From Candidatus Thorarchaeota archaeon (GTDB lineage: Archaea > Asgardarchaeota > Thorarchaeia > Thorarchaeales > Thorarchaeaceae), in contig JBHLRZ010000015.1 in assembly GCA_048882045.1 (NCBI GenBank), forward strand, positions 1-64,000: 64,000 nucleotides of DNA, read 5' to 3'. Every line of letters starts with the position of its first letter. The first letter of the stretch is position 1. Positions 1 through 64,000 of the stretch are shown here, piece after piece. The notes beneath the pieces are model-generated. The model did not search any database and was not told where the DNA came from. It worked only from the letters and a program-made list of their open reading frames with translations. A program made the translations under genes and the position numbers.

Positions 1-290
1 CGTTTTACCACTGCTGGAGCTGCTCCTAGGTAGCCCATGTCTATTTGACCAGATTGAAAACCGTCCATCTCAAATCCGCCGTTGCCATAAGATACCAAGT
101 CAATGGAGATACCCTCACGTTCGAAGTATCCATTCTCTATTGCAACTCTGAGAGCTAGTTGATGGAGGTCCTTGGAAAGATAACCAATCCTGACATCAGG
201 AGTTGGAGCAGGATTCCACAGAACTACAAGTCCAACAGAAGTAATCACAATAGCAGCAACTAAAATAGCGATAGTTTGATTTCTCTCCAT
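1..290 (-). CDS. ABC transporter substrate-binding protein, NitT/TauT (NMT1/SsuA-like); runs off the window edge
   Basis: Not in ORF track; manual translation from ATG at 290: MERNQTIAILVAAIVITSVGLVVLWNPAPTPDVRIGYLSKDLHQLALRVAIENGYFEREGISIDLVSYGNGGFEMDGFQSGQIDMGYLGAAPA. N-terminal anchor plus VRIGY / GYF..EG / G.ID.GY.G..P motifs. Confidence 0.8.
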   Translation of the reverse strand, partial: MERNQTIAILVAAIVITSVGLVVLWNPAPTPDVRIGYLSKDLHQLALRVAIENGYFEREGISIDLVSYGNGGFEMDGFQSGQIDMGYLGAAPAVVK

Positions 291-394
291 TGGAGACAAC
301 CTCAATGTAGTCGACGCGAATTTACATATGAGGCTTCGGTTAGGGGCTTCCATCTCCAGCAAGTTGATTAATTAAGTGTGACAAAGAAGCTGGT

Positions 395-769
395 ATGTCG
401 CTTCGAGACCGGATTCCAGACCAGTTGAGGATTGGCGAAGATGCTATTTCAATAACAATAGAAGACGATGTTTCAGTGTATCCAACAAGTGACTACATCC
501 TCGTAGAAATATCTCATAATGCAGGAAAGATCAACATTTCAAAAATAGCGGGAACATTACAGAGTCTCGTAAAGGAAGATAACAGGTTTGTGGCTATCAG
601 AGGGTTTGGATTCAAAGGGATTGGACTTGCCGTAAGAATTGCGCACGAGCTCAAGGTGAGGGAGAGTAAATTCACCTATCTCATGACTTTCGATACATTC
701 GATGCAATAGACCCCAAGACGGACAGACCTGTGACAAGTGTCCAGATTATTGTCATGCCTCCTGAATGA
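395..769 (+). CDS. SpoVS/Alba-fold putative nucleic-acid-binding protein with N-terminal extension
   Basis: SKIAGTLQSLVKE...VAIRGFGFKGIGLAVRIA...RPVTSVQIIVMP resembles SpoVS (SVAGALAGVLRE...IQAIGAGAVNQAVKA...ERTAIKLIVEP) and Alba. Confidence 0.6.
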   Translation: MSLRDRIPDQLRIGEDAISITIEDDVSVYPTSDYILVEISHNAGKINISKIAGTLQSLVKEDNRFVAIRGFGFKGIGLAVRIAHELKVRESKFTYLMTFDTFDAIDPKTDRPVTSVQIIVMPPE

Positions 770-787
770 GCGAAGGGAGAAATTCCG

Positions 788-1360
788 ATGAAATTGATAA
801 GAGTCAAATTGTCTAAGATTCAATTCCCGGAAATTTGTCCAGTTTGCCTTGAGGAAGCTGAGGATCTTGTTTTTGTGACTGTTGCAGAAAGAGCAAGAGA
901 TGATTTTGAAGCAAGGTCATGGGGTACTGGTAGAGATAGGACTCAAATGGCACTAGATGCTGCTAGAGGAGCAACGACCTTTTCAGTTCCTACATGTATG
1001 CGGCATGGAAGTAGGAGTGTACGGTCATTCAGAAGTAAAATGATAGCTGTTATTGGATTCTTCATTATGTTCTATCCAATAATCTACTACCTCCTTTCAA
1101 TCAACCAGGCATTGAGCTATGGTAGAGATATCACACAACCTCTGACTGGTTCAATTGCAACATTCTTGGTTCTTGTTGCATTCCTAGTGTATGGTTTCTT
1201 TCCTCGTGCATTAGAACGAGCTCTGCAATTTCACGAAGTAAGTCGTGCAAAAGACCAGGCTTTCTTGTCAATCTCAAAACCGGACTATCGTTTACAATTT
1301 CTAGAATTGAATGAGATGCATTCAGACGAGGTTCATTCCCCAAGTGAAGGCAAAGACTGA
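788..1360 (+). CDS. Hypothetical 2-TM protein with Zn-ribbon (CPVC...CMRH)
   Basis: 190 aa ORF; CxxC and CxxH pairs; two hydrophobic helices. Confidence 0.65.
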   Translation: MKLIRVKLSKIQFPEICPVCLEEAEDLVFVTVAERARDDFEARSWGTGRDRTQMALDAARGATTFSVPTCMRHGSRSVRSFRSKMIAVIGFFIMFYPIIYYLLSINQALSYGRDITQPLTGSIATFLVLVAFLVYGFFPRALERALQFHEVSRAKDQAFLSISKPDYRLQFLELNEMHSDEVHSPSEGKD

Positions 1361-1416
1361 TACGTTGTTACTACATTGATAAGCTTCAAGAGGAGCTAAA
1401 CCACACGGTTGCCAGT

Positions 1417-2637
1417 TTGATGGAGGAATCTATCCTGCGGTCTGAACGAGTTCTCATAGGTCTGTTCCTATTACTGCTGATGATTATACCCAGCTTGATC
1501 ATTTTTGCAATAGGAATACAATCGCACGCCGCAGTCGTTACACAGACCAAAGCGTACAGTCCGTCACAGATAGCGAGTAATCCTATTGTAATAGACAGTG
1601 ACGCAGATTTCGCAGCATTGGGAGCGACAGGTGTCGGAACTCGTGCGGATCCATATGTCCTGGAAAACCTATACATATCCACAATTGGCACCTGCATTAC
1701 TGTGACTGGCACTACTTCATTCTTTAGGATTTACAACTGTATTCTAGAATCCGATCCTAATAGTCCTGTCATCCAATTCAATGATGTCGAAAATGGACAA
1801 ATCGTCCTCTGTGAGATTGTTGGAGGTTCCAGTGGAGTTGAGTTTCTGAGTGCGGTTGATTGCACCATTGCTAACTCAACCATCTATCAGTGTTGGTACG
1901 GTATTCGATTGAATCTGTCACAGAATTGTACGATTGCCTATTCTAGGATATTCAACAATCATCGAGGATTGTTATTTGACAGTGGAGAATTCACCCAAGT
2001 TGAAAGCAACACGATATACTCAAACAATGAGAATGGACTGGAGTTTGCATGGACTACAAACAATAACACTGTAGTTGGGAACAGGTTTGGATGGAATGGA
2101 ATGAGCGGATTCTTGCAAGAGAACGCACTCGATCATGGGGAGGACAATCATTTTGATGACGGGGTCAGTCGTGGGAATAGCTGGTCAGATTTCAATGGAA
2201 CAACGCCATATTCAATCCTGGGCACCAGTGGAAACAACGACTCATTTCCAGAACTTTTGGAAGATAATAATGTTCCATATATTTACGAACACATGGATAC
2301 AGCTATTGACGTTGAAACCACAGGGAACATATTAGCATGGATAGTAAGTGATGAATTTCCACACCAGTATAGAATAGAAATTGATGGGAACCCGTTGATT
2401 TCATCAAGTTGGAATGGAGATTCAATCAGAGTGAGTCTTGATGAACTGCCGGTTGGGAGCTACTTGTATGTTGTCACAGTGAGTGACGCTGCAGGTAACC
2501 ACGCAAATGACCAAGTCTATGTCAACGTGGTTTCATTCGTCCTAGGTGGCATTGGTACTGAACTTGTCATGATTGCGTCAGGTCTGACAGTGGCAATCTT
2601 TCTTGTGATGATGCTGATTATCAAGAAGTTGTCTTAG
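1417..2637 (+). CDS. Cell-surface NosD/CASH parallel beta-helix protein with Ig-like domain and C-terminal TM anchor
   Basis: Signal/TM, GT.ADPY.LENL motif, beta-helix repeats (GIRLNLSQNCTI, NTIYSN..NG), Ig-like Y..TVSDAAGN, TM ending KKLS. Confidence 0.8.
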   Translation: MMEESILRSERVLIGLFLLLLMIIPSLIIFAIGIQSHAAVVTQTKAYSPSQIASNPIVIDSDADFAALGATGVGTRADPYVLENLYISTIGTCITVTGTTSFFRIYNCILESDPNSPVIQFNDVENGQIVLCEIVGGSSGVEFLSAVDCTIANSTIYQCWYGIRLNLSQNCTIAYSRIFNNHRGLLFDSGEFTQVESNTIYSNNENGLEFAWTTNNNTVVGNRFGWNGMSGFLQENALDHGEDNHFDDGVSRGNSWSDFNGTTPYSILGTSGNNDSFPELLEDNNVPYIYEHMDTAIDVETTGNILAWIVSDEFPHQYRIEIDGNPLISSSWNGDSIRVSLDELPVGSYLYVVTVSDAAGNHANDQVYVNVVSFVLGGIGTELVMIASGLTVAIFLVMMLIIKKLS

Positions 2638-2781
2638 TATAATTCGGGATTCGTCGATTCTATCTTGCTTGGAAAGTAAGCCTATTAATGCTAAATTCAT
2701 CGTATAAGGACAATTTCCGTTCCAAGTCGAGTTCGACCGGCAATTGGGATGAAAGATATATTGCGTTCTCCTCACAACGTA

Positions 2782-2827
2782 GGGTGGAGAGCGGTCGAAA
2801 TGTGCACGCGCACATTCTCTCCCACCC
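2782..2827. promoter_or_regulatory. Extended stem-loop/palindrome upstream of por operon
   Basis: GGGTGGAGAG...CTCTCCCACCC outer stem; perfect inner AATGTGC-acgc-GCACATT. Confidence 0.45.
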
Positions 2828-2913
2828 GATTACATTTTGTCACGCCAGTAAATACATAAGTCTCCCTCAGCGAGCCTCCCGTGCATACTCTCCCAATGTA
2901 GGTGAGATTGATT

Positions 2914-3489
2914 ATGGCGATGGATTTCGCAAAAGGAATTACTGAATTTCGCTGGCACGGTCGCGGTGGCCAGGGCGTGGTCACTAGCAACCAGATGCTC
3001 GGCAAAGCAGCCCTCGCTGAAGGCAACTATATTCAGGCCTTTCCAGAGTTTGGTCCGGAAAGGACTGGTGCGCCAGTCAGGGCGTTCTTGAGAATCAGTA
3101 AGGAACCGATCCAGGTATATGCGCAGGTATACAATCCGGATGTTGTGGTCTGTATTGATCCAACCTTACTTGATGTTGTAAACCCTGCTGAGGGTTTGAA
3201 GGAAGATGGCACGCTAGTGGTCAACAGTGACAAAGATCCCCAGACAATCAGGGACAAGCTTGGTTTCAAAGGTGGAAAGGTTGTCACAATTGATGCCAGC
3301 ACCATTGCGATGGAGGTCATGGGGCGACCATTCTATAACATGCCGACCATGGCTGCAGCAGTAAAAGCCACAGGTATAGTGGCAGTTGAAACTGTAATCA
3401 AAGAGGTCCTAGAGAGATACCCTGGCAAGGTTGGAGACCTAAACAAGGTAGCAATTGAAAGAGCTGTAGAGGAGGCTAAGGTCGGATGA
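2914..3489 (+). CDS. porC: Pyruvate/2-ketoisovalerate:ferredoxin oxidoreductase gamma subunit
   Basis: EFRWHGRGGQGVVT, FPEFGPERTGAPVRAF; ATG 2914 follows GGTGAG RBS. Confidence 0.93.
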   Translation: MAMDFAKGITEFRWHGRGGQGVVTSNQMLGKAALAEGNYIQAFPEFGPERTGAPVRAFLRISKEPIQVYAQVYNPDVVVCIDPTLLDVVNPAEGLKEDGTLVVNSDKDPQTIRDKLGFKGGKVVTIDASTIAMEVMGRPFYNMPTMAAAVKATGIVAVETVIKEVLERYPGKVGDLNKVAIERAVEEAKVG

Positions 3490-3782
3490 GTGAGAAGTAC
3501 GACGAGATACCAATTGCTGGTAATATTATAGAGCCGGGCAATTCCAAGAAGTACCTGACTGGTGGTTGGCGTGCAGAACGTCCAATCCTCAGCGACGAGA
3601 AGTGCCTTTGGATAAAGAATGGCACATGTGGTCGGTGTTGGATCTTCTGTCCAGATATGGCAGTTATTCTTACCGAGAAGGATGGAAAGCACGCTTTTGC
3701 ATTCAACTATGACTACTGCAAAGGGTGTGGAATATGTGCCACTGAATGCCCTACTGACGCAATTCATATGGAGAAGGAGTGA
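3486..3782 (+). CDS. porD: 2-oxoacid:ferredoxin oxidoreductase delta subunit (2x[4Fe-4S])
   Basis: TGGWR..RP, CGRCWIFCPD, YDYCKGCGICATECP. Confidence 0.93.
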   Translation: MSEKYDEIPIAGNIIEPGNSKKYLTGGWRAERPILSDEKCLWIKNGTCGRCWIFCPDMAVILTEKDGKHAFAFNYDYCKGCGICATECPTDAIHMEKE

Positions 3783-4981
3783 GTGAAATGAGTGTACCTA
3801 AAGACAAGATCACTGTTGAAGGTCTGACGGGTGATGCAGCAATCGCTCATGCACTAAAGCAGGCAGACCTTGACGTTCTAGCAGCATATCCAATCACACC
3901 TCAGACCATCATTGTGGAGGACTACCAGAGATTTGCTGCAGACGGTGAGGTCAAGGCACATGTCATTCCAGTGGAGTCTGAGCACTCTGCCATGAGCGCA
4001 TGTGTTGGAGCCTCAGCTGTAGGAGGTAGAGTAGCAACTGCCTCAGCATCAGCTGGACTAGCGCTGATGTGGGAGATCCTCTACTGTGCCGCTTCAATGA
4101 GAATGCCAATTGTCTTCACAGTAGCCAACCGTGCATTATCGGGTCCAATCAATATTCACAACGACCACTCAGATGGAATGGGAATGCGCGACAGCGGATT
4201 CATCCAGCTCTACTGTCAGAGCTCACAGGAAGCCTATGACACAACAATAATGGCTTTCAAACTTGCAGAGCGACACGATGTACTCCTTCCAGTGATGGTC
4301 GGAATTGACGGGTTCATTGTAAGCCACAATGTCGAAAGAGTTGAGATGCTCCCAGACGATGTGGTTACCAAATTCCTTGGAGTACGTGAGCCATTCATCT
4401 CGCTTGATCCTGACAACCCCATTACTATGGGACCCCTAGCCTTGACTGACTACTACTTCGAGTTCAAGGAGCAGCAGGATGAGGCCATCATGGGAGTACC
4501 CAAAGCCTACAAAGAGGTCGAAGAGGAGTTCGCCAAGCTAACAGGTCGGAAGTATGGGCTCTTTGAAACCTACAAGACAGATGATGCTGACATCATCATC
4601 ATTGCGATGAGCTCTATGGGAGGAACTGCCAAGGTTGTTGCCGATGCATTGCGAGAGAAGGGTGACAAGGTTGGTGTTGTTCGACTCAAGATGTTCAGAC
4701 CGTTCCCAGCTAAGGAGATTGCCAAGGCTGTAGGAAAAGCGAAAGCTGTGGTTGTCTTTGAGAAGGCGATGTCCTTTGGAGCTGCAACGCATCCACTAGC
4801 TCTGGAGGTCAGGACTGCACTCTACGACTCCGAGAAGAGACCAATGGTTGTTGATTTTGTAGTGGGGCTTGGTGGTCGTGATGTACCACCTATGACTTTC
4901 GTTGAGGGAATTGAGAAGACAAAGGAGTATCTCAAAAAGGGTGAAGCTCCAATGTATGAAACTTTGGGGGTGCGTAAGTAA
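3779..4981 (+). CDS. porA: 2-oxoacid:ferredoxin oxidoreductase alpha subunit
   Basis: AAYPITPQT, VESEHSAMSAC, NRALSGPINIHNDHSD, FRPFP, GLGGRD. Confidence 0.95.
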   Translation: MSEMSVPKDKITVEGLTGDAAIAHALKQADLDVLAAYPITPQTIIVEDYQRFAADGEVKAHVIPVESEHSAMSACVGASAVGGRVATASASAGLALMWEILYCAASMRMPIVFTVANRALSGPINIHNDHSDGMGMRDSGFIQLYCQSSQEAYDTTIMAFKLAERHDVLLPVMVGIDGFIVSHNVERVEMLPDDVVTKFLGVREPFISLDPDNPITMGPLALTDYYFEFKEQQDEAIMGVPKAYKEVEEEFAKLTGRKYGLFETYKTDDADIIIIAMSSMGGTAKVVADALREKGDKVGVVRLKMFRPFPAKEIAKAVGKAKAVVVFEKAMSFGAATHPLALEVRTALYDSEKRPMVVDFVVGLGGRDVPPMTFVEGIEKTKEYLKKGEAPMYETLGVRK

Positions 4982-5940
4982 TGAGTGACAAACCAGCAGT
5001 TTCTATCAAGGACATGCTTCAGCGTGAGCCTATTCTGAGTTCTGGACACAGGATGTGTGCAGGGTGCGCTGCGCCGCCCGTGGTCAAGTTAATGGGAATG
5101 GCACTCCGCGGCCCCACCATAGTATGCAACAGCACAGGTTGCCTCGAGGTTGCTACGACAATCTATCCGTATACAGCGTGGAAGATTCCATGGATTCACG
5201 TTGCGTTCGAGAACTCGGCAGCCGTGGCGTCTGGAGCCCTAGAGGCAATCAATGCAATGCGTGAGAAAGGCCGCTACAAGCACGAGCATGTTGACGTGAT
5301 TGCCATCGGTGGTGACGGCGGCACGTTCGACATAGGATTTGGTGCAATCAGTGGAGCACTCGAACGAGGTCATGATTTTGTATACATGTGCTATGACAAC
5401 GGAGCCTACCAGAACACAGGAATCCAAAGATCAGGTGCTACATTCACTGGGCAAGAGACTACAACATCTTGGGCAGGAGAGGTGATTCCAGGAAAACTAG
5501 AGCGCAAGAAACCACTAGCCCAGATTATTGCAGCCCACAAGATTCCCTATGTTGCCACGGCAGAACCTTCCAATTATCGTGATTTCATCACCAAGTTCCG
5601 TAAGGCGTTGGAGGTTGAGGGACCAGCATTTGTGCATGCCTTCTCACCGTGTCCCAGAGGATGGCGGTCACCTTCAGGAGATAGTATCTCACTTTCCAGA
5701 TTGGCTGTTGAAACCGGTCTTCATCCACTATATGAGGTCATCGATGGAGAAGAGTGGATCATGTCAGGGGCAAGCAAGAGGGTTGCAGATGCAGGTCTGA
5801 AACCTGTTGATGAGTACTTCAAGACTCAGGGGCAATTCAAACACCTCTTCAGACCAGAGTGGGAAGACTTCAGAAAGAGAATCCAGGAACAGGTCAACCA
5901 TGACTGGGAGCTCTTGAAGAAGCGCTGTGGTGTAGAATAA
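4981..5940 (+). CDS. porB: 2-oxoacid:ferredoxin oxidoreductase beta subunit (TPP-binding)
   Basis: GHRMCAGC, TGCLEV, GGDGG, YDNGAYQNTGIQRS, SPCPRGW. Confidence 0.95.
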   Translation: MSDKPAVSIKDMLQREPILSSGHRMCAGCAAPPVVKLMGMALRGPTIVCNSTGCLEVATTIYPYTAWKIPWIHVAFENSAAVASGALEAINAMREKGRYKHEHVDVIAIGGDGGTFDIGFGAISGALERGHDFVYMCYDNGAYQNTGIQRSGATFTGQETTTSWAGEVIPGKLERKKPLAQIIAAHKIPYVATAEPSNYRDFITKFRKALEVEGPAFVHAFSPCPRGWRSPSGDSISLSRLAVETGLHPLYEVIDGEEWIMSGASKRVADAGLKPVDEYFKTQGQFKHLFRPEWEDFRKRIQEQVNHDWELLKKRCGVE

Positions 5941-5946
5941 ATCAGA

Positions 5947-6897
5947 CTAAGACTGGAGCTTTGTAGCTCCAGTTCGTTCTTCTTTCAATGGATTTTCCTG
6001 AGGATAGAGGACTGCCTCTTTCAATCTTACAAGTGTGTATGTTGTCTTTGTCCTACCTGTATAGGTCAGAAGAGGATATTCCTTTGCCAGATGAAATCTA
6101 AGTGGGAAGGGAAACTCCGAATGTAACTGACTCAATATCTCATTCATAACATCCTCGAAGTGAACTGTGTCAGATACATGTATATCTTGAATCCATTTTT
6201 CATCGAGTAAGGGCATGTCCTTGATTACATATTGGAAATAGTAGTACGATGTATAAAAGATGAGTGAGAGGGGCACAATGCCAAATCCTGTCAGTACATA
6301 AACTGTAAAATCTGAAAACATCCAAAATAGTAAGATGATTGAGGTCAGTAGGAAAAAGGCGGAACATCGAAATGTCTCTCGTTTCATCCTATGTATATCA
6401 GACTTGATTTCACTGATAGTAGAGGAAGGCCATAAGAACAAACCAGTAGTCGATCTAATGAACCGAAGATAGTTTCTCTCTTTCATTCCCAGATTGTAAC
6501 TGGCATCAACGCGCTTTTCGTAATATGGAGCGGGGGATTCCAAATCATCCGGTTGTACAATTCGAGAATCGAGAAACATGATTGCATCAGTGATTGTGTT
6601 TCTATTGAGTCCATTGTAGCAATACTGTTTCAGTTGCGAACGATGCATCACATATGCTCTGAATAGTAGTATAATGCCGAGCAAAGATGCTGCTATACCC
6701 AGAATTTGAATTGGACCGAATGCGAAATTCGTTAGTAACCAAGGGAACCATCCAAAGAGGGCTAAGAATATCCCTATTGGCAGGTCAGAACGATGGTAAA
6801 ACTCCTCTTCATATACAGAGGGATATTCTTTTTCAAGCCACCTTTCGAACTTGGGAAACCGTTTGTCACCTTCCACCACGAATCTCCACATATCCAT
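5947..6897 (-). CDS. Hypothetical membrane protein (about 4 TM, two hairpins)
   Basis: 316 aa ORF with two pairs of hydrophobic helices. Confidence 0.65.
   Translation of the reverse strand: MDMWRFVVEGDKRFPKFERWLEKEYPSVYEEEFYHRSDLPIGIFLALFGWFPWLLTNFAFGPIQILGIAASLLGIILLFRAYVMHRSQLKQYCYNGLNRNTITDAIMFLDSRIVQPDDLESPAPYYEKRVDASYNLGMKERNYLRFIRSTTGLFLWPSSTISEIKSDIHRMKRETFRCSAFFLLTSIILLFWMFSDFTVYVLTGFGIVPLSLIFYTSYYYFQYVIKDMPLLDEKWIQDIHVSDTVHFEDVMNEILSQLHSEFPFPLRFHLAKEYPLLTYTGRTKTTYTLVRLKEAVLYPQENPLKEERTGATKLQS
5952..5986 (+). terminator. Hairpin plus T-rich tract after porB, overlapping the 3' end of the convergent gene
   Basis: ACTGGAGCT-ttgt-AGCTCCAGT followed by tcgttcttctttc. Confidence 0.55.
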
Positions 6898-6982
6898 TTA
6901 TTGGGCAACTTAAACCTCTTTTTGTCGATGGATATATCTGGATGAGTATCAGACTTTCTCAGTTATTCAATGGTGTTCTCTG

Positions 6983-8224
6983 ATGAAGGCAATAATGTAT
7001 GACCTCAATATCAGCAAGGTAGTTCGGAAGAAGATGAAACTTGCAGGAAAATACACAATGATCAAGTATAGAGGAGACTGGCCTAGACCTACAATCAAGC
7101 ACCCTCGGCAAGTTTTGGTCAGACCTGTCATGGCAGGAATATGCGCATCCGATATCCATCAAATCAATGTCAACGTTTCCTACTCGGCTACAATTCTGGC
7201 TAGAAAGGACAGCCCATTTCCTCTTGGTCATGAGGTCGTAGGGATAGTGGAAGAGGTCGGAGGGGAGGTGGAGAATCTCAAGGTCGGAGACCGTGTGGGC
7301 CATTCTCCTGTTGTTTCATGCGAATGCTATGGGTTTGAACTATGTGAGAGTTGTCAATCTGGTAGACCAGAAACCTGTCAGGCAATTGTCGGAATCGGTG
7401 ATGACTCCCCACTCGAGGAGCAATATGGTGGACGGTTTAAGTTTGGTGGATTTGGAAGTGGCGCTTTCAGTGAACTTTTCGTGACCTATGCAGGTCAGCT
7501 CCAGAAGGTTCCTGATGGAGTCCCAGAAGAACAGGGCCTCCTTGCAGAGCCTCTCGCGGTGGCGATTCATTCGGTAAAACGGAAGCAACCATCAGATGAT
7601 GATAAGGTCGTTGTCATTGGCGCAGGAATCATTGGATTGATGGTAGTGAAAGCGATCAGAGGACTTGGGTCCAAGTGTAAGATCATTGTTGTTGCCAAAT
7701 ACCCATTCCAAGAAAAAGCAGCAAAGCAGCTAGGCGCTGACATGATCATAATTGAGAAGGACACAGATGTCCTGTACCAAAGAGTTGCCGAGAGTACAGG
7801 TGGGCATCTGCTCAAACCAGCTCGAGGGAATAGAGTCCTCTACGGAGGTTCTGGACCTGATATCATATTTGATACTGTGGGCAATGATGCAACTTTGGAT
7901 GACTCGCTACACCTAATCAGGAACAATGGGACGCTCGTGATAGTGGGAATGGACTTCGGAAAAACCAAGAAGACTGACTGGATTCTAATAGTCTACAAAC
8001 AGGTGAACATTCTTGGTACAATGATGCATGGACTGGAAGACCACGATGGTAAACTTATAGACACCCTAGAACTTGCCTTTGATATGATTAAAACAGACCC
8101 ATCACTTCTCGAAGGGCTTGTCACTCACAAGTATACAATTGATAAGTATAAGACTGCATTTGATGTGGCTGCAAACAAGGGAAAGCACAGCGCTATCAAG
8201 GTCGCTTTTGATTTCAGGAAGTGA
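6983..8224 (+). CDS. Zn-dependent alcohol dehydrogenase (MDR family)
   Basis: GICASD, GHEVVG, structural Zn cysteines, EPLAVAIH, VIGAGIIGL. Confidence 0.92.
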   Translation: MKAIMYDLNISKVVRKKMKLAGKYTMIKYRGDWPRPTIKHPRQVLVRPVMAGICASDIHQINVNVSYSATILARKDSPFPLGHEVVGIVEEVGGEVENLKVGDRVGHSPVVSCECYGFELCESCQSGRPETCQAIVGIGDDSPLEEQYGGRFKFGGFGSGAFSELFVTYAGQLQKVPDGVPEEQGLLAEPLAVAIHSVKRKQPSDDDKVVVIGAGIIGLMVVKAIRGLGSKCKIIVVAKYPFQEKAAKQLGADMIIIEKDTDVLYQRVAESTGGHLLKPARGNRVLYGGSGPDIIFDTVGNDATLDDSLHLIRNNGTLVIVGMDFGKTKKTDWILIVYKQVNILGTMMHGLEDHDGKLIDTLELAFDMIKTDPSLLEGLVTHKYTIDKYKTAFDVAANKGKHSAIKVAFDFRK

Positions 8225-8230
8225 GAGATC

Positions 8231-9031
8231 ATGATTTTTGATATTGGCCGACCACTGATCATGGCTCATCGAGGTGAGTCGGGCAATGTGCCAGAGAACA
8301 CCATGCTTGCGCTTGAGTCTGCACTGAAGATTGGAGTGGATGTGCTGGAGTCTGACATTCGCTTCACGAAGGACAACATTCCTATTCTGTTTCACGATGA
8401 TGACCTGGAAAGAACCACTGGAGTCAAAGGATCAGTCAGAGACAAGACACTCGATGAGCTCCTTCAGATTGACCTCGGATACAGTTTCACAACTGACATT
8501 GGACAGACATATCCATATCGAGGACAAGGTTTGAAGGTCGTGACGTTGGAGGAGGCACTTCAGAAATTTCCTGATACCATTCTCAATCTGGACATCAAAG
8601 ACACTTTCAGCAAGGCACCTAAAGAGGTAGCTCGAGTTCTGCAAGAGAATCAAAGAACCGAGAACATAATGATTGCCTCCTTTCATCCTCCTCAATTGAA
8701 ACGCTTCAGAGAGAGTGCACCAATGATCCCTACATCTGCTCATCCCAATGAGGTTCGAAACTTTGTGATTGGAGTTAGGATGAGGACGATGAGATTCTTT
8801 GTCCGATCTGTAGCGTACAAGGCTTTCCAGATACCAGAAAGGAGTGGTGGACTTCAAATCGTCACACCTCGGTTTGTCACTGCTGCTCATGAGAGAGATC
8901 TCGCGGTCCATGTCTGGACCATCAATGACAAGGAGGGCATGGAACGACTTCTCAATATGGAAGTGAACGGCATCTTTACTGACTATCCAACCCTTCTTCG
9001 CGAAGTGCTTTCGGAACATGGTTATCTATGA
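8231..9031 (+). CDS. Glycerophosphodiester phosphodiesterase
   Basis: AHRG...PENT, ESDIRFTKD, HD..LERTT, VHVWTIND, GIFTDYP. Confidence 0.93.
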   Translation: MIFDIGRPLIMAHRGESGNVPENTMLALESALKIGVDVLESDIRFTKDNIPILFHDDDLERTTGVKGSVRDKTLDELLQIDLGYSFTTDIGQTYPYRGQGLKVVTLEEALQKFPDTILNLDIKDTFSKAPKEVARVLQENQRTENIMIASFHPPQLKRFRESAPMIPTSAHPNEVRNFVIGVRMRTMRFFVRSVAYKAFQIPERSGGLQIVTPRFVTAAHERDLAVHVWTINDKEGMERLLNMEVNGIFTDYPTLLREVLSEHGYL

Positions 9032-9155
9032 AACGAGAATAGGTCTACTAGAAGGCAACAACCGAAATAGCTTAATATGTGCCGAAAGGGTGGTCCCAAT
9101 AATAGTCCTGGGACTGTGGGACCGTGGACTAATGACCAATTTGGAAGTATGTGCA

Positions 9156-9293
9156 ATGACCTGTCCAGAATACAATGCGGCCGATGGGAAATGCGGTGTT
9201 GATGGCTTCAAGTTCTATACTGGGATGCAGAAACCCTGTGAGACCCCCGGTATAAGCAAGGACAAATGTCCAAGGTTTGCCATGACAGGCTAA
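9156..9293 (+). CDS. Small Cys-rich protein (45 aa)
   Basis: MTCPEYNAADGKCGVDGFKFYTGMQKPCETPGISKDKCPRFAMTG; 4 Cys; followed by a terminator-like hairpin. Confidence 0.55.
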   Translation: MTCPEYNAADGKCGVDGFKFYTGMQKPCETPGISKDKCPRFAMTG

Positions 9294-9319
9294 AAGTTTC
9301 CTTTTCGCCATATGGAGTT

Positions 9320-9357
9320 GGGCAGCTCTGTCTGCCCACTACAGTTTCTTCTTTTCC
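9320..9357 (+). terminator. Hairpin plus T-rich tract after small Cys-rich ORF
   Basis: TGGGCAG-ctctgt-CTGCCCA then tttcttcttttcc. Confidence 0.45.
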
Positions 9358-9471
9358 ACTCAGCACACCTACCTTTTTCCAATTTGTTCATTAGCTCGTT
9401 AAATTGATAAGAAGGATATGTTGGTGTTTAGCTTAGTTACTGTGTGGAAAGGAGGTATAAGAACGAAGAAG

Positions 9472-10554
9472 ATGTACTTCAAAATCATTGCAGCATCTTT
9501 TGTGATGTTCATGATTTGTACCGGTTCTGTGGGTGACGTCCCAGAAGCCATGGAAATAACAATGACTCTTGAAAATGCACCCAAAGCAATACCATCAACC
9601 ATAGTCTGGGAAGACGACTTTAATGATGAAGACATTAGCGATTGGAATATCTACGAAATCAACTGGACCTTGCCTGATGGCGTTGCGAACTTCACAGTAG
9701 ATCCACTTGATCTAGTAAACGTCAGTGACGGGGTATTGAGAATGATTGGGCCTGAGATGACCTTTGCATCCTTTAATAGCTCTGTTGCATATGGTTCATG
9801 GACTTTTGATGTGGACTTACAACATCCTGAGGACTTCAATCGATTTGGAGTGAGTTTCATAGCAGAAAAGTTTGGTGAGCATTGGCTACCAGCAGATGGC
9901 AGTAGTAATTCGTACTTCCTAAGCTTCTGGTTTGATACCTATGAAATTCGTTTCGCGAGAAATACTTATCCTGGAACTACCAACTTTCTCGATAGCTACT
10001 ATCTCAGTGATTTCACAGGCTGGAAGAGCTTCATCGTTACGAGGGAGCCTTCTGGACAGTTCTATGTCTATCTCAATGGAGTACTCATTCTCGATGTATT
10101 GGATAATACTCACACGACATCGGAACGATTCACATTTTTCGGAATGGCGAACCCAGCAATCGACAATGTAACAGTCCATGACAATATCATCATTGATGGA
10201 GCTCCACCAAAGTGGGTGGAACCTCCTAGCAATCAAATGATTGATACTGGGACGGACTTCTCCTACGATTTGAATGCAACAGATTACTCAGGAATAGACC
10301 AGTGGTGGATCAATGACACAGTGAACTTTGAGATTGATGACGACGGAGTCATTTCGAACATTGATGTTCTCGAGGCTGGGAGTTATGTTCTTCAAGTGAG
10401 TGTCAATGATACATTGGGCAACACTCAGACTGGTTCATTCAGACTGACTGTCAGAGATCTTGAAGTCCCTATTCCGATAGAGCCCATCATAGGAGCAGTT
10501 GGAGCTGTTCTGGTAGTCATCATAGTGCTGGTGCTCTGGAGGAGGAAAAGTTAA
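9472..10554 (+). CDS. Cell-surface protein: ConA/LamG-like beta-sandwich plus Ig-like domain, C-terminal TM
   Basis: Signal peptide, WEDDFND, S.VAYG.W.FD, F.VYLNG, IDNVTV, Ig-like YVLQVSVNDT.GN, TM then RRKS. Confidence 0.75.
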   Translation: MYFKIIAASFVMFMICTGSVGDVPEAMEITMTLENAPKAIPSTIVWEDDFNDEDISDWNIYEINWTLPDGVANFTVDPLDLVNVSDGVLRMIGPEMTFASFNSSVAYGSWTFDVDLQHPEDFNRFGVSFIAEKFGEHWLPADGSSNSYFLSFWFDTYEIRFARNTYPGTTNFLDSYYLSDFTGWKSFIVTREPSGQFYVYLNGVLILDVLDNTHTTSERFTFFGMANPAIDNVTVHDNIIIDGAPPKWVEPPSNQMIDTGTDFSYDLNATDYSGIDQWWINDTVNFEIDDDGVISNIDVLEAGSYVLQVSVNDTLGNTQTGSFRLTVRDLEVPIPIEPIIGAVGAVLVVIIVLVLWRRKS

Positions 10555-10594
10555 CGAGAATCTGATGTTCTCTTGAGCATTCACACAATCAATG

Positions 10595-10633
10595 GAAAAA
10601 TAGAAGGGGTGCAATCCGACTTAGCGGATTGCA
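10595..10633 (-). terminator. Terminator of the GTPase operon
   Basis: Perfect 9-bp inverted repeat TGCAATCCG-acttag-CGGATTGCA (10610-10633) followed on the minus strand by CCCCTTCTATTTTTCC. Confidence 0.6.
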
Positions 10634-10652
10634 GGTGTCGTGTTATCGTGTA

Positions 10653-11186
10653 CTATGCGAGTAAGTCGGAGTGCTTCTCAAGTATAATCCTTGTGGCAGC
10701 CTCGAACATCTCATTCACGCCTTCACCAGTCTTGGCTGATACTTCCATGCATATTGCCCCATACTGACTCGCCATCTCATTGGCGTCCTCTAGGGTGACA
10801 CCAGAACCGTTCTCTCGCTCGTCGATCTTGTTACCGACGAAGATTATCTCACAGTCTGGAGCGTTCTCCTTCAATCGGTTAATCCAGTCGGTGAGTCTCT
10901 GAAGCGAGAAGAGGCGCGTAGCATCGTAGACAGCAATAGCAATCCGTGAGCCTCTGAAGTAGTCGGATACGACATCTCGGAATCGAGGTTGGCCGCCAAG
11001 ATCCCAAAGCATGAGCGTGACATTGGCATTCTCGACCTCCATCTTCTTCGAAGCAAAATTGACTCCTATTGTCATCTTCATCTCATCGTCAAATCGGTCC
11101 TCAGTATAACGGAGCGTGATGCTGGTCTTGCCCACGCCACCTTCTCCTATGAGCACAGTCTTGAAGATTGGTAGTCTCCCTGCCAA
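10653..11186 (-). CDS. Rab-like small GTPase (Ras superfamily)
   Basis: G1 GEGGVGKT, G2 TIGVNF, G3 WDLGGQ..F, YFRG, G4 GNKID, G5 SAKTGEGV; no C-terminal Cys. Confidence 0.95.
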   Translation of the reverse strand: MAGRLPIFKTVLIGEGGVGKTSITLRYTEDRFDDEMKMTIGVNFASKKMEVENANVTLMLWDLGGQPRFRDVVSDYFRGSRIAIAVYDATRLFSLQRLTDWINRLKENAPDCEIIFVGNKIDERENGSGVTLEDANEMASQYGAICMEVSAKTGEGVNEMFEAATRIILEKHSDLLA

Positions 11187-11199
11187 ACCACATCACCTC

Positions 11200-12567
11200 T
11201 TAGTTTAGGGTACCAAGGAACCGATCTGCACGACCGGTGACACCAAACCACCAGACTCCGAACGCGCTCAGAATGAATGCTGATGAGAGAAGTGTTACGG
11301 CATTACCACCTGCTGTTCCTAGGATGAGGAAAACGACACCTAGGGATAGAAAGAGGGCTCTGTTACGTCCTGGTGTTCCAGCTTTTCTCATTCTCCACCA
11401 GAGTAGACCATAGAGTCCGAGGGGGACTATTGTCTGGAGAATACCAGAAACAGCCATGACAACACCCCGATTTGGAATTGCATCTGGGAAGATTTGAGCA
11501 GTCCATCCGCTGAGCATCAGGAAGAATGGCGCAGCCAGGATTAGTATTGGGAGAAGTAGAGCTCTTTTCCAGTCTAATGCCACAATCGAGCTCAAGTTGA
11601 GAAGCATTGGAGCAATGAGACCTAGCATTAGTGCAACATATTCTGCATTGAGTCCAACTATGAATTCAGTATGGTTCAATGCCACCGTTAAGAATGAGAA
11701 TCCACCAATAAAGAAGAACAAACCTAGTGTAAATGTAGCAGGATTTCTACTGTTACTCCATCTAGTAAACGCATAGGCAGCAGTTCCAATGGAAAGAATT
11801 GAAGCAATGGCAATGAAACTCACTGAAACCATAGATGCGATGTCAACGACTAATGGAGATACAAGTAGGTAGGCCATGAAGTATAACAATGAGCTAATGG
11901 TGAAACTATATGTTATGAGTTCTCCGCCAATCTTTGACTCTGAGCGAATCAACCCTGTAATTAGTAGTGCAGGTCCATAGAGACGAAGTGCAAGCACTAT
12001 AGCAACCGCTTCAGGTGCTGTGAAGGTCGTAGCAATCAGAATCAGAGGATAGGTCAGCGAGAGCGTAGCCAAAGCAAAGCTTGTGATCCTCCTCGTCGAA
12101 TATGTCAGGTATGTGAAGAGACCAAACGGTATGCTGAAGAGAACCACGGCAAAGAAGTTGACCGCATAGTCCGTGAATCCACCAAGTATTGTACCTGCCC
12201 CAAGCATTGTTTCGCCAACAGCGACCACAACCATAACACCAATGACAAAGAAGGGAAGAATGGCTAGTCTTCTCGATCCCATAATCATCAGAGCAGATAC
12301 CATTAGAAGTCCAGAGCCAAGAATAGCGGAAATATACCAGTAGACTTCAAGCTCGCTTATTCCAGAGCCAAAATAAAAGTTGACTAGCGAGGTGAGTCCC
12401 AGGAAGAAAATACTGACTGTGGCAACCCATAGCGGGCGACCAAAGTGTTTCTCTGCGGGTGGGAGGTTCTTGACTCGATTACGCGTAAATCTGGCTAGCA
12501 ATAGGGTACCAATGAATAACCCGATTGCGGTCATTAGTTCCGAAGAATATTGTACGACTAGTTGCAT
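11200..12567 (-). CDS. Polytopic membrane protein, about 15 TM, internal 7TM duplication
   Basis: About 15 hydrophobic segments by eye; LLMVSALMIMGSRRLAILPFF matches LLNLSSIVALDWKRALLLPIL; SIPFGLF matches IVPLGLY. Confidence 0.8.
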   Translation of the reverse strand: MQLVVQYSSELMTAIGLFIGTLLLARFTRNRVKNLPPAEKHFGRPLWVATVSIFFLGLTSLVNFYFGSGISELEVYWYISAILGSGLLMVSALMIMGSRRLAILPFFVIGVMVVVAVGETMLGAGTILGGFTDYAVNFFAVVLFSIPFGLFTYLTYSTRRITSFALATLSLTYPLILIATTFTAPEAVAIVLALRLYGPALLITGLIRSESKIGGELITYSFTISSLLYFMAYLLVSPLVVDIASMVSVSFIAIASILSIGTAAYAFTRWSNSRNPATFTLGLFFFIGGFSFLTVALNHTEFIVGLNAEYVALMLGLIAPMLLNLSSIVALDWKRALLLPILILAAPFFLMLSGWTAQIFPDAIPNRGVVMAVSGILQTIVPLGLYGLLWWRMRKAGTPGRNRALFLSLGVVFLILGTAGGNAVTLLSSAFILSAFGVWWFGVTGRADRFLGTLN

Positions 12568-12578
12568 TTATTGCACCC

Positions 12579-12968
12579 CTAAAGCATCTTAGATGCCCAT
12601 TCATTTGCGCGTTTCATTGCACTCTGTGCCTCTTCTGCAGCCCTCTTGATCAGGTTGATTGTCTCGTCCGTGATGATTTCTCCAAGGGTACCCTTGCAGA
12701 GCTCACTGATCTTGGTGTTCAATTCGGTAGCATTCTTGTCATTCTGATCATGGATTGTGACCAGGAAGACTCGATCTGTCTTGGAGATGATTATACGATA
12801 GTTCTCAAGAGAGAGTTCACTGACGCTCTTGCCAGATATCTTCTTGCTATACATTTGAATAGCGGAAAGAAATCCCCCAAAAAGAGCCTCGTCTATCTGG
12901 AAATCTCCAATCGGAATTGAGGCGATGGTTTCACCGCCCTCGTTCACAACATATACGCTTTGGATCAA
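12579..12968 (-). CDS. Stand-alone longin-domain protein
   Basis: IQSVYVVNEGGETI...DEALFGGFLSAIQMYSKKISGKSVSELSLENYRIII, typical Asgard longin pattern; TTG start at 12968 preferred (track start 13001 overlaps upstream gene). Confidence 0.8.
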   Translation of the reverse strand: MIQSVYVVNEGGETIASIPIGDFQIDEALFGGFLSAIQMYSKKISGKSVSELSLENYRIIISKTDRVFLVTIHDQNDKNATELNTKISELCKGTLGEIITDETINLIKRAAEEAQSAMKRANEWASKML

Positions 12969-12982
12969 TATTTCTGCATCCC

Positions 12983-13249
12983 CTAGAAACTGTCCATCCA
13001 CTTCTGAGCTTTGTCAACAGATCCTTCATCTTCGACAACAGCTCCAGCAAGTTCGACATCTCGAATAGTGAATTTCTTGTCGACGAATAGAATCACATTG
13101 TGACCTTTGTTGCATTTTGCAGGTACTAAAACAGGAACACGTTTGGCGTTGATGATTGAGTCCTCGTCAACCGTTATTCCTTGAATTGCATCTCTACAAT
13201 CTGGGCAAGGAACTGTGTCCAGTGTCTTTTTTCCCATTTTAGTCACCAC
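12983..13249 (-). CDS. Small Zn-ribbon protein (CPDC...CNKGH)
   Basis: 88 aa; CxxC and CxxxH pairs; first gene of the GTPase operon. Confidence 0.75.
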   Translation of the reverse strand: MVTKMGKKTLDTVPCPDCRDAIQGITVDEDSIINAKRVPVLVPAKCNKGHNVILFVDKKFTIRDVELAGAVVEDEGSVDKAQKWMDSF

Positions 13250-13280
13250 TTGGCAGATACACTCTGCAATCTTGCGCAGC

Positions 13281-13306
13281 TAATTTCGCGCTCCATTGCG
13301 AAATTA
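13281..13306. promoter_or_regulatory. Inverted repeat in divergent promoter region
   Basis: TAATTTCGC-gctccatt-GCGAAATTA; related TGAATT-gcgaaa-AATTCA at about 13354-13371. Confidence 0.45.
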
Positions 13307-13455
13307 ACAATGAATAGCCCCTAATATTCCTATATTAACCAATTTCTTATGTATGAATTGCGAAAAATTCAATAAATCGAAAGAGTCTCGCATTTTGGAC
13401 GGCAAAAGTTATCAGTTGTATTGATTCGCGCAGGAACCTGCTTGAGTGATGATAT

Positions 13456-13719
13456 ATGAAAGCCTACATTCTGATCAAAACCGTCGTTGGGCAAGAGGAC
13501 ACTGTTATGCAAGACGTCCTGAAGCTGTCTGTGACTGAGGAGGCACACAAAGTCTTCGGTGCATATGACATTGTTGCTGAGGTTAGAGGTCGGGACATGG
13601 AAACTCTTGTCGAGATCATCACAGGCAAACTGAGAATGATTAAGGGGATAGAGGACACCGAATCTTTACTCGTGATTGACAGTGAGATAGATATGACCTC
13701 TACGAGTCTTGGTTCCTAG
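13456..13719 (+). CDS. Stand-alone Lrp/AsnC ligand-binding (RAM) domain protein
   Basis: KAYILI...VFGAYDIVAEV...IKGIEDTESL; no HTH. Confidence 0.88.
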   Translation: MKAYILIKTVVGQEDTVMQDVLKLSVTEEAHKVFGAYDIVAEVRGRDMETLVEIITGKLRMIKGIEDTESLLVIDSEIDMTSTSLGS

Positions 13720-13791
13720 TAAACTCAGTGATAGAGTCTGTCTAAGAATTTCTTTTATGCGATGGACTGACAAGGGGTATTTGGGATTACC

Positions 13792-14568
13792 ATGAAGGCT
13801 CTAGCAAGATCTCCGTACATGCTGATGTTGAAAGACGAATCCGGCGAAGTAAATACTGTCCAGCTGGATGCGGCATTAGTGAATAGCGAGAATGCAATCA
13901 TTGTCTTGGACGAGTTCAATGATACATGTTGGGCGTGGGTTGGTAGAAATGTCAATATGCCCACGAGAATGCATGCGTTAAGAATTGCACGAGGACTTCA
14001 AAAATCTGGACATCAGGTGGGTGTGACCACTATCGGTCTCAATTGTAGTAGATTTGTTGAGATGATGGAAAAGGACGATTCAGACCAAGATGTTGCTGCA
14101 GCAATAGTAGAATTCAAGGGAGTATTAGAAGGCAGGTGGAGCTTCGATGATGGAGTTCTCGCACACAGAGGCGAGGGCAAGGTCGAGGAACCAATTGCTG
14201 GTGCTCCAAAGAAGAAGCTACTTCCGCCAGAACCGACACCCGAACCTATTGCAGGAGCACCTGAAACACCGACACTGGTGGCCGAAACGATAGTTGATAA
14301 ACCATCGACTCCCGCTGTTTCAGCCTCACTTGCTGAAAAGAAGATGGCCTATCTGATGCTTTCAGTAACGAGGAATACAGAACTGGTGTACACTGAACGA
14401 TTCGAGAAGGGTGGAAAGAAAGGCCTGAAAATTGAGTCCCCAGGAATTATGGTCATTGAAGCACTCTTTGATGGGGACCAACTCGCAATCACACCAATGG
14501 ATTTTGGTGGATCAGAAATCGCCTCCAAGATCAAGACAGAGTACGAAGGTTTTGTTAAGAGACTCTAA
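13792..14568 (+). CDS. Gelsolin-domain protein with Pro-rich linker and C-terminal domain (1DGelX-like architecture)
   Basis: LVNSENAIIVLDEFNDTCWAWVGRNVNMPTRMHALRIA fits gelsolin repeat consensus (LNS.D.FILD....W.W.G......A...A). Confidence 0.75.
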   Translation: MKALARSPYMLMLKDESGEVNTVQLDAALVNSENAIIVLDEFNDTCWAWVGRNVNMPTRMHALRIARGLQKSGHQVGVTTIGLNCSRFVEMMEKDDSDQDVAAAIVEFKGVLEGRWSFDDGVLAHRGEGKVEEPIAGAPKKKLLPPEPTPEPIAGAPETPTLVAETIVDKPSTPAVSASLAEKKMAYLMLSVTRNTELVYTERFEKGGKKGLKIESPGIMVIEALFDGDQLAITPMDFGGSEIASKIKTEYEGFVKRL

Positions 14569-14574
14569 GTCAAT

Positions 14575-14597
14575 GTGAGTGGCACAAGCCACTCGCA
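14575..14597. terminator. Hairpin between convergent genes
   Basis: tgtGAGTGGC-acaa-GCCACTCgca. Confidence 0.55.
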
Positions 14598-14607
14598 GAC
14601 TACTTTT

Positions 14608-15396
14608 CTATTCATCCAGTTTCCTGTACCAGTAAGTGTACAACTGTTGGAAACCTAATTTGTCATACAACTTGAGAGCAGGCAGGTTCTCGGATTCTAC
14701 TTGAAGATAGGCTGCCTTGGCACTCCGTTGGTTTCCCCACTGAGCAAGCGCGGTGTTCACCGCCACTGCAACTCCTCTTTCCCGCATCGAGGGATGTACT
14801 GCTATGTTGAAGAGACCGAGCCACTTGCCATCAACAACTCCTAATCCAACCCCTGCGGGTTCTCGGTCAATCCGGACTAGGGCAAATGCCTTGTGAAGGG
14901 TGGAACGTTTCATCAAATCTCTTCTAGTGTCCATTGTGGAGGAGTCATATCCGGAAGATTCATTGTAGACAGACATCCAAGTATCAGTGATGTCATTCGA
15001 AACCAAGACATCAAGTCCAGGGTCAATTTTGATAAGGTGGTTGATTGCTGCTGTGTGAACCTCTACCTGCAAGCCGACTGAAAATCCACGTTCTGAGAGG
15101 TCTCTATCAAGCTCTTGCGGTTTGCTGGTGTCGGTCATTTGAAAACGAGGTATCAATTCCCTCTCCTTGTAGAACTCAATGACTTTCTCAATGGCGTCTT
15201 CCAATGGTAGAACTGGTGGACCGAGTGGCAAAACACTGTTCGCTCTCCTTGTGACCCCGCTATTGGCTCGTATCAGCCAACCTCCTAACCGTTCGTTTTC
15301 CTGAGCAATCCAGGCATTTGCAGCAACCTGTTCTAGCTCGACAATCTGTGATTGATCGATCAAGATATTGCCTCCTGCAAGAGAATGCGTATGCAT
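14608..15396 (-). CDS. GNAT family N-acetyltransferase
   Basis: GWLIRA..GVTRRANSV, IAVHPSMRERGVA, YLQVE.EN.PA..LY.KLGF. Confidence 0.9.
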   Translation of the reverse strand: MHTHSLAGGNILIDQSQIVELEQVAANAWIAQENERLGGWLIRANSGVTRRANSVLPLGPPVLPLEDAIEKVIEFYKERELIPRFQMTDTSKPQELDRDLSERGFSVGLQVEVHTAAINHLIKIDPGLDVLVSNDITDTWMSVYNESSGYDSSTMDTRRDLMKRSTLHKAFALVRIDREPAGVGLGVVDGKWLGLFNIAVHPSMRERGVAVAVNTALAQWGNQRSAKAAYLQVESENLPALKLYDKLGFQQLYTYWYRKLDE

Positions 15397-15435
15397 TCAT
15401 CCTACAAATTTGTTGTCAGTCGCTAATATTTGTAC

Positions 15436-15948
15436 TCAATCATCGTCGGGAGCCCAAGGAGTTTCCCTCGGAAACCATCTAGGCACGTTATCACGATATG
15501 TTTCGTACTCTTTACCAAATCTTGCAACAAGTTCTGGCTCCTCATACTTGATGAAATAGATGTGGTTGCCTATGAAGAAAATGGCAGTCCACAACCATAA
15601 GACGAAGCTCAATAGTAAAATCGTTTCACCCATGAGTACCATGAGTACACCGGTTATCATGGGATTTCTCTCGTATCGGTATATCCCAACTACGACCAAT
15701 TTCTTGGTTGGTGCCCATGGTGCAAGTGTACCTTTCCCAATGTTTGCGAATAATCTAACACAGTGAACCATTATCACTAAGCCGGTAATGACAAGAGTTA
15801 ATCCAGAAAGCACAAGCAGTGGTTCAAAGAAGTAAGGGAGAAAACTTCCAAAGGGGGTATCCATTGTCAGCCATGACAGAATCCAGGGTATCAAAATGAG
15901 GACACTGATTGGTAGCAATAATGCACTTGCATGTTCACGTTTGCTCAT
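15436..15948 (-). CDS. Isoprenylcysteine carboxyl methyltransferase / PEMT family membrane protein
   Basis: GKGTLAPW.PTKKLVVVGIYRYERNPM, EEPEL..RFG.EY..Y...VPRW. Confidence 0.9.
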   Translation of the reverse strand: MSKREHASALLLPISVLILIPWILSWLTMDTPFGSFLPYFFEPLLVLSGLTLVITGLVIMVHCVRLFANIGKGTLAPWAPTKKLVVVGIYRYERNPMITGVLMVLMGETILLLSFVLWLWTAIFFIGNHIYFIKYEEPELVARFGKEYETYRDNVPRWFPRETPWAPDDD

Positions 15949-15965
15949 CGATACTCAAACTCCTT

Positions 15966-17552
15966 TCATTCAATGGCCCCGTATCCTTTCTTCAGAAGGG
16001 TGTCAACAGTTTCATCTAAAAGGTCAGGATAATCAATGTTGTAATGAGCACCTCGACTCTCCTTACGCATTCGAGCCATCCTAATAACGAGTTCCGCAAC
16101 AGTTGCGAGATTTCTTAGCTCAACGAGGTCGGGAGTGACCTTGAAATCCCAGTAGAATTGATTTATCTCTCTGGTTATGAACTCGAGTCGATTGCTTGCA
16201 CGAATCAGTCGCTTTTTCGACCTTGCGATTCCCACATAGTTAATCATTGTTCGACGTATCTCTTCCCAAAGATGAGAGATTACAACCAGCTCATCAGGAT
16301 CAGTAGCCTCTCCAGGGTCCCACGGAGGGATGTCGATTGGTTTCGACGAATCTGATAGTTCTTCAATAGCAGCCATGGAAGCATTATGCGCAAGTACTGC
16401 TGCTTCCAAGAGAGAGTTAGAAGCCAAGCGGTTGGCACCGTGGAATCCCGTACAGGTCGTTTCTCCAATCGCGAAGAGACCTGCGACATCTGTTCGTCCA
16501 TAGATGTCAGTCCGTACTCCTCCCATCATGTAGTGGGCTGCAGGCACGACAGGAATCGGCTCTTTTGTGATGTCAATTCCAGCAGTCAAGCAGGTCTCGT
16601 AGATTTGGGGAAAGCGGTCCTTCAGGTAATCTGCTTTTTTGAACGAGATGTCCAACCAGACGTGGTCAGCGCCAGTCTTCTTGAGCTCGGTGTCGATTGC
16701 TCTGGCTACAACATCACGAGGCGCCAGCTCTGCGTCTTCATGATAGTCTGGCATGAACCTTTTTCCATCTCGACCTAGAAGTTTGGCACCTTCGCCACGG
16801 AGTGCTTCTGATATGAGAAATGATCTGACCTTGTGGTGATAAAGCAGAGTCGGATGAAACTGGACCATTTCGAGATTCATGACGGTGGCACCGGCACGAT
16901 ATGCCATGGCAATGCCGTCCCCAGTTGCTACATCGGGATTGCTCGTATAGAGAAAGACTCGTCCCGTCCCACCTGTTGCAAGGATTACAGCCTTGGCCAT
17001 GAAACGTTCAACCTCATTGGTGTTCTCATCGAGTATATAGGCTCCTAAGACTCGGTTGTTCTTCGTATAGAGATTGATAGCCATGTGATTCTCATGAATT
17101 GTGATGTTCTTCTCGTTCTTCATACGATCTGCCAAAGCCAGCTCTATGTCTTTACCTGTATGATCTTTCACATGCAACACGCGACGCTTACTATGACCTC
17201 CCTCCAACCCGAGCTCAAAGTCACCTGTGGATTCCTCACCAGAAAAGTCGACTCCTAGCTCAATTAGCTCCTGAATTCTTGCAGGTCCATCCCTCACAAT
17301 GGATTCCACAACATCTCGGTGACAGAGGCCAGCACCGACCCGAATTGTGTCCTCAACATGTAGGTCGATTGAGTCTTCAGGAGAAACCACAGCAGCAATC
17401 CCTCCTTGAGCCTTTATCGTAGCTGATTCTGTGAGTCGTCCCTTCGTGACGATATTCACTGTCCCATGTTGTGCCACTTTCAGTGAGAAGAGCTGTCCAG
17501 ATAACCCACTACCAATAACGAGGAAATCTGAAGAGTAGACCTTATCTGACAT
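15966..17552 (-). CDS. nadB: L-aspartate oxidase
   Basis: IGSGLSG, AQGGIAA, EGGHSKRR, QFHPT, LISEALRGEG, PAAHY.MGG, HGANRLASNSLLE, RKESRGAHY. Confidence 0.95.
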   Translation of the reverse strand: MSDKVYSSDFLVIGSGLSGQLFSLKVAQHGTVNIVTKGRLTESATIKAQGGIAAVVSPEDSIDLHVEDTIRVGAGLCHRDVVESIVRDGPARIQELIELGVDFSGEESTGDFELGLEGGHSKRRVLHVKDHTGKDIELALADRMKNEKNITIHENHMAINLYTKNNRVLGAYILDENTNEVERFMAKAVILATGGTGRVFLYTSNPDVATGDGIAMAYRAGATVMNLEMVQFHPTLLYHHKVRSFLISEALRGEGAKLLGRDGKRFMPDYHEDAELAPRDVVARAIDTELKKTGADHVWLDISFKKADYLKDRFPQIYETCLTAGIDITKEPIPVVPAAHYMMGGVRTDIYGRTDVAGLFAIGETTCTGFHGANRLASNSLLEAAVLAHNASMAAIEELSDSSKPIDIPPWDPGEATDPDELVVISHLWEEIRRTMINYVGIARSKKRLIRASNRLEFITREINQFYWDFKVTPDLVELRNLATVAELVIRMARMRKESRGAHYNIDYPDLLDETVDTLLKKGYGAIE

Positions 17553-17666
17553 TACTCCATGTCTCCTACTCTCGGTCATTCATACTTGGCACATAAGCCT
17601 TCTCGAACATCGTAGGAAGACATTAACCCCTGTATTTACAGAAAAAAACAGGACTGGTGTTGCTTA

Positions 17667-18377
17667 TTGACAAACTGTGAGGAATGCAAACGTTATGGAT
17701 ATTCAAGAACAGACCAGGTTGTTCATCCGTGTGTCCTCTGTGGAGAGATGCGTTGTGATGACCACATGATCTGGGTTCCTGCTCATGAGATAGACAGACC
17801 GTTCGATGAAACTCAAGCACTGCTGAAGTTGATGAAACATAAGCAACAAGGCGGATGGTATGGATTCTGCGGTCGACCATCACACATCCCGAGAGGAGTC
17901 CCATATAGAGCGGGACAGGAAAAAGAGGGAGGAAAGATGATCAGTCCCATTCTTGACCATGAGAAGAAGGTTGGTCTTGAGATGTTCCGTATGTGGGAGA
18001 TTGGTGTGATTGAGGATGGTTTTGAGAAACAGTGGGAAACAAAGCACTACGCCTTGTCTTGTTCCATAGCCACAGTGATGGTCTTATTTGCCAATCTACA
18101 TGCGACTCAGAAAGATTCTCCAGGGCTTCTAGACAGCATCTATAACTCAGCAATATTGACCTTTGGAGACAAGAAGGCAACGTTCTTTGGAGGCTCAAAA
18201 CAGGAGTTTCTCAAAGCAGTTGGGAAGAATCCGGACATTCAGACATTCGTTAATTATGCGTGTTCAAGGTGTGCTGTCATTCCTTGTCTCAACCGACAGG
18301 TGTCTTTCTATGATCAGAAGTTCTTCAAAAGACTAGCCCAGAATCCTGAATTGCTGTTCCCAGACGAAGAAACCTGA
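17667..18377 (+). CDS. Hypothetical protein with N-terminal AN1/B-box-like zinc finger
   Basis: CEEC-x14-CVLC-x4-CDDH-x6-H; further Cys cluster CSRC...PC near C-terminus. Confidence 0.65.
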   Translation: MTNCEECKRYGYSRTDQVVHPCVLCGEMRCDDHMIWVPAHEIDRPFDETQALLKLMKHKQQGGWYGFCGRPSHIPRGVPYRAGQEKEGGKMISPILDHEKKVGLEMFRMWEIGVIEDGFEKQWETKHYALSCSIATVMVLFANLHATQKDSPGLLDSIYNSAILTFGDKKATFFGGSKQEFLKAVGKNPDIQTFVNYACSRCAVIPCLNRQVSFYDQKFFKRLAQNPELLFPDEET

Positions 18378-18439
18378 AACTTCTGTCCAAGATAGTGATA
18401 AATAAGAAATATCCGAAGACCGTTTTGGAGCTGTACTGG

Positions 18440-19315
18440 ATGGATATAGACGGCATTGTGATATTCGATGCGGTTACAGGTATCCCTCTCTTTTCCAGAT
18501 TAAAAGGAAATATAGACCCCTCTCTATTCTCGAGCTTCATCAGTGCGATTGGTCACTTTTCAAGGCAATTGAAGTTTGGAGGTCTCTCATCTTTTTCAAC
18601 AGAAGAGAAAGTGATCTATCTTGCACCAAGGGAGAATATCATCACTGCTTTGATTTCTCCAAAGAGGAAGGAATACCAAGAAGCCTATTCTCTTGCAAAT
18701 GAGCTAGGAAGACAGTTTGAGGAAAAACAGTTAGCAAAAGAACGAAAAGATGACTTTAGCGACATGGCATTTGCTGAGATTGCTGACCAGTATCTTAGAC
18801 GGATTCAAAATCCATTCATGAGTCGGGTTTCGGAATTTATATTGGAACACTATGGCGGGGAGGTTTCTGTCAGACCCAGACTTATGAAACGAGATGGATC
18901 ACAAGGAGTAGTAGACATACTGATTGATTCGAGGATTAAGAAAAACAATAGTGATGGTTCAAGCATGTTCGGTGAAAACTATGGATTCGTCAAAGTTGCT
19001 GACAGTAGAATAGGACGAGTACAAGTAATAGACTTCATTGATTCTTTGGACAACTTTGGGGTATTGTCAATGCATAGGGACGAGATGGTTCTACAACCAT
19101 ACTTTCCATCAAAAGCGATCATTGTTGCCAGGGAATTCGATTCTGATGCATTGAACTATCTCAAAAAACTACCCTCTGACAACGATAGAAGATTTATAGA
19201 TGGAGCCTATGTGTTCGCGGGTCTCAAAATGAAGGGAATTCCAAAGGAAACACGTTGCTTTCTCGACCTCTGGAAATGGCAGGATGACAAAGAACCAGAA
19301 AGGGTTGAATGCTAG
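18440..19315 (+). CDS. Longin domain fused to Mrr-like PD-(D/E)xK restriction-endonuclease-fold domain
   Basis: N: IDGIVIFDAVTGIPLF...DPSLFSSFISAIGHFS; C: GSQGVVDILI...FVKV...IGRVQVIDFI...KAIIVAREFDSDA. Confidence 0.7.
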   Translation: MDIDGIVIFDAVTGIPLFSRLKGNIDPSLFSSFISAIGHFSRQLKFGGLSSFSTEEKVIYLAPRENIITALISPKRKEYQEAYSLANELGRQFEEKQLAKERKDDFSDMAFAEIADQYLRRIQNPFMSRVSEFILEHYGGEVSVRPRLMKRDGSQGVVDILIDSRIKKNNSDGSSMFGENYGFVKVADSRIGRVQVIDFIDSLDNFGVLSMHRDEMVLQPYFPSKAIIVAREFDSDALNYLKKLPSDNDRRFIDGAYVFAGLKMKGIPKETRCFLDLWKWQDDKEPERVEC

Positions 19316-19384
19316 TCGTCCAACCCATTGTGGTCCAATTCTGAAGAGATATTCCTACTCTCAGCAGTAGGAGTCATTCTACAT

Positions 19385-21697
19385 CTACTTGTAATAGGTC
19401 AGAACGACTTCATTTGAGAGGGGAATCAAACGAAGATGCGGAGAGCGACCTTTTGCTGCTCTGTCAACCACGCTTCCTCCATACACCTTTACCATTCGCA
19501 TAGGAACACTGTCTGGAACATGAATCTCTATCTCCTCAGGGAGATATTCAATCCCAGTTTCTATCTGGTGTTGGTTGGCTGACATTCCAATCTCAATATG
19601 GGCTCTTCCAAACTTAGTTGGGAGTCTTTTAATGAGTAGAGGTTTCTTTGAAGAGTACCAAGTCTCAAGAATCCCTGGCAAAAACACGAGGTTGGATACA
19701 TCTTCATGTACCAGCATGTCATTCAACAGGAGGATAAGATCTGCTGCTGCAAGGACACTCGAGCCCGTTCCACCAGAGCCCCCATAAGTTCGAATATCAA
19801 CATAATCAGGTAGTAAATAGTCCTCAGAAAGAAACTCCAGAGACCTCTGAAGATATGTTTCAACTTTGCCTCTCTGTCTGTCAAAGATGTGGAAATGCGC
19901 AAGTCGCAGCGCAAGATGACTTGAGAAAAGTTCGGTCGGTTCTGGTGTCTTCCAGAGGTCTCTTACTATCCGTCGCTTCTCCACCTTGGTGCAGAGTTCT
20001 CTCAGGAACTTCATGTCGAAACTAGTTATCCGTAGTTGAGCCACACTTGTGAGAACGTCGAGAATAGCTCTGTCAATATCATTCATCACTGAATCCTGTG
20101 GCCTTGGCCAGCGAGCTCCTCGTATATCATCAAGCCTAGAACGAATATCACTCTCGATTTGTGCGATGGTGTCCCCAAGCTGTTGCACTAGTGGTGTCTT
20201 CGTTACAACATGAAATCGAACCGCTTCTTTTAGTGCGGCTAAATCCCAAAAACGTTGGTCCAACTCACGCAACGAATTCACATCAACTACAATATAGTGT
20301 TGTAGTGGTGTGTCTTCCTCATCGGAAGTGTCCTCAACCTTTTCTGACACATCTGTTTCTTCAGGAGCTTTCAGAGTTTCGAGTAATTTCTCGGTCAAGA
20401 GGTCGATGTATTGTTTTGTCTGTCCTATTGATTTGGAGTGAGGGGAGTGGCTGTAAATCTGAAGCAGCCCCCAGAGTATAGGACTGAAGATAGAGCGATC
20501 AAATTTTCCTTCTGGAACATCAGATTGTTGAGCAATCTCAATTGTCAAAGTTTCTGCGAGTGGAATGCTTCCTGTCTTTATTAGAGCAATCAGTACACGC
20601 ATTCGCTCACTCCAAGTGAATGATGCTAGGAAAGAGTCCTCGGGGAACATAACTGATCTAGCCTGGATTGCTAACGAAACAGCAGCCTGCGAGAAGACCC
20701 TATCAAGTACAGAATCTGGAAAAGAAACTTTGGCAAGCTGCTCTGAAAAATCATACCACTTTCCTATTGTCTGATCACGGTTATGTTGTCCAACATTCAG
20801 TTCTGATCGGACGATGTCGCGTTTTGTTGACTCGAGGGGTGAAACCAGGAAGAGGCGTTTTGTTCCCGCTGGTGTCAGTTGGACATCGAATCTTAGTATG
20901 GCTGTTGCAAGTCCCTTCTCTGATTCTGTCGAGGTATCTATCCTTGTAGATGCAGTGCGTATTGTTTCAGGAATGTCTTCATTATTGAATTCAGTGAGTA
21001 TCACAGCGGAAGGTTGAATGATAGATTGGAGAGCAGGAATGTCGTTAACAATGACCCGATTCTCAGTTTTGTCGAACTCAATCTTCTCAAGAGGATCCAC
21101 GCCCCAAGGAGAGAGTGGTCGGATAACAACGTAGAACGTGATCTCGGTATTCTCTAAGGCAATGTTTCTCAGGTCAATCTCAGTATATACAAACTCTTCA
21201 TCACCTTGTTTGACATGATAGACTAGTCGAATGAACTCGACAGACTCTACCTCAGTTCGCCATTCATACAACTGGTCTTCAGACGACACAAGATAAAGTT
21301 GAGGACCATCCTTCCCCATGAGTGTAGGGAAAATGAGGTTTTCGCCATCTTGCACCCATACATCGATTGAACCAATATCAGCCCGAGCAGAAGTCAGTCC
21401 TCGCGAGTCTACAATTCCATAGTTTCTAGCTCCTACGCCTCCAACAAGTGACCAGTTTCTGTATGAGTCATTCGAAAACTCTGTAATCAGTGATTCTTCT
21501 GCATCAATCCCTTTGAGGTCAAGTACAGCCCAAGTTGGAAGCATCCATGGTTTGGCATTTAGATAGACAACAGCGTTAAGTTGATTCCTAAGATGTTCTA
21601 TCTCTTCACCAGGAAGTCCAGATTGAGTTGATTTCAGGTTGTGTTTACTAGCTACTCTTCTGAACCGTTCCAAACGAGTAAAGTCATCCACAGCCAA
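19385..21697 (-). CDS. Six-hairpin glycosidase-like protein, possibly degenerate
   Basis: 770 aa; RNWSLVG..VD.RG N-terminal beta domain, helical core, C-terminal MLVHE...FLPG...W...LPTKFG pattern. Confidence 0.55.
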   Translation of the reverse strand: MAVDDFTRLERFRRVASKHNLKSTQSGLPGEEIEHLRNQLNAVVYLNAKPWMLPTWAVLDLKGIDAEESLITEFSNDSYRNWSLVGGVGARNYGIVDSRGLTSARADIGSIDVWVQDGENLIFPTLMGKDGPQLYLVSSEDQLYEWRTEVESVEFIRLVYHVKQGDEEFVYTEIDLRNIALENTEITFYVVIRPLSPWGVDPLEKIEFDKTENRVIVNDIPALQSIIQPSAVILTEFNNEDIPETIRTASTRIDTSTESEKGLATAILRFDVQLTPAGTKRLFLVSPLESTKRDIVRSELNVGQHNRDQTIGKWYDFSEQLAKVSFPDSVLDRVFSQAAVSLAIQARSVMFPEDSFLASFTWSERMRVLIALIKTGSIPLAETLTIEIAQQSDVPEGKFDRSIFSPILWGLLQIYSHSPHSKSIGQTKQYIDLLTEKLLETLKAPEETDVSEKVEDTSDEEDTPLQHYIVVDVNSLRELDQRFWDLAALKEAVRFHVVTKTPLVQQLGDTIAQIESDIRSRLDDIRGARWPRPQDSVMNDIDRAILDVLTSVAQLRITSFDMKFLRELCTKVEKRRIVRDLWKTPEPTELFSSHLALRLAHFHIFDRQRGKVETYLQRSLEFLSEDYLLPDYVDIRTYGGSGGTGSSVLAAADLILLLNDMLVHEDVSNLVFLPGILETWYSSKKPLLIKRLPTKFGRAHIEIGMSANQHQIETGIEYLPEEIEIHVPDSVPMRMVKVYGGSVVDRAAKGRSPHLRLIPLSNEVVLTYYK

Positions 21698-21947
21698 TTC
21701 TTCGAACCTCTTAGATTGAGACAGTTTTCTTCAAACAATAGCTATGCATTCGAGATGTAGAAGTCATTTATTTGTGATGCTGGTGTAGCCCACTGAATAT
21801 TGCGAGAAAAAGACCTGAGCCCGTTTCCATGAGTACTAATAGGAGTGGTAAACCCTTAATAGAGTTCAACCTGAGCTTGACTCCGTTCGATAGAAAATAA
21901 TCAGTCCCTGGACTTATCTAGGCCAAGAAGTATGCGAGGAAGCCAAA

Positions 21948-23150
21948 ATGGCAGAAGTTCTCACCAAACCGTCAAGACGAATCAGAAACATGGTGATGAA
22001 GGAGCTAAGGTTGATAGTCAAAGACAAGGTAGCCCTTCTCCTCATCTTCATGCTTCCAGCAGTTCTGATTGGTATGCTTGCTTATGTCACGAACGAGAGC
22101 GGCTTTGGTGGTATGAGCGCAAGTGGAGGAGGATTGGGTGGTGGGATTGGCGGAGATGGTAATGTCACAGCCACTGATAATGGAAATGAAACAGGTTTGG
22201 GAATCATCTTTGGGATTGTTGACTTGGACACTACAAGGACATACGATGGTGAGGACCTCTCTGAGAACTTAACAGCGTATTTCGAGTTGATAGTGGATGA
22301 AATCATACATTATAATTCAACAGCAGAGGCGTATCGGGGGCTCTATGAGAAGGAGATAACTGCATATGTGGTGATTCCTGACGGGTTTGAAGCTAACCTC
22401 ACAATAAATGAACCCACGTATATCGAGGTCCATTTTGATGGAAACGATCTCTTGGGCTCAGCGAGTGTATCAGGAGTGGTTCAGGGAGCTACAATCCTAT
22501 TTCGTGTGGGCAAATTGTGGATCCGATCTGAAGTCTTCCCAGGAACCGTGATAGAGTTTGCACCTGAAGGAGGATATCTGGAGAGTGTATTCGGAGCATT
22601 CATTGTTATTTTTTCAAGCTATCTGGGTATCGCAATGACCTCAGCACAGTCGATTGTGGGAGACGCTCCTCTTCGAAGGATGCTCTTGACGCCTACAAAC
22701 AGGCTTGAAGTCATCACCGCAAAGGTGTTTGGCTATGTGATCATTGGATTCTTCCAGTCGCTTCTTTTGGTTACCCTTTGGGTCCTAGCTTTTGACCTCA
22801 GTCTAAATACAAGTTTCCTCGCTCTCGTTATTATTATGTGTCTGGCTTCTCTGACAGGTTCAGCGACTGGCATATTGATTTCATCTGTCGCTGGCACTCG
22901 ACTTCAGGCAAATCAGATGTTTCTCTTCGTCCTGTTCGCGACATTGATTCTAGCAGGATTCTTCATTGATGTGGGAGTCTTGGATGAGTATCTACCAATG
23001 AATCAGGCGATGGGGCTGCTAATAGATACTGCATTCAAGGGTCTCTCATTACTAGAGGTTTGGGAAAGAATCCTGAAGTTGCTCGGATTCTCGGTCATAG
23101 CAATGTTAGCAGCTTCGTACATATTCTCGAAAAAACCCACTCTAGGGTAG
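21948..23150 (+). CDS. ABC-2 type transporter permease
   Basis: KELRLIVKDK, extracellular domain with VVIPDGF, LRRMLLTP..RLEVITAK, C-terminal TMs. Confidence 0.9.
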   Translation: MAEVLTKPSRRIRNMVMKELRLIVKDKVALLLIFMLPAVLIGMLAYVTNESGFGGMSASGGGLGGGIGGDGNVTATDNGNETGLGIIFGIVDLDTTRTYDGEDLSENLTAYFELIVDEIIHYNSTAEAYRGLYEKEITAYVVIPDGFEANLTINEPTYIEVHFDGNDLLGSASVSGVVQGATILFRVGKLWIRSEVFPGTVIEFAPEGGYLESVFGAFIVIFSSYLGIAMTSAQSIVGDAPLRRMLLTPTNRLEVITAKVFGYVIIGFFQSLLLVTLWVLAFDLSLNTSFLALVIIMCLASLTGSATGILISSVAGTRLQANQMFLFVLFATLILAGFFIDVGVLDEYLPMNQAMGLLIDTAFKGLSLLEVWERILKLLGFSVIAMLAASYIFSKKPTLG

Positions 23151-23162
23151 GAGTGATCAAAG

Positions 23163-24839
23163 ATGATACAAGATACGGACCGTTCACCTATGGATGACGA
23201 AAAGCCAGTCTTTGTGGAGGAAGCATACTTCTCAGGAACAAGGATAGGAGAGGCCATTGACTGGTGCATTGCACGAGAGGACCGTGAACTCCATGTTGAG
23301 GTAGAAGGAAAACTGACCTCAACTGGAAAAGAAGTCAAGTTCAGGGGGCGTGTCTTAAAGGTCAAGAAAGGCGTCCTAGCAAGAAGGATAGCAGTTTACA
23401 TTGAGGAAGACCTCAGAAGGAGACGCGCGGGAGAGTTGGACAAAGTCCTCACTGTAGGTGGTGACAATTCAAGTCAGGACGATGTTGCATCAACGATGAT
23501 CACGGTTCAGAACTACCTGAAACGAAATATGTCGGATGACTTGTATTATGATGGCAGAGACCTTCAACAGGCTGTAAAAGATTTGGAGAAGATGAAGAGT
23601 CAGGAAGTGGCCTGTACTGTATGGGGGAAAAGAGGGTCTGATAAGCTGCCCATCATGATCAAAGGAGTCATCGTAGGGGCTTCGACTGCACCAGCTCCGA
23701 TTCTTCCAGAGGGTACCCTTGAGGTCAGAGTAGCACCAGAAGGTGATGTCGGAGACCCAAGGATATACCACATAGCACAACCTCAACTTCTGGTCGGTCC
23801 ACGTACTAATCCCAACTTCACTGTACTCGCAAACAAGGTCTACATCATGCCATTTGCCTGGAAGATGGCACCAGAATACAGGGATGTGCTTGCTGCAAGG
23901 AATCTGACTGTCAAGGTCAAGAGCGGACTGAAGCTCATCGAAAATGTGTCCTTCTCTATTCGTGAGGGGGAGATGTTGGCTATCATTGGAGAATCTGGAG
24001 CGGGTAAGTCGACGACAGTGAAGGCACTAATCGGAGATATTCCTAGCACTGGAGTTGCTAGGATTGCTGGTATTGACTCCAAACAGACCCAGAAGGTTCG
24101 TCACTTCTTCGGATACTGCCCTCAGGACCTGTCTTACATGTACGAAACCTTCACTCCTCTTGAGAACATCATCGCATTTGGAAAACAGTATGACATCCCT
24201 GAGTGGCAGCTCATCCAGCGAGGAAAGACATTACTGAGAGACTTTGGAATCTTGGAGAAGGGGAACAACCCCACAAAGGAACTAAGCGGAGGGGAACAGA
24301 GGAGAGTTTCCGTTGGTATCGCACTGGCTCACAAACCGAAGGTCCTGTTGATGGATGAGCCGACAAGTGGCCTGGATCCTGACAACAGAAGTGAACTCTG
24401 GAGCTATCTCACCTACATCAATCAGGAGTATGGCACCTCTATCATAGTCATCACACACTATCCGGTAGAATCAGAGTTCTGCGACAAGGTCGCAGTCTTC
24501 ATGCGAGGTAAGAGTCTGGTCGCCTTCGGAAGTCCTGCAAGGCTAAAGGAATCAATGCCGTCCCGAGGATTCTCAGTGGGTATAGTTCTGGAGGAGGTAG
24601 ACCCAAGAGCCCGAAGGACTCTGGAGAGTGTGAAGGGTGTTCGATTCGTACTCCAGCGTGGAGAACTCCTTAAGGTGTTTACAGATGAACCTCTAGAGGT
24701 CATTGCTCAGAGTTGTGTCACAGCACTGAAGGAACAGAACATCGCAGTGAAGATTGTGAAGACGAAATCTGTAGCTGACATGGTAGATTACTATATAGCT
24801 ATAACACGAGGCTTGATACAGGGTACAATTGAGAAGTGA
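23163..24839 (+). CDS. ABC ATPase (DrrA/CcmA type) with two N-terminal TrmB-C-like domains
   Basis: Walker A GESGAGKS, LSGGEQRR, Walker B LLMDEPT, H-loop ITHY; about 240 aa duplicated N-terminal extension. Confidence 0.88.
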   Translation: MIQDTDRSPMDDEKPVFVEEAYFSGTRIGEAIDWCIAREDRELHVEVEGKLTSTGKEVKFRGRVLKVKKGVLARRIAVYIEEDLRRRRAGELDKVLTVGGDNSSQDDVASTMITVQNYLKRNMSDDLYYDGRDLQQAVKDLEKMKSQEVACTVWGKRGSDKLPIMIKGVIVGASTAPAPILPEGTLEVRVAPEGDVGDPRIYHIAQPQLLVGPRTNPNFTVLANKVYIMPFAWKMAPEYRDVLAARNLTVKVKSGLKLIENVSFSIREGEMLAIIGESGAGKSTTVKALIGDIPSTGVARIAGIDSKQTQKVRHFFGYCPQDLSYMYETFTPLENIIAFGKQYDIPEWQLIQRGKTLLRDFGILEKGNNPTKELSGGEQRRVSVGIALAHKPKVLLMDEPTSGLDPDNRSELWSYLTYINQEYGTSIIVITHYPVESEFCDKVAVFMRGKSLVAFGSPARLKESMPSRGFSVGIVLEEVDPRARRTLESVKGVRFVLQRGELLKVFTDEPLEVIAQSCVTALKEQNIAVKIVKTKSVADMVDYYIAITRGLIQGTIEK

Positions 24840-27800
24840 TAAGATGAAAGGGCTGAAGCTGACCATGAGTCACCTGACGGAGAAGCTGATTGCATATCTA
24901 CTAGTATGCATCATTACAGTCAGTGGACTCACGATTGTTCCACCGGTCGTTGGTATCAGCCAAGTGCCCTATTATGAGGACCCAATCAACAAGATCGATG
25001 AATCATTGATCAACCAGACCTACCTCAATCAACGACTCGATGTGCTTGTGGGATACAACGAGGAAGTCGGAGCGTTCAAGGCGAAGAACGCGATATATTA
25101 TGCTGACAAGAAAGCCGAGATAATCGAAACTTTCGAGTCTATAGGGATGCTCCATGTGAACATCCTTGGCAGGTCCATAGTTGACCTGGCCAGAGAGGAG
25201 TTCATCAATAAGATCTGGTCCAACGAGATGACGCCAATCAAACAGTTCCAGACAACATCCATCCCAGCCTCGAGCACTGAGGATTATGTCCCTCTCATAG
25301 ACAGGATCGGTGCGAGAAACCTCTGGGATGCAGGTTACAATGGTACTGGTACTGTTATCGCTGTCCTGGACACTGGAGTTGATCCACTTCAGACTGATTT
25401 CAGTGTGTCTGCATTCGCATCCTTTGTAGAAGCAGATACTCTTCCTCTCGATCTTATTGGACATGGGACATATGCGGCTTCAGTTTTAGCCAGCTCTGGG
25501 AACAGTTCAGATGGACTCTATGCCGGTATTGCCCCTGGTGCAACATTACTCTCTGCAAAGGTTACGCTTGGAGGGCTCTTTGCTGCCCCCAGCTGGATTG
25601 TTTCAGGAATAGAATGGGCGAGTAGCAGAGGTGCAGATATCATTCTTCTTCCATTCAATACACTAGGAGCACCGGGTGATGCGGTTTCCGAAGCAGTTGA
25701 GATTGCAGCAAAGAAGGGAATCTTTGTTGTTGCAGCATCTGGTGATGATGGCCCGGATTATCTGACAGTAATGTCCCCAGGTGGTAATGCTGCAGCTTTC
25801 TGTGTAGGAGCATACGATACTGAGAGATCAGAAATTCCTGATTTCTCCGGAAGAGGTCCCTCACTATCGCTATTGACCAAACCAGATCTTGTGGCTCCAG
25901 GGGTAGGTGTAGTAGGAGCCAAACCATTCTCAGGCTTAGCGGGATTCGGTTTTGGCGATATTGGACTGGGTGACCTCGGGGATCTTGGTGGACTTGGAGG
26001 CCTACTAGGCGGTTCCATCGGAGAAACATATGATGAGAACTACACCATCGCAGATACAACCTCAGCCTCAGCAGCCATCACCGCTGGTGCGGCAGCGATA
26101 CTTTTGCAGGCATTCGACAGGGTCAGTCCTGTAACTTTAGGTAATGTCCTTAGAGATACTGCAACTTCTATTGGATATGGTGCGAACGATGGTGGAGCAG
26201 GCCTTCTAAATCTCCAGGGAGCCTTTGATTATCTTAGCACACAACAGACACCTGGAGACCCGCACTCACGAACTACTAGTCTCCCATTACTTGCGTTAGG
26301 TCTTGTCGCTGCTAGTGGGACAGATGCTTCCACTACTATGTTGATGAGCAGTTTCGGAACAACACTTGTTGCACTGGATGAACGTAATCTTCAGGACTCC
26401 GGGATTCATTTGATGATGGGGATGTTTTCATTGAAGTGGAACAATGAGGACCCAACAAACCTGATGATGTTCGACGTCAAGAGTGAGTTCCATCAGGTGT
26501 TTTCTGCATCTCAAACAACACCCTACAATCGATACGTAGGTGTATTGTCTCATAATGACACGCTCTATGTCACGTTCCTTGTGGAATCATATAATCTGAC
26601 GACATACTCACCACTTCCACTGACTGCATTTCGAATCACTCCGTTCATATTCAACATGGGCAATGAGCCTATTGAGAATGTCAGTCTCTATGTGTCATAT
26701 TCCTTGGATCTTTATCTTGATGGTGAAGATGACCATGGTAAGTATGACTTGGATGATCAACAGCTCTTTGCCTATGGTCTCTCTGAGTCATTTGGCAACT
26801 TCTACGTCGGGATGAACTCGAGTATCCCACTATCATCATTCGAAGTTGGCAATTCTTCAACTATCTCGAGTCACATAACTGACAACAACCTGACTGAATC
26901 TACAACATATGATGGCTCTGTGGGTCTAGCTATGCAATGGGATTTTGGTATTCTGGATGTCGATGAACTTGCTAATGTTACAATTTCGATGGGATTCGGT
27001 GAGAACAGAACTGTCCTTGATGCCTCGATTGAGGCCATGTGGCTCTATGATGTCCCATCAGGAGTGCTGGACAATGGAGACCTGATGGTAGTCGAGGCAG
27101 ATGTTCCAAGAATTGCTAAGGCAGGCAATACCTACCAGTCCACAGCTGTAATCATGAACATCGGAAATGAGAATACTACAGCCATAGGAGCCATGCTGGT
27201 AATCGAGGGTAGCGTCGAGAATGGAACAATGTTTGCAAGATATTTCAACTATGATGAACTAGAACCATTCAAGCCAAAGAGAATGGTGACAGACTGGCGC
27301 CCAGAAACTGAAGGTGTAAGGACTGCAGCATGGGCGGTTTCAACAGGGCTTAGTCAGATTGTTGGTCTAATATCAAACCCCCTCGAAGGACTGATGACCA
27401 CAGGTGTGGCTATCCTGGATGACTTCTTGCTACGAGATGTGTTCATCATAGATCCTATTCCATCCATATCCGTCTTTCCAAAGATTCTACCATTTGCACC
27501 GTTTGACATAAGATTCCCAGCTGACTTTGGGCTCTACAGCTTTGTGCTCTCGACAACAGAGTCCCTTGGAAACCTCACAATCGCAAATCATGGAAACGCA
27601 TCTGATTGGGGAAATATGTCGCTTACAAGTGCTGACACAATCGAAGGTTTCTATGACTTCTCACTATTTGCCATGGCGCCAGTAATAGGTGTTGATGGAT
27701 ATCATCGATGTGACTACGTCCTTGAAACAGAATTTGGTTGGACGACCAATATCACTCTTGAAAGGGTCATCGAGTACCCACGTGCAATGATGCTTCTCGA

Positions 27801-37069: not shown

Positions 37070-37402
37070 ATGGAACGAGGATGGGAGCAAGTAGAGAATA
37101 GAGAATCCATGAGAAGCCATTGGTATAGGAACACGAAATATGGCGAAACCTATCACCCCGCTAGTCTATGGGGACGTCTGATAGTCTTGGCCTGCCTTGT
37201 GGTCATGTTCATTCTCTGGGTCACTGACATTGTTCCATACGCTCTGCAGCCAACCGTCATTGCATTACTGGTGACGTTCATGATTGCAGGATTTGTCCTC
37301 ACCTTCGTGGGGTTCTTCAGGTATTATGGAAGAAATGCACTCATTTTCCTATTAGTAGTGATTTCAGTTGCACTAATCATGATCTGGTGTTCAATACCGT
37401 GA
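37070..37402 (+). CDS. Small 3-TM hypothetical protein
   Basis: 110 aa; W....YG..Y.PAS.WG then hydrophobic helices. Confidence 0.6.
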   Translation: MERGWEQVENRESMRSHWYRNTKYGETYHPASLWGRLIVLACLVVMFILWVTDIVPYALQPTVIALLVTFMIAGFVLTFVGFFRYYGRNALIFLLVVISVALIMIWCSIP

Positions 37403-37417
37403 ACTGCTGAGAATGGA

Positions 37418-38623
37418 TTAGGATTCTACTCCGTCAGTAGTATAAGCCCCCACTGCCCTTGCGATCTCTTGGACCTCCTCAGGATGTCCGAATAGAGCAC
37501 AAGGAGTGTCCTCATTTGTGAGGAGATGCTCATTCTCACGGATTGTGGTGAATAAAGGGCTTGCTAGACCATCCCTGAACGATGAAGTGGACAGATTGTG
37601 AGTCGCAAGGTTCGAAACCGGACATGCAGTGAGGTCACCCTGAGGAGTCACATGAGCAAACCCGCGGCCTGCGGACACACAACCACCGAAGTAGTCCTCG
37701 TCACCGGGTGAGTGAATCACATAGAATGAGTTCTTCTTCCGATACTCAAGAACACGAGCTCGGAACTCAGCACGTTCTTCAGGACTCAGCATCAAAGACT
37801 TGTCATAGGCCCCGCAGGAATCTCCTGTGAGGTTCTCTGCCATCACTGGGATGTATTCGATGAAAACACCCACCAAAACTCCGAGCTTTACATAGTGGTC
37901 AAGGTTCTCCTTCTGCATCCAATATCGGTAGTTCTGATTGGTGATTGTCACTGAGATACCAGTAGGGACTCCTGAGGACTTCAGCTTGGACAGGGTCTCG
38001 AGAGCCTTTTTGTGGACTCCTTTGCCTCTCCTAAAGTCAGTCTGGTCCTCACTTCCTTCAACACTGACAATCACAGCGACATTCTTTGTTGAACGTAACC
38101 GTTCGTGATCATTACGCGTGAGGGCTGTCCCATTGCTCAGGATGATGAAGAAATGGTCCTTGAAGGACTCACAGAGTTCCAACAGACCGCGGAAGAGGAA
38201 CGGTTCACCACCAGCGATGATGAATCCAAAGACTCCCTGTTCCGCAGCGTCTCTGATGATGCTATGCCACTGCTTCCAATCAAGTGTTGGTCGCTTCTCA
38301 GAACAGTCTGTTCTGGGTTTGGTATTCAGGGTGCCCACAGCGGCGGCATAGCATCCGGCACAACTTAGGTTACACTTCGATGTGATGCTCAATATCAGGA
38401 AAGGAGGAACTTTGAGTCCCACACTCTCGGCCTCTCTTCGAAGCTTCTCGGTCTTCTTGTAAGACCGGGCAAGTCTGATTCCAGCCCTGATGTACCTTGG
38501 GTTGCGAAAGACCCAAGGTACAAAGAGCTTCGTCATGTTGGGATCCAGTCCATCAAGGACGTTTCCCATGAGTCCGGGGGTAGGTATTCCATTGGCGTAC
38601 TTCTTGACAGTTGTCGTTATCAT
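37418..38623 (-). CDS. Radical SAM protein with C-terminal twitch-like region
   Basis: CNLSCAGCY, GGEPF, GGCVSAGRGFAHV...G....CP. Confidence 0.9.
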   Translation of the reverse strand: MITTTVKKYANGIPTPGLMGNVLDGLDPNMTKLFVPWVFRNPRYIRAGIRLARSYKKTEKLRREAESVGLKVPPFLILSITSKCNLSCAGCYAAAVGTLNTKPRTDCSEKRPTLDWKQWHSIIRDAAEQGVFGFIIAGGEPFLFRGLLELCESFKDHFFIILSNGTALTRNDHERLRSTKNVAVIVSVEGSEDQTDFRRGKGVHKKALETLSKLKSSGVPTGISVTITNQNYRYWMQKENLDHYVKLGVLVGVFIEYIPVMAENLTGDSCGAYDKSLMLSPEERAEFRARVLEYRKKNSFYVIHSPGDEDYFGGCVSAGRGFAHVTPQGDLTACPVSNLATHNLSTSSFRDGLASPLFTTIRENEHLLTNEDTPCALFGHPEEVQEIARAVGAYTTDGVES

Positions 38624-38682
38624 TGTGTATCACACTTGGCGGCGGCGCGTATGCTATTCTTCGTGTCAAAAGTATATAAGAT

Positions 38683-38719
38683 GTTTGGTCAACGCCAAAC
38701 GTTGCAATGGATGCCAAAC
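38683..38719. promoter_or_regulatory. Palindromic operator-like site GTTTGG-N6-CCAAAC plus half site
   Basis: gtttgg-tcaacg-ccaaac beside TATATAAG; near-identical block at 49897-49940. Confidence 0.6.
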
Positions 38720-38791
38720 GTTTAAATATCTTCAAAATTAGATTGAGGACACGCGCCGCCCATGTTTTACATATGGGGGAGATGAAAGACA

Positions 38792-39283
38792 ATGAAAAAG
38801 GTACTAATCCTATATGATACAATGTTTGGGAATACTCGAAAACTCGCCCTAGAGCTCGCTATAGGGATCCAGCAGAACGAAGGTATCACGACCAAGGTTG
38901 GTAATGGCGATACCCTTGAGAAAGAGGAACTGGCAAAGTATGATGCAATCCTCTTCGGTGGTCCCACTCGCGCCTTCAGAGCTACACGAGGTGCAATGAA
39001 CTCCATTAAGGCAGCAGGAGAAATCGGACTCGCTAGGAAGGTCGTTTCAACCTTTGGCACCTATATGGCAGGGAACGAATCCAGAGGTGTGAAGGGAATG
39101 GACAAGAAGCTCCGCAAAGTCGCACGTGATGCCAAGGTGATCAGTCCAGGTTTCTCAGCCAAGGTCGAAAGTCCCAAAGGACCAATCAAATCTGAGGAGA
39201 TTCCTAAGGCTCATGAGTGGGCAAGGAAATTTGGACTGGAGGTCCTCGAATACACAACACAGACTCTGGTACATACTGCATAG
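38792..39283 (+). CDS. Flavodoxin family protein
   Basis: ILYDTMFGNT, YDAILFGGPT, FGTY. Confidence 0.88.
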   Translation: MKKVLILYDTMFGNTRKLALELAIGIQQNEGITTKVGNGDTLEKEELAKYDAILFGGPTRAFRATRGAMNSIKAAGEIGLARKVVSTFGTYMAGNESRGVKGMDKKLRKVARDAKVISPGFSAKVESPKGPIKSEEIPKAHEWARKFGLEVLEYTTQTLVHTA

Positions 39284-39297
39284 AATCTAGAATTGTA

Positions 39298-40128
39298 TTA
39301 GTTAATAACCATCTTTCGGGTGAATTCCAAAGAGGGTTGTTCGGGCTCATCATACACCTCGCGATTCCAATAGAGCTCATCACAGTAGTCCGCAGAAAAT
39401 AGGGTCTGAGTTCTTCGCATTCTTAAACACCAGTCACGACGATTCGTGATGGTCATTCCACTGTAACAGGTTGCATAGTAAGCAAGTTCGTGATCATCTT
39501 GATCCTCGAGTGAATCATAGACAACGCACTTGTCAAATCTCCCAACAAACATGTTTTCATCAAAGTCATGGATTGTGAATGCAAAGCCCCCGCTTTCATT
39601 CATATGTGCCATGTCGTTCCGTATGTCTTTGAATGCATTGATTTCACGAGGCGGTGCATTTCTTGCCTTGTGTTCAACGTAATCTTTCCAAAGTTCAATA
39701 CCTGAATCTCTTCCAGCTAGATTCACAAGTTGGGATATCATCATATAGGAGATTAGATTTTCACTCTTCTCGGCATTAAGAAAGAGAACCTTTGCCTTAC
39801 CATCTTCGATTCTTGAGAGGTTCAGCTGCTCGAGCATAAATCGCACTAAAAGAGAGCTCAGGTTGTATTGTGTACCCCACAGAGGGTGTGTTTCTAAAAT
39901 GACCGTCAATTCGTTCAAGAACTGGTCAATATCTTTGTCTTGAACCTGACTCGATAGAGCTTCGATAAAGCAAGTGGAAAACGGTTCCTGTAATTCCTCG
40001 CTGGACTGCTTTAGAAAATCAAACATTTGCTCCAAACGAACAAGTGATCTCAGGAGAAAATCAGAAACTATGATTTCAGTCGTCGCTTGTGGATTGTAGC
40101 CATTATATGTTTCATAATTGAGATTCAT
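39298..40128 (-). CDS. ATC-hydrolase-like (V4R-related) protein
   Basis: FDKC..YDSL...ELAYYATCY...MRRTQTL...DYCDELYW three-Cys pattern. Confidence 0.7.
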   Translation of the reverse strand: MNLNYETYNGYNPQATTEIIVSDFLLRSLVRLEQMFDFLKQSSEELQEPFSTCFIEALSSQVQDKDIDQFLNELTVILETHPLWGTQYNLSSLLVRFMLEQLNLSRIEDGKAKVLFLNAEKSENLISYMMISQLVNLAGRDSGIELWKDYVEHKARNAPPREINAFKDIRNDMAHMNESGGFAFTIHDFDENMFVGRFDKCVVYDSLEDQDDHELAYYATCYSGMTITNRRDWCLRMRRTQTLFSADYCDELYWNREVYDEPEQPSLEFTRKMVIN

Positions 40129-40244
40129 AGCAATTGGGATTCATTCTTTGATTAAATGCTTACTCTACGGCGCAATGGGTGAAATCCTCAACTGAATCTA
40201 GGAATCGCATTACTTAAGGGTCAGAACCACTTGCAGAGTGGACT

Positions 40245-40934
40245 ATGTCACTAGAACTCTATGGTGCGGCCTTTTGGGTCGTAGCAATCATATCGATAAT
40301 ACTACAAGACAGAAAGGCCGAATCGGGAGAAACAAAGGTAGCAACCATCACAACCTTTGTGAAATTTCTCCCTGCACTGATGGCCGTAGTCTTTGTCCTA
40401 ATCTTCCGATCTCCGACATTCTTCACACTCTTACTCGCAGCAGCACTAGCATTCTGTATGTTGGGAGACATTGGGATGGAGATAGATCTAGTCCCTGGGA
40501 TAGGCATGTTTTTGATTGCTCACATTCTTTACACGTCAAATTTCCTGTGGCATTCCATCATTATGGTTCCAACGACAATCCCATTGCTCCTCGGAGGGGG
40601 ATGCATGGTTCTTGGCATAGTCTTCGTCCTCTTGTTCATCAGATACCTACGTGCTGCAGGACCGGAGATACCGCCATTCATCCTTCGGGCGGGCTCACTC
40701 TATTTCATCATCATATGTGCGACACTCAGTACATCCCTACTACTCTGGCAGTCGACTCCTGCTACTCTTGGATATCTGCCTGTGCTTGGGGCACTCATAT
40801 TCATCGTATCCGACTCCTTCATTGGAGTGAATGAGTTTCGCCGTAAGATACCTCGTCATGAGTTCTACGTAATGCCGACCTATTACATCGCAATATTTCT
40901 ACTGTCACTCAGTGTGTTTGTGTATGGGTTGTAG
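40245..40934 (+). CDS. Lysoplasmalogenase (YhhN/TMEM86 family)
   Basis: K.LP, LAFCMLGD, FLIAHILY, GALIFIVSDS.I, VMPTYYIA. Confidence 0.88.
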   Translation: MSLELYGAAFWVVAIISIILQDRKAESGETKVATITTFVKFLPALMAVVFVLIFRSPTFFTLLLAAALAFCMLGDIGMEIDLVPGIGMFLIAHILYTSNFLWHSIIMVPTTIPLLLGGGCMVLGIVFVLLFIRYLRAAGPEIPPFILRAGSLYFIIICATLSTSLLLWQSTPATLGYLPVLGALIFIVSDSFIGVNEFRRKIPRHEFYVMPTYYIAIFLLSLSVFVYGL

Positions 40935-41012
40935 TTCTAGACTGAAACAGCGTTCCTACATCAAATTGGACATCATACAAGTAGCAAAGTTTGATAAGAA
41001 TACACGCGGAAC

Positions 41013-42284
41013 GTGCCGGAGGGAACGCACGTGAACACTGACGAGCTACTGGAATCACTCGATGCTAAGCTGACTCAGCTTAACTCACAAGAGGAGATTC
41101 AACCGGAGAGCATCCGTCCAGTAGGGATCATGACACGTGAGAGAAGACAGCTGGGAGACCTAGAGAGAGATTTCCAGAAGATTCTTGACACGATAAAGTA
41201 TGATGAGAGAGTTCCCCATCTCCTTACTCGTCTAGCTGACTTGCACCTAAGGGAGGCCAATTATGGACGTGCAATCATCCTCTATGAGATCACGCTTGGC
41301 CTCAACAGCGAGCAGGTCGGGGCTTGGGTCAATATGGGTCTGACCTACCTGCTTGTGGGAGATCCGAAGGATGCAATCAGTTGCCTAGGGAGCGCTTTAG
41401 CAATAGAACCTGAAAACACTCTTGCCATGGTCTACTTAGCGAATGCACAGTTACTCTCGAGTGAACTAAAGAAAAGCAACGAAACCCTAGACCGATTGTT
41501 GCAAATCGATCCCAATATGTCCAGAGCCATGTTGGTGAAAGGGAAATACTACCGAAGGAATGAAGAGCCAGATTTGGCAGTGACTTGGTTAAGACGGGCG
41601 ATAGCTATGAATCCTCAGTTCCTTCCTGCTTTAATGGAACTGGGAAGTGTATATCTCGCCCTCAAGAAGTACGATGAGGCGATTGAAACCCTCGAGAAGG
41701 CTATTGATCTTGATCCTACGCAGGGATATGCATTATCAACGCTTGGAGATGTATACGCGCAGCAACAGGATCTGGAGACTGCTCTCCACTACTACGACAA
41801 AGCTGTGAGCATCAAGTTTGATGATCCAGAGCTTTGGATAAAGAAAGGCGACATTCACAAGGCACTCAAATCGTACCAACAGGCATCCAATGCGTATCAA
41901 AAAGCGATCAATGCCAATCCGGAGCATGTCAATGCCTGGGTGAAGAATGGAGCAGTCATGCTCCTTCTCAATGACGAAGGGACGGCACTCGAGTATCTTA
42001 ATACTGCATTGGCTCTCGAACCAAACAATGCTGATGTTTCACATCAACGTGGTTTGATCTACTACTCTCTGCATAAATACGAGGAGGCATTGGCTGATTT
42101 CGATGCGGCTTTTGCAGTGGACCCTGCAAATCCGATATACCTCTACTATCGTGCTCTAGCGTTAGAGCAACTGAAGAGAGATGCAGATGCGAGACGTACT
42201 TGGCAGGTTGCTCAAAAGCTCTTTTTGGAGATGGGAGATGAAACCAAGGCTGCAGAGTGTTCAGCTAGGATGAAGCGACTTTAG
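41013..42284 (+). CDS. Tetratricopeptide repeat protein
   Basis: About 10 TPRs (AW.N.G..Y...G....A......AL...P). Confidence 0.92.
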   Translation: MPEGTHVNTDELLESLDAKLTQLNSQEEIQPESIRPVGIMTRERRQLGDLERDFQKILDTIKYDERVPHLLTRLADLHLREANYGRAIILYEITLGLNSEQVGAWVNMGLTYLLVGDPKDAISCLGSALAIEPENTLAMVYLANAQLLSSELKKSNETLDRLLQIDPNMSRAMLVKGKYYRRNEEPDLAVTWLRRAIAMNPQFLPALMELGSVYLALKKYDEAIETLEKAIDLDPTQGYALSTLGDVYAQQQDLETALHYYDKAVSIKFDDPELWIKKGDIHKALKSYQQASNAYQKAINANPEHVNAWVKNGAVMLLLNDEGTALEYLNTALALEPNNADVSHQRGLIYYSLHKYEEALADFDAAFAVDPANPIYLYYRALALEQLKRDADARRTWQVAQKLFLEMGDETKAAECSARMKRL

Positions 42285-42288
42285 AAAC

Positions 42289-45200
42289 CTACTCAAAGAC
42301 CTCAGGTAGATCGCTCAGCATCTTCACAGTTTCAACATTGTCAGTGATTACTAAATAGCCTTCTAGCCTCGTGGTTTCGCCAGGCTTGAGGGCCCGTCTC
42401 TCTCGTAGACCAAATGTCTGTGCTTTCTCAGAGAGGGTGTCAACGTATACTACCTCATCCCATTTGTACGCGGAGAGGATTCCCAGTACTGTACCATCGC
42501 TTGGACTCTCATATGCACCCCAGCTGGACCGTCCTGCGAAGAGATCCACCCCGATAGTAGTAGGCTCATAGATAAGTCTCTGGCGTTCCTTCACTGTGTG
42601 AACTCTGCTACACATATCGCCACCAGGTTTCGGAATTCCTTTGAATCCCAAGAGTGGTTTATTCCACTGCTTGCTTGTGTTTGTTACAGAGATATGCACA
42701 TTCGCCAGCGGTGTTCCGGGAAGAAGGAGATAGCGAACTGTGGTCTTCATACCCTTTATCCCTGGACTGTGTGTCAACGTGGATGCGGCTTTGAAACCGA
42801 CCCAGGGTCCGATTTGCTCATTTGAAACCTCCCAGGTTTCTTTTTGAAGTGCTGATTCCCAATCCCAGACGTTCATTCCTATAATCATTGGATTCAGACC
42901 ACTGTAGACCTTGTTCATCCAGACAAAGGGACCTACCTCTGGAAATGTGTCATAGAGGACACTCTCTCCTCCTTCTGCCCCGAATTTGACCAGACTTCCA
43001 CCCTGTTCGGGACATGCTCCAATAGTATAACCTCCAGTGCTCAATGAATGAAGTGTAGCATTCTCAGACTCGGTAACTTTCCTATCGACATCGAGAGAGG
43101 AGTCGAATACTACTGCAGAAAGTGGTGTCCGATATATCCTAGATTTGAAATGAATCACAAGCTCTCCATTCTCCCGTGTCCATGACCCTTCCTTCGAAAC
43201 CCTAATCTTCAGCGGATGCGAGAAGGGTTTGTCCAGTCCTACTTCGTCCACTCTTATCTCAAGTTCACTCCTGGAATTGACAGTGACACCATCTGGGAGT
43301 TTAACAAAGATGACAGCATCCAAAGGGGTTTCATGGATCAGTCGCAGTTGGAGTTCGTAATCGTTTTCCTTTGATTTATCGAGGAGTATTGGACTCGGAG
43401 TCTTTCTACGGAACCCACTCTTTTTGGGAGAGATTTCTACCTCGAGGTCTGAACGAAGGTCAACCATCTCTGTACTTGGTTCCTCTATGCCATTCTGACT
43501 TCGATAGAGTGCTCGGACCTTACGCCAGTCACCATCCCCAATATACATTCTATGAACGACCTTCGTGAGTTTCTCACCAGGATTGAGATCAGGTAGTCTA
43601 TATTCAGCTCTAGAAACATCCCACCCCCTCATGGTCTTGACGTCTTCTGCATGTTCGGAGTCCCAAAGATATCCGATTAGTAGGCGCTCTTGGTGGCGGT
43701 GCATAGCAATCCAAGGTTCATGATATTCCTTGGCTGATTTGGGAAGCTGTCTCCAACCACCCCACTCAACCGATTCTAGGTTGTAGATCTCTCCTCGTAA
43801 AGGCACGAAGCCCTGATCGAATACTCCTCCGAACCATCCAAGAGATCTGAGTCCGAGATTGTCAATCTTTGAGTCTCCGAAATTCTCGAGCTCAGAGATT
43901 GTTTCGATATAGTTGACTCCTGAGTATAGACGATATATCAGGGTTTGACAGAGGCCTGGTCGTTCTTGGAATTCTCCCCTCATTCGTACTTCACAATAAC
44001 CATCTGACGCCTTCATCTCTATCTCTGGAATCAAACGACTCCATTCATCTCCACCTGAAGGAAAAGGATACCCGAGTTCTACACCCAGGATGTGCCAACC
44101 TCCCAAGAGTCTGTTCAAAGGCTTGTAATTGAAAGAACGGAATCCCATTGTTGGGCGTTCATTCATAATCGCGCGAATGCTTTCTGTTTCAAGTATTATT
44201 TTGCCTTCCAGATCCTTATAGACTACTGCACCTTTCACTCCGATTGCTGGGAGGCTTAGATTCTTAGAACTGACCCTTTCTGGAGTTCCTTTGTAATCGA
44301 GGTCAAGGGAGTAATCGATCGATACTAAGTCCCCATCATGGTTCTCGTCAGATATTGTGACTTGCTCCTCGATGGCTTCACCGGGTTCTAACTTGAACTT
44401 GAGTTTCTCAGGAAACAGTGACACACCCTTAGGAGGCGCCAGAACAATCTCACCCTGCTGCTTCTTACTAGTATTGTTACGTGCCCCTAAGCCAATAGTT
44501 ACAGAACCACCCTTTGGAATAGAGGGATAATTTGGCCCAGTAGTTACTGTGATTGCTTCAACAGGGATGAGTCCACTATATAGTGAGATTGTTCGTTCAC
44601 CAAAAGTGAGGGCCCATTCGGCATATGTTGGGACCTTCTCAGAAGCATTTGTTTCACGATCTATAGGACGAGTAGAACTCGAGATTGAGTAGACTCCTGT
44701 TTTACTGAATGACTCACCCAATGCAATCTGGCCTGATGTTGATCCCTCAATCTGGAAGTCAATATCCTTCTCAGGTGTGACTTCAATTGTAAAGTTGAGC
44801 TCTTCGTCAAGATTGTTCTCAATCGTTAGCTCAACTGGGTATTGGCCATATCCAATATACCCAGTGTGATTCTTTGGTCTGACAGAGGCTGATAATGTGT
44901 TCCCATCAAGGGTTAAGAGAAAGGAACAGATGCCCTTGGCCTCCCGATCTATATTGACCGAAAGCAAGTCACCATTCTCACCCTCAAACTGATACTTGAA
45001 GACTCCAATTTCATCCTCGACCACAATATCCGGTTCTTGTGTGATGACTCGTTTGAGAGCGTCATACCATCCATATCTCTCGAAGAATGGTTTGAACAAG
45101 TCGTTCGAGAGGATTCCTGGAATGTGAGATTCCATCAGGACACTTGTTCCGGGAACCCAATTGTATCCTGTTCGCTTATAGAGGGGGACTGCTTTGAGGT

Positions 45201-45621
45201 TTCCAGCCCAGGTGTGAAGGTCGATCCTCCGTTTTCCAGCTGCAGCTGCTGTTTCAGCAGCCTCAATAAGGAGGGCTTTTCCAAACCCTTGTCCTTGAAA
45301 AGCAGGATTGACACCCAAGAGACCCACATAGGCAGCCTCTTTGTCAAGATCTGCATGGCAGATATTGCAGTTTCCTACTATCTTGTCCTCTGTGTGAGCG
45401 ACAAGATTTCGAATGTCCTTTCTTTTCTTCTGGTCGTCAAATACACGCTCCGCTGTAAATGGAGTTCCATGGGTAAACCCATCGGGCCAACTGTCCGAAT
45501 CATCGAACGAGTTCAGGCATTCTGCTAGTCTGCCTGCATCGTCCATGTTCAACTGGAAGTCGCGTACCTTACCTCGTGTATACTTGTCACTCAATCTGGC
45601 TGCCTCCTCAGAAAAGAGCAA
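42289..45621 (-). CDS. Large GNAT-domain protein with multiple beta-sandwich domains
   Basis: LLGVNPAFQGQGFGKAL, LHTWAGNLKAVPLYKRTGY; about 930 aa beta-rich remainder. Confidence 0.85.
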   Translation of the reverse strand: MLFSEEAARLSDKYTRGKVRDFQLNMDDAGRLAECLNSFDDSDSWPDGFTHGTPFTAERVFDDQKKRKDIRNLVAHTEDKIVGNCNICHADLDKEAAYVGLLGVNPAFQGQGFGKALLIEAAETAAAAGKRRIDLHTWAGNLKAVPLYKRTGYNWVPGTSVLMESHIPGILSNDLFKPFFERYGWYDALKRVITQEPDIVVEDEIGVFKYQFEGENGDLLSVNIDREAKGICSFLLTLDGNTLSASVRPKNHTGYIGYGQYPVELTIENNLDEELNFTIEVTPEKDIDFQIEGSTSGQIALGESFSKTGVYSISSSTRPIDRETNASEKVPTYAEWALTFGERTISLYSGLIPVEAITVTTGPNYPSIPKGGSVTIGLGARNNTSKKQQGEIVLAPPKGVSLFPEKLKFKLEPGEAIEEQVTISDENHDGDLVSIDYSLDLDYKGTPERVSSKNLSLPAIGVKGAVVYKDLEGKIILETESIRAIMNERPTMGFRSFNYKPLNRLLGGWHILGVELGYPFPSGGDEWSRLIPEIEMKASDGYCEVRMRGEFQERPGLCQTLIYRLYSGVNYIETISELENFGDSKIDNLGLRSLGWFGGVFDQGFVPLRGEIYNLESVEWGGWRQLPKSAKEYHEPWIAMHRHQERLLIGYLWDSEHAEDVKTMRGWDVSRAEYRLPDLNPGEKLTKVVHRMYIGDGDWRKVRALYRSQNGIEEPSTEMVDLRSDLEVEISPKKSGFRRKTPSPILLDKSKENDYELQLRLIHETPLDAVIFVKLPDGVTVNSRSELEIRVDEVGLDKPFSHPLKIRVSKEGSWTRENGELVIHFKSRIYRTPLSAVVFDSSLDVDRKVTESENATLHSLSTGGYTIGACPEQGGSLVKFGAEGGESVLYDTFPEVGPFVWMNKVYSGLNPMIIGMNVWDWESALQKETWEVSNEQIGPWVGFKAASTLTHSPGIKGMKTTVRYLLLPGTPLANVHISVTNTSKQWNKPLLGFKGIPKPGGDMCSRVHTVKERQRLIYEPTTIGVDLFAGRSSWGAYESPSDGTVLGILSAYKWDEVVYVDTLSEKAQTFGLRERRALKPGETTRLEGYLVITDNVETVKMLSDLPEVFE

Positions 45622-45694
45622 TTTCCTCGCGAAAAAACTTCTTAATAAGGTTTGCGTAAAAAGCGATTAAAATTGGAATAGTTTGGACAACAAA

Positions 45695-46330
45695 CTAATA
45701 TTTGTATTCGTTAGGATGATAGTCTTTCTTGTCTGGTTTATGAGTTCTTCTGTCTAGTTCGATCAGGTGGAGAATGTCAGAATACATTCTGTCGAAAATT
45801 CGATCAGAGATAGTTGTAAAGAACACCCAACACATCATAAAGAGGACAAAGATCAGAACGAATAAGAGGAACAGGAATTCCATAAGGGTAAAAATTGATA
45901 CAACCCCTGGCACTAGTATTGAAGTGATTATAGTCCATGAAAACTGACATACCGGGGTGGCAAGATATCCTGCTATGAGAAATGATAGTTGGTGAGCACG
46001 ATTGAAGCTCAGAAACCTATCATTCTCGAATTCAGGTTGCATCAATATCCTACTCACACGGGATAGGAATACATCCCGATACCAATTGTTTCCTCTAGTC
46101 GCTGAATAGAAGAGTCCAGAAAGAATCAGTAGAACAGGAGTGATTAATCCAGTACCTATCACCCAATGAATCCAATCACCATTGAAACTAAGCATTGAGA
46201 TGATTACAGCCAACATAACATGAGTGCCAAATACGTAGACCTGATGTCCATCTGGTCTAGATGGTTCTATCTCTTTCAAATCAACAACCCATTCCTCTAA
46301 CGACAATTGAAATCCTCCGTGGTTTGCCAA
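45695..46330 (-). CDS. Hypothetical membrane protein (about 4 TM)
   Basis: 211 aa hydrophobic ORF. Confidence 0.55.
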   Translation of the reverse strand: MANHGGFQLSLEEWVVDLKEIEPSRPDGHQVYVFGTHVMLAVIISMLSFNGDWIHWVIGTGLITPVLLILSGLFYSATRGNNWYRDVFLSRVSRILMQPEFENDRFLSFNRAHQLSFLIAGYLATPVCQFSWTIITSILVPGVVSIFTLMEFLFLLFVLIFVLFMMCWVFFTTISDRIFDRMYSDILHLIELDRRTHKPDKKDYHPNEYKY

Positions 46331-46435
46331 TTGGGAAGTTTCTTGTCTTTAACTCATCGATAGTGTGCCGGTCAGGATATTCCTGACTTGGTGGAGTAGC
46401 ATGCACCAGACTGACTTGAAGAATGACTGGAGCAG

Positions 46436-46467
46436 GAAAAAGATAGAGAAGAGGGGAAGAACCCCTC
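46436..46467 (-). terminator. Terminator of the minus-strand ArsR operon
   Basis: GAGGGG-N5-CCCCTC (46451-46467) followed on the minus strand by TTCTCTATCTTTTT. Confidence 0.55.
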
Positions 46468-46471
46468 CCGA

Positions 46472-47224
46472 TTATGTTAGAGTTGCGCTGATACCACCTG
46501 CACTAGTATGAGCAGTAATGGTCAGAGACTGGGGTGCGGTATCATAGTCACTGGTCTCATAGTGTGTAGAGGTCACCTCAGTCCATCCTGCAGCGGTTAT
46601 ATCAACACCACCGAGGCCTGCAGTGCACTCAAAACTACCACCCACATTGGGTGGAAGATCAATGAGGAATGATATTCCTCCAGCTAATTCTTCAAAATCG
46701 AAGGTAGGACTACCGACCAGAATGACATTATCACTCATTTTGAAGCTGATTCCGCCTGCAGTAGATTGGACTGTCACATCACCTATGTGAGCACCATTGT
46801 CCAGATCGATAGAGACTCCGCCAGCCTCGGCATTGATATCAATGGTGTAGTTCACACCAGTCCCAAGAGTGATGTTCACACCAGCAGCTGTGTAGTCAAG
46901 CCCTATTGTGTTACTTGCAAATGTAACAGTGGGTTCACCATCAGTAGCGACTGTGTTATTTTCGACCTCAATATCAATGTCGTACAACAATGTTGCATTA
47001 TCAACGAATGTTAATGTGACTCCTCCAGCATTCAAATCGATGTCAAGGGTCACGGTTCCAGTGGTGGCTCCGACTTCTGCCTCGAAGGCATACTCGGTGG
47101 TTGCTCGTGTCCAGTTCCAGTTGGCCGTCCCATAGTAGGACAAAAGACCTGTAATAACAGCCCCTCCAACGAGGACTACGAATATACAGACAACCATGTT
47201 TGTGTTTCTTTGATAGTTACTCAT
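46472..47224 (-). CDS. Membrane-anchored DUF4097/LiaG-like beta-solenoid protein
   Basis: Start 47224 (MSNYQRN); N-terminal TM; repeated AGG(V/I)x(L/I) motifs. Confidence 0.7.
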   Translation of the reverse strand: MSNYQRNTNMVVCIFVVLVGGAVITGLLSYYGTANWNWTRATTEYAFEAEVGATTGTVTLDIDLNAGGVTLTFVDNATLLYDIDIEVENNTVATDGEPTVTFASNTIGLDYTAAGVNITLGTGVNYTIDINAEAGGVSIDLDNGAHIGDVTVQSTAGGISFKMSDNVILVGSPTFDFEELAGGISFLIDLPPNVGGSFECTAGLGGVDITAAGWTEVTSTHYETSDYDTAPQSLTITAHTSAGGISATLT

Positions 47225-47864
47225 TTCTTGCACCTTGTGGATTTCGAGAGCGGGCTTGAGAGAGAAATGCGTGCCAGTTCTCTCTGAGCTCTCTGTATTG
47301 CGAATCTTCTTCCAGAGCAAAGCGACGCATGATCCGCGATGCATCACCTCGTACAGATGAGGGGAGCTTGTCATATTCCTCCTCATCAATGATCAAGTTT
47401 CGAGAACTGATCTCGTTCTCTCTCCCAATCATCGCTGTCATTAGTTCCACAGCCTCGTCAATCTGACTCTCTGGAACGTCTATACCATAGATTGAGAGGC
47501 TACTTATGATGGACTTCAAGCGTTTTCGAGCATCATCCCCTGTGGCTTGCACCATCTCACTGATGCCCATCCTAAACTCGCGTGCTGTTGCACGATAATA
47601 TCTCTGGACAATACCAGTCTGGGTCTGCTCAGTTCGTTCTTCAAAGACAATTCCGACTTCTTTCAGCTTCTGGATGTGGTGAAGGATCGTACCGGGATTC
47701 TTTCCTGTCACCTCAGAAAGTTGTTTGACAGTCATAGCATCTTTGACCAAGTAGTCAAAGACGATCTTGGCTCTAGTAGGCTCCATGAGTAGTTTGATCA
47801 GTTTTTTGTCTTCGATGATTTGCATATCCTTGATTCGTGGTTTTCCCTTCTTGGAGCTGTTCAT
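47217..47864 (-). CDS. ArsR-family winged-helix transcriptional regulator
   Basis: LMEPTRAKI...MTVKQLS......GTILHHIQKLKEVGIV......GIVQRYYRATA. Confidence 0.88.
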   Translation of the reverse strand: MNSSKKGKPRIKDMQIIEDKKLIKLLMEPTRAKIVFDYLVKDAMTVKQLSEVTGKNPGTILHHIQKLKEVGIVFEERTEQTQTGIVQRYYRATAREFRMGISEMVQATGDDARKRLKSIISSLSIYGIDVPESQIDEAVELMTAMIGRENEISSRNLIIDEEEYDKLPSSVRGDASRIMRRFALEEDSQYRELRENWHAFLSQARSRNPQGARNE

Positions 47865-47865
47865 T

Positions 47866-48819
47866 CTAAAAACCTCCAACAAAGCTTGGACCTGAACCTG
47901 ATTCAGTTTCTTCATCTTCAGGAACTATGTCCTCATCATCTGCTGTGAGTATCATGTAGACTCTTGTGAGGCCGATAGAGAGAGCAGGTAGAGTCACAAA
48001 TACAAAGAAGATTGCCATGGGGATTGCGTAGATTCCCATCGCAGCCATTCCGAGTCCGAATGTGGGTGGAAAAGCGAAAATCGCAACTATCAATGGCGCA
48101 ATTAATGCGACCAATAGCAGGACAAAAGCAATCCAAAACCCAATCACACGATCGAAGTAGTCGATACTCATCCGGAATGACTTCTTTGTAGCCTCTACAA
48201 CAGAGTAGCCATCAATGATTGCTGGGAACAGCATAGTCAAAGATCCGGTACTCAGGACAAACCAGATCACTCCGAGCCCCGCAAGTACTGGACTGAGAAA
48301 AGATGTTGATCCAGCGCTTAAGAAAGCGAAGTTGAGTACCTGGTCTCCAAAGACCGCGACAGCTCCAAATGAGATCAGAAAGACTGGTCCAGCAATGATT
48401 AGGAACATTACAATTCCTCCTCCTGCGAGAGAGAAGAACTTCTTTTTGAACCACTGGAAGACTCCCTCAGCAGTTGTTCCCTCACTTTCTACAATCTCAC
48501 GACTCATTCCAAAGAGAGCTCCAGAGGCAACAAAGAACGGAGTGATGAATGGAAGTGCAAAGAGGAATATCCCCAGTGCAATTGTTGCTCCTTGTGCAGT
48601 GCCCAATAGAGCAAATGACTCAAACCAGACGACCATGTTGCCGAATCCCATTATGAGGACTATAGGGATGAAAACTGCTGCTGCTACTACTAATAGCAGT
48701 AGACCAGCAACAATGAAGACTCCAATAATCGCAAGCACATAGGATATGATATTCTTGATTGCAAACCTGAAGCTGATCTTCAAGTCTTCAAGAATTGTTT
48801 GAAAGCTCGCGTTTTTCAT
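47866..48819 (-). CDS. Multi-pass membrane protein, paralog 2
   Basis: F.T...D.K.S...A.K...SY.LA; G..(F/Y)GMS...V; FPA...G..V.EA.K.S shared with 48896..49810. Confidence 0.8.
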   Translation of the reverse strand: MKNASFQTILEDLKISFRFAIKNIISYVLAIIGVFIVAGLLLLVVAAAVFIPIVLIMGFGNMVVWFESFALLGTAQGATIALGIFLFALPFITPFFVASGALFGMSREIVESEGTTAEGVFQWFKKKFFSLAGGGIVMFLIIAGPVFLISFGAVAVFGDQVLNFAFLSAGSTSFLSPVLAGLGVIWFVLSTGSLTMLFPAIIDGYSVVEATKKSFRMSIDYFDRVIGFWIAFVLLLVALIAPLIVAIFAFPPTFGLGMAAMGIYAIPMAIFFVFVTLPALSIGLTRVYMILTADDEDIVPEDEETESGSGPSFVGGF

Positions 48820-48895
48820 TTTTTATCACCAACAAAGTTTGTTGGAGAGTGTCTTATCAATTTCCATCAATAGACACTCTCCGAGTTCATCACAC

Positions 48896-49810
48896 TTACA
48901 CTATCGGGACATCGTTCACAACACTCAGTGTTGCGACCGGACCTCCAGTTAGTTCCTGGTAGACCTTGACCCACGCAATCCTGACCATAGGTAGGAAGAG
49001 GAAGAGCCAGAGGAAAGCAGAAACTACGGTCCAGAGGGTGAGCGCGGCAAGTACAGGACCGAAGGTCATCAAGTAAGGTGGAATGAACGGTGCCTGGGTT
49101 ATGCCCCAGACGATCATAGGACCGAATGATATCACCAATAACAGAAGGATGGCAGACTGGAGGCCATATACACGATCGAAGTATCGTGTAGCCAGGGAGT
49201 AAGACTCCTTGACAGCTTCCTGAACACCCTTACCACTGGAGACTGCAGGAAACACCATGGAAGTAAGACCTGCAGTGATGAAGACCCACACGAATGTGGA
49301 GATAGTGAGGAGTTGGAACACGGGACTTGCAATGGTTGCAAAACCGTAGGCGTACGATGTGAGTCCCCAGGCGATAACAGGCGGGATTATGACAATGATG
49401 GTCAGAATGGCACCAGCACCAGCATATGTGAGGAACTTTCGGCGGAAGTATGAGAATGCAGACTCAGCCTTGGTTTCACCAGTGGTGACTAGATCATGGC
49501 TCATACCATAGATTGAACCACTCACAACCATGAACAAGGAAACAACAGGAATCAATACTAAGAGAGCAATGGCACCCAGCGCTAGTGGATTAGTGGCGGC
49601 CCAGTCCCTCAAAGCGATCAATGTTGCTTCAGATAGTGGCGCGAGTGCTAGATATGCAACTGCCGCTATCGGAGCTGCAATCAGCACAATTAGGACTAGA
49701 AAGACGATTATCATACCTAGACCTGCTAGGAAGTAGCTTAGCATAGACTTCCATGCGAGTCCAAGACTCGTCTTCATGTCGTTGAATACTGTGTTGAAAC
49801 TTGTAGACAT
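48896..49810 (-). CDS. Multi-pass membrane protein, paralog 1
   Basis: Tandem paralog of 47866..48819; ATG 49810 follows AGGTG RBS. Confidence 0.8.
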   Translation of the reverse strand: MSTSFNTVFNDMKTSLGLAWKSMLSYFLAGLGMIIVFLVLIVLIAAPIAAVAYLALAPLSEATLIALRDWAATNPLALGAIALLVLIPVVSLFMVVSGSIYGMSHDLVTTGETKAESAFSYFRRKFLTYAGAGAILTIIVIIPPVIAWGLTSYAYGFATIASPVFQLLTISTFVWVFITAGLTSMVFPAVSSGKGVQEAVKESYSLATRYFDRVYGLQSAILLLLVISFGPMIVWGITQAPFIPPYLMTFGPVLAALTLWTVVSAFLWLFLFLPMVRIAWVKVYQELTGGPVATLSVVNDVPIV

Positions 49811-49855
49811 TATTGACACCTTTCAATATCGCCAAACAACAGCGGCGTGCTGAAC

Positions 49856-49940
49856 GTTTGGCACATATCAAACTTGGACACAAATGCTTATAAATTGTTT
49901 GATGTGCGTCAAACATCAAACGTTTCAATGGATATCAAAC
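49856..49940. promoter_or_regulatory. Two GTTTGR-N6-TCAAAC palindromes and a half site flanking a TATA-like box
   Basis: gtttgg-cacata-tcaaac (49856-49873), gtttga-tgtgcg-tcaaac (49897-49914), tttcaatggatatcaaac; CTTATAAA between them. Confidence 0.65.
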
Positions 49941-49969
49941 AACGAGGGGGTTAAGTCCAGAAGGAAGGG

Positions 49970-50872
49970 TCAATCCGCAGAGTCGACCAGCTGTCTGAGT
50001 TTCTCGTGGCGATAACTAGAGAAGTACTTGTGATAGGTTCCTATCATAGGTGTTACATGAGTCACCATGTTGTTCTGACGTATTCGGCGAACAATCTCAG
50101 TGAGTTCAGTAAGATCGTCTGCAACAAAGAGGACAAACAACACCGGGTCTGAAGCGGATATATAGTGTTCCCAATGTTGTAACGAATACTTCTTCATGAT
50201 CCATTCTAGAACATCAGAACTCTCGTATTTCATTTCATCCCAATGGATACGTGTTATGAAGGGGAGACTTGAAGCAGCCCCTAGCTCTACTAGTGTAACA
50301 AATTTCAGACCACCGCTTTCCTCGAGCTCTTTGATGAGCCTCCGGGTCCTTCTGGCGGTCAGTCCTGCGCGTTTTGCTACTTCAATGATTGGCAGTCGAG
50401 GATCCTCAAATAGGGGCTTTAGTACCCGCAGATGGGTTTTGCTTAGTTTCATTTTTCTTCCCAAGTCACCAACAATGCTGTGGAGCTCAGCCTTCTCAAC
50501 TCCCTCTATCCGGCGGAGGAATAGACTCACTTCCTGCAGTTCCTTTGACCCTTGATACTCAAACACCAGAGCGTATGTACCATCAGTGTAGGCTGCGGCT
50601 GCTACAACGTTCTTGTTGTTTCCGATTTCATCCACCATCTCTGCTTCGTCACGCGATCCGTCAGAGTGCAGTAGACCGAACACGTACTCTGTGTCGGTCA
50701 TAGCTGGGGACATGATAATGGAATATCCGTCGATGACTCCGGAATCTTCGAGATTCAATATACGCCTCCGGATTGCGTTTGCAGAAATCTTGTACTTCCG
50801 AGAGAGCTCTTGATAACTCATCCTGCAGTTTCTTTGAACATCTGTCAGGATTCTCTTGTCCAACTCATCCAT
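49970..50872 (-). CDS. Tandem Lrp/AsnC family transcriptional regulator (two HTH-RAM units)
   Basis: MDELDKRIL...NCRMSYQELS..., second unit LSKTHLRVL..L.EDPRLPIIEVA. Confidence 0.9.
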   Translation of the reverse strand: MDELDKRILTDVQRNCRMSYQELSRKYKISANAIRRRILNLEDSGVIDGYSIIMSPAMTDTEYVFGLLHSDGSRDEAEMVDEIGNNKNVVAAAAYTDGTYALVFEYQGSKELQEVSLFLRRIEGVEKAELHSIVGDLGRKMKLSKTHLRVLKPLFEDPRLPIIEVAKRAGLTARRTRRLIKELEESGGLKFVTLVELGAASSLPFITRIHWDEMKYESSDVLEWIMKKYSLQHWEHYISASDPVLFVLFVADDLTELTEIVRRIRQNNMVTHVTPMIGTYHKYFSSYRHEKLRQLVDSAD

Positions 50873-50965
50873 AGCTCAAACATCCACTCTAACAATCAAG
50901 CGTCATCGGACCTCGATTTATGCCTTGCTAACCAAGTAGAAGCGTTTGCTCCCTGTTCCTCGAGG

Positions 50966-52258
50966 TCATGATATCATGCTTCGAACATGACTTAGGAGGA
51001 CTTTGCTCGTATTGTAGACACTGTCTTTCTCATTACCAGCGTCGTATGCCACCCTCTCCACAGCGACTTTGTTGTTGATCTTGCTCAGTGCTTTTTCGAT
51101 GTCAGGAAGCCTATCGGAACTTGTCCATCTACCAAAATTAAGAGCGTTGAGTATCTGGCTCCCATAGCCTGTGACCCATAAGGGTAGTAGATCGAGCCTT
51201 CCCTTGTTGTCAAACAATGTGACATTTTCCATCTCATGGTCACGTTGCCTGAGCAGCAGAGGTATCAGGACACTCCCACGAGTTATAGAGAGAGCATCTA
51301 CATCAAAGTAGAGTGTACTCCCTCCATGCTCGAGCTGCTCTTCAAGGACTTTCACCATTTCAAACTGAAAAGTGATGAGCCCATCATCATAGCTACCACT
51401 GTCAGGCAGAAGTTTTACGAGGTCTCTCAGACGCCCATCATAGCACGCAAATTCGGGAATACCTAGTGCTGAAAGAAGAATCTGTTGTGTCTTGAAATCG
51501 TCACTAACTCGCAGAGACTTGGAAACCGCTGTCAGATGTTCCTTTACACCAACCCAACCAAACTCTTCCACAAGGTCCCTATAGCTTCTAGGGTCATATT
51601 GAATTTCAGAATCTTTGTTGTAGAGCCATTCGGGAATGAAACCAGCCTTCCGTTCGATAAGATAAGCATAGACAACATCGTTGAGGTTAGGAGGGCTATT
51701 GCTCATTGGTGAATCAATGACCACCCTCGGACGCGCTGCACGATGAGTCAGTTGTATGACTGCAACTGAAAGATTGTCTAGCTGGAACAGGGGTGAAACA
51801 TTCACTTTCTTGAACGTGTTCTCCTGAAGATAGAGGTAGGTCAACGCGTCACAACTTGCCAGAGGTGATAGGTCAATGGTCTTCAAATAGTTGTGAGACA
51901 GGTCGAGATTTCTCAATCGTTTGCAGGATTCCAACGGTGAGAGGTCTATCGTTTCCAGCAAGTTATTAGAAACACTCAGGTACTCTAGAGTATCACATGT
52001 CGACAATGACTCAAGATCAACTTCTGTTAGCCTGTTTGCACTGATGTCGATCCTGGCAGGTTGTTCAATCTCTTCAATCCATTCAAGGTTCGAAGTTCTA
52101 TGCTCAAAGGTACTCCCCTTGTCAGCATCGGTTTTGAATAGGAAATGGAAGTTCTTTGAAGACTGTTTCGCGCATCTGACTGTAAGTGTTATCTTGCTTG
52201 TAGACACACCCAACTCCTCCAAGTTTATGTCTGATTCTGAGTATATTAGCACCTTCAT
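50966..52258 (-). CDS. Leucine-rich repeat protein
   Basis: Repeats L..L.LS.N.L.TIDLSPL.SC; start 52258 (MKVLIY) avoids overlap with the PHP gene. Confidence 0.85.
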   Translation of the reverse strand: MKVLIYSESDINLEELGVSTSKITLTVRCAKQSSKNFHFLFKTDADKGSTFEHRTSNLEWIEEIEQPARIDISANRLTEVDLESLSTCDTLEYLSVSNNLLETIDLSPLESCKRLRNLDLSHNYLKTIDLSPLASCDALTYLYLQENTFKKVNVSPLFQLDNLSVAVIQLTHRAARPRVVIDSPMSNSPPNLNDVVYAYLIERKAGFIPEWLYNKDSEIQYDPRSYRDLVEEFGWVGVKEHLTAVSKSLRVSDDFKTQQILLSALGIPEFACYDGRLRDLVKLLPDSGSYDDGLITFQFEMVKVLEEQLEHGGSTLYFDVDALSITRGSVLIPLLLRQRDHEMENVTLFDNKGRLDLLPLWVTGYGSQILNALNFGRWTSSDRLPDIEKALSKINNKVAVERVAYDAGNEKDSVYNTSKVLLSHVRSMIS

Positions 52259-52308
52259 TTTGCACGTGGGGGTTGAGTTAAATTGGTACAATATATGTGC
52301 GGAGTAGA

Positions 52309-52980
52309 ATGACTCGTGGTCTTGAGGATCTTCACATCCACACAAACTACTCAGATGGAGAATCTAGTGTTGATAAGATAGTCCGTCGAGCAACATCACT
52401 TGGTCTCAAAACAGTAGCCATCACAGACCACTTCTGGCCATCCCTAGGGTCTCAGAAAGGTGGAAAGAACATCATTGACCAACGTCGGAGAGAGATTGAA
52501 TCAGCCAGACTAGATTTTCCAGACATCACGATTCTTGATGGAGCAGAGGTCGACATTCAGTCAAATGGAGAGCTCGCACCTGTTGCCGGAGGAATTGATC
52601 AGTTCGACCTGATTATTGGTTCATTTCATCACTTTACAGACTCGACTCGCTGGGCGTCAGCACTCTCAAAGGCGGTCAGGAAGAAGGAGTTCCAGATCCT
52701 CGGACACTGGGACGGATATCTCTCCTCATATAGAGAGGAGGATGGTGAGATTGCTGCAAGAGCATTATCTGATGCAGGGATTGTAGTCGAACTCAATGGG
52801 AGATATCTTATTGAGAATACTGAATTTTTTGAAACTGCGAAGGAAGCTGGTTGCAGTTTCTCATTAGGAAGTGACTCACATCATGTGAGTACCGTCGGAA
52901 AGATAGACCTTCAGTACAGACTCGCTACAAGTATGGACCTTGGAATCATTGACTCGAATGAACTGGTCCTTAGGAAGTAA
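52309..52980 (+). CDS. PHP domain phosphoesterase
   Basis: DLHIHTNYSDG, AITDH, GAEVD, GH, ELN, LGSDSH. Confidence 0.92.
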   Translation: MTRGLEDLHIHTNYSDGESSVDKIVRRATSLGLKTVAITDHFWPSLGSQKGGKNIIDQRRREIESARLDFPDITILDGAEVDIQSNGELAPVAGGIDQFDLIIGSFHHFTDSTRWASALSKAVRKKEFQILGHWDGYLSSYREEDGEIAARALSDAGIVVELNGRYLIENTEFFETAKEAGCSFSLGSDSHHVSTVGKIDLQYRLATSMDLGIIDSNELVLRK

Positions 52981-53096
52981 TAGATGTTACATTGGGACTT
53001 CTTCCATATCAAAGATGTGACAAAGATACCAAACTGCAGAGTCGGAATGCTTTTCTCTCAGAAATCTTATCCTCAAGTCATTGGAGATGACAAGTC

Positions 53097-53513
53097 ATGG
53101 GTGACAAATTCACTTTCCCCTCTGATGAGTGGATTGAACTTTACATGGAACTACTGAACAAGAATGATCGATACGAGGATGCAGCCAAAACATGGGAAGG
53201 CGACTTTGTCTTCGAGATCACAGCAGACAACCAGGTGATAGAAGAACCGATCAGGTTCTACATGGACCTCTGGCACGGAAAGTGCAGAGAAGCAAGAATG
53301 GCTGGACCTGATGACACCGCAGAATTCACCTATTCTGGGCCCTACAAGAACTGGAAACTGCTGTTTGAGGGGAAGATAGATCCGATCAAAGGCATCATGG
53401 CAAGAAAGTTCAAGCTAGACGGAGACATGGGGAAGGTCATGCGATACACAAAAGCAGCGCTAGAGCTCGTTGCTACAACCAGAGAGGTCCCTACGAAATA
53501 TCTTGACGAATGA
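53097..53513 (+). CDS. SCP2 sterol/lipid-binding domain protein
   Basis: FPS.EW, DLWHGKC, W..L..GKIDPIK.IM..K.KL.GD. Confidence 0.88.
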   Translation: MGDKFTFPSDEWIELYMELLNKNDRYEDAAKTWEGDFVFEITADNQVIEEPIRFYMDLWHGKCREARMAGPDDTAEFTYSGPYKNWKLLFEGKIDPIKGIMARKFKLDGDMGKVMRYTKAALELVATTREVPTKYLDE

Positions 53514-53552
53514 CTCTAAGTCAACCCCTAACAATAGGAGAGCCACATTGAA

Positions 53553-54605
53553 ATGTGGTGGAAAAGGAGCGGTTCAAAGAAGTATCCAGGACCTAGTTGT
53601 GCAGTCTGGGAAATAACTCTTGCATGCAATCTGAATTGTATACACTGCGGTTCCGCTGCAGGGAAGAAACGGGATGACGAACTGTCAATTGAAGAGGCTC
53701 TGAAACTCTGTGAAGACCTTCGTGGTATAGGTTGTCAGGGTGTCGCTCTGATGGGTGGTGAGCCTTTGCTCAGACCTGACTGGATTGAAATCTCTCAACG
53801 AGTCCATGAGTTAGACATGGATCTATCAATAATTACTAACGGATGGCTCGGACAAGATGAAAAGACAACTCAGAAGATTGTGGAACTCGCTCCAGAATGT
53901 GTCACAATTAGTCTGGATGGCGGAGAGGCTTCTGTCCATGACATGATCAGAGGGGTCGAGGGATCTTTTGATCGCGCAACGAAGGCCATTGATAGATACT
54001 CAGGTCTTGGACTACCAACTTCTGTGATAACCACAGTGCACAAATTGAATCTTAAACAACTAGTGAAGGTCCGGGACCTTCTGAGAGGGAAAGGTGTTGC
54101 TTGGCAGATACAAATGGCAACTCCATATGGGAGATTGGAGCGTAGACAGGTCCTTTCTCAGGAGGAGTACTACTCGGTTGCATTATTCATCGCTGCTACT
54201 AGGAAACGATTTTCCAAGGAAATCATGGTAGCAGGAGCCCATGACATGGGTTATTTCTCACCCATTCTTCCTGAGCTTCAAGTGAAGGAGTGGCAAGGAT
54301 GTCAGGCGGGCATCTCCACACTAGGGATACAGAGTAATGGGAATGTGCTTGGTTGTCTAGCACTCCCTGATGAGTTCATTGAAGGGAACATAAGAAACCG
54401 CACTCTCAGTGATATCTGGTATGACGAGAACACCTGCAAGTATTCTCGCCATTTCAAGAGTAGCGAAATCAAGGCTCATTGTGGAAGATGTGAGTATAAG
54501 ATGCAGTGTGGAGGGGGGTGTTCAGCTGTATCTGTCAGTATGTCAGGGGATCTTCATCAGGACCCATACTGCTGTCGGCACATAGAGCAGTCTATGAAAG
54601 CGTGA
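53553..54605 (+). CDS. Radical SAM/SPASM peptide maturase, splicease-like (PlpX / GDL-associated type)
   Basis: VWEITLACNLNCIHCGS.AG..R.DEL, WQIQM..P.GR, MGYF, WQGCQAG...LGIQSNG.V.GC..L, CxxC-x5-CxxxC, DPYC. Confidence 0.85.
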   Translation: MWWKRSGSKKYPGPSCAVWEITLACNLNCIHCGSAAGKKRDDELSIEEALKLCEDLRGIGCQGVALMGGEPLLRPDWIEISQRVHELDMDLSIITNGWLGQDEKTTQKIVELAPECVTISLDGGEASVHDMIRGVEGSFDRATKAIDRYSGLGLPTSVITTVHKLNLKQLVKVRDLLRGKGVAWQIQMATPYGRLERRQVLSQEEYYSVALFIAATRKRFSKEIMVAGAHDMGYFSPILPELQVKEWQGCQAGISTLGIQSNGNVLGCLALPDEFIEGNIRNRTLSDIWYDENTCKYSRHFKSSEIKAHCGRCEYKMQCGGGCSAVSVSMSGDLHQDPYCCRHIEQSMKA

Positions 54606-54705
54606 TTCAAAGTCTTTATCGGAGATTGGGTGTATTAGTAGATGGGTATTGTCAATGAAGTCGCTTGGTCTAGGAGAATTCGAGTTCATGTTCTGGAGAA
54701 TCAGG

Positions 54706-55107
54706 ATGCACCTTCCCTCGCGGCTACGAAAGATTTTAGAAAACGGACTATATTCACAGTTTCTCTCACCGTCACAATTGCAGATGATAGAAACCCTTGG
54801 TGAGAACATTGGTCTAGATAAGGAGGAGATCCATGCAGCGGTTCCCGGTCATTTAGGACCATTCCACGCTGGTGATAGAAGGAGGATGACACTCTTTTCT
54901 TATCTAATAGCGATTCTTCTGATTGTTGCTGTTAGTTTGGTAATTCTGGTGTTTACAGGGAATTATCCTCTAAGTGATCCTAGTACAACCTACACACCTG
55001 GAACACGTTACGGGTCCATAAGTCCGAGAGACTTTAATACAATACCTCATGAACCACAGTGCTTTTTGGGGAACATGACAGAGTCTTCTGAGGAGATGAT
55101 TCATTGA
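54706..55107 (+). CDS. Single-TM protein with C-terminal XYG motif, putative substrate 1
   Basis: Paralog of next gene; TYTPGTRYGSISPRDF; start chosen by paralog alignment. Confidence 0.75.
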   Translation: MHLPSRLRKILENGLYSQFLSPSQLQMIETLGENIGLDKEEIHAAVPGHLGPFHAGDRRRMTLFSYLIAILLIVAVSLVILVFTGNYPLSDPSTTYTPGTRYGSISPRDFNTIPHEPQCFLGNMTESSEEMIH

Positions 55108-55148
55108 TTCGACCTACTCTGCAGTCATTCAGACCAAGGTTAGTGAGA

Positions 55149-55508
55149 ATGAAACAATTTCTTCCAGGAAGTCTATTTACGTTGCTTGATATACTCACCA
55201 AAGAAGATGGCCCAACCAAATCCCAGCTCGAGAGAATCAAACTCCTGGGGGAAGATATTGGTCTTGGGGAAGACGATGTTTTGACTGCTCTTGAACCATC
55301 CTCTGGCCCAATAGGATTTGATAGCCAACGGAGACCAACACTGTATCTGTCCTATATCTTGATACTAATTGTTGTTACAATTGGAGTGCTTGTAGTATGG
55401 ACAATAGTTGATCCAGAATCATCACCAATCAAGACCTATCTTCCTGGGACATTGTATGGAACCATTCGACCCGATGATTTTGCCCAATCAAAGCTTGTGA
55501 GGTTCTAG
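55149..55508 (+). CDS. Single-TM protein with C-terminal XYG motif, putative substrate 2
   Basis: SQL..I..LGE.IGL shared with previous gene; TYLPGTLYGTIRPDDF. Confidence 0.75.
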   Translation: MKQFLPGSLFTLLDILTKEDGPTKSQLERIKLLGEDIGLGEDDVLTALEPSSGPIGFDSQRRPTLYLSYILILIVVTIGVLVVWTIVDPESSPIKTYLPGTLYGTIRPDDFAQSKLVRF

Positions 55509-55517
55509 GAGAGGCTG

Positions 55518-56831
55518 GTGCCCACTCTGAAATTGAATCTGGGATGCGGGCTGGTGTACAAGAAAGGCTACATAAATGTGGACGCCTTCGACCATACTAT
55601 TGCAGATCAAGTGATGTCGATTCTCGATCTTGACTTCAATGACAACTACTTCTCTCAGATTGAGTGTATGCAAGTTCTCGAGCATCTAGGTGCTGCTAAG
55701 AGCATATACGCCTTAGCTGAGATTTATCGTGTATTGGAGCCAAATGGATTGTTTGTTCTTGAAACTCCGGATATTGAAACTGCATTCCACTATTTTCTCA
55801 AGAACAATGAGTCCAAACGGAAGATTCTGATGAACTGGATCTTTGGCCTTGATATTCCAGGAATGTCACATAAGTATGGTTTTCCTAAGGTATTACTGGA
55901 ACAAGTTTTGAGAGAGGTTGGATTTGCAGATATTAAAATCGAGCAGATTAGAAAAGATACTCTGCAACCAACTCTTCGGGCGATATGTACGAAGACAGAC
56001 TCACAAATCCACCAGTTCTTCACGCACCTCAGAAAAGATCTCAACCAGAGAGGAATAGCGGATATGGAAAATCAAGTAGACATAATCGAACTGGAAGAAC
56101 TTCTTCAGAAGATTCTGAGATTATTACTGAGTGGAAAAACACCTGTTGACAGGGAGCAAATCAAACAAGTTCTGGGATTTGCATTTTTGAGTTGTCCAAA
56201 GGTTGGTCTAGTGTTATTAGAAATGATGAAAAAACACAACCTTGTCAACTCGACGGATATCTATTCGTTTACAAAAATACTTACTGAGTTTGCAACTTTT
56301 GACCTCACAATGGTAACGTTACATACTTTTCTAGAGATGCCTATCATACCAGGTTCACAATCAAATACGTTCGATTTGGTCAAAGCTATGATGATGAAGT
56401 CTATTGGTAAAGTCCTCTCAGGAGACATGGAGGTTCTTGAACAGCTTAGAAACACAGCAGAGTCAATGTCGATTGACATTTCTCTAGATTTCTTCTCGAA
56501 GACAATGTTGGAGAATGTTTCAAACAAACAGCTTGCATTGGGTTCAAAGGCTTTTTCTCTCGGAGAATACGATGATGCAATTGTCCACTACAAAAATTCG
56601 GTCAAGTCAAATCGTGATACCTTGTTGGGATTCTGGAATCTAGCACGTTTGCACAGTTTGAGAAATGATGAGAAAGAAGCGCTCAAGTTTTACCAAGCTA
56701 TTGAAAGTCTGATATCTAATCAGCATCCAAAATTGCAAAGAGCACTACAAGAGAAGTTTAACAGAGAAATCAAGCTGTTGAAAGAGAATCGGTCTGAATC
56801 GGTTGCTGAACCTCTGATATCCTTGTATTAG
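55518..56831 (+). CDS. Class I SAM-dependent methyltransferase with C-terminal TPR
   Basis: KLNLGCG....GYINVD, QVLEHL, RVLEPNG...ETPD; C-terminal TPR (G.YDDAI.HY...FWNLARL). Confidence 0.85.
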   Translation: MPTLKLNLGCGLVYKKGYINVDAFDHTIADQVMSILDLDFNDNYFSQIECMQVLEHLGAAKSIYALAEIYRVLEPNGLFVLETPDIETAFHYFLKNNESKRKILMNWIFGLDIPGMSHKYGFPKVLLEQVLREVGFADIKIEQIRKDTLQPTLRAICTKTDSQIHQFFTHLRKDLNQRGIADMENQVDIIELEELLQKILRLLLSGKTPVDREQIKQVLGFAFLSCPKVGLVLLEMMKKHNLVNSTDIYSFTKILTEFATFDLTMVTLHTFLEMPIIPGSQSNTFDLVKAMMMKSIGKVLSGDMEVLEQLRNTAESMSIDISLDFFSKTMLENVSNKQLALGSKAFSLGEYDDAIVHYKNSVKSNRDTLLGFWNLARLHSLRNDEKEALKFYQAIESLISNQHPKLQRALQEKFNREIKLLKENRSESVAEPLISLY

Positions 56832-56878
56832 ATATTACAAACGCAGACTTAAATCGCAGACTGTAAAGAGTAAGGAAT

Positions 56879-57970
56879 ATGTCCCTCATTCACACAGAAC
56901 TTTGCGACATCATTGGCATCAAACACCCTATACTTCAGGGAGGTATGGGACCGTACAAGACTGAGTCGTTGTCGATAGCTGTTGCAAACGCTGGAGCACT
57001 TGGAATCATAAGCTGTATTGGGATGGCAGCCACGCTTCTACCCGAGGCTGCTCCTCTTGATGCAGAGAGAATCTTCGGATCGGATCCTCCTGCGGTCATT
57101 CTACAAAAGTCGATTGAAGCTGTCACCAAAGAAACGAGGTCATCAAAGGGAATCTTTGGCGTGAATGTGCCAGTAGCTGCAGAGTTCATACTAGCTTCCA
57201 AGATGTTTGTAGAGCAGACTATTGAGTCATGTAAAGCAGACTCGGACACAGAACGAGCCCTGAGAGTTGTTGTCACTTCAGCCGGAAACCCAAAACCCTG
57301 GTCAGTTCTCAAGGATGAAGGTTTCATCTGGATACATGTTGTACCTTCGGTTTATCATGCAAAGAAGGCTGAAGCTGCTGGAGCCGATGTCATCGTGGCT
57401 TCTGGTCATGAGGGCGGAGCACATGTCAGTTGGGACCCAGTCCATTCAATGGTCCTCGTACCGGCAGTGGCAAAGGCTGTGAAGACACCAGTGGTTGGTG
57501 CTGGCGGCTTCTGTGATGGGAAAACACTTGCAGCTGCTCTTTGTTTGGGAGCTGTTGGCGTTCAGATGGGTACTAGATTCATTGCCACACAGGAGAGCGA
57601 TTTCGAACCCATGTGGAAGCAGTCGATTTTGAAGCGGGAGGAGCGTCAGACCCTTGTGGGTCGGGGTCTCTTCGGACCAATGAGGTTCCTCAGGAACCGG
57701 AGGGCTGAAGAAATCGTCGAGCAGACTCTTCAAGACCTGCCTAATTTCTATCTTGGCGAACCTCTTGATTCGAATGAGAAAATCTTGGAACTTGAACGAA
57801 CAGGATTTGTAGACCTCATGGATGAGAAAGAGGAAAGTGCCCTCATGTTTGGTGGAGAGGTAGCTGGTCGTATCGAAAACCTACCAACTGCAAAGGAGCT
57901 GATCGATAGTATGGTTGCAGAGGCTTCTGAGGTCCTTGGAAACGTGCCAAAATTCATTGCAGACAAATGA
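56879..57970 (+). CDS. Nitronate monooxygenase / FabK-like flavoenzyme
   Basis: HPILQGGMG, SAGNP, SGHEGGAH, AGGFCDG, GVQMGTRF. Confidence 0.9.
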   Translation: MSLIHTELCDIIGIKHPILQGGMGPYKTESLSIAVANAGALGIISCIGMAATLLPEAAPLDAERIFGSDPPAVILQKSIEAVTKETRSSKGIFGVNVPVAAEFILASKMFVEQTIESCKADSDTERALRVVVTSAGNPKPWSVLKDEGFIWIHVVPSVYHAKKAEAAGADVIVASGHEGGAHVSWDPVHSMVLVPAVAKAVKTPVVGAGGFCDGKTLAAALCLGAVGVQMGTRFIATQESDFEPMWKQSILKREERQTLVGRGLFGPMRFLRNRRAEEIVEQTLQDLPNFYLGEPLDSNEKILELERTGFVDLMDEKEESALMFGGEVAGRIENLPTAKELIDSMVAEASEVLGNVPKFIADK

Positions 57971-58040
57971 GAACCATCCGTGCGAGGAAATAAAGGGGCC
58001 CGCGCTATGTGGAATAGTGCATACGGTACTCCGAGGAGAG

Positions 58041-59228
58041 ATGGGAATGGTCTGGTGGTTCTATGTTCCAAACATTGTGTTCGGAGAAGATGCTCTAACT
58101 GAGCTTGAAACGATTGACGGAACGAAAGCGTTCATTGTCACTGACAAGGTGATCAACAGCCTAGGTCTGGCCGAAAGAGTTTGTTCGATGTTGACGAGTA
58201 GGATGTGGGAGGCTGCAATATGGGATGGTGCAGTTCCTGATCCCAAGGTGTCTACAGTTAATGAAGCAGCAGACGCGATGAAACGGTTTGGTGCTGATTG
58301 GATAATCGCCATAGGCGGTGGAAGTGTAATGGACACAGCAAAGGCTGCTTGGGTCCTGTATGAGAAGCCAGACGTAGAGCTACATGCACTAACACCTTTT
58401 GACGAGCTGGGTCTGAGAGCCAAAGCAAGGCTCATCTGTATTCCCACCACTACAGGTACGGGCTCGGAAGCAACAAAGGCAATTGTAATTCGAGATGATG
58501 AAACAGGAAGAAAGTTTGCGACAATCAATCCTGAATTGACTCCGGATATAGCAATCCTAGACCCTGAGTTTGTAGTCGGGCTGCCAAAGGACATGACCGC
58601 CTACACAGGGATGGACGCCTTGACTCATGCTGTTGAAGGTTATGTTTCTGTCTGGAAGAACGACTTCTCTGATGGGTGCTCACTACAGGCTGTAAGGATG
58701 ATATTTGAATGGCTTCCCAAATCCGTTGAAGACCTGTCAAATCTTGAGATTCGTGAGAAGATGCAGATTGCAGCCTGTCTTGCAGGTATGTCCTTTGGGA
58801 ATTCTCAAGCCGCACTGGCCCATTCACTCGGGCATAGCATGGGATCAGTACTTCGAACTCAGCACGGAATGTCAGTGGGAATGGCCCTCCCATATACTAT
58901 TGAATTCAACTGTAGAGGGAAAGAGAACGAAGAAGCTGCAAGACAGTACATGGAATTAGCAAGGATGATAGGAATATCAGGTAGGAAACCTGAAACAGTG
59001 TCTCTCAAGTTTGCAGTGTCAATTAGAGAACTGATGTCGCAGATTGGAACTCCGCGGAGTTTCAAGGAAGCGGGTATCAAGAAGAAGGACTTCAATGCGG
59101 CTCTCGAGAATATGGTGGACTTTGCTATGATGGACACAAGTCTGACGATGAATCCTCGCAACATTGACAGTGAAGGTATTCGCAAGATGTACAAGTATAT
59201 GTATGATGGAACCGTGATTGACTTCTAA
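58041..59228 (+). CDS. Iron-containing alcohol dehydrogenase
   Basis: GGGSVMDTAK, IPTTTGTGSE, GMDALTHAVEGY, AHSLGH. Confidence 0.93.
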   Translation: MGMVWWFYVPNIVFGEDALTELETIDGTKAFIVTDKVINSLGLAERVCSMLTSRMWEAAIWDGAVPDPKVSTVNEAADAMKRFGADWIIAIGGGSVMDTAKAAWVLYEKPDVELHALTPFDELGLRAKARLICIPTTTGTGSEATKAIVIRDDETGRKFATINPELTPDIAILDPEFVVGLPKDMTAYTGMDALTHAVEGYVSVWKNDFSDGCSLQAVRMIFEWLPKSVEDLSNLEIREKMQIAACLAGMSFGNSQAALAHSLGHSMGSVLRTQHGMSVGMALPYTIEFNCRGKENEEAARQYMELARMIGISGRKPETVSLKFAVSIRELMSQIGTPRSFKEAGIKKKDFNAALENMVDFAMMDTSLTMNPRNIDSEGIRKMYKYMYDGTVIDF

Positions 59229-59241
59229 AGGGGGAGAGACA

Positions 59242-61062
59242 TTGAAGGGATATCGAGGAAAGATTCTGAGAGTAGATCTTAGTGCTGGATCAACATCAGT
59301 TACTGCCACAGACGAGAAGATACTCAGGGATTTTATTGGAGGTGCAGGTCTTGGAGCTCGTCTTTTGTATGACATGATTGATAGTGATACAGATCCACTC
59401 AGTCCTGAGAATCCATTGTTGTACCTCACCGGTCCACTGTGTGGCACCATGGCTCCCACAGGTAGTAAGTCAACTTTCTGTTCAAGGTCGCCAAAGACAG
59501 GTATTTTCGGTTACAGCACCGTTGGAGGACATCTTGGTGCAGACCTGAAGTTTGCGGGTTATGATGGAATAGTCTTCACTGGTGCTGCAGAGAAACCGTC
59601 ATATCTTCTGATCGAGAATTCCGACGTGGAGATCAGGGATGCAAAACATCTGTGGGGGAAGAATACAGAACAAGTATGGGAGGAACTGAAGAAAGAAACA
59701 GGCCATAGGAATGCAGGGATTGCTCGTATTGGTATTGCGGGTGAAAACCTTGTCAAATATGCCAACATCATCGTGGACCACAACAGAGCAGCAGGAAGGA
59801 CTGGACAAGGGGCAGTGATGGGCTCCAAGAAACTGAAGGCCATAGTGATCCATGGAACAGACCGGAAAGTTCCGGTGGCTGACGAGGAAGGACTGAGAGA
59901 GTATGCTTCAGAATTGAATGAGGACAAGAAGGAAGACCCAACATTCCGGATGTATTCTGATCTCGGTACAGCAGGATTTACTGACATGGCCAGTATGATG
60001 TGGGGCTCACTCCCTGCAGGATACTATACGGTGCCTGATTTCGACACCTACAATCTGAGCGGTACGACTGTCCGTGAAACAATTCTAGTTGGTAAATCAG
60101 CATGCTACAGATGTCCTATTGGTTGTGGAAGAGTAGTGACGATTCCTGAGGGCAAATACAAGATGGAAAAGTACGCAGGTCCTGAGCTTGAAGTAACAGG
60201 AACCATGGGATCGCTCATCTTGAATAACAATGTTGAATCTGTAGCATATGCGAACAGGATACTCAATCAGCTTGGGATTGATACAATTTCTGGAGGAAAC
60301 ACAATCGCATTAGCATATTACCTGTTCAAAGAAGGGAAGGTATCAGCAAATGACCTCGACGGGATTTCGCCAGAATGGGGAGAGATCGATTCAGCAGTAA
60401 CCTTCGCGAAGAAGATAGCAAAACGAGAGGGCATAGGAGAATTGATGGCTGAGGGTGCTACAGCGCTTGGAGAGAGGTTTGGTGCTGCAGAACTCGCAGT
60501 CCAGACTAATGGTCTGGAGTTTCCAATGCATGACCCTCGAGGATTCTCTGGACATGCAATTGGATATGCAACATCACCACGTGGAGCATGTCATATGTCT
60601 GCAGACATGTACAATGTTCAGATGGGACAACCAAACGTGGCATTCAATATCGAGAGCGAAGACAGATTCGCAAACGAAGCGGACTTGGTTGCCAGACTAC
60701 AGAACTTCAGAGCCCTAACGAACTCATCCGTTCTTTGCAACTTCTATCCAGCAGATGGAGACCAGCTACTAAAACTGCTCCAACTGACAACTGGGTGGGA
60801 CATCACTATAGAGGAACTAGTCCAGACGGGTGAGAAAATTTTCACCATGATGCGACTTCTGAACCTAAAACTTGGATATGACTCAAAGAACGAGGGTCTT
60901 CCAGAACTCGTTCTGAGACCTCTGGAAGGCGCAACCGAGGAGCATGTTCCTGACATAGAAGCGCAGCTAAACACATGGTATGAGTACAGAGGTTGGGACA
61001 GAAAATCAGGAAGACCTCCTGTGGACAAGCTGAAGTCACTGGGAATGGACGACTTCACCTGA
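59242..61062 (+). CDS. aor: Tungsten-dependent aldehyde:ferredoxin oxidoreductase
   Basis: GY.GKILRVDL, AAGRTG.GAVMGSKKLKA, CYRCPIGC, GIDTIS, HDPRG, RGACH; TTG start after GGGGAG. Confidence 0.93.
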   Translation: MKGYRGKILRVDLSAGSTSVTATDEKILRDFIGGAGLGARLLYDMIDSDTDPLSPENPLLYLTGPLCGTMAPTGSKSTFCSRSPKTGIFGYSTVGGHLGADLKFAGYDGIVFTGAAEKPSYLLIENSDVEIRDAKHLWGKNTEQVWEELKKETGHRNAGIARIGIAGENLVKYANIIVDHNRAAGRTGQGAVMGSKKLKAIVIHGTDRKVPVADEEGLREYASELNEDKKEDPTFRMYSDLGTAGFTDMASMMWGSLPAGYYTVPDFDTYNLSGTTVRETILVGKSACYRCPIGCGRVVTIPEGKYKMEKYAGPELEVTGTMGSLILNNNVESVAYANRILNQLGIDTISGGNTIALAYYLFKEGKVSANDLDGISPEWGEIDSAVTFAKKIAKREGIGELMAEGATALGERFGAAELAVQTNGLEFPMHDPRGFSGHAIGYATSPRGACHMSADMYNVQMGQPNVAFNIESEDRFANEADLVARLQNFRALTNSSVLCNFYPADGDQLLKLLQLTTGWDITIEELVQTGEKIFTMMRLLNLKLGYDSKNEGLPELVLRPLEGATEEHVPDIEAQLNTWYEYRGWDRKSGRPPVDKLKSLGMDDFT

Positions 61063-62557
61063 GTACGAGCTTCTTGAGCTTTGGCAGGTCTTCGACAATC
61101 TCCTTCAGTAGGTTGAAGAGGACCTCTACATCAATGATCCGAAGTTTTTCATCAGGGGTGTGAGGGTTCTTCAAAGTGGGACCAATGGAAACCATTTGGA
61201 TACCAGGGATCTTCGAGCCAATAATACCACACTCGAGTCCTGCATGAATTGCTTTCACCTCAACCTCTCTCCCTGTGGTCTTCTCAAAGTGAGACCTTAC
61301 AAATGCGAGGAACAAGCTCTTTGGCTCTGGGTTCCATCCGGGATAGGCAGCACTCCGGTTTACAGACCAACCACCCATCTTGGCCAAGTCTGAGATTGTG
61401 AGTCTGAACAATTCTAACTCAGAGTCTACACTGCTCCTCGTGGAGAGAAGTACAGTGACATCAGGACCCTCTGTCTTTACCACAGCTAGGTTGTTCGAGG
61501 TTTCAACCAGACCTTCAACGCTCGGAGAGAACCGAACCGGTCCATGTGGGATGATATTGAGTGTATGAATGATCTTGTTGGATTCCTCCAAAGAGAATGC
61601 AGGCTCAGGCGAGCTCTTGTTCCAGGATATCTGAATGTCCGGTTCCAACTCCTTGTAGTAAGACATAATCTCTCCACGTATCTTCTTCAGAATCTCCTCA
61701 ACCTGTCCAGATTTCCCTGTTTCAACAGCAAACCTCGCGGTTGCTTCCCTTGGTATCGCATTGTGTTTACTACCACCGTTCCATTGACAAAGATGCACAT
61801 TCTGATCAGCCACGATTGAAGCGAGAAGTCTAGCCATCAGCTTGTTCGCATTTGCACGATGCTTGTGGATGTCAACACCGGAATGTCCACCAAAAAGGCC
61901 GGAAACAATCAGCTCATAGAATGTTGCATCACCTTTGACATCCTTCAGCTCTAGTTTCTTAGTGAGGTCTGTGTCACCACCGCCTGCTGATCCTATTGTG
62001 ATGACTCCAAGATTCTCAGAATCGATGTTAATCATGAGTTTACTCTGAATCCCCATCTTCTTTGGATCAAGAGCGAAAGCACCTACGAGACCCGTTTCTT
62101 CATCCACTGTGATGAGTAGTTCTAGTGGTCCATGGCGTACATTCGGGTCTAACATCATAGCAAGGGCTAGAGAAGTTCCAATTCCGTTGTCAGCACCCAA
62201 AGTTGTCCCATCGGCATCTACCCATTCACCATTGTCTTGGATTCGAACTGGGATTGGATCGTTTTCAAAGTCAAATCCATCAGGTCGGTCAGTCTCGCAG
62301 ACCATATCCATATGACCCTGTAGAAGCAGCGGCTGAACTTCCTCCATGCCTTTTATGGGATCTTTCTTGCATAGCAGATTTCCAGCCTCATCCTCAATGA
62401 TTTTGATCTCTATTCCAAGTGACTTTGCCCGTTCTGGTATCCAACTCTTCAGTTTCGCTCGAATCTTTTCTTCTTTCTTGGACTCACGTGGAGTCTTTGT
62501 GAAGACCTCTTCAAATATCTCCCAGACGAGCTTTGGTTCTAAGTTCTCAAAGACCAT
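61055..62557 (-). CDS. pepD: Aminoacyl-histidine dipeptidase (M20C)
   Basis: LQGHMDMVCE, GTTLGADNGIG, DEETGL, GGHSGVDI, YPGW.P, IHAGLECG, HTPDE. Confidence 0.93.
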   Translation of the reverse strand: MVFENLEPKLVWEIFEEVFTKTPRESKKEEKIRAKLKSWIPERAKSLGIEIKIIEDEAGNLLCKKDPIKGMEEVQPLLLQGHMDMVCETDRPDGFDFENDPIPVRIQDNGEWVDADGTTLGADNGIGTSLALAMMLDPNVRHGPLELLITVDEETGLVGAFALDPKKMGIQSKLMINIDSENLGVITIGSAGGGDTDLTKKLELKDVKGDATFYELIVSGLFGGHSGVDIHKHRANANKLMARLLASIVADQNVHLCQWNGGSKHNAIPREATARFAVETGKSGQVEEILKKIRGEIMSYYKELEPDIQISWNKSSPEPAFSLEESNKIIHTLNIIPHGPVRFSPSVEGLVETSNNLAVVKTEGPDVTVLLSTRSSVDSELELFRLTISDLAKMGGWSVNRSAAYPGWNPEPKSLFLAFVRSHFEKTTGREVEVKAIHAGLECGIIGSKIPGIQMVSIGPTLKNPHTPDEKLRIIDVEVLFNLLKEIVEDLPKLKKLVLR

Positions 62558-62672
62558 AAGAAGACCACCGCTGATTATGCAGGTTCTGAGCCGCACTATA
62601 AGCTTTTGTCCCCGAACAAGCAGGTTTTTCATTCACAAGGTGAATACAGGTTTCCTTCTAGAAAAAGGAGAG

Positions 62673-63554
62673 ATGATTGGAATGCTATTCGATCCGGGAA
62701 TTACTGACATACTAAGAGACACTCTTCCAGGACTGGGAGACTTCTTCCTTTTGATTACCCAACTTGGTGGTGAGCTTTTTTACATTGGTTTACTACTGAT
62801 TGGGTTCTGGACGTACAACAAAAGACAATCGATACTTCTGACATTCATACTCATTGTGTCGGTACTCTCTAACTACTGGTTGAAATACATGATTGCAAAT
62901 GAGAGGCCACCTGTTGGAAATTATTATCCAGGAGTAGATTATTCGAATTACAGTACTCCCAGTGGCCATTCGCAGAACTCTGCAACAGTCTACGGATGGA
63001 TCACACTGAAGGTCAAGACTTGGTGGATGGCACTCATTGGCATTGTACTTACATTATTGATTGGCATTTCACGAGTGTATCTTGGTGTCCATTATCTTGG
63101 AGATGTCTTACTGGGATGGGGCTTAGGAGGTGTAATAGTCCTCATTGTCTTCTACTTTGAGAATCCCCTGAAAGAGTTCTTCTCAAGATACAAGACTGTG
63201 AATCTGCTGATCTTACTGGTAATAATCGGATTCCTGATGACTCTGATTGCCTCATTACTACCTCAGCCGCCCCTTGACAATTTTGGATCATACGGAGGCC
63301 TCACAATGGGGATTGGCCTTGGTCTAATCCTAGAAATGAGGTTCGTAGACTTCTCGGTAGAACCTTATCAGGGACAAAAGTGGAGACTTGCTCTGCGGAT
63401 CATCATAGGACTTGCATTGGTGGTTGGACTCATTCTTGGACTTTCATCCATCCTACCGTCGGACGTAATCTGGCTACGCATGATCAGATACTTATTGGCA
63501 ACAATTATGGGAGTGTTCGTTTGGCCATACATCTTCAAACGAGCCAATCTCTAG
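62673..63554 (+). CDS. PAP2 family membrane phosphatase
   Basis: K.....RP, PSGHSQ, SRVYLGVHYLGDV; start 62673 or 62682 (longer track ORF overlaps pepD). Confidence 0.92.
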   Translation: MIGMLFDPGITDILRDTLPGLGDFFLLITQLGGELFYIGLLLIGFWTYNKRQSILLTFILIVSVLSNYWLKYMIANERPPVGNYYPGVDYSNYSTPSGHSQNSATVYGWITLKVKTWWMALIGIVLTLLIGISRVYLGVHYLGDVLLGWGLGGVIVLIVFYFENPLKEFFSRYKTVNLLILLVIIGFLMTLIASLLPQPPLDNFGSYGGLTMGIGLGLILEMRFVDFSVEPYQGQKWRLALRIIIGLALVVGLILGLSSILPSDVIWLRMIRYLLATIMGVFVWPYIFKRANL

Positions 63555-63605
63555 TCCTCGGCAGATTCAATAATCAGGTTTCATAAACAATGAGCGTGAG
63601 TCACG

Positions 63606-64000
63606 ATGACGAAGGCAAAGAGTACCCCAATCTTATCGCCGACATATCCAATGCCACCGTATCATTATTTCAACTCTAGGCTGTTTCTGGCGATGTTCAA
63701 CCCTCCAGAGGATGCAATTCAAGCTCTTCTTCCACCTCCATTGCGTCCATCACAGATGCCTCTTGCAGCATTGATGTTTGGAGAGATGCCCTGCAAGGAA
63801 ACAGGCACCTTCATGGAATCAGGAGTTCTTGTCCAATGCATCTTTGACAACCCAGAAACGAAGGAGGAAGAGGTCGGCGTTTATTTCGCATACAACTATG
63901 TTAATACAGAAATCGCTCAGGTTGCTGGTCGAGAGATCTGGGGGTATCCAAGAAAACAGGCCAAGATCTCATTGAACTGGAGAAACGACACCATCACTGG
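63606..64000 (+). CDS. Acetoacetate decarboxylase family protein, truncated by window end
   Basis: Not in ORF track; manual translation MTKAKSTPILSPTYPMPPYHYFNSR...LLPPPL...AGREIWGYPRKQAKI. Confidence 0.85.
   Translation, partial: MTKAKSTPILSPTYPMPPYHYFNSRLFLAMFNPPEDAIQALLPPPLRPSQMPLAALMFGEMPCKETGTFMESGVLVQCIFDNPETKEEEVGVYFAYNYVNTEIAQVAGREIWGYPRKQAKISLNWRNDTIT

What the first reader, a model, noticed from the sequence alone, without database searches (positions are those of the whole stretch)
10653..13249. Operon coupling a duplicated 7TM protein, a longin protein and a Zn-ribbon protein to a Rab-like GTPase
Seen: four co-directional genes with gaps of about 11-14 nt and one hairpin terminator. 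Established: longin domains form eukaryotic Rab GEFs (TRAPP, Mon1-Ccz1, DENN), and Asgard archaea encode many longins and small GTPases. Inference: a self-contained membrane sensor to GEF/GAP to GTPase module. The GTPase has no prenylation Cys, so the membrane protein could supply membrane recruitment.
Basis: partly seen in the sequence, partly recalled or inferred. Interest (0 to 1): 0.82.

Follow-up and report, generated by a model that had tools for sequence, protein, structure and literature searches.

The report
Asgard twin-7TM, longin, zinc-ribbon, GTPase operon
A Thorarchaeota (Asgard archaeon) genome carries a tightly packed four-gene operon, kept together in three Asgard lineages, that joins a lipid-less Rab-like GTPase switch to its own longin-fold partner, a small zinc-ribbon protein and a membrane protein made of two receptor-shaped seven-helix bundles. 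This names a testable switch, its likely regulator and its likely membrane partner in close relatives of eukaryotes.

Summary
Four minus-strand genes lie 11-14 nt apart and end in a hairpin plus U-tract. They encode a CxxC...CxxxH protein, a longin-fold protein, a 15-helix membrane protein and a Rab-like GTPase with no C-terminal Cys.

Main results:
- The membrane protein is a true internal duplication, 7+1+7 helices (profile-profile E 3e-12; reversed control 0.1). Both halves model as receptor-type 7TM bundles.
- In 301 Asgard genomes the membrane protein was found only in the Thor family, a second Asgard family and Atabeyarchaeia.
- All 56 best zinc-ribbon matches have the longin gene directly downstream.
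- The GTPase stays adjacent although its position changes between cassettes.
- A three-chain model places the longin on the GTPase switch regions (ipSAE 0.61, best control 0.00), on the longin's invariant residues.

Best reading: a membrane-tethered small-GTPase module, with the longin as GEF or GAP and the 7TM protein as anchor or sensor. GEF versus GAP, the direction of signalling, and any contact with the membrane protein are untested.

I found no description in the papers searched. This scan has reported the same module in at least eight other genomes. The closest analogue is the actinobacterial conservon.

The parts
12983..13249 (-). ZnR: small Cys/His protein. It is 88 aa from GTG 13249, more likely 84 aa from ATG 13237. 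It carries CxxC...CxxxH and a C-terminal DKAxxW(M/F/I)xx(F/L) helix motif.
   Evidence: ORF. C15, C18, C46 and W84 are invariant and H50 nearly so in 22 cassette copies. No Pfam or NCBIfam family. Atlas look-alikes are Asgard-only clusters without a Pfam family. The 56 best matches in 301 Asgard genomes all lie directly upstream of a LONG gene.
12579..12968 (-). LONG: 129-aa longin-fold protein (open frame back to 13001). It has an invariant N-terminal hairpin/helix surface and an invariant C-terminal RAxEWASKML tail.
   Evidence: AF2 model pLDDT 86, pTM 0.80, topology bbabbbaa. Foldseek top hits are COPI delta/zeta, AP sigma/mu, TRAPP Bet5/Trs23 and LAMTOR. VIA Z is 11.7 (delta-COP, 113 aa, 2.9 A) and 11.0 (Trs23). 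No Pfam hit. Alignment.
11200..12567 (-). MEM: 455-aa membrane protein of 15 helices, two homologous 7TM bundles joined by one linker helix (7+1+7). Conserved basic motifs sit after helix 5 of each bundle (TRRITS; WWRMRKAGxPGR) and at the C-terminus (TGRxDR).
   Evidence: AF2 model pLDDT 83, pTM 0.77. Residues 235-452 align to GPCR-type 7TM domains (Z 16.1, rmsd 3.9 A, 199 aligned); residues 1-211 do so at Z 11.8 and 11.4. Half against half by hhalign gives E 3e-12 (local) and 7e-14 (global), against 0.1-0.3 for reversed controls. Only 62 clusters in 1.84 billion representatives. No Pfam or NCBIfam family.
10653..11186 (-). Rab-like small GTPase, 177 aa. It has complete G1-G5 motifs and the catalytic Gln (WDLGGQ) and no C-terminal Cys.
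   Evidence: Pfam Ras 2e-43. Best solved relatives are Rab6B at 6e-36 and Rab35; 'Thorarchaeota Rab' 7ezb scores 2e-32. Motifs and Cys-free tails in 24 cassette copies. A 100/98-supported split sets the cassette-linked GTPases apart from 17 other GTPases of the same genome.
10596..10633 (-). Terminator-like element: 9-bp hairpin (10610-10633) followed by a C/U-rich stretch with U5 (10596-10600), 20 nt after the GTPase stop codon.
   Evidence: RNA fold -13 kcal/mol, z -2.53, 3 of 200 shuffles as good. Sequence read.
13250..13455 (.). Divergent intergenic region between the operon and the AsnC-type gene on the plus strand. It presumably holds the operon's promoter; an AT-rich TTAATATA lies about 65 nt upstream of ATG 13237.
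   Evidence: Read only. No archaeal promoter tool was available, and the sigma-70 scan does not apply to archaea.

Best explanation
The four genes encode one self-contained, membrane-attached small-GTPase switch.

Proposed roles:
- The Rab-like GTPase has no lipid anchor. The longin-fold protein (LONG) binds it across the switch I / interswitch / switch II surface. On that surface LONG would control its nucleotide state, as a GEF or a GAP, as longin and roadblock platforms do in TRAPP, Mon1-Ccz1 and MglB.
- The zinc-ribbon protein (ZnR) is LONG's obligate companion.
- Both ZnR and LONG end in the same short Trp-containing helix (DKAxxW...). I infer that these two tails dock the soluble proteins onto the membrane protein.
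- The membrane protein (MEM) offers two equivalent seven-helix bundles, each with conserved basic loops that I infer to be cytoplasmic. It thereby supplies the membrane address, and possibly a ligand- or lipid-dependent input.

Shown here: gene structure, folds, the internal duplication, conserved linkage, and a distinct GTPase subfamily.
Supported by a model only: the LONG-GTPase contact.
Inferred: tail docking, the sensor role, and the direction of signalling.
For: 1. Tight operon with a single terminator.

2. Linkage survives rearrangement.
- Order ZnR-LONG-MEM-GTPase occurs in many Thor genera, in a second Asgard family (f12) and in Atabeyarchaeia (f13).
- A paralogous cassette has the order GTPase-ZnR-LONG-MEM.
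- Divergently placed GTPases and tandem duplications also occur.

3. In 301 Asgard genomes:
- MEM was found only in f1 (38 of 76), f12 (3 of 19) and f13 (3 of 3).
- All 56 best ZnR matches (E <= 2.4e-26) have a LONG match directly downstream on the same strand.
- MEM matches that are not cut by a contig end and for which one search lists LONG coordinates lie directly after that LONG.

4. The cassette GTPases form their own group. A 100/98-supported split separates them from 17 other GTPases of this genome, and the AU test does not reject one clan (p 0.31).

5. LONG has a longin fold.

6. Three-chain complex model (LONG + ZnR + GTPase, GTPase scored).
- ipSAE 0.61, the median of 0.65, 0.61 and 0.22; best of 3 controls 0.00.
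- That mark was reached by 58 of 80 solved complexes and 2 of 110 mismatched pairs. These counts hold only roughly here, because I used my own alignments and three chains.
- The runs share at least 51% of contacts, and the partner pLDDT is at least 73.
- Confident contacts are LONG residues 9-17, 26-44 and 97-101 with GTPase residues 2-9, 30-46, 57-61 and 71-80.

7. That LONG surface holds 10 of the protein's 12 invariant N-terminal positions: N9, G12, E13, T14, D26, L29, G31, G32, F33 and M39. The GTPase side holds invariant K9, F32, G41, W61, Y76 and G79.

8. The Trp tail is kept in both ZnR and LONG in all three lineages, and MEM keeps TGRxDR and basic loop motifs.
Against:
- The complex model may score from likeness to solved longin/roadblock-GTPase complexes. 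One of the three runs was weak (0.22).
- No confident ZnR-GTPase contact was listed, so ZnR's role is open.
- No contact with MEM was modelled.
- The 7TM resemblance is fold-level only: no sequence family matches, and helical bundles reach middling Z easily (note).
- One genome (G195) keeps ZnR-LONG-GTPase without MEM, so MEM is not strictly indispensable for retention of the other three genes. That copy looks like a deletion that also removed LONG's tail.
- About half of the Thor-family genomes searched gave no MEM match, so the module is accessory.
Confidence: 0.6

Rival explanations
1. Reverse flow. MEM is the effector, not the sensor. It would be a transporter, channel or membrane-embedded lipid hydrolase whose activity is switched by the GTPase, with LONG and ZnR as the GTPase's regulators.
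For: The same linkage data fit this equally well. The first 7TM half resembles alkaline ceramidase and hemolysin-III/PAQR-type 7TM proteins in the ESM Atlas (TM by row 0.55 and 0.65). Whole-model Foldseek gave weak rows to transporter-plus-7TM proteins such as LYCHOS (E 0.1).
Against: No catalytic or transport family matches by sequence. I saw no conserved His/Asp metal site typical of PAQR or ceramidase enzymes among the invariant columns, which are mostly Pro, Gly, Arg, Tyr and Trp. The best structural matches are receptor-type bundles.
Confidence: 0.2
2. Sorting or coat-like module. LONG acts like the small sigma/zeta or mu/delta longin subunit of adaptor and COPI complexes. The GTP-bound GTPase would recruit LONG and ZnR to a membrane, where they bind MEM as cargo or as a membrane-shaping partner.
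For: The top structural matches of LONG are COPI delta/zeta and AP sigma/mu longin domains. Both ZnR and LONG carry a short C-terminal motif of the kind that adaptors use or read.
Against: No large adaptin, coat or solenoid gene is linked in any of the cassettes inspected. The Z scores for adaptor longins, TRAPP longins and Ragulator roadblocks are tied within 1. The modelled interface covers the GTPase switch regions in the way regulator platforms do.
Confidence: 0.1
3. The genes are neighbours by descent only and do not work together.
For: Most of the copies come from one family of related genomes, where synteny alone is expected.
Against: The four genes stay together through a change of gene order, strand inversion of the GTPase, tandem duplication and transfer between very different flanking genes in three lineages. 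MEM identity falls to about 25% across these copies. ZnR-LONG adjacency is 56 of 56. The cassette GTPases form their own subfamily.
Confidence: 0.05

Closest known systems
Actinobacterial conservon (CvnA-CvnB-CvnC-CvnD; Mfp operon), as summarised in PMC4316618
   Same: Both are four-gene operons made of a membrane sensor-type protein, a roadblock/longin-superfamily protein, a small protein of unknown function and a Ras-superfamily GTPase. Both exist in several paralogous copies per genome. The conservon products form a membrane-associated complex likened to G-protein-coupled systems (Komatsu 2006, as cited in PMC4316618).
   Different: - The membrane component here is a twin 7TM protein with no kinase domain, not a histidine kinase.
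- The platform protein has longin topology, not roadblock topology.
- The small protein is a Cys/His zinc-ribbon type with no Pfam match, not CvnC.
- The GTPase is Rab-like, not MglA group 2.
- The hosts are Asgard archaea.
This is an analogue, not a member.
MglA-MglB (bacterial Ras-like GTPase with a roadblock-dimer GAP)
   Same: A small GTPase is encoded next to a roadblock/longin-superfamily partner that binds its switch regions. MglB structures are among the structural matches of LONG (Z 9.4-9.8).
   Different: MglB is a roadblock homodimer with an N-terminal helix, whereas LONG lacks that helix and has the longin C-terminal helices. MglA is not Rab-like. MglA-MglB has no linked 7TM or zinc protein.
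Eukaryotic longin Rab-GEF platforms (TRAPP Bet5/Trs23, Mon1-Ccz1, Fuzzy-Inturned)
   Same: The fold is longin: Trs23 Z 11.0, Fuzzy-Inturned Z 9.8. The partner is Rab-like. The modelled contact lies on switch I, the interswitch and switch II.
   Different: There is no detectable sequence family membership. LONG is a single-domain protein of 129 aa. The partner subunits (TRAPPC3-like, tri-longin architecture) are absent from the cassette. GEF activity is untested.
Asgard operon of LAMTOR1-like roadblock + Rab-like GTPase + DENN protein (Liu et al., bioRxiv 10.1101/2020.10.19.343400)
   Same: It is one of the few conserved Asgard neighbourhoods that pair a Rab-like GTPase with a roadblock/longin-superfamily protein.
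   Different: The partners differ: no DENN domain here, and no 7TM or zinc-ribbon protein there. The present cassette was found in only three lineages, not in most Asgard archaea.
7TM receptors: GPCRs and prokaryotic 7TMR-DISM / HisKA_7TM sensors
   Same: Each half of MEM models as a seven-helix bundle. By the positive-inside rule it has an outside N-terminus and inside C-terminus (my reading). It aligns best to adhesion and other GPCRs (Z 16.1 to 10.4) and to 7TMR-DISM sensor modules in the Atlas.
   Different: No sequence family matches. Two bundles sit in one chain. There is no extracellular sensor domain and no fused output domain. The linked G protein is a monomeric Rab-like GTPase reached, if at all, through a longin protein.

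Membership tests
Rab-like small GTPase (Ras superfamily) | Complete G1-G5 nucleotide-binding motifs with a switch II Gln | tested here: met
   GEGGVGKTS, T39, WDLGGQ, NKxD and SAK are conserved in 24 cassette copies. Pfam Ras 2e-43, above the cut-off.
Rab-like small GTPase (Ras superfamily) | Closest to Rab rather than Arf, Rag or MglA by sequence | tested here: met
   Best solved relatives are Rab6B at 6e-36, Rab35 and Rab14; 'Thorarchaeota Rab' 7ezb scores 2e-32. Pfam Arf scores only 2e-14 and Gtr1_RagA 3e-07. The Atabeyarchaeial orthologue is annotated 'Rab family GTPase' by NCBI.
Rab-like small GTPase (Ras superfamily) | C-terminal Cys motif for prenylation (eukaryotic Rabs) | tested here: not met
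   The tail is ...ILEKHSDLLA. None of the 24 cassette copies has a Cys in the C-terminal tail.
Longin domain | Topology beta-beta-alpha-beta-beta-beta-alpha-alpha, with no N-terminal helix | tested here: met
   DSSP on the AF2 model (pLDDT 86): E2-8, E14-19, H27-45, E51-54, E57-64, E67-74, H80-91, H101-128.
Longin domain | Structural similarity to solved longin domains over the whole domain | tested here: met
   delta-COP Z 11.7 (113 aa, 2.9 A), Trs23 Z 11.0 (117 aa), AP mu/sigma Z about 10.4-10.8. All align from chain residue 1-2. Roadblock chains align only over 91-97 core residues, starting after their N-terminal helix.
Longin domain | Match to a curated longin sequence family | tested here: not met
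   No Pfam family at E <= 1 other than a chance-level VP24 row. No NCBIfam family. The profile against PDB sequences gave nothing below E 0.06.
Longin domain | Binds a small GTPase on its switch regions | tested here: inconclusive
   The model supports binding but does not show it. ipSAE 0.61, best control 0.00; the mark was reached by 58 of 80 solved complexes and 2 of 110 mismatched pairs; runs share at least 51% of contacts; partner pLDDT at least 73. The pass may reflect likeness to solved complexes.
Zinc ribbon | Two pairs of metal ligands (CxxC ... CxxxH/C) conserved | tested here: met
   C15, C18 and C46 are invariant and H50 is kept in at least 90% of 22 copies.
Zinc ribbon | Zinc-ribbon fold and bound zinc | not tested
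The Atlas's own model is of low confidence (pTM 0.52). Metal binding needs an experiment.
GPCR-type 7TM receptor | Seven-helix bundle of receptor arrangement | tested here: met
   Residues 235-452: Z 16.1 (ADGRL3, 199 aa, 3.9 A), with all 50 listed rows being GPCR-type bundles. Residues 1-211: Z 11.8 and 11.4. This is fold only; helical bundles can reach about Z 13-14 without kinship.
GPCR-type 7TM receptor | Sequence membership in a GPCR class or a prokaryotic 7TM sensor family | tested here: not met
   No Pfam or NCBIfam match. The profile search of 1.84 billion proteins found only 62 clusters, full-length copies of about 445-500 aa plus shorter fragments of them.
Actinobacterial conservon | CvnA histidine kinase, CvnB roadblock, CvnC, CvnD MglA-group GTPase | tested here: not met
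   MEM has no kinase domain, ZnR has no family match, and the GTPase is Rab-like. The component list comes from PMC4316618. It is an architectural analogue only.

The most novel reading that the evidence does not exclude
The cassette is an archaeal receptor-coupled G-protein system. A twin seven-helix receptor responds to a ligand or lipid. Through the Trp-tail helices of a longin protein and a zinc-ribbon protein docked on its two cytoplasmic faces, it controls nucleotide exchange on a dedicated Rab-like GTPase. That would be a prokaryotic counterpart, in the closest relatives of eukaryotes, of 7TM-to-GTPase coupling such as GPCR-G protein or LYCHOS/Ragulator-Rag.
Probability: 0.15. Interest if true: 0.9.

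Novelty: new variant of a known kind. Interest (0 to 1): 0.72.

Why it matters
Asgard genomes hold dozens of small GTPases and of longin/roadblock proteins. Published work states that these are generally not in operons, so GTPases cannot be matched to their regulators from the genome layout (PMC10933270; 10.1101/2020.10.19.343400).

This cassette gives one explicit match: a switch, a candidate regulator, a second small partner and a membrane protein. All are small enough to express. The model predicts an interface on invariant residues that can be mutated.

The cassette also bears on how GTPases without lipid anchors reach membranes in these archaea. It asks whether seven-helix receptors were wired to Ras-superfamily switches before eukaryotes arose.

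Tried and rejected
- Pfam and NCBIfam gave nothing for ZnR, LONG and MEM.
- The LONG profile against PDB sequences gave only chance-level rows.
- Foldseek with the whole MEM model found no match at E <= 0.001. The domain-level signal came only from VIA-align.
- A first half-against-half comparison of MEM with 10 close sequences was weak (E 1e-3, probability 20%). It was superseded by a 35-sequence alignment with reversed-sequence controls.
- The sigma-70 promoter and terminator scan does not apply to archaea. It missed the hairpin because the U run starts more than 2 nt after the stem.
- The search for related loci with the ZnR alignment failed because no stretch was conserved enough.
- One GTPase copy (L047:6195-6719) holds an in-frame stop. 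I left it out of alignment A4.
- The class of the second Asgard family (f12) could not be named. Its records say only 'Promethearchaeota archaeon'.
- The complex job scored only the GTPase against LONG plus ZnR. It says nothing about ZnR-LONG or about MEM.
- I considered and rejected the idea that LONG is a roadblock (MglB-type) protein. It lacks the N-terminal helix and has two C-terminal helices.
Full report
**What is there**

The window comes from a Thorarchaeota genome (source names; contig C15 of a 3.6-Mb assembly). Four minus-strand ORFs fill 10653-13249.
- ZnR: an 88-aa Cys/His protein at 12983-13249. Orthologue N-termini and a GGTGA motif point to ATG 13237 as the true start, giving 84 aa.
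- LONG: a 129-aa protein at 12579-12968, starting at a TTG. This is the length most databases annotate.
- MEM: a 455-aa membrane protein at 11200-12567.
- A 177-aa GTPase at 10653-11186.

The gaps between genes are 14, 11 and 13 nt, each with a Shine-Dalgarno-like GGTG/GAGGTGA. Twenty nucleotides after the last stop codon, a 9-bp hairpin (10610-10633, -13 kcal/mol, z -2.5) is followed by U5.

**The four proteins**

*GTPase.* It matches Pfam Ras at 2e-43. Its closest solved relatives are Rab6, Rab35 and Rab14, and the solved 'Thorarchaeota Rab' 7ezb scores 2e-32. G1-G5 and the switch II Gln are intact. Neither it nor 23 cassette-linked relatives has a Cys in the C-terminal tail, so prenylation is excluded for the whole subfamily.

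*LONG.* It has no Pfam or NCBIfam family, and its profile finds nothing among PDB sequences.
- Its AF2 model (pLDDT 86, pTM 0.80) has the longin topology beta-beta-alpha-beta-beta-beta-alpha-alpha.
- It aligns over the whole domain to delta-COP (Z 11.7), Trs23 (Z 11.0) and AP mu/sigma longin domains.
- Roadblock proteins (LAMTOR2, MglB) align only over the 91-97-residue core, after their N-terminal helix.

*ZnR.* It keeps CxxC...CxxxH in 22 copies. Its fold was not modelled here.

*MEM.* It has no sequence family. A profile search of 1.84 billion representative proteins finds only 62 clusters: full-length copies of about 445-500 aa and shorter fragments of them.
- Its AF2 model (pLDDT 83, pTM 0.77) has 15 membrane helices.
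- Residues 235-452 align to GPCR-type 7TM bundles. The top Z is 16.1 (3.9 A over 199 residues), and all 50 listed rows are such bundles.
- Residues 1-211 align to the same fold at Z 11.8 and 11.4.
- Atlas matches are prokaryotic 7TM sensor modules, ceramidase/PAQR-type 7TM proteins and GPCRs.
- With a 35-sequence alignment, the two halves match each other at E 3e-12 (local) and 7e-14 (global). Reversed-sequence controls give 0.1-0.3.

MEM is therefore a real tandem duplication, 7+1+7. By the positive-inside rule (my reading of the charges listed), both bundles have the N-terminus outside and the C-terminus inside. The conserved basic motifs fall on the cytoplasmic side: TRRITS after helix 5, WWRMRKAGxPGR after helix 13, and TGRxDR at the C-terminus.

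**Is the linkage more than synteny?**

Yes.
- The order ZnR-LONG-MEM-GTPase recurs in the same genus, with MEM identity falling to 32% while the other three stay near 70%.
- It also recurs in other Thor genera, in a second Asgard family (f12) and in Atabeyarchaeia (f13; WXG44381-44383). MEM identity there is about 25-31% and the flanking genes are quite different.
- A paralogous cassette has the order GTPase-ZnR-LONG-MEM.
- Other copies have the GTPase on the opposite strand, or are tandemly duplicated.

In a sample of 301 Asgard genomes:
- MEM was found only in f1 (38 of 76), f12 (3 of 19) and f13 (3 of 3).
- Full-length ZnR with the tail shows the same restriction.
- All 56 best ZnR matches (E <= 2.4e-26) have a LONG match directly downstream on the same strand, by comparison of the tables.
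- The LONG-like domain as such is generic in Asgard archaea (273 of 301 genomes).
- A tail-less ZnR-like domain also occurs elsewhere. Only the tailed, paired forms belong to the cassette.

The genome has about 25 small GTPases. In a tree, a split with 100/98 support separates 17 of them from all cassette-linked GTPases of the three lineages, plus two long-branch rows. An AU test does not reject a single clan (p 0.31).

**Contact between LONG and the GTPase**

One three-chain job was run (LONG, ZnR and the GTPase, with the GTPase scored). Its verdict is that the model supports binding but does not show it.
- The score is 0.61 (runs of 0.65, 0.61 and 0.22), with the best of 3 controls at 0.00.
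- That mark was reached by 58 of 80 solved complexes and 2 of 110 mismatched pairs. These counts hold only roughly here, because I used my own alignments and three chains.
- The runs share at least 51% of contacts, and the partner pLDDT is at least 73.
- Because longin/roadblock-GTPase complexes are solved, the pass may come from likeness to them.
- Confident contacts join LONG 9-17, 26-44 and 97-101 to GTPase 2-9, 30-46, 57-61 and 71-80. On the GTPase this is the N-terminal strand, switch I, the interswitch and switch II.

Ten of LONG's twelve invariant N-terminal positions lie in that surface. So do invariant GTPase residues K9, F32, G41, W61, Y76 and G79. No confident ZnR-GTPase contact was listed.

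**A shared tail**

I find the motif conserved in both proteins in all three lineages.
- ZnR ends in DKAQKWMDSF, DKTKGWFESF, DKARKWIAEL or DKAKGWLGNI.
- LONG ends in RANEWASKML, AAKEWGKKVF, DRVASWAEVGL or DKAKIWAEYGL.

Two equivalent tails and a membrane protein with two equivalent bundles suggest one docking site per bundle. This is inference only.

Two degenerate copies exist. In G195 a deletion removed MEM together with LONG's tail. In this genome's contig C7, a type-B cassette retains only the GTPase and a tail-less ZnR. They fit the idea but do not test it.

**Comparison with what is known**

The nearest described system is the actinobacterial conservon: membrane histidine kinase, roadblock protein, small protein of unknown function, and an MglA-type GTPase. 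It occurs in many copies per genome and forms a membrane-associated complex (PMC4316618). The architecture is parallel, but every component differs, so this is an analogue and not a member.

MglA-MglB and the eukaryotic longin Rab-GEFs share the platform-GTPase principle.

For Asgard archaea, Liu et al. report that most ESP (eukaryotic signature protein) genes are not in conserved neighbourhoods, and describe a roadblock + Rab-like GTPase + DENN operon. Tran et al. state that MK-D1 GTPases are generally not in operons with roadblock, longin or TRAPPC3 genes, so pairs cannot be predicted from the genome layout.

I found no paper in the held library that describes this cassette. That library is incomplete.

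This scan has reported the same module in at least eight other genomes, with the same reading.

**Verdict**

This is a real, conserved, accessory four-gene module of some Asgard lineages. The best reading is a membrane-tethered small-GTPase switch, with a longin regulator and a twin 7TM anchor or sensor. Still to be tested:
- whether LONG is a GEF or a GAP;
- the role of ZnR;
- any contact with MEM;
- the direction of signalling.

Noticed in passing
G000 contig C7:54468-55417 (same genome, outside the window): Remnant of the paralogous cassette type (GTPase-ZnR-LONG-MEM). A close paralogue of the GTPase (E 1e-71) is followed by a ZnR-like ORF that lacks the Trp tail. Next come the genes that flank the intact cassette in relatives (L011, L012). 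LONG and MEM are missing.
   Followed up: partly
window 13456-13719 (+) and 13792-14568 (+): An 87-aa protein made only of an Lrp/AsnC ligand-binding domain (Pfam 4e-12, no DNA-binding part) and a 258-aa protein without a Pfam match lie divergently upstream of the operon. The pair keeps this position next to the ZnR-first cassettes in several Thor genera (L002-L010, L041, L046). It is absent next to the GTPase-first cassettes and in the other two lineages.
   Followed up: partly
L045:4951-6285 (G195): A cassette without the membrane protein: ZnR (86 aa, tail kept), LONG (119 aa, Trp tail lost), a 170-nt gap, then the GTPase. It looks like one deletion that removed the LONG 3' end and all of MEM.
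   Followed up: partly
L039:5118-10019 and L040:5659-9073: Tandem partial duplication: ZnR-LONG-MEM-GTPase is followed directly by a second LONG. In L039 a second MEM follows that LONG.
   Followed up: no
L047:2661-9026 (G094): Two cassettes lie back to back, one with a divergently oriented GTPase. The GTPase of the other (6195-6719) contains an in-frame stop codon, which may be a pseudogene or an assembly error.
   Followed up: no
Asgard family f9, for example G141:C53:58203-58367 and G273:C30:156060-156293: A tail-less version of the ZnR Cys/His domain matched in all 68 genomes searched of another large Asgard family, in open frames of about 200-290 aa there (at the N-terminus of 197-aa Atlas proteins). 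It also occurs as 72-75-aa stand-alone proteins in Thor genomes. The zinc module is therefore older and more widely used than the cassette.
   Followed up: no
L049:1244-1798 (G110, family f12): A second small GTPase, matching Pfam Arf, Ras and Roc, with a 320-aa protein without a family in front of it. It lies 1.7 kb upstream of the f12 cassette, separated by an aminotransferase gene.
   Followed up: no

Follow-up and report, generated by a model that had tools for sequence, protein, structure and literature searches.

A radical SAM/SPASM enzyme family related to the tyramine spliceases, with putative small-protein substrates, in Asgard archaea and beyond

Spliceases cut tyrosine out of a peptide backbone and so make protease-inhibitor warheads; in the literature that we searched they have been described only from bacteria. 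Four co-oriented genes in the window (the whole 64,000-nt stretch of Candidatus Thorarchaeota DNA analysed here) raise the question of whether an archaeon edits its own proteins in a similar way. The original prediction, made from the sequence, proposed that it may, and described a radical SAM enzyme, two small paralogous substrates and a methyltransferase-TPR protein.

An ORF listing bore out this gene content: all four reading frames were present on the plus strand between 53553 and 56831, with the motifs where they had been placed. The radical SAM/SPASM enzyme (350 aa; 53553-54605) is followed by small protein A (152 aa counted from a TTG at 54649; 54649-55107), for which translation more likely starts at the ATG at 54655, by small protein B (134 aa; 55104-55508), whose ORF start overlaps the stop of protein A by 4 nt, and by the methyltransferase-TPR protein (437 aa; 55518-56831). 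The order of enzyme, two to three small proteins and methyltransferase was retained in eight other genomes of the same genus and recurred, more loosely, across phyla. The arrangement is therefore not due to chance. The SCP2 and PHP genes immediately upstream (52297-53513) were left out of the system because they are syntenic only within the genus and missing from distant loci.

The radical SAM enzyme and its methyltransferase partner

The first gene product matched Pfam Radical_SAM (E 1.6e-25) and SPASM (E 1.5e-7), both above the cut-offs. The radical SAM cluster cysteines (C25, C29 and C32) and seven SPASM cysteines (C250, C268, C310, C313, C319, C323 and C340) were invariant in a family alignment of 14 diverse members. 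The protein has neither an N-terminal RRE domain nor a C-terminal extension.

The original prediction had matched the enzyme to TIGR04103 and TIGR03913. These were indeed its two best NCBIfam matches (200.2 and 193.9 bits), but the scores fall far below the respective cut-offs of 725 and 591.75 bits. The profiles for AhbD, NirJ2 and TIGR04053 scored 150-164 bits (AhbD, TIGR04545: 163.7 bits, cut-off 500), and those for MftC (140 bits) and PqqE (101 bits) scored lower; there was no triceptide (XYE-type) maturase family among the best 25 of 72 NCBIfam matches. Similar results were obtained by tblastn against plasmids, where the best named relatives were annotated spliceases (E 2e-52 to 1e-43, approximately 32-35% identity) and other SPASM proteins scored lower (MftC 6e-32, TIGR04053 1e-27, PqqE 4e-23). 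An annotated plasmid collection served as the source of splicease reference sequences, since a TIGR04103 search of 14 control genomes gave no true splicease.

In an IQ-TREE phylogeny the 38 family members were monophyletic (support 99) and joined the splicease clade (support 100) with moderate support (SH-aLRT 83; branch length 0.67), while AhbD, PqqE and MftC fell outside this grouping. An AU test rejected a grouping of the family with the AhbD/TIGR04053 clade (p 0.0014). The predicted affinity to spliceases, rather than to AhbD/TIGR04053 or PqqE, was thus upheld. Eight residues (L23, G33, R40, Q185, Q187, G233, W247 and G267) are common to the family and the spliceases, and none is present in more than 2 of 14 outgroup sequences; five, among them Q185 and Q187 of the WQxQ motif and W247, are absent from all 14, and several of the eight sit in the modelled substrate interface described below. 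By these sequence comparisons, the bacterial spliceases have their closest relative in this family. It forms a separate sister clade in the tree and belongs to neither TIGR04103 nor TIGR03913, as its scores are far below the cut-offs and the C-terminal extension is absent. A structure-based assignment of function was set aside, as the closest solved chain in a PDB sequence search was only PqqE (E 5e-21).

The fourth gene product scored 30.7 bits against Pfam Methyltransf_11 (cut-off 21.2). Its N-terminal region, approximately residues 1-160 (55518-55997), reads as a class I SAM-dependent methyltransferase domain and is fused to an all-helical domain ending in TPR; TPR matches in Pfam were sub-threshold, and the repeats were recognized through PDB sequence matches to consensus TPR proteins at residues 340-402 (approximately 56535-56723). 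G9-C10-G11, N20 and D22 were invariant in 27 members, as expected of a GxGxG SAM-binding loop and of the acidic position that follows strand 2. A Foldseek search with the AlphaFold2 model (pLDDT 92) returned only generic class I methyltransferases with bound SAM or SAH (E ~1e-5). We assign the domain to the class I SAM-dependent methyltransferases. Its gene lay near that of the radical SAM enzyme in 59 of 84 loci.

The small proteins as probable substrates

Proteins A and B proved to be paralogs, as had been predicted (BLASTP, 37% identity over 122 aa, E 3e-21). Both contain the segment SQL..I..LGE.IGL, one hydrophobic helix and, after it, a common motif with the tyrosine tail. In protein A, the leader helix (~54772-54843) and transmembrane helix (~54889-54957) precede a core that translates as TYTPGTRYGSISPRDF (54988-55035); the codon of the putative target Tyr121 is at 55009-55011 and is preceded by Arg (RYG). 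In protein B, the corresponding features are a leader helix at ~55221-55292, a transmembrane helix at ~55338-55409 and the core TYLPGTLYGTIRPDDF (55434-55481), in which Tyr118 (55455-55457) is preceded by Leu (LYG). All lie on the plus strand. A twin-arginine (Tat) signal ahead of the transmembrane helix was considered and dropped because orthologs do not keep the RR pair (they read KQR, KSR, RSR, GRK and others).

Precursors of this kind formed 312 representative clusters at E<=1e-3. Leader and core aligned across 48 diverse precursors, with the leader consensus l-Y-E-l-G-x-x-l-G-L-x-k-x-d-I and the core consensus G-T-x-Y-x-T-I/V-S-x-x-D-F. The tyrosine is nearly invariant, and T+2, S+4, D+7 and F+8 are very strongly conserved. 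The most variable core position, between paralogs as well as between tandem cores, is X(-1) (R/K 45%, then L, D, Y, H and W), which matches the pattern expected of a P1 residue. Glycine follows the tyrosine in 89 of 135 cores (~66%); the alternatives are A, S, Y, F, H, N or T, including Y/F in Elusimicrobiota, S in Lokiarchaeia-type precursors, A in some Thorarchaeota and N in Atabeyarchaeia. Both tails had been read as XYG-x3-P, and the window does contain RYG and LYG. However, XYG is not a rule of the family, since only about two thirds of the cores have the glycine. Absence of a conserved YG in orthologs had been named beforehand as evidence against the proposal, and to the extent that the glycine varies this result counts against it.

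Cores with T, S or V at +2 mostly had the methyltransferase nearby and those with G, A or P mostly did not; exceptions, truncated contigs and related lineages make this pattern a lead only.

Precursors were soluble, multi-core, membrane-anchored, lipoprotein-like or Kunitz-fused, with two to five genes per locus and up to five tandem cores per precursor. Thermoplasmatota precursors include soluble ones of 57-85 aa, and many have neither a signal peptide nor a transmembrane helix. Ahead of the core, Asgard precursors have a predicted transmembrane helix with positive residues on its N side, those of Elusimicrobiota lipobox-type signals, and Desulfobacterota-type precursors Sec-type signals and a Kunitz domain. 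The topology of the Asgard precursors was deduced from charge distribution only. The Kunitz/BPTI domain (PF00014, E 5e-14 to 6e-15) lies between signal peptide and core in precursors of four loci (L068, L091, L094 and, marginally, L082) and in P0170; in these fusions the Kunitz P1 residue (Lys) and the core X residue (Lys/Arg) are both basic. Related lineages supply both the fusions and the basic X residues, which do not count as independent observations. No conserved protease or transporter was found among the clustered ORFs of the 84 loci; the lipobox and Sec-type signals of the bacterial forms mean that general signal peptidases could take over the processing.

Encoded precursors with a conserved leader and core, often in several copies and next to a maturase, mark the system as RiPP-like by sequence. 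It had been proposed as an archaeal system, and here the prediction was too narrow: the family is not Asgard-specific and extends to Thermoplasmatota, Elusimicrobiota and Desulfobacterota-type bacteria.

Three lines of evidence support the claim that the small proteins are substrates. Apart from synteny, a search of 41 related genomes located orthologs of the radical SAM enzyme and the methyltransferase in the same 12, and neither in the other 29. A Thor-type precursor profile found precursors in 10 of these 12 genomes and in 0 of the 29 without the enzyme; the remaining two (G028 and G029) had only divergent candidates beside the enzyme gene, spotted by eye. Precursors with the same leader and core also adjoin the enzyme gene in Asgard, Thermoplasmatota, Elusimicrobiota and Desulfobacterota-type loci. 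Finally, a complex model of the enzyme with protein B reached an ipSAE of 0.88, compared to 0.40 for the best control; 58 of 80 solved complexes and 2 of 110 mismatched pairs reached the ipSAE mark used. Runs agreed in at least 81% of contacts, with a partner pLDDT of at least 68, and the enzyme was contacted by residues 34-66 (leader) as well as 110-126 (core) of protein B. The N-terminal segment, predicted to be a leader, behaves as one. The small proteins are very likely substrates of the enzyme, and in our judgement the enzyme and the methyltransferase probably modify the tyrosine tail of their small neighbors.

The chemistry at the tyrosine

Our best explanation, to which we assign a probability of about 45%, is a three-component RiPP-like system in which excision of tyramine would leave a ketoamide, presented at the surface as a protease-inhibitor warhead. 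In the cytoplasm, the leader helix of each small protein would dock on the enzyme and so place the core in the barrel. The modelled contacts match those described for binary spliceases, in which XYG lies in the active site of an enzyme activated by a leader helix (Richter et al. 2024, PMC11414181). The enzyme would then act on the tyrosine and remove a tyramine equivalent (C8H9NO, -135 Da); the chemistry is taken to be splicease-like because the enzyme is sister to the tyramine spliceases, with which it has otherwise unique active-site residues in common. The methyltransferase-TPR protein, an obligate partner in most lineages, may add a methyl group, or its helical/TPR domain may hold the precursor. 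The modified product would be inserted as a tail-anchor-like membrane protein, with the N-terminus predicted inside and ~30-55 residues of tail outside; since the tail is predicted to lie outside the membrane, we assume that modification must precede insertion. There the tail could act as an inhibitor whose P1 specificity residue is X. Published spliceotides inhibit Ser/Cys proteases in a ketoamide-dependent manner (PMC11626197).

If tyramine is excised, archaea would have their first spliceotides here, and ketoamide inhibitors their first membrane-tethered and Kunitz-fused forms. With this family, splicease-like backbone editing would reach Asgard and Thermoplasmatota archaea as well as several uncultured bacterial phyla. 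Membrane anchors and lipoproteins connect the modification to surface display, and the Kunitz fusions, together with the hypervariability of the position preceding the tyrosine, connect it to protease inhibition. The family also provides simple test substrates: the soluble Thermoplasmatota precursors and the short, highly conserved core of 13 residues might be developed into a new splice tag for protein engineering. We found no description of a system of this enzyme, precursors and methyltransferase in the splicease, Asgard RiPP and Kunitz-RiPP literature searched, and the family, which occurs in archaea and bacteria, is apparently undescribed.

A different radical chemistry directed at the tyrosine of the same substrates is a somewhat less likely reading: the tyrosine ring or its C-beta could be cross-linked (C-C or C-O) to a conserved neighbor, giving a triceptide-like Tyr-x-Thr cyclophane or a bond with S+4, D+7 or F+8, or the tyrosine could undergo an oxidative change like those made by PqqE and MftC, with methylation completing a conserved cofactor-like or signalling tail. 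The sister position with its moderate support of 83, the ~33% identity to spliceases and the scores far below the cut-offs all leave room for it, as does the variable residue after the tyrosine; to our knowledge, all characterised spliceases act at X-Y-G. However, glycine is not absolute in known systems either, because natural TIGR03913-associated DUF1843 precursors show Y-A and Y-M besides Y-G. From one domain of life to another, the flanking core positions show an unusual invariance, like those of the cofactor precursors PqqA and MftA, and the conservation of T+2, S+4, D+7 and F+8 could just as well reflect a cross-link partner or a product resembling a cofactor; on the other hand, the residues directly flanking the tyrosine, X(-1) and +1, are the variable ones. 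The neighboring SPASM families PqqE and MftC also work on tyrosine with different chemistry, but the nearest relatives of known chemistry are the spliceases, the signature residues common to both line the modelled substrate site, and the best 25 of 72 NCBIfam matches do not include a triceptide maturase. The tightly co-inherited methyltransferase is foreign to the described spliceotide pathways, none of which, as far as we know, has such a conserved partner. The Kunitz fusions, in contrast, point to protease inhibition, which a ketoamide explains directly. It is conceivable, at less than even odds, that the enzyme and its dedicated methyltransferase install a previously unseen tyrosine-centred modification other than tyramine excision. 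The outcome would be modified peptides of a new class, exported or anchored at the surface and in some bacteria Kunitz-fused, with a core almost identical from Asgard archaea to Elusimicrobiota. The methyltransferase-TPR partner provides an extra step that may reveal new tailoring reactions.

Another possibility is that the substrates are genuine and the product acts inside the cell or membrane, as a redox-active or signalling tail, rather than as an extracellular inhibitor. The many Thermoplasmatota precursors without export features would fit, as would the lack of a linked protease target in the loci and an Asgard topology drawn from charge alone; however, this is unlikely, as most other forms have export or anchoring features ahead of the core (a transmembrane helix, a lipobox, or a Sec signal with Kunitz) and the Kunitz domain is an extracytoplasmic disulfide-rich fold. 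Least of all do we expect that the enzyme and methyltransferase modify a small molecule, lipid or cofactor in the manner of AhbD or NirJ, with the membrane proteins as scaffolds, regulators or unrelated neighbors: although AhbD, NirJ2 and TIGR04053 score not far below the splicease profiles and the loci lack a conserved leader peptidase or dedicated exporter, the AU test rejects a grouping with AhbD/TIGR04053, the complex model passes its controls, the enzyme and small proteins are present together or not at all in each of the 41 genomes, leader and core genes accompany the enzyme in very distant lineages and several architectures, and short soluble peptides with up to five tandem cores and five genes per locus are typical RiPP precursors, not scaffolds.

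Comparison with known systems

Tyramine spliceases comprise the type I systems PlpX/PlpY/PlpA and PcpXYA of Pleurocapsa (NCBIfam TIGR04103) and the binary type II systems RhaX/RhaA, RasX and RcsX of Rheinheimera (PMC11414181, PMC11626197). They are the nearest named relatives of our enzyme by HMM, BLAST and tree. In both groups a radical SAM/SPASM enzyme with the signatures CxxxCxHCG, WQxQ and W-x-GC adjoins one or several precursors with an X-Tyr-Gly-like site, and precursors with several cores occur. As in the binary spliceases there is no Y protein; the absence of a separate PlpY/RRE gene, noted in the original prediction, fits those systems (PMC11414181). The arrangement of RhaX/RhaA, with the leader helix on the enzyme and the core in the barrel, is paralleled here in a model only. 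In contrast to spliceases, which are 412-516 aa long with a C-terminal extension of 60-160 residues, the enzyme of the window is 350 aa without one, in a sister clade at 32-35% identity and 200 bits against the 725-bit cut-off. The family also differs in its new type of leader (neither Nif11 nor NHLP), its strongly conserved 13-residue core with optional glycine, its membrane-anchored, lipoprotein-like or Kunitz-fused precursors, its co-inherited methyltransferase-TPR partner and its occurrence in archaea.

PqqE/PqqA and MftC/MftA resemble the family in SPASM architecture and in a tyrosine within a short C-terminal core that is strongly conserved across taxa. On the other hand, PqqE and MftC lie outside the clade of family and spliceases and score lower (101 and 140 bits), no PqqD/MftB-type RRE gene is found near the family, and its precursors, unlike PqqA and MftA, are multi-copy and multi-core with export signals.

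The TIGR03913 GDL-motif maturases of Azospirillum and Burkholderia (DUF1843/DUF1842 precursors), the second-best HMM match at 194 bits, have several small precursor genes in tandem immediately upstream of the radical SAM gene, with a site x-Y-G/A/M followed by small or aliphatic residues. A plasmid locus of Aureibacter tunicatorum encodes the single best BLAST match among plasmids (35.5%, E 2e-58) and, like the window, a class I methyltransferase, there directly after the radical SAM gene. In both of these systems, unlike in the family, the tyrosine site is N-terminal to a helical GDL domain rather than C-terminal after a leader, and the enzymes are larger (~475-515 aa); the Aureibacter methyltransferase is DOT1/Methyltransf_4-like and without TPR.

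The four-gene cassette and its distribution

Four tightly packed ORFs, all on the + strand, occupy positions 53553-56831 of the window. The first (53553-54605) encodes a radical SAM (rSAM)/SPASM enzyme of 350 aa with Pfam Radical_SAM and SPASM domains. It is followed by small protein A (54649-55107, 152 aa), small protein B (55104-55508, 134 aa), whose ORF overlaps the stop of the preceding one, and a methyltransferase-TPR protein (55518-56831, 437 aa), in which Methyltransf_11 scores above its Pfam cut-off and TPR weakly. The original prediction of four co-oriented genes was borne out, and the motifs it quoted translate exactly at their coordinates. A Pfam search of proteins A and B found no domain; they are paralogs of one another (37% identity, E 3e-21) and are the only precursor genes in their own genome. 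We favor, with a probability of about 0.8, a system in which the rSAM enzyme and the methyltransferase modify a conserved Tyr-containing tail of these adjacent small proteins before their insertion or export.

The components travel together. An rSAM ortholog was found in 12 of 41 related genomes, and the methyltransferase in the same 12. A Thor-type precursor profile detected precursors in 10 of these; in the two others (G028 and G029), only divergent candidates lie beside the rSAM gene. Neither rSAM ortholog, methyltransferase nor precursor was found in the other 29, so presence of the three components is all-or-none among the 41 genomes. The stretch directly upstream of the cassette (52297-53513) encodes a PHP-domain protein at 52297-52980 and, at 53097-53513, an SCP2 sterol-carrier-like protein. 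Of the 24 other genomes of the genus, 8 preserve the order PHP, SCP2, rSAM, two or three small proteins, methyltransferase, and both upstream genes are syntenic with the cassette in every congeneric genome having it (SCP2 80-89% identical). They are not present in distant loci, so their link to the cassette is probably only positional.

Species-representative genomes contained 571 relatives of the rSAM enzyme, from which 79 loci were fetched. Their archaeal sources are Thor-, Hermod-, Loki- and Atabey-type Asgard lineages and Thermoplasmatota; the bacterial sources are Elusimicrobiota, Geobacteraceae, Syntrophus, another deltaproteobacterium and Nitrospiraceae.

The methyltransferase has a minimal class I fold in which G9-C10-G11, N20 and D22 are invariant. 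Its AlphaFold2 model (pLDDT 92) matched generic class I methyltransferases with bound SAM or SAH in Foldseek. The C-terminal region of about 270 residues is all-helical with the TPRs at its end, where residues 340-402 also match consensus TPR proteins; the Elusimicrobiota form is shorter, at about 320 aa. The gene is present in 59 of 84 loci, many absences falling at contig ends. It was not found within 4 kb in a membrane-type subset of Thermoplasmatota or in the Syntrophus, deltaproteobacterial and Nitrospiraceae loci.

Position of the enzyme relative to spliceases

The enzyme had been predicted to match the families TIGR04103 and TIGR03913 of spliceases, which excise tyramine from X-Tyr-Gly to leave a ketoamide. 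These were indeed its two best NCBIfam matches (200 and 194 bits), at scores far below the respective cut-offs of 725 and 592. Next came AhbD (164 bits, cut-off 500), TIGR04053 (162, 395), NirJ2 (150, 500), MftC (140, 265) and PqqE (101, 381), all likewise far under their cut-offs. No solved structure was close, the best being PqqE (E 5e-21). In a tblastn search of annotated plasmids, the best named relative was an Aureibacter rSAM protein (35.5%, 2e-58), followed by a Nostoc “nif11-class peptide radical SAM maturase 3” (33.7%, 2e-52) and several “GDL motif peptide-associated” maturases (about 32%, 1e-43 to 1e-47). MftC (6e-32), TIGR04053 (1e-27) and PqqE (4e-23) were well behind these splicease-type matches.

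We built a 58-row tree (IQ-TREE, LG+C20+F+G4) from plasmid-derived references, AhbD-like sequences of four bacterial genomes and 38 diverse family members. The family was monophyletic (SH-aLRT 99), as were the splicease references (support 100), and the branch that joins the two clades is 0.67 long, supported at 83; AhbD, TIGR04053, MftC and PqqE fell outside. The family thus joins the spliceases rather than AhbD or PqqE, as a separate clade and not within them. A tree constrained to place the family with the AhbD/TIGR04053 clade, a group chosen after the tree was seen, was 72.9 log-likelihood units worse and was rejected (AU p 0.0014). Eight residues are common to the family and the spliceases (L23, G33, R40, Q185, Q187, G233, W247 and G267); Q185 and Q187 belong to the WQxQ motif. 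No more than 2 of the 14 outgroup sequences have any given one of these residues, and five of the residues are absent from all 14. By the profile scores, tblastn, tree, AU test and shared residues, the window's enzyme is the closest relative of the spliceases and not a member. In contrast to spliceases, it is without their C-terminal 60-160 residues.

The cited work describes spliceases from bacteria only (PMC11414181, PMC11626197). Our literature search found no description of the present family; the splicease classification of Scott et al. 2022 lies outside this comparison. Apparently new here are a sister family of the spliceases, a leader/core class of precursors, the precursor architectures and the added methyltransferase partner.

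The best plasmid match belongs to a locus on Aureibacter tunicatorum plasmid pAT1 (L105:3159-5929). It has three DUF1843 genes in tandem, whose products carry LYA, MYA and PYG sites N-terminally, followed by an rSAM of the splicease clade (474 aa) and a methyltransferase of DOT1/Methyltransf_4-like type. This is a bacterial case of a splicease-type rSAM paired with a methyltransferase, and of non-Gly residues after Tyr.

Precursor architecture, and proposed chemistry and display of the tail

Nearly all loci with enough flanking sequence have one to five small genes beside the rSAM gene with a common N-terminal leader (l-Y-E-l-G-x-x-l-G-L-x-k-x-d-I) and C-terminal core (Y-x-P/A-G-T-X-Y-x-T/S-I/V-S-x-x-D-F). 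Asgard and some Thermoplasmata precursors carry a transmembrane helix between the two. Elusimicrobiota have a lipobox-type signal (LAAC, VGC and similar) and a linker with a Cys pair, and Desulfobacterota-type loci a Sec-type signal and a Kunitz/BPTI domain (PF00014, E 5e-14 to 6e-15). Most Thermoplasmatota precursors have no insert; these soluble proteins of 57-85 residues resemble RiPP precursors of the classical kind. A profile of 48 precursors, searched against 1.84 billion proteins, recovered 312 representative clusters at E<=1e-3 (55 at <=1e-10), all of 57-188 aa and including a five-core precursor (P0123), a triple leader-core fusion and another Kunitz fusion.

Precursors of all forms keep the core Tyr almost without exception; in protein B it is Y118. 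The predicted conservation of X-Tyr-Gly holds in the window and is not family-wide, which counts in part against the prediction: of 135 cores, 89 have Gly directly after Tyr, and the rest carry A, Y, S, N, H, F or T there. Natural TIGR03913-type precursors have Y-A and Y-M as well as Y-G, so the enzyme group at large may not strictly require Gly. With this variation set beside the enzyme's kinship to spliceases, tyramine excision is a tentative assignment, at somewhat under even odds; another radical reaction centered on the same Tyr is a lesser and still substantial possibility. Across the 84 loci, cores with T, S or V at +2 from Tyr mostly have the methyltransferase nearby and those with G, A or P mostly do not, a pattern that has exceptions, involves related lineages and is only a lead to what the methyltransferase may recognize.

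If tyramine is excised, residue X would carry the ketoamide and act as the P1 residue of a protease inhibitor. X varies more than any other core position: R/K make up 45%, ahead of L, D, Y, H, W and I. Tandem cores differ in it, and so do paralogs at a single locus, the window's pair having Arg and Leu. Inhibitor families typically show hypervariability at P1. A Kunitz/BPTI domain lies between signal and core in L068:3493-3966, L091:3556-3984 and L094:3445-3984, marginally in L082:3580-3984, and also in P0170, from Geobacteraceae, Syntrophus and a deltaproteobacterium. In 5/5 of these precursors the Kunitz P1 (Lys) and core X (Lys/Arg) are both basic, which is suggestive only of an inhibitor role, the carriers being related lineages. 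Spliceotides inhibit Ser and Cys proteases through their ketoamide (PMC11626197).

The transmembrane helix of the small proteins is Arg-rich on its N side and acidic on its C side, which predicts an N-in/C-out topology with the tail outside. The modified tail would then be displayed through a tail-anchor-like post-translational route. That the product instead acts inside the cell or membrane, a reading that overlaps both chemistries, is improbable.

Modelled complex and further loci

The rSAM enzyme and protein B were modelled together, both with alignments and with SAM and three clusters included. Three runs gave the complex a score of 0.88, whereas the best of three controls reached 0.40. 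Of 80 solved complexes, 58 come up to the mark for this score, as do 2 of 110 mismatched pairs. At least 81% of contacts agree between runs, with partner pLDDT at least 68. In the confidently modelled interface, the leader helix (protein B residues 34-66) rests against helix 204-219, loop 237-249 and the C-terminus of the rSAM, and the core (110-126, including Y112 and Y118) enters the barrel beside the WQxQ and W247 positions. This is the geometry reported for binary spliceases, in which the leader helix activates the enzyme and XYG sits in the active site (Richter et al., PMC11414181). The model supports binding of protein B by the enzyme, and we consider it very improbable that the small proteins are not substrates.

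Two other Asgard lineages (L014:6420-6833 and L015:8330-8866) have an rSAM neighbor with the same leader, at least two membrane helices and a divergent tail (KYGVFS..., ...EYGVYTKE) without the D-F end, which may be a more distant substrate type. In Elusimicrobiota (L022:7815-8774 and 10 other loci), the lipoprotein-type precursor is directly followed by a secreted protein of 319 aa, which has a signal peptide and matches nothing in Pfam or NCBIfam; it could cooperate with the modified tail or be its target.

Thermoplasmatota loci have up to three tandem cores per precursor, five precursor genes and three rSAM paralogs. Paralogs occur alongside multi-core precursors (L047, L052, L060, L041, L045), which suggests that each is specialized for a subset of cores. 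Beside the rSAM and precursor genes of L073:556-1941 and 11 other Thermoplasmatota loci (e.g. L041, L063, L067, L078, L081) is a conserved 461-aa PaaK/F390-synthetase-like adenylate-forming ligase. Its PDB matches are phenylacetate-CoA ligases (E 4e-27), and its NCBIfam PaaK-like matches are below cut-off. Its substrate may be an aromatic by-product or else the C-terminus of the peptide, which in many of these precursors is exactly ...DF.
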